From NCBI RefSeq assembly GCF_042660085.1, contig NZ_JBHSTI010000062.1:1-11440 (forward strand): 11,440 nucleotides of DNA. The letters are read 5' to 3'. Under the pieces are notes generated by a model that was not told the DNA's origin, made no database searches, and saw nothing but the letters and a program-made list of their open reading frames with translations. Below, in pieces: positions 1 through 11,440 of the stretch (within the stretch, counting starts at the first letter, position 1; each line of letters begins with the position of its first letter). A program made the translations under genes and the position numbers. This DNA comes from Longivirga aurantiaca (lineage in GTDB: Bacteria; Actinomycetota; Actinomycetes; S36-B12; CAIYMF01).

Positions 1-611
1 CCGGGGACGATGTAGCCCTTGTCGTTGAGGCGCTCGTCGAGACCGGCGGTCACCACGGTGACGTCGACCCCGCGGCCGTCGAAGGCCTCGCGCAGCCGGT
101 CGAGGCCCTCGGGGGCCGCGAGCAGGCAGATCGCCGTGACGTCGGTGGCGCCGCGGCCGAGGAGCAGGTTGATCGCGTCGACCAGCGTGCCGCCGGTGGC
201 GAGCATCGGGTCGAGGACGAAGACCTGGCGCCCCGAGAGGTCGTGCGGCACGCGGTCGGCGTAGGTCGAGACGGTGAGCGACTCCTCGTCGCGGATCATG
301 CCGAGGAACCCGACCTCGGCGGTCGGCAGCAGCCGCACCATGCCGTCGAGCATGCCGAGGCCGGCGCGCAGGATCGGCACGACGAGCGGACGCGGGTCGG
401 CCAGCTTCACGCCCATCGCGGGGGCGACCGGCGTGCTGACGGCGACGCGCTCCACGCGGATGCTGCGCGTGGCCTCGTACGCGAGCAGCGTGACGAGCTC
501 GTCGGCGAGCCGGCGGAAGGTGGGCGAGTCGGTGCGGCCGTCGCGGAGGGTCGTCAGCTTGTGGGCGACGAGCGGGTGGTCGGCGACGTGGATGCGCAGG
601 CTCTCGGGCAT
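1..611 (-). CDS. upp: uracil phosphoribosyltransferase (C-terminal few codons lie beyond window start)
   Basis: Absent from the ORF track because the frame stays open to the window edge. Minus-strand translation from ATG at 611 reads [24 protein letters not shown]...[19 protein letters not shown]...[10 protein letters not shown]. This shows the UPRTase PRPP-binding loop (DPMLATGG) and the start of the C-terminal GYIVPGLGDAGDR motif. Third codon positions are strongly G/C in this frame. Confidence 0.9.
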
Positions 612-768
612 GGCCCGAAGGGTAAGGGGTCGGCGTCCGGCATGTGGCACCTGAGTCCAAGGTCACGCTCGGTCGCCACCGCCAGGCGGCAAAGGTGCAC
701 CGCGAGCGCGCGGCGTCTGTCACTCTGGGGGCGCCCGGTAGACCCGCACGCCCTGAAGGAGGTACGAC

Positions 769-1248
769 GTGGACGACACAGCAGTCGACTTCGCCGTCGC
801 CGCCTGGCGCGAGGACAACCTGTGGCAGCTCGTGACCCTGCCGCCGCGCGCCAGCGAGAGCCTCGACCTGATGATCGACGCGCTCCGCGCCCAGCCCGGC
901 GAGACGGGCACGATCGGCTTCGTGTCGATCGCGGAGGAGCTCTTCATCATCCTGCGCGTCCGCGGCGAGGACGTGCGCCTCCTGATCTCCGACGTGTTCG
1001 CGGCCGAGGACTGGCCGCTGGGCGTCGACGCCCTCGATCGGCTCGGGATCCCCGAGGAGGTCGAGTTCGAGGACTCCGAGCCCGCGGGCGACCTCCGCAT
1101 CGTGGACGACCTCGGGATCGGCCCGGAGGAGATCGAGCTCCTGCTCGACGACCCGGACATGTGGCCCGACGAGGTGCTGGCGAGCATCGCCGCGCGCATC
1201 GGCTTCGGCGAGCAGTTCGACGCCGCCCTCGAGCAGCTGCCCGACTGA
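769..1248 (+). CDS. tRNA adenosine deaminase-associated protein (small acidic actinobacterial protein of unknown function)
   Basis: 159-aa ORF with GTG start at 769, preceded by GAAGGAGG at 755-762 (6-nt spacer). The protein is very acidic and I see no Lys. It lies immediately upstream of tadA on the same strand, which is the conserved actinobacterial arrangement for this family. The family name is recalled from memory (TIGR03941-like), not searched. Confidence 0.75.
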   Translation: MDDTAVDFAVAAWREDNLWQLVTLPPRASESLDLMIDALRAQPGETGTIGFVSIAEELFIILRVRGEDVRLLISDVFAAEDWPLGVDALDRLGIPEEVEFEDSEPAGDLRIVDDLGIGPEEIELLLDDPDMWPDEVLASIAARIGFGEQFDAALEQLPD

Positions 1249-1316
1249 CCCGGCGCTGCCGCTCTGGATGCCTGAGGATCCCCTCCGGGTGACCGTGGGG
1301 CATCCGGATCGGGCCA

Positions 1317-1808
1317 GTGCGCGATGATCGGGACGTGCAGCCACGCCCGACCGACGTCGACGCCGTACGCCGTGCCCTCGAGCAGGCGCGCCGCGCCGGT
1401 GCGGCGGGCGAGGTGCCGATCGGCGCGGTCGTGATCGGCCCCGACGGCGATGTGCTCGGCGTCGGCGCCAACGAGCGGGAGGCCACCCACGACCCCACCG
1501 CGCATGCCGAGGTGGTCGCGCTGCGTGCGGCGGCGTCATCCCTCGGCACGTGGAGGCTCGACGGCTGCGTCCTCGCCGTCACGCTCGAGCCGTGCCCGAT
1601 GTGTGCAGGGGCCGCGTGGCTCTCGCGGGTGGACCGCGTGGTGTTCGGCGCGTGGAACACCGAGTACGGCGCAGCCGGCTCGCTCTGGGACGTGCTGCGC
1701 GACGGCCGTCTCAACCACCGGCCCGAGGTCGTGGCCGGAGTGCTCGCCGACGAGTGCTCCGCCGTCCTCGCCGACTTCTTCGCCGCCCGCCGTACCGCCG
1801 CCGACTGA
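1317..1808 (+). CDS. tadA: tRNA-specific adenosine deaminase (A34 to I34, CDA fold)
   Basis: 163-aa ORF with the two zinc-ligand motifs of the cytidine/deoxycytidylate deaminase fold: THDPTAHAEVVALR (HAE) and TLEPCPMCAGA (PCxxC). Length and N-terminal helix (VRRALEQARRA) are typical of TadA. The start is ambiguous: GTG 1317 or in-frame GTG 1335. Confidence 0.88.
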   Translation: MRDDRDVQPRPTDVDAVRRALEQARRAGAAGEVPIGAVVIGPDGDVLGVGANEREATHDPTAHAEVVALRAAASSLGTWRLDGCVLAVTLEPCPMCAGAAWLSRVDRVVFGAWNTEYGAAGSLWDVLRDGRLNHRPEVVAGVLADECSAVLADFFAARRTAAD

Positions 1809-1820
1809 CGGACGCGAGTG

Positions 1821-1870
1821 ACTGCCCAAATGGTCGCTGAACGGCCTGCTTCAACGACCGTTTGGGCAGT
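1821..1870. terminator. long hairpin between convergent tadA and acyl-CoA dehydrogenase genes (bidirectional terminator candidate, no U-tract)
   Basis: actgcccaaatggtcg (1821-1836) pairs with cgaccgtttgggcagt (1855-1870): 16 bp including one G-U. After one C/A mismatch, 4 more bp form (1838-1841 with 1850-1853) around an 8-nt loop. It lies 13 nt after the tadA stop and 13 nt after the ACAD stop (TAG at 1883-1885 on the minus strand). Confidence 0.6.
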
Positions 1871-1882
1871 AACTCGGAGCCC

Positions 1883-3130
1883 CTAGCTGCGCGGGGGGAG
1901 GTAGGGCTTGAGCTGCTCGCGGGCGATGCTGCGCAGGTGCACCTCGTCGGGGCCATCGGCCAGGCGCAGGGTGCGCAGGCCCGCCCACATCTCGGCGAGC
2001 GGGAAGTCGCCGGAGACTCCGGCTGCGCCGTGCACCTGGATCGCCTTGTCGAGCACCCACAGCGCCTCGCGCGGCGCCACGACCTTGATGGCCGCGATCT
2101 CCGTGGCCGCGCCCCGTACGCCGACCGTGTCGATGAGCCACGCCGTCTTCATCGTGAGCAGCCGCGCCTGCTCGAGGCGGATGCGCGACTCCGCGATCCA
2201 CTCGCGCACCACGCCCTGGTCGGACAGCGGACGGCCGAACGCCGTACGCGCCACCGCGCGCTCGCACATGAGCTCGAGCGCCCGCTCGGCCATGCCGAGG
2301 GAGCGCATGCAGTGGTGGATACGGCCGGGGCCGAGGCGGGCCTGGGCCATCATGAAGCCGCCGCCGCGAGGCCCGAGGAGGTTCTCCTTCGGCACGCGCA
2401 CGTGGTCGAAGTCGATGACGCCGTGGCCGCCGTGCGAGCCGTCGTCGTACCCGAAGACGGTTGTCGATCGCTCGATGGTCACGCCCGGGGCATCGAGCGG
2501 CACGAGGATCATCGACTGGCGCGCGTGCCGCGCGTTGTCGGGGTCGCTCACGCCCATGACGATCGCGATCCTGCACTCGGGGCGCATCGCGCCGGTCGAC
2601 CACCACTTGCGGCCGTGCACCACGTAGTGGTCGCCGTCCTCGATGATCGTGGCGGCGATGTTGGTGGCGTCGGACGACGCGACGTCGGGCTCGGTCATCG
2701 AGAAGCACGAGCGGATCTCGCCGGCCAGCAGGGGGTCGAGCCACTGCTCGCGCTGCTCCGGCGTGGCGAACATGTGCAGCAGCTCCATGTTGCCGGTGTC
2801 GGGCGCGTTGCAGTTCATGGCCTCGGGCGCGATGTGCGCCGAGCGGCCCGACAGCTCGGCGATCGGCGCGTACTCCAGCACCGACAGGCCCGCGCCGTGC
2901 TCGGCGTCGGGGAGGAAGAGGTTCCAGAGCCCCTGGCTGCGCGCTTCGACCTTGAGGCCGGCCAGCACCTCCGGCGTGCGGAACGGCGTACCCGCAGCGC
3001 GGTACGCCGCTGCCTGCCCTTCGAAGGTGTGCTCGGCGGGGTAGACGTGCTCGTCGAGGAACGTGCGCACCTGCTCCTGCAGCGCGAGCGATCGGTCGCT
3101 GTGCCGGAAGTCCATCGTCGTCCCCTTCAT
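1883..3130 (-). CDS. acyl-CoA dehydrogenase family protein, FadE2 / ACAD10-ACAD11 C-terminal-domain type
   Basis: This is the C-terminal 415 aa of the 751-aa track ORF: MKGTTMDFRHSDRSLALQEQVRTFLDEHVYPAE...SCFSMTEPDVASSDATNI...GRKWWSTGA...RLADGPDEVHLRSIAREQL. The ACAD fold signatures are recognisable. ADGPDEVH replaces the canonical YEGT catalytic-base motif, as I recall for the FadE2/ACAD10-11 clade. The start is ATG 3130, or ATG 3115, which has an AAGGGG Shine-Dalgarno 6 nt upstream. The track ORF upstream of 3130 is Arg/Pro junk overlapping the kinase gene in another frame. Confidence 0.9.
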   Translation of the reverse strand: MKGTTMDFRHSDRSLALQEQVRTFLDEHVYPAEHTFEGQAAAYRAAGTPFRTPEVLAGLKVEARSQGLWNLFLPDAEHGAGLSVLEYAPIAELSGRSAHIAPEAMNCNAPDTGNMELLHMFATPEQREQWLDPLLAGEIRSCFSMTEPDVASSDATNIAATIIEDGDHYVVHGRKWWSTGAMRPECRIAIVMGVSDPDNARHARQSMILVPLDAPGVTIERSTTVFGYDDGSHGGHGVIDFDHVRVPKENLLGPRGGGFMMAQARLGPGRIHHCMRSLGMAERALELMCERAVARTAFGRPLSDQGVVREWIAESRIRLEQARLLTMKTAWLIDTVGVRGAATEIAAIKVVAPREALWVLDKAIQVHGAAGVSGDFPLAEMWAGLRTLRLADGPDEVHLRSIAREQLKPYLPPRS

Positions 3131-3159
3131 CGGTTCGTGCGAGTACGTCGTACGTGGGG

Positions 3160-4179
3160 TCAGAGCCGGTCGAGCCAGTGCCGCGACGCGTCGAGCAGGC
3201 GCGGCACGTAGACGCCGACACTGCCGAAGCCGTCGCCGACGGTCTTGCCCTGCAGGTAGCGGGCGTGGATCCCCTCGGCGATGACCGCGAGCTTGAACCA
3301 CCCGAACGCGACGTACCAGGGGAGCGCGGTGAGGTCGCGGGTCGAGCCGGCGGCGTACCGCTCCACCATCGACGTCGGCGAGAGGAAGCCGGCGCCCTCC
3401 GTCATCGGCGCTGCGCCGAACATCCCCTGCTCGCCGAGGGTCTGGTAGACGACGAGGAGGCCGACGTCGGTGAGCGGGTCGCCGAGCGTGGCCATCTCCC
3501 AGTCGACGACGGCCGCGATGCGTGTGACGTCGTGGCTGTAGAGCACGTTGGTGAGCCGGTAGTCGCCGTGCACGATCCCGGGCGCCTGCTGCTCGGGCGT
3601 GCGCGCGGTGAGCCCGGCGACGAGCGCCTCGAGGCCCGCGCGCGGCTCGGTCTCGCTCGCCTCCCACTGCGTGCGCCAGCGCTTCACCTGGCGCTCGAGG
3701 AACCCGTGCGGCTTGCCGAACTGCTCGAGCCCGACCTCGGCCGGGTCGACCGCGTGCAGCGCGAGGAGCGTGTCGACCAGCAGCTCGCACGAGCGGCGCG
3801 CGTCGTCGGCGGTGAGCCGGCCGAGGACGTCGGGGTTGTCGAGGACGACGCCGTCGACGTACGACATGAGGTAGAACGGCGCGCCGTTGACGTCGACGTC
3901 CTCGCAGAGCACGACCGGTGCGGCCACGGGGACGGCGGTGCCGTGCAGCGCGCTGATCACGCGGAACTCGCGGGTCATGTCGTGCGCGGTGGAGAGCACG
4001 TGCCCGAGCGGAGGACGGCGCAGCGCCCACGTGCTCGTGCCGTCCGTGACCCGGTAGGTGAGGTTGGACAGGCCGCCCACGATCACCTCGGCCTGCAGCG
4101 GCCCCCGCCGCAGCCCGGGCGCGGTCGAGTCGAGCCACCCTGTCACCGCATCGAGGTCCAGCCCCGGAAGCCCGCTCAC
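3160..4179 (-). CDS. phosphotransferase family protein (aminoglycoside-phosphotransferase/APH fold; ACAD10-11 N-terminal kinase-like)
   Basis: 339-aa ORF with GTG start at 4179. Kinase-fold motifs are present: GGLSNLTYRV (nucleotide-binding loop region), the Brenner motif IVHGDYRLTNVL (HGDxxxxN) and the metal-binding VVDWEMATLGDP (DxE). It ends 29 nt upstream of the ACAD gene on the same strand. Confidence 0.85.
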   Translation of the reverse strand: MSGLPGLDLDAVTGWLDSTAPGLRRGPLQAEVIVGGLSNLTYRVTDGTSTWALRRPPLGHVLSTAHDMTREFRVISALHGTAVPVAAPVVLCEDVDVNGAPFYLMSYVDGVVLDNPDVLGRLTADDARRSCELLVDTLLALHAVDPAEVGLEQFGKPHGFLERQVKRWRTQWEASETEPRAGLEALVAGLTARTPEQQAPGIVHGDYRLTNVLYSHDVTRIAAVVDWEMATLGDPLTDVGLLVVYQTLGEQGMFGAAPMTEGAGFLSPTSMVERYAAGSTRDLTALPWYVAFGWFKLAVIAEGIHARYLQGKTVGDGFGSVGVYVPRLLDASRHWLDRL

Positions 4180-4201
4180 CCCCCGACGCTATCCCTGCGG
4201 G

Positions 4202-4255
4202 GTTTGCGATGAAGGGGGCCTTCGTTGCTCAGAGCGCAACAATCTGACCCTTCAC
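4202..4255 (+). repeat. copy A of a ~54-nt structured intergenic repeat (subfamily 1)
   Basis: gtttgcgatgaagggggccttcgttgctcagagcgcaacaatctgacccttcac. The first 39 nt match the reverse complement of 5645-5699 at 36/39 positions without gaps. It contains GATGAAGG / CCTTC / CCTTCAC blocks and a GTTGC-N7-GCAAC mini-hairpin. It lies 22 nt from the kinase GTG (4179). Confidence 0.85.
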
Positions 4256-4277
4256 GGGTACATCTGCCGGCTCGCTC

Positions 4278-4377
4278 GTTCGCGATGAAGGCATGGGCCC
4301 CCGCCGGGCGAGAATGGGCGAAGCCCTCGCCCGGTAGGGGACTTCATCCAATAGAGCCGAACAACCCTTCCCATCAT
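4278..4377 (+). repeat. copy D of the same repeat family (subfamily 2) interrupted by a 47-nt hairpin insertion
   Basis: gttcgcgatgaaggc (4278-4292) matches the reverse complement of copy C at 14/15. The block 4342-4364 (cttcatccaatagagccgaacaa) is an exact 23-nt match to the reverse complement of copy C. The intervening 4293-4339 is absent from the other copies. Confidence 0.8.
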
Positions 4378-4405
4378 GCTCGGCGTGTGGCCGGTGCAGC
4401 GCCCG

Positions 4406-5191
4406 TCAGCCGCCGAGGCGCGGGACGCCGAGCTTCACCTGCAGGCCGTTCATCTGCGCCAGCCACCGGTCGGGATCGCCCGCGCGGGCGGCGTAGAACT
4501 GCGCCACCTCGGGGTGCGGCAGCACGAGGAACCTGTCGTCGCCGAACGCCTGCCACACCACCTCGGCCACCTGCTCCGGCTCGAGCGTGCCCTCGTTGTC
4601 CAGCAGCGGCGCCACGGCGCCGACGTCCGCGATCATCGCCGTCCGCACCCCCTGCGGGCACAGCGCCTGCACCACCACGCCCCGGTCGCGGTACGTCGCC
4701 GACAGCCACTCCGCGAACGCCACGGCCCCGTGCTTGGTCACGCTGTACGACGCGTCGCCCACCATCGTGAGCAGGCCCGCCGCGGACGCCGTCACCACGA
4801 ACCGCCCGCCGCCGCCGTCCGCCAGCCATCCGGGCACGAGCGCCCGAGCGGCCCGTACGTGCGCCATCAGGTTGATGTCGATGACCCGCGCCCACTCGGC
4901 GTCGGTCGTCTCGAGCCCGTGCATCACGCCGACCCCTGCGTTGGCGACGTACACGTCGATCCGGCCGAGGTACGTCGTCGCCTCGGCCACCAGATGCGCG
5001 ATCCCTCCCTCGCTCGCGCAGTCACCGGGCACGGCGAGGCCGCCGATCTCGGCCGCGACCGCCTCCGCTCCCGCGGCGTCGAGGTCGTTCACGACGACCC
5101 GCAGGCCCTCCGCGGCGAGGCGCCGGGCGATCGCCCGCCCGATGCCGCCGGCGGCGCCTGTGACGACTGCTCCGAGGGGCGCGCTGCTCAC
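4406..5191 (-). CDS. short-chain dehydrogenase/reductase (SDR) family oxidoreductase
   Basis: 261-aa ORF with GTG start at 5191 preceded by AGGAGG (4-nt spacer). It carries classical SDR motifs: TGAAGGIGRAIA (TGxxxGxG cofactor loop), NAGV, and catalytic YSVTKHG (YxxxK). Confidence 0.85.
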   Translation of the reverse strand: MSSAPLGAVVTGAAGGIGRAIARRLAAEGLRVVVNDLDAAGAEAVAAEIGGLAVPGDCASEGGIAHLVAEATTYLGRIDVYVANAGVGVMHGLETTDAEWARVIDINLMAHVRAARALVPGWLADGGGGRFVVTASAAGLLTMVGDASYSVTKHGAVAFAEWLSATYRDRGVVVQALCPQGVRTAMIADVGAVAPLLDNEGTLEPEQVAEVVWQAFGDDRFLVLPHPEVAQFYAARAGDPDRWLAQMNGLQVKLGVPRLGG

Positions 5192-5301
5192 GGTTCCTCC
5201 TGGTTGCCCGGCTGATCGCCTCGCACGCTAGACCGGTCCGGCGCCCCGCGGGGCCCGTGGCGCCGGTCACCCTCCCCGTGCGCCCCGGTCCCGGCCGATT
5301 T

Positions 5302-5329
5302 CTGACTGACCGCCCGGACCTTGTACTCT
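5302..5329 (+). promoter_or_regulatory. candidate promoter of tRNA-Ser
   Basis: cTGACt (5302-5307), a 16-nt spacer, then TACTCT (5324-5329, fits the actinobacterial TANNNT -10). The -10 ends 7 nt before the mature tRNA 5' end. This is sequence pattern only. Confidence 0.3.
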
Positions 5330-5336
5330 CCTCGGC

Positions 5337-5424
5337 GGTGGCGTGTCCGAGCGGCCGAAGGAGCACGCCTCGAAAGCGTGTGAGGTGCAAGCCTCCGTGG
5401 GTTCAAATCCCACCGCCACCGCCA
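5337..5424 (+). tRNA. tRNA-Ser (anticodon CGA), class II with long variable arm, CCA encoded
   Basis: Manual cloverleaf fold. Acceptor GGTGGCG/CGCCACC. Anticodon stem CACGC/GCGTG with loop CT-CGA-AA. Long variable arm GAGG..CCTC. T arm GTGGG-TTCAAAT-CCCAC. Discriminator G followed by CCA. Confidence 0.93.
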
Positions 5425-5469
5425 TAACGACAGGAGCGCTCCCCTTCAGGGGAGCGCTCCTGTCGTTAT
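5424..5469 (+). terminator. perfect 21-bp hairpin immediately after tRNA-Ser (terminator/processing hairpin candidate, no U-tract)
   Basis: ataacgacaggagcgctcccc (5424-5444), loop ttca, then ggggagcgctcctgtcgttat (5449-5469): 21/21 Watson-Crick pairs. Each arm contains the 10-bp palindrome GGAGCGCTCC. Confidence 0.55.
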
Positions 5470-5593
5470 GCCGGTGGCCCCTCTGATTTGGGAGGAGCAC
5501 CGCCCACCCGGCGCCCCTGCCCCGCCCGATCCCCCCGGCCGAAGGCCGCTCCATCGCCGCGGGCCCGAGCGCCGCACCTGGCCGGCTCGACGG

Positions 5594-5609
5594 ATCCCAC
5601 CGCCACCGC
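5594..5609 (+). repeat. 16-nt direct repeat of the tRNA-Ser 3' end (att-like)
   Basis: atcccaccgccaccgc at 5594-5609 is identical to tRNA positions 5407-5422 (T-arm 3' half, acceptor 3' strand, discriminator and first C of CCA), in the same orientation. Confidence 0.6.
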
Positions 5610-5644
5610 GATGCGCGTGGACGTCGTACGCCGCTCGCCGCGTC

Positions 5645-5699
5645 GATGAAGGCCGGATTTGTTGCGCTCTTAGCAACGAAGGGCCCCTTCATGGCAAAC
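5645..5699 (-). repeat. copy B of the ~54-nt repeat family (subfamily 1, inverted relative to copy A)
   Basis: gatgaaggccggatttgttgcgctcttagcaacgaagggccccttcatggcaaac. Its reverse complement aligns to copy A with about 48 identities over a ~57-column alignment. It lies 9 nt from the DUF202 stop codon (5709-5711). Confidence 0.85.
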
Positions 5700-5708
5700 G
5701 TGCGCGGG

Positions 5709-6071
5709 TCAGGAGCCGAGCAGCAGCCAGAGCACGAGCATGAAGGCGCCGATCAGCGCGACCCCGAGCGACAGCGCCTGCGGCGCCCTCCCGCGCGGCG
5801 GCAGCTCGCCGGCGCGGATCGCTCGGTCGGCTGCCTCATAGCGACGCCAGCCGGCCAGCGACGCGATCGACCCCGCGATGAGCAGCGCGAGGCCCAGCGG
5901 CACACGGGTGCGCAGCTCGGTGCCGAACTGCAGGACGGCGAGGCCGACGGCGACGAGCGAGAGCCCGGTGCGTGCCCAGGCCAGCACCGTGCGCTCGTTG
6001 GCGAGCAGGAACCGCGTGTCGACGTCGACGCGGTCGTGGTGCGTGCGCGTTGCCGGCTCGTCGCTGCTCAC
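5709..6071 (-). CDS. DUF202 (YidH-like) small inner-membrane protein
   Basis: 120-aa ORF with GTG start. RFLLANERTVLAWARTGLSLVAVGL matches the signature N-terminal motif I recall from E. coli YidH (RFSLANERTFLAWIRT). Three hydrophobic segments are consistent with this family. Confidence 0.75.
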   Translation of the reverse strand: MSSDEPATRTHHDRVDVDTRFLLANERTVLAWARTGLSLVAVGLAVLQFGTELRTRVPLGLALLIAGSIASLAGWRRYEAADRAIRAGELPPRGRAPQALSLGVALIGAFMLVLWLLLGS

Positions 6072-6134
6072 GTCCGCAGCCTAGAGCCGTGAACGCCGAC
6101 GCCGGCGTGGTCCTGGCGGTTCGTCGTACGCCGG

Positions 6135-7241
6135 TCAGGGGCTGGCGGCGAGCACGAGGAACGCGGCCATGATCGCGAGGTGCACCGCGCCCTGCAGGCG
6201 CGTGGCGCGACCCGGTACGACGGTGAGCGCCCCGACCACGACCGTCAGGCCGAACAGCACGAGCTGCGTGGCGCCGAGCCCGAGCAGGAGCGGGCCGTCG
6301 AGCCAGATCGACGCGATGGCGATCACGGGGATGGTGAGACCGATGCTCGCCATGGCCGAGCCGAACGCGAGGTTGATCGCGACCTGGGTGCGGTTGCGGC
6401 GCGCGGCGCGGACGGCCGCGAGCGACTCCGGCAGCAGCACGAGCAGCGCGATGACCACGCCGACGACCGCCTGCGGCAGTCCGGCACCGGCTACGGCGTC
6501 CTCGATGAACGGCGACTCCACCTTCGCCAGCCCCACGACGACGACGAGCGAGAGCAGCAGCAGGCCGAGGCTCGACAGCGCGGCGCGCCCGGTGGGCGGA
6601 TCGGCGTGGATGTCGGGGTCGTCGGCGTCGATCGGCACCTCGACGGGGAGGAAGAAGTCGCGGTGCCTCACCGTCTGGGTGATGACGAAGACGCCGTACA
6701 GCGCCGCGGACGCGAGCGCCGCGAACACCAGCTGCACGGTGTTGTACTCCGGCCCCGGGACGCTCGTGGTGAACGACGGGAGCACGAGCGTGAGCGTGGT
6801 CAGCGTCGCGACCGTGGCAAGGGCTGCGCCGCTGCCCTCGGCGTTGAACAGCGCCATGCCGTGCTTGCTCGACGCCGCGAGCAGCGAGATGCCGAGGATG
6901 CCGTTGCACGTGATCATCACCGCGGCGAAGACGGTGTCGCGCGCGAGGCTCGAGGCGCCCGTGCCGCCGGCCGACATCAGCGTGACGATCAGGCCGACCT
7001 CGATGATCGTCACGGCCACCGCGAGCGTGAGCGAGCCGAACGGCTCGCCGACCTTGTGCGCGATCACCTCGGCGTGATGGACGGCGGCAAGGACGGCGCC
7101 GCCGAGGGCGAGCGCGGCTCCGACTGCCGCGAGCACCGGCAGGTCGCGGCCCCACGTGGCCACGAGCACGACCAGCCCGATCACCGGGCCGAGGGTGGAC
7201 AGCGTGGGCCAGCGGGACGTCGAGCTCGTCGCGGCTGCCAT
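6135..7241 (-). CDS. chaA: calcium:proton antiporter, ChaA / CaCA superfamily
   Basis: 368-aa polytopic membrane ORF with ATG at 7241. HHAEVIAHKVGEPFGSLTLAVAVTIIEVGLIV resembles the ChaA alpha-1 repeat region. A second, similar half (GLPQAVVGVVIALLVLLPESLAAV) fits the two-repeat CaCA architecture. Confidence 0.82.
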   Translation of the reverse strand: MAAATSSTSRWPTLSTLGPVIGLVVLVATWGRDLPVLAAVGAALALGGAVLAAVHHAEVIAHKVGEPFGSLTLAVAVTIIEVGLIVTLMSAGGTGASSLARDTVFAAVMITCNGILGISLLAASSKHGMALFNAEGSGAALATVATLTTLTLVLPSFTTSVPGPEYNTVQLVFAALASAALYGVFVITQTVRHRDFFLPVEVPIDADDPDIHADPPTGRAALSSLGLLLLSLVVVVGLAKVESPFIEDAVAGAGLPQAVVGVVIALLVLLPESLAAVRAARRNRTQVAINLAFGSAMASIGLTIPVIAIASIWLDGPLLLGLGATQLVLFGLTVVVGALTVVPGRATRLQGAVHLAIMAAFLVLAASP

Positions 7242-7245
7242 GGGT

Positions 7246-7264
7246 CGATCCTGCCCGAGGATCG
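7246..7264 (-). promoter_or_regulatory. small hairpin overlapping the putative chaA Shine-Dalgarno
   Basis: cgatcct (7246-7252) and aggatcg (7258-7264) form 7 bp with a 5-nt loop. On the minus-strand mRNA, the AGGA located 7 nt upstream of ATG 7241 is the start of the 3' arm. Confidence 0.25.
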
Positions 7265-7341
7265 GGTCGCCACCTATCCGGGCGCCGGCCGCCGGCCGCC
7301 GTGATGCGCGGGTGACGGCACCCCGGATCGATGCGGTGTGT

Positions 7342-7395
7342 GTGAAGGCCGGAATTGTTCGGCTCTATTGGATGAAGGTCGCCTTCATCGCAAAC
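7342..7395 (-). repeat. copy C of the ~54-nt repeat family (subfamily 2, inverted relative to copy D)
   Basis: gtgaaggccggaattgttcggctctattggatgaaggtcgccttcatcgcaaac. It contains a perfect GATGAAGG-tcg-CCTTCATC hairpin and ends 18 nt before the decarboxylase ATG (7414). Confidence 0.85.
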
Positions 7396-7413
7396 GGTGA
7401 GGCGGGCGGGGCC

Positions 7414-8889
7414 ATGATGTGCGGCATGCCTGCGACACCCCTCACCGGTGACCTCGGCGCGACGTACGCCCGGGTGGGCGCCGCGCTCGACCTGTTCCTC
7501 ACCGAGGACAGGCCCGACCCCGTCACGAGGCGGGCGGGCTGGACGAGCGCGCTCGAGCAGCCGCTGCCCGAGCACGGCGTGGGATCCGACGCCACGATGG
7601 CCGAGCTGCTCGACGTCGTCGTCCCGAACGGCACGCGGGTGTCCGACCCCGGCTTCTGGGGCTGGATCGTCACCGGCCCGTCGACGGTGCCGGCCGCGGC
7701 GGCCGCGGCCGCGCTGATCGCCGCGCCGCACCGCTACTCGATCACGGCGTCCAACCTGGTCGAGGACCTCTCGCTGCGCTGGCTGGCCGAGCTCTGCGGC
7801 CTCGGCGCGCACATGCGCGGCGTCTACTCCAGCGGCGGCTCGACCGCCAACCTCGTCGCCCTCGGCGCGGCCCGGCAGTGGGCGTTCGAGCAGCGCGGCC
7901 GCGACGTCGCGCGCGACGGCGTCGACGGCACCCCGCTCGCGCTCTACGCCTCGGCAGAGGTGCACCACACGATCCAGCGCAGCGCCGGGGTGCTCGGCAT
8001 CGGCCGCGCGCAGGTGCGGATGGTGCCGGTGGACGCCGACCTCCGCATGCGCCCCGACGCGCTCGAGGAGCTGATCGCGCGCGACGTCGCCGACGGCGTC
8101 GTCCCCGTGGCTGTCATCGGCACGGCCGGCACCACCAATACCGGCGCGATCGACCCGCTCCGCGCGGTCGGCGAGATCGCGCACCGGCACGGCGCCTGGT
8201 TCCACGTCGACGGCGCCTACGGGCTGCCGGGCAGCCTCGACGAGCGCGTGCGCCCTTTGTACGACGGCCTCGAGCTGGCCGACTCCGCGATCGTCGACCC
8301 GCACAAGTGGCTCGGCGTACCGGTCGGCACCGGCGCCACCTTCGTGCGCGACCGCGAGCTGCTGCGCCGGGCATTCACCCAGGAGCCCGCCGACTACCTC
8401 GCCCCCCAGGAGAGCAGCGACGCCGACGCCCAGACCTCGCTCGACGCGATGGGCGTTCCGTACGCCGACCTCGGGGTCGAGCTGACCGCGCCGGCGCGCG
8501 GTGTGGCGGTCTGGGCCGTTCTGCGCGAGCTCGGCCGCGAGGGCGTGGCCGCGCGCATCCGGCAGGACGACGACTTCGCCCGCCGCGTGGCCGACGAGGT
8601 CCGCGCGCACCCGCGGCTCGAGCTGCTCACCGAGCCCACCCTGTCGATCGTGTGCTTCCGGTACGCGCCAGGGCACGGCGTCGACGACGACGAGCTCGAC
8701 GCGCTGAACGCCGAGCTCGTGCACCGCCTGCACATCTCGACGCCATACGTGCCGAGCACCACCCGCGTCCGCGGCGTCCTCGCGATCCGGCCCTGCTTCG
8801 TCAACAGCCGCACCACCGACGAGGCGCTCGACGGCTTCACCGACACGGTCGTGGCCTTCGGTGACGCGCTGATCGCCGCCCGTCCCTGA
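7414..8889 (+). CDS. pyridoxal-phosphate-dependent decarboxylase, group II (aromatic-amino-acid / glutamate / diaminobutyrate decarboxylase family); substrate not assignable
   Basis: This is the in-frame part of track ORF 7156-8889, starting MMCGMPATPL. Fold-type I PLP features are present: SSGGSTANLVALGAAR, HVDGAYG, and the lysine motif SAIVDPHKWLGVP (xPHKW as in group II decarboxylases). The upstream 86 codons of the track ORF overlap chaA and the repeat, so they are excluded. Alternative in-frame ATGs are at 7417 and 7426. Confidence 0.85.
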   Translation: MMCGMPATPLTGDLGATYARVGAALDLFLTEDRPDPVTRRAGWTSALEQPLPEHGVGSDATMAELLDVVVPNGTRVSDPGFWGWIVTGPSTVPAAAAAAALIAAPHRYSITASNLVEDLSLRWLAELCGLGAHMRGVYSSGGSTANLVALGAARQWAFEQRGRDVARDGVDGTPLALYASAEVHHTIQRSAGVLGIGRAQVRMVPVDADLRMRPDALEELIARDVADGVVPVAVIGTAGTTNTGAIDPLRAVGEIAHRHGAWFHVDGAYGLPGSLDERVRPLYDGLELADSAIVDPHKWLGVPVGTGATFVRDRELLRRAFTQEPADYLAPQESSDADAQTSLDAMGVPYADLGVELTAPARGVAVWAVLRELGREGVAARIRQDDDFARRVADEVRAHPRLELLTEPTLSIVCFRYAPGHGVDDDELDALNAELVHRLHISTPYVPSTTRVRGVLAIRPCFVNSRTTDEALDGFTDTVVAFGDALIAARP

Positions 8890-8901
8890 CCGACCCGCTC
8901 C

Positions 8902-8940
8902 GGATGCCTGTACGGCCTCTGTGCAGGCCTCCCGGCATCC
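8902..8940 (+). terminator. hairpin after decarboxylase stop (weak terminator candidate)
   Basis: ggatgcc (8902-8908) pairs with ggcatcc (8934-8940), enclosing an inner ggcct-ctgtgc-aggcc stem-loop. It starts 13 nt after TGA 8887-8889. No U-tract follows. Confidence 0.3.
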
Positions 8941-9014
8941 AGTGCGGGGCCTTGCGGGGGCGGCGCCCGGGGTTCGGCACGCCCCGGTCACGTGCGGGTC
9001 CTACGCTGCCGCAC

Positions 9015-11440
9015 ATGGCTGATCTCCTCCTCGGCGGACGCATCGACCCGACGACGGGCGAGCGCACCGCCGACACCTCGAGCGTCCCGACGTCCGACCT
9101 GACCACGCACGGCGTCATCGTCGGCATGACGGGCTCGGGCAAGACGGGTCTCGGCGTCGTCCTCATCGAGGAGTGCCTGTCGGCCGGGGTGCCCACGATC
9201 CTGATCGACCCCAAGGGCGACCTCACGAACCTGTGCCTGATCTTCCCCGAGCTGCTCGGCTCCGACTTCCGCCCGTGGGTCAACGACAGCGACGCACGGA
9301 AGGCGGGCCTCGACCTCGACGCGTTCGCCGAGCAGCAGGCGACGTCGTGGCGCGACGGCCTCGGCGGCTGGGGCATCGCACCCGAGCGGCTGGCCGCGCT
9401 GCGCGAGAAGGTCGACTTCACCATCTACACGCCGGGCTCGTCGGCCGGTACGCCGCTCAACATCGTCGGCTCGCTCAACGCCCCGCCGGCGGGCACCGAC
9501 CCCGAGGTGATGAGCGACGAGATCGACGGCTACGTCACCAGCCTGCTCGGCATGATCGGCGTCTCGGGCGACCCGCTCTCCTCGCGCGAGCACATCCTGC
9601 TGGCGAACATCATCCAGAACGCGTGGAGCCAGGGGCAGAACCTCGATCTCGGCCTGCTGCTCGCGCAGGTGCAGCAGCCCCCGATGCGCAAGCTCGGCTT
9701 CCTCGAGCTCGACGCGTTCTTCCCGCCGGCCGACCGCATGGCGTTCGCCATGAAGATCAACGGGCTGTTGGCATCCCCGTCGTTCGCCACGTGGCTCACT
9801 GGCGACCCGATCGACATCGAGTCGATGCTGCGTACGCCGGACGGCCGCCCGCGCTGCGCGATCGTGACGACCGCTCACCTCGACGACGAGCAGCGCCAGG
9901 CGGTCACCTCGCTGGTGCTCTCCAAGCTCGTCACGTGGATGCGCCGCCAGAGCGGCACCAGCGACCTGCGGGCGCTGCTCTACATGGACGAGGTCGCCGG
10001 CTACCTCCCGCCGACGGCGAACCCGCCCACGAAGAAGCCGATCATGCTGCTGCTCAAGCAGGCCCGAGCGTTCGGCCTCGGCGTGGTGCTCTCCACCCAG
10101 AACCCGGTCGACGTCGACTACAAGGCGCTGTCGAACGCCGGCACCTGGCTCATCGGCCGGCTGCAGACCGAGCAGGACAAGAACCGGCTCGTCGACGGTC
10201 TCTCGAGCGCCGCCGGCGGCGTCGACATCGGAGCGGTCAGCGACACGATCAGCAACCTCGGCAAGCGCCAGTTCCTGCTCAAGCGCGCGGGCAAGGACGT
10301 GCCCGAGGTGATGACCACGCGCTGGGCGATGAGCTATCTGCGCGGCCCGCTGACGCGCGACCAGATCGGCCGCGCGATGACGCCGACGGCTGCTCCCGAG
10401 GCGGCGGTGGCCGCACCCGTGGTCGGGGCGGCAGCGCTCGCATCCGCCACGGCTCCCGCCGTCGCACCCGCTGTGGAGCCCGCGGCCGCGACCGCGCCGG
10501 CGGCGGCGGCGTCGACCGCGGTGCCCGCTCCGGCCGCGCCGCCGGTGGTCGGCACGTCCACGCCCGCGGTCGCGGGCGATGACGAGACGCCCGTGATGCC
10601 GTCGGTCCCCGCGGGCGTGCCGGTCGCGTTCGTCGACCCGGCAGCGCCGTGGCTCGCGTCGGTGGGCTGCGTGCCCGGCGGCCAGCACCTGCGGGCCGGT
10701 GCCGTCGCGCGCGTGATGCTGCGCTACGACGACGTACCCGCCAACTACGTCCACGACGAGGAGTACGAGGCGGTCCTCACGACGCTGCCGCAGGTGCCGG
10801 CGTCCGCGGTGTTCACCGCCGTCGACTACGACGACCGCGACCTCGTGGCGAGCCCGCCCGTCGGCTCGGTCTACGCACTGCTGCCCGGCGAGGTGGTGAA
10901 GAAGCCGTACTGGACCGCCCTGCAGAAGGCGCTCGTCGACACCCTCGTGCGCACGCGCACCGAGGAGATCTACGTCAACAAGGCGCTCAAGGCCTACTCG
11001 CGGGCGGGCGAGACGCGCGGGGAGTTCATCGTGCGCTGCGAGGCCCTCGCGGGCGAGCAGGCCGACAAGGCCATGACTGCGCTGCGGACGAAGTACGCCA
11101 CCAAGCTCGACTCCGCGCGCCTCAAGGTCACCGACGCCCAGATCGCCGCGCAGGGTGCCCGAGCCGAGTACGACGCCAACTTCGGCATGGCCGCTACGGT
11201 CACCTCCGCGCTGGGCAGTCTGCTCGGCGGACGCCGCAGCCGGTCGTCGATCACGTCGCAGGCGCGCAAGGAGGCCACCGCCTCGGCCAAGCTCGGGTCG
11301 ACCGCCGCCAAGGCCGACGCCGCCGCCCGCGCCTACACCGACCTCGAGGCACGCCTCAACGAGGAGATCGTCGCGCTCGACGACCAGTGGAAGGCCACGG
11401 CGTCGACGGTCGAGACCAAGGCGGTGCCGCTGTCGAAGTC
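9015..11440 (+). CDS. large HerA/FtsK-superfamily P-loop ATPase (DUF87/DUF853, YjgR-like core) with Ala/Pro-rich linker and uncharacterised C-terminal domain; 3' end beyond window
   Basis: Absent from the ORF track because the frame stays open from ATG 9015 to the window end (808 codons). Hand translation gives MADLLLGGRIDPTTGER...THGVIVGMTGSGKTGLGVVLIEE (Walker A, 9123-9146), ILIDPKGDL, ALLYMDEVAGYLPP (Walker B, about 9975-9992) and VVLSTQNPVDVDYKALSNAGTWLIGRLQTEQD. G/C third positions are strong throughout this frame. Confidence 0.8.
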   Translation, partial: MADLLLGGRIDPTTGERTADTSSVPTSDLTTHGVIVGMTGSGKTGLGVVLIEECLSAGVPTILIDPKGDLTNLCLIFPELLGSDFRPWVNDSDARKAGLDLDAFAEQQATSWRDGLGGWGIAPERLAALREKVDFTIYTPGSSAGTPLNIVGSLNAPPAGTDPEVMSDEIDGYVTSLLGMIGVSGDPLSSREHILLANIIQNAWSQGQNLDLGLLLAQVQQPPMRKLGFLELDAFFPPADRMAFAMKINGLLASPSFATWLTGDPIDIESMLRTPDGRPRCAIVTTAHLDDEQRQAVTSLVLSKLVTWMRRQSGTSDLRALLYMDEVAGYLPPTANPPTKKPIMLLLKQARAFGLGVVLSTQNPVDVDYKALSNAGTWLIGRLQTEQDKNRLVDGLSSAAGGVDIGAVSDTISNLGKRQFLLKRAGKDVPEVMTTRWAMSYLRGPLTRDQIGRAMTPTAAPEAAVAAPVVGAAALASATAPAVAPAVEPAAATAPAAAASTAVPAPAAPPVVGTSTPAVAGDDETPVMPSVPAGVPVAFVDPAAPWLASVGCVPGGQHLRAGAVARVMLRYDDVPANYVHDEEYEAVLTTLPQVPASAVFTAVDYDDRDLVASPPVGSVYALLPGEVVKKPYWTALQKALVDTLVRTRTEEIYVNKALKAYSRAGETRGEFIVRCEALAGEQADKAMTALRTKYATKLDSARLKVTDAQIAAQGARAEYDANFGMAATVTSALGSLLGGRRSRSSITSQARKEATASAKLGSTAAKADAAARAYTDLEARLNEEIVALDDQWKATASTVETKAVPLSK

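Follow-up and report, generated by a model that had tools for sequence, protein, structure and literature searches.

A probable REP/BIME- or MITE-like family of miniature intergenic repeats in a high-GC actinobacterial lineage

ERIC (IRU) elements of Enterobacteria are about 127 bp long, are usually transcribed and occur in short and long forms through insertions at fixed internal positions. The REP, BIME and REPIN elements of Proteobacteria, served by RAYT Y1 transposases, have the head motif GT(A/G)G (PMC2817692). In actinobacteria, TRIT elements are reported to be restricted to Mycobacterium and, being centred at about position -8 from the stop codon, to overlap the coding sequence (PMC3152330). 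The window studied here, a whole stretch of 11,440 nucleotides, contains four copies of a repeat that we consider probably represents a new family of intergenic repeats, miniature, palindromic and non-coding, resembling REP/BIME elements or MITEs.

Anatomy of the unit and its four copies in the window

The unit is about 55 nt long and begins with the head GTTTGC (GARTGC in subfamily Ib), followed by a hairpin of 8-10 bp, GATGAAGG-N3-CCTTCRT. Next to the hairpin is a core that is specific to each subfamily and finishes with AACAA; it is followed by a variable tail, about 6 nt long, and by the third block, CCTTCAY. There are three subfamilies, Ia, Ib and II, each near-invariant, with core 14-mer counts of 26, 38 and 6, respectively; a mini-hairpin is missing from subfamily II. 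The tail may continue 3' for about 20 nt in degenerate form. Exactly 10 nt past the tail, about 15% of copies have the sequence RTCCACAGG, which resembles an actinobacterial DnaA box.

The first-pass annotation had listed copies A, D, B and C as one intergenic family; all four are present where it placed them, belong together and are intergenic when judged against Pfam-supported genes. Copy A (4202..4257, plus strand, subfamily Ia, nhmmer 58.7 bits) lies 22 nt upstream of the start codon of an APH gene (4179, minus strand). On the plus strand it consists of the head GTTTGC (4202-4207), the hairpin GATGAAGG-GGG-CCTTCGT (4208-4225), the mini-hairpin GTTGC-N7-GCAAC (4224-4240), the variable tail (4243-4248) and the third block CCTTCAC (4249-4255). 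Copy B (5645..5699, minus strand, subfamily Ia, 57.9 bits) has its head at 5694-5699 (minus strand), starting 9 nt past the stop codon of a DUF202 gene (5709-5711). Copy C (7342..7395, minus strand, subfamily II, 63.5 bits) is situated in the divergent spacer between genes for a Na/Ca exchanger (start 7241, minus strand) and a PLP-decarboxylase (start 7414/7417, plus strand), with its head 18-21 nt upstream of the PLP-decarboxylase start.

Copy D (4278..4377, plus strand) is the long form of subfamily II. Its head GTTCGC (4278-4283) and left arm GATGAAGG (4284-4291) are followed by a nested hairpin module, CATGGGCCCCCGCCGGGCGAGAATGGGCGAAGCCCTCGCCCGGTAGGGGA (4292..4341), which occupies the place of the 3-nt loop. 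The right arm CTTCATC (4342-4348), with the reading ACTTCATC, the segment CAATAGAGCCGAACAA (4349-4364) and a degenerate end, CCCTTCCCATC (4365-4375), complete the copy, all on the plus strand. Because a module of about 50 nt sits in the loop position and both the right arm and the far end are altered, D is a long form, 100 nt in length, of the element represented by C. Mosaic clusters exist as well. Long forms with a nested hairpin of about 47-50 nt also occur at four other loci. The module itself recurs at these loci (L149 and L108, both 96%; L006, 87%; and L043), and only within element loops. Its consensus fold, from five copies, has 24 pairs, two of them with compensatory double changes.

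A single layout had been proposed for all four copies, and it stands only in part. The core pattern GTTTGCNATGAAGGNNNCCTTC is exact in A, B and C, and D has the head and the left arm GATGAAGG. Copy B, however, reads CATGAAGG instead of GATGAAGG, its other deviation from the consensus being the loop GGC, and D has neither the 3-nt loop nor a terminal CCTTCAY, ending in CCCTTCCCATC. The pairwise likenesses that had been noted hold. A and the reverse complement of B are 93% complementary across 41 nt, and D shares an exact 23-mer with the reverse complement of C (4342-4364 and 7355-7377) as well as a flank matching at 14/15 positions (GTTCGCGATGAAGGC versus GTTTGCGATGAAGGC). A and C match at 72% over 54 nt. 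The spurious peptides MLRAQQ and LHPIEPNN, said to be common to unrelated open reading frames, are present in the ORF list.

Distribution, orientation and turnover of the family

The family extends well past the window. An HMM trained on 80 copies recovered about 132 copies from related MAG and metagenome DNA totalling about 0.46 Mb, whereas unrelated loci (0.85 Mb) gave only 3 matches, all weak and partial. At least 5 MAG assemblies contain the element, and among the 102 metagenome matches about 85 belong to the family. Of 102 instances compared with gene predictions, none falls within a gene, although 82% of that DNA is coding. The family is abundant, restricted to one high-GC actinobacterial lineage and purely intergenic. 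The 102 non-redundant genes adjoining copies have, among the 25 commonest families listed, ordinary metabolic and housekeeping roles, and no transposase is among these.

Related head and hairpin units were seen in Pseudonocardiales genomes (L001 and L009). Fast-evolving selfish repeats are not usually shared in this way, which counts against a mobile-repeat origin.

Copies point along or against the neighbouring genes almost at random, with no strand bias: tandem intergenic regions hold 20 sense and 14 antisense copies, and the head is turned towards a gene 3' end in 44 cases and towards a 5' end in 35. Copies are present in convergent, tandem and divergent spacers alike and are as frequent downstream of genes as upstream. 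Divergent promoter regions account for 14 of 71 classifiable copies, C included; this share (20%) is about that of the background (73/373). When two copies lie less than 1 kb apart, they are tail-to-tail in 12 of 14 pairs, tandem in 2 and never head-to-head, which points to organization at the DNA level.

Comparison of orthologous sites shows turnover of copies. Locus L053 is syntenic with window positions 1-5605 at 84-88% nucleotide identity; it retains A and is without D (100 nt) and B. Orthologues of A were found in L053 and L175, and of C in L114, L115 and L116, and copy B was found in L153 (92.7% identity) and L115. At the site of D and A, the window has D (II) followed by A (Ia), L115 has one type II copy whose hairpin is without the nested module, and L053 has Ia only; the tandem in the window looks like a replacement intermediate. 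A GNAT gene is flanked by IIb/IIb copies in L098 versus Ia/Ia in L193, with flanking sequence 83% identical, and one shared intergenic region carries Ia in the L125 group versus Ib, in reversed orientation, in L144 and L196. These alignments show apparent gain, loss and replacement by other subfamilies or orientations. As no clean pair of filled and empty sites was obtained among near-identical strains, movement is deduced from sequences about 85% identical, a distance at which insertion could be mimicked by gene conversion or deletion. Between orthologous copies the core is identical at 40/41 positions and the 6-nt tail at just 2-3/6; the conserved core would be expected if a recognition sequence is under constraint, and equally if copies are homogenized among themselves.

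The REP/BIME- or MITE-like reading offered by the first-pass annotation is thus strengthened by abundance, the absence from coding sequences (0/102), the absence of an Rfam match and turnover at loci. The element would belong with the REP/BIME/ERIC/MITE repeats, as a non-autonomous repeat at the DNA level. Copies may spread or be copied into intergenic DNA, often next to or replacing older copies, would persist only at spots that spare genes, and may later vanish through deletion or recombination. By analogy with REP-RAYT systems, IS200/IS605 hairpin ends and MITE inverted repeats, the head and hairpin may form the structure that a trans-acting enzyme recognizes. Where the head of a copy faces a gene end, it would place a stable 3' hairpin on the mRNA, a side effect that may aid retention. 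A tblastn search with approximate queries for TnpA of IS200 and RAYT of E. coli returned nothing at E<1 in 1.3 Mb of loci, which cover only a few per cent of each genome. No target-site duplication or conserved target motif was seen at element boundaries, and no parent IS with matching ends was found. Since these features, a RAYT and the GT(A/G)G head were all not found, "REP/MITE-like" denotes look and behaviour and not a demonstrated mechanism.

Alternative explanations

A possible, though clearly less probable, explanation is that the host has selected the element at gene 3' ends, as a factor-dependent or non-canonical terminator, a pause site or an mRNA-stabilizing hairpin like TRIT, with repetition secondary to function. 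Being palindromic, such an element would act in both directions. The head lies a median 14.5 nt from stop codons versus 49 nt for the tail (p=0.0004), and in 27 of the 44 cases in which it faces a gene 3' end it is within 20 nt of the stop codon, which could reflect a 3'-end function under selection and not pure selfishness. Upstream of the head, the adjoining 24 nt are rich in C (44%) and poor in G (28%), the 10-bp stem of subfamily I has two G-U pairs that are functional on the head strand only, and the predicted stems are stable (-16 to -23 kcal/mol). In TRIT there is also a precedent from a high-GC actinobacterium, its 147 conserved palindromic copies being tightly set at stop codons (PMC3152330). 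However, the absence of a U-run after the hairpin, already remarked on in the first-pass annotation, holds throughout 4000-7600, where no terminator-like site or sigma-70-like promoter was found either; mycobacterial RNA polymerase is reported to require a U-tract at intrinsic terminators (PMC3993855), and in M. tuberculosis TRIT predictions cover just 2-4% of mapped termination sites (bioRxiv 10.1101/2022.06.01.494293). Many copies, such as A and C, lie directly upstream of start codons, the share in divergent promoter regions is about background, and close relatives have gained or lost copies without visible change in the flanking genes. The head/tail asymmetry itself may just reflect an unrecognized degenerate tail extension. 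This explanation is compatible with a mobile repeat.

A structured small RNA or a riboswitch- or attenuator-like cis-regulatory family, in which the three TGAAGG/CCTTCA blocks alternate between a terminal hairpin and a closing stem, is improbable and already disfavoured. Two mutually exclusive predicted folds do differ by few kcal/mol, the core is strongly conserved, and A and C, in the same orientation, each precede a start codon by about 20 nt. Yet the inner hairpin pairs show zero variation, and pairing in the closing stem is 84%, three of its pairs having uncompensated mismatches in 29-39 of 90 copies. Changes on both sides of a pair were not above shuffles (106/500 and 452/500), and the compensatory substitutions that had been sought gave no informative covariation across the element stems. 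Rfam gave no match to an existing family even at E<=10 with short sub-windows. Together with the near-random orientation (20 versus 14; 44 versus 35) and the lack of a U-tract, these results leave a dedicated RNA unsupported; the occurrence of copies in all spacer types, the missing mini-hairpin of subfamily II and the functionally unrelated adjoining genes also speak against it.

It is similarly doubtful that the copies are duplex-DNA sites for a nucleoid-associated protein or global regulator, the target being a 19-bp palindrome, GATGAAGG-N3-CCTTCATC, with TGAAGG blocks about 30 bp, or three helical turns, apart. The palindrome is perfect and invariant even where structure plays no role, the exact 30-nt spacing applies to the TGAAGG blocks and to tandem hairpins in L001 and L009, and the DnaA-box-like sequence lies 10 nt past some tails. 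Against this, copies are equally common downstream and upstream of genes without a common function, sites come and go between close relatives, nested long forms with compensatory changes point to recognition of a hairpin and not a duplex, and no candidate protein was found. Chance similarity or an assembly artefact, for which only the shortness of the units could speak, is refuted by the three exact matches of GTTTGCNATGAAGGNNNCCTTC (0/200 dinucleotide-preserving shuffles; expected 0), by identical sequences in independent assemblies from NCBI, ENA and JGI, and by orthologous copies retained in syntenic contigs.

Comparison with known repeat systems

The preferred reading, that of a mobile intergenic repeat, describes a family worth cataloguing and not a new kind of biology. 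Like the MITEs Correia and RUP, the elements are small, non-coding and dispersed, form subfamilies, differ in presence between relatives and have 9-bp terminal inverted repeats, CGATGAAGG ... CCTTCATCG. At about 55 nt they are at the very bottom of the MITE size range, and no target-site duplication, matching parent IS or conserved insertion target accompanies them here. ERIC is likewise an intergenic imperfect palindrome with short and long forms, the latter here carrying a module of about 47 nt in the hairpin loop; compared by description, ERIC differs in its size (about 127 bp), its enterobacterial host and its unrelated sequence.

TRIT, also compared by description, shares the conserved palindrome, the high-GC actinobacterial host, a copy number of about 10^2, the missing U-tail, bidirectionality and a tight association with stop codons (PMC3152330). 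In the present family, by contrast, the head lies 1-20 nt past the stop codon, and many copies are far from 3' ends.

Membership of REP sensu stricto was considered and fails, since the head, GTTTGC or GARTGC, is not GTAG/GTGG. The unit also differs from REP in its length of about 55 nt, its long conserved non-palindromic core and third repeat block, its occurrence mainly as singlets and not doublets, and its actinobacterial host, in which no RAYT was found; the REP accounts compared do not mention Actinobacteria. Like REP, BIME and REPIN, nevertheless, it is a short imperfect palindrome with a non-palindromic 5' head by the stem. Its many near-identical copies are extragenic only, lie in both orientations and fall into discrete classes per genome; they form clusters and inverted doublets (here five, tail-to-tail, with gaps of 5-53 nt) and are retained at orthologous sites across substantial divergence.

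Setting and anatomy of the repeat

The window has a GC content of about 72%, is actinobacterial DNA, and encodes proteins whose nearest public relatives (the Na/Ca exchanger included) are 91-92% identical and come from MAGs labelled Candidatus Nanopelagicales bacterium. The Pfam-supported genes on the forward strand are an Rv3753c-like ORF (769-1248), tadA (1317-1808), and a PLP decarboxylase (about 7414-8889), and a tRNA scan places tRNA-Ser(CGA) at 5337-5424 on the same strand. The reverse strand carries Pfam-supported genes for an acyl-CoA dehydrogenase (1883-3130), an APH-family phosphotransferase (3160-4179), an SDR (4406-5191), DUF202 (5709-6071), and the Na/Ca exchanger (6135-7241). All four copies of the repeat, A (4202-4257) and D (4278-4377) on the forward strand and B (5645-5699) and C (7342-7395) on the reverse strand, were found where the first-pass annotation had placed them, and each lies between genes, as it had claimed. 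Copies A and D share the spacer that runs from the SDR stop to the APH start, B begins 9 nt past the DUF202 stop, and C occupies the divergent exchanger/decarboxylase spacer, 18-21 nt from the decarboxylase start.

A repeat finder independently matched A to B (41 nt, 93%) and D to C through their exact 23-mer, two relationships that had been noticed by reading alone, and it also aligned A with C over 54 nt (72%). The core pattern GTTTGCNATGAAGGNNNCCTTC is exact in A, B, and C, with 0 occurrences in 200 shuffles. Two details of the earlier description required correction. The shared motif in B reads CATGAAGG, and D is a 100-nt long form, with a hairpin of about 50 nt (4292-4341) where the earlier description implied the 3-nt loop of a 54-nt unit. 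By eye, D appears to carry a degenerate version of the 3' module described below (4376-4395). At 7342-7416, copy C lies in frame with the decarboxylase ORF (listed as 7156-8889). A naive gene finder scores an ATG in the C hairpin (7372) as a start, and the repeats can thus cause mis-called N-terminal extensions.

The boundaries of the element were taken from position profiles of 80 copies. The left end is a conserved head, GTTTGC (GARTGC in subfamily Ib), and the right end falls at about TCAYCG. There are three subfamilies, each near-invariant internally and between genomes: Ia, GTTTGC-GATGAAGG-GGG-CCTTCGTTGCTAAGAGCGCAACAA-N6-CCTTCAC; Ib, GARTGC-GATGAAGG-TGR-CCTTCGTTGCATAGAGCGCAACAA-TTCCGG-CCTTCATCG; and II, GTTTGC-GATGAAGG-CGA-CCTTCATCCAATAGAGCCGAACAA-N6-CMWTCAY, with IIb as a tail variant of II. 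Copies A and B belong to Ia, and C and D to II. The hairpin has a stem of 8-10 bp and a 3-nt loop and is paired in 96% of cells, and the 9-bp terminal inverted repeats are formed by CGATGAAGG pairing with CCTTCATCG, their outer three pairs being mismatched in 29-39 of 90 copies. The mini-hairpin is confined to subfamily I. The long form, whose loop holds a nested hairpin of about 47 nt, is found in both subfamily backgrounds and is represented by window copy D and by copies at four related loci (L108, L149, L043, and L006); its stem has 24 pairs, and the five copies show two compensatory double changes.

A further 3' module, GCNCGGCGTY-RTCCACAGG, follows the tail (TCAY) of about 15% of copies at a constant distance of 10 nt, and 13 of the 22 intergenic occurrences of TCCACAG fall at exactly that tail-side position. 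The RTCCACAGG(CC) motif is present, for example, at loci L005, L100, L040, L114, and L210, and often reads TTGTCCACA, which we take to be the high-GC DnaA-box consensus.

Range and gene context of the family

The element extends well beyond the window. An HMM of 80 copies detects about 132 members, pooled over several genomes, when run on about 0.46 Mb of lineage DNA, and gives only three weak partial matches in 0.85 Mb of unrelated loci. Non-seed copies occur at about 1 per 15-18 kb in seed-selected blocks, and extrapolation would give a copy number on the order of 10^2 per genome. The GTDB species representatives were scanned with a loose core pattern of 18 specified bases plus a variable gap; most of its matches (at least 113, for an estimated chance expectation of about 70) are unrelated sequence. 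The scan still recovered full-length copies, repeatedly and from a single high-GC lineage, in at least five of its MAG assemblies (JBFWNE01, JBBQAY01, CAWJMG01, CAVTWM01, and DATCCY01). A more specific pattern gave 102 matches on 93 contigs of the JGI metagenomes, of which about 85 are family members.

No copies are present in 34 kb of the more distant syntenic relatives L117 and L119 (76-83% protein identity), and a plasmid collection gave no BLAST match to either consensus. Among viral contigs there were five pattern matches, none with the element core beyond the search pattern; four of them lie in sequence of 55-63% GC that is coding-like by eye. Simpler related units, consisting of the head GTTTGC and the hairpin GATGAAGG-N3-CCTTCATC, occur in Actinophytocola algeriensis and Lentzea flava, where they are tandem and intergenic with a spacing of exactly 30 nt. 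In these cultured Pseudonocardiales, arrays of two or three such hairpins (A. algeriensis, L001 5781-5880; L. flava, L009 1340-1400) end in a GCAAAC/GTTTGC head, which in the Lentzea array is 15 nt from a stop codon.

Genes were called with a purpose-written codon-usage gene finder, which reproduces the Pfam-supported genes of the window and the called genes of the related locus L115. None of 102 instances is inside a gene, in DNA that is 82% coding. The 71 classifiable copies lie in 37 tandem, 20 convergent, and 14 divergent spacers; compared with a background of 232:68:73, this indicates that divergent promoter regions are not avoided. Orientation is near random: in tandem spacers the head strand is the mRNA strand in 20 cases and the opposite strand in 14, and the head points towards a gene 3' end in 44 cases and towards a 5' end in 35. 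No association was seen between subfamily and orientation. The distance to the stop codon does depend on which end faces it, with a median of 14.5 nt for the head versus 49 nt for the tail (Mann-Whitney p=0.0004), and head-proximal copies are positioned at +1 to +20 after the stop codon. The degenerate 3' extension may be partly behind this asymmetry. Upstream of the head, the adjoining 24 nt are rich in C (44%, against 28% G).

Pairing and turnover of copies

Neighbouring copies follow a strong orientation rule. Fourteen pairs of neighbours lie within 1 kb of each other; 12 of them are tail-to-tail with the heads outward, 2 are tandem, and none is head-to-head. Close doublets with gaps of 5-53 nt account for five of the tail-to-tail pairs, and the other seven each enclose one small gene, encoding a GNAT, a P-loop kinase, a DsrE-like protein, or similar; none of the enclosed genes examined is transposase-like. 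When orthologous pairs are merged, about 10 of 12 are tail-to-tail against 25% expected, with an estimated p of about 4e-5. Clusters are seen in the window (A and D, in tandem) and at L054, L108, and L033 (an element next to a simple hairpin); most copies are solitary.

Comparison of orthologous sites shows turnover of copies. Locus L053 (JBBQAY01), 84-88% identical to window 1-5605 and syntenic with it, has A but neither D nor B. The JBFWNE-type loci L114, L115, and L116 share C and B with the window, and their SDR-APH spacer holds a single type II copy with the tail of D and the downstream flank of A. One spacer therefore contains D (II) plus A (Ia), Ia alone, or II alone in three lineages. 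On both sides of a GNAT gene, likewise, L098 has IIb copies and L193 has Ia copies, within 2.8 kb that are colinear and 83% identical between the two loci, and another shared spacer has Ia and Ib copies in opposite orientations. The simplest account would be that new copies repeatedly insert beside old ones and that one of the two is then lost, in which case the D and A tandem of the window would be an intermediate of in-place replacement. Alternatively, gene conversion among copies could take the place of insertion and loss. Orthologous copies that have been retained agree at 40 of 41 core positions and at 2-3 of the 6 tail positions, which points either to constraint on the core or to homogenisation.

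The search for a mobilising enzyme covered both the neighbourhood and the wider DNA. A Pfam scan of 102 neighbouring genes found ordinary genes, with no transposase among the 25 commonest families, and all-against-all clustering of the neighbouring proteins yielded orthologous synteny groups only and no multi-copy gene cluster. The Y1 transposase or RAYT suggested by the first-pass annotation was sought by tblastn with IS200 TnpA and E. coli RAYT queries, which returned nothing below E=1 in 1.3 Mb; this negative is weak because the DNA searched covers only a few per cent of each genome. Among 80 copies, neither the position profiles nor the flanking sequences show a visible target-site duplication or conserved target.

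Several other repeats and structural differences were observed. A 31-bp inverted repeat (window 5415-5478, 97% complementary) has its left arm starting inside the acceptor 3' end of tRNA-Ser, is without a U-tail, and gave spurious miRNA-precursor Rfam matches; L115 has a different hairpin at the matching site. The convergent tadA/acyl-CoA dehydrogenase spacer holds a second palindromic repeat (1811-1877) with 27-nt arms, CGAGTGACTGCCCAAATGGTCGCTGAA and TTCAACGACCGTTTGGGCAGTAACTCG, that are 89% complementary. Copies about 80-84% similar to it are present at the non-orthologous sites L045 5529-5594 and L114 3588-3649, so that it probably represents a second repeat family in the lineage. L114 (~14300) and L115 (~8399) are 98.7% identical over 8.4 kb and diverge completely within the last ~24 nt of tRNA-Ser, which suggests an island integrated at tRNA-Ser, or a rearrangement, in one strain.

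Between DUF202 and the copy B orthologue, L115 has about 2.4 kb (5617-8011) more than the window (5696-5700). This segment, a 196-aa ORF with MCP-signal and PAS genes, is without counterpart in the window, and the indel abuts the element head. In L153, a relative that is 92.7% identical, a segment of about 120 nt from the B/tRNA-hairpin spacer (window 5490-5609) is in tandem repeats (1337-1667). L053 has 79 extra nt (5324-5403) between the acyl-CoA dehydrogenase and APH genes (window 3155/3156), with no match to the repeat family.

Interpretation and known systems

The main reading of the first-pass annotation, a dispersed intergenic repeat of a REP/BIME-like or MITE-like kind, holds, and the finding is real. 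The copies belong to a new repeat family of an uncultured actinobacterial lineage, whose members are small, palindromic, and dispersed between genes. The family most likely consists of non-autonomous elements that act at the DNA level and turn over rapidly on a local scale, with a possible secondary effect as 3' hairpins.

The annotation had offered a structured RNA as the alternative. The element has two folds that are energetically close, which alone is no evidence of a switch. A scan of the whole window against Rfam 15 at E<=10 gave no match over the copies, and short sub-windows gave only generic hairpin matches of 7-18 bits against thresholds of 37-94. Covariation was assessed on A11, a gap-free alignment of 90 sequences. 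The eight inner pairs of the terminal hairpin are essentially invariant, with two-sided changes not above those of shuffles (106/500), and the closing stem is 84% paired with uncompensated mismatches in 29-39 of 90 sequences at its three outer pairs (452/500). The tail-to-tail rule is a DNA-level property that RNA function does not predict. A canonical intrinsic terminator, already set aside on first reading for want of a U-run, is rejected: 4000-7600 contains 0 terminator-like sites, no U-tracts were found near the copies, and neither consensus end has a T-run.

A promoter within the element was likewise rejected, as no sigma-70-like sites were found in it or elsewhere in 4000-7600, and hexamers inspected by eye were without TANNNT. 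No match to known actinobacterial operator consensuses (LexA, IdeR, Zur, Rex, GlnR, KstR, and others) was seen by eye, which serves as a lead only. Two coding readings fail: the 3' module as a C-terminal peptide, "..CG(Q/R)xxx*", ending in the TCA of the element, since ORFs in that frame range from 3 to 437 aa and are often under 15 aa; and mini-ORFs such as MKATFIQ* and MKGAFVAQSATI*, whose subfamily differences are non-synonymous only and whose frames and stops are not conserved.

The kind of element is already known; what is unusual is that subfamilies replace one another in place, that adjacent copies keep to the tail-to-tail rule, that a nested long form exists, and that the RTCCACAGG module sits at a fixed distance. 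A specialist would least expect the same-site replacement, with D and A as a possible intermediate, and the strength of the tail-to-tail rule. To our knowledge, the cataloguing of small palindromic repeat families is well advanced in Proteobacteria but has scarcely begun in Actinobacteria. With the consensus, its three subfamilies, long form, and 3' extension, annotators could mask about 10^2 false predictions (spurious ORFs, sRNAs, or terminators) in each genome of the lineage, and the family supplies markers with which strains can be typed and repeat-induced breaks recognised in MAG assemblies. It also poses a question about Actinobacteria, for which the REP literature cited here mentions no RAYT: what mobilises or homogenises the hairpin repeats there? 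An unlikely but specific answer, drawn by analogy, would be an actinobacterial counterpart of REPIN-RAYT systems, with vertically inherited hairpin repeats kept by a single-copy, unrecognised domesticated enzyme, not necessarily of the Y1 type. Such an enzyme would recognise the GTTTGC head and the GATGAAGG hairpin and would preferentially copy elements into or beside existing ones. If true, it would explain the in-place replacement and the tail-to-tail rule, and the head-plus-hairpin unit of Actinophytocola and Lentzea would be an old recognition system common to orders.

Among known systems, REP sequences are short imperfect palindromes in extragenic positions, as is this family, but their definition includes a GT(A/G)G head 5' of the palindrome (PMC2817692). 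The head here is GTTTGC (Ia and II) or GA(G/A)TGC (Ib), with no GTAG or GTGG, and the family is therefore not filed as REP. It resembles REP, BIME, and REPIN elements in its head plus hairpin, extragenic location, discrete classes, clusters or doublets, and long persistence (PMC2817692, PMC3116915, PMC3337134). The 9-bp terminal inverted repeats are MITE-like, but 80 copies show no visible target-site duplication and no parent IS turned up in the genome fragments searched. ERIC elements have short and long forms, which the two forms of this family recall. TRIT has been reported only from Mycobacterium (PMC3152330), and its role as a terminator is doubtful by Term-seq (bioRxiv 10.1101/2022.06.01.494293). 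By description it is the closest actinobacterial analogue, sharing copy number, palindromy, a missing U-tail, and proximity to stop codons; TRIT sits at about -8 relative to the stop codon, whereas the head-proximal copies of this family lie at +1 to +20.
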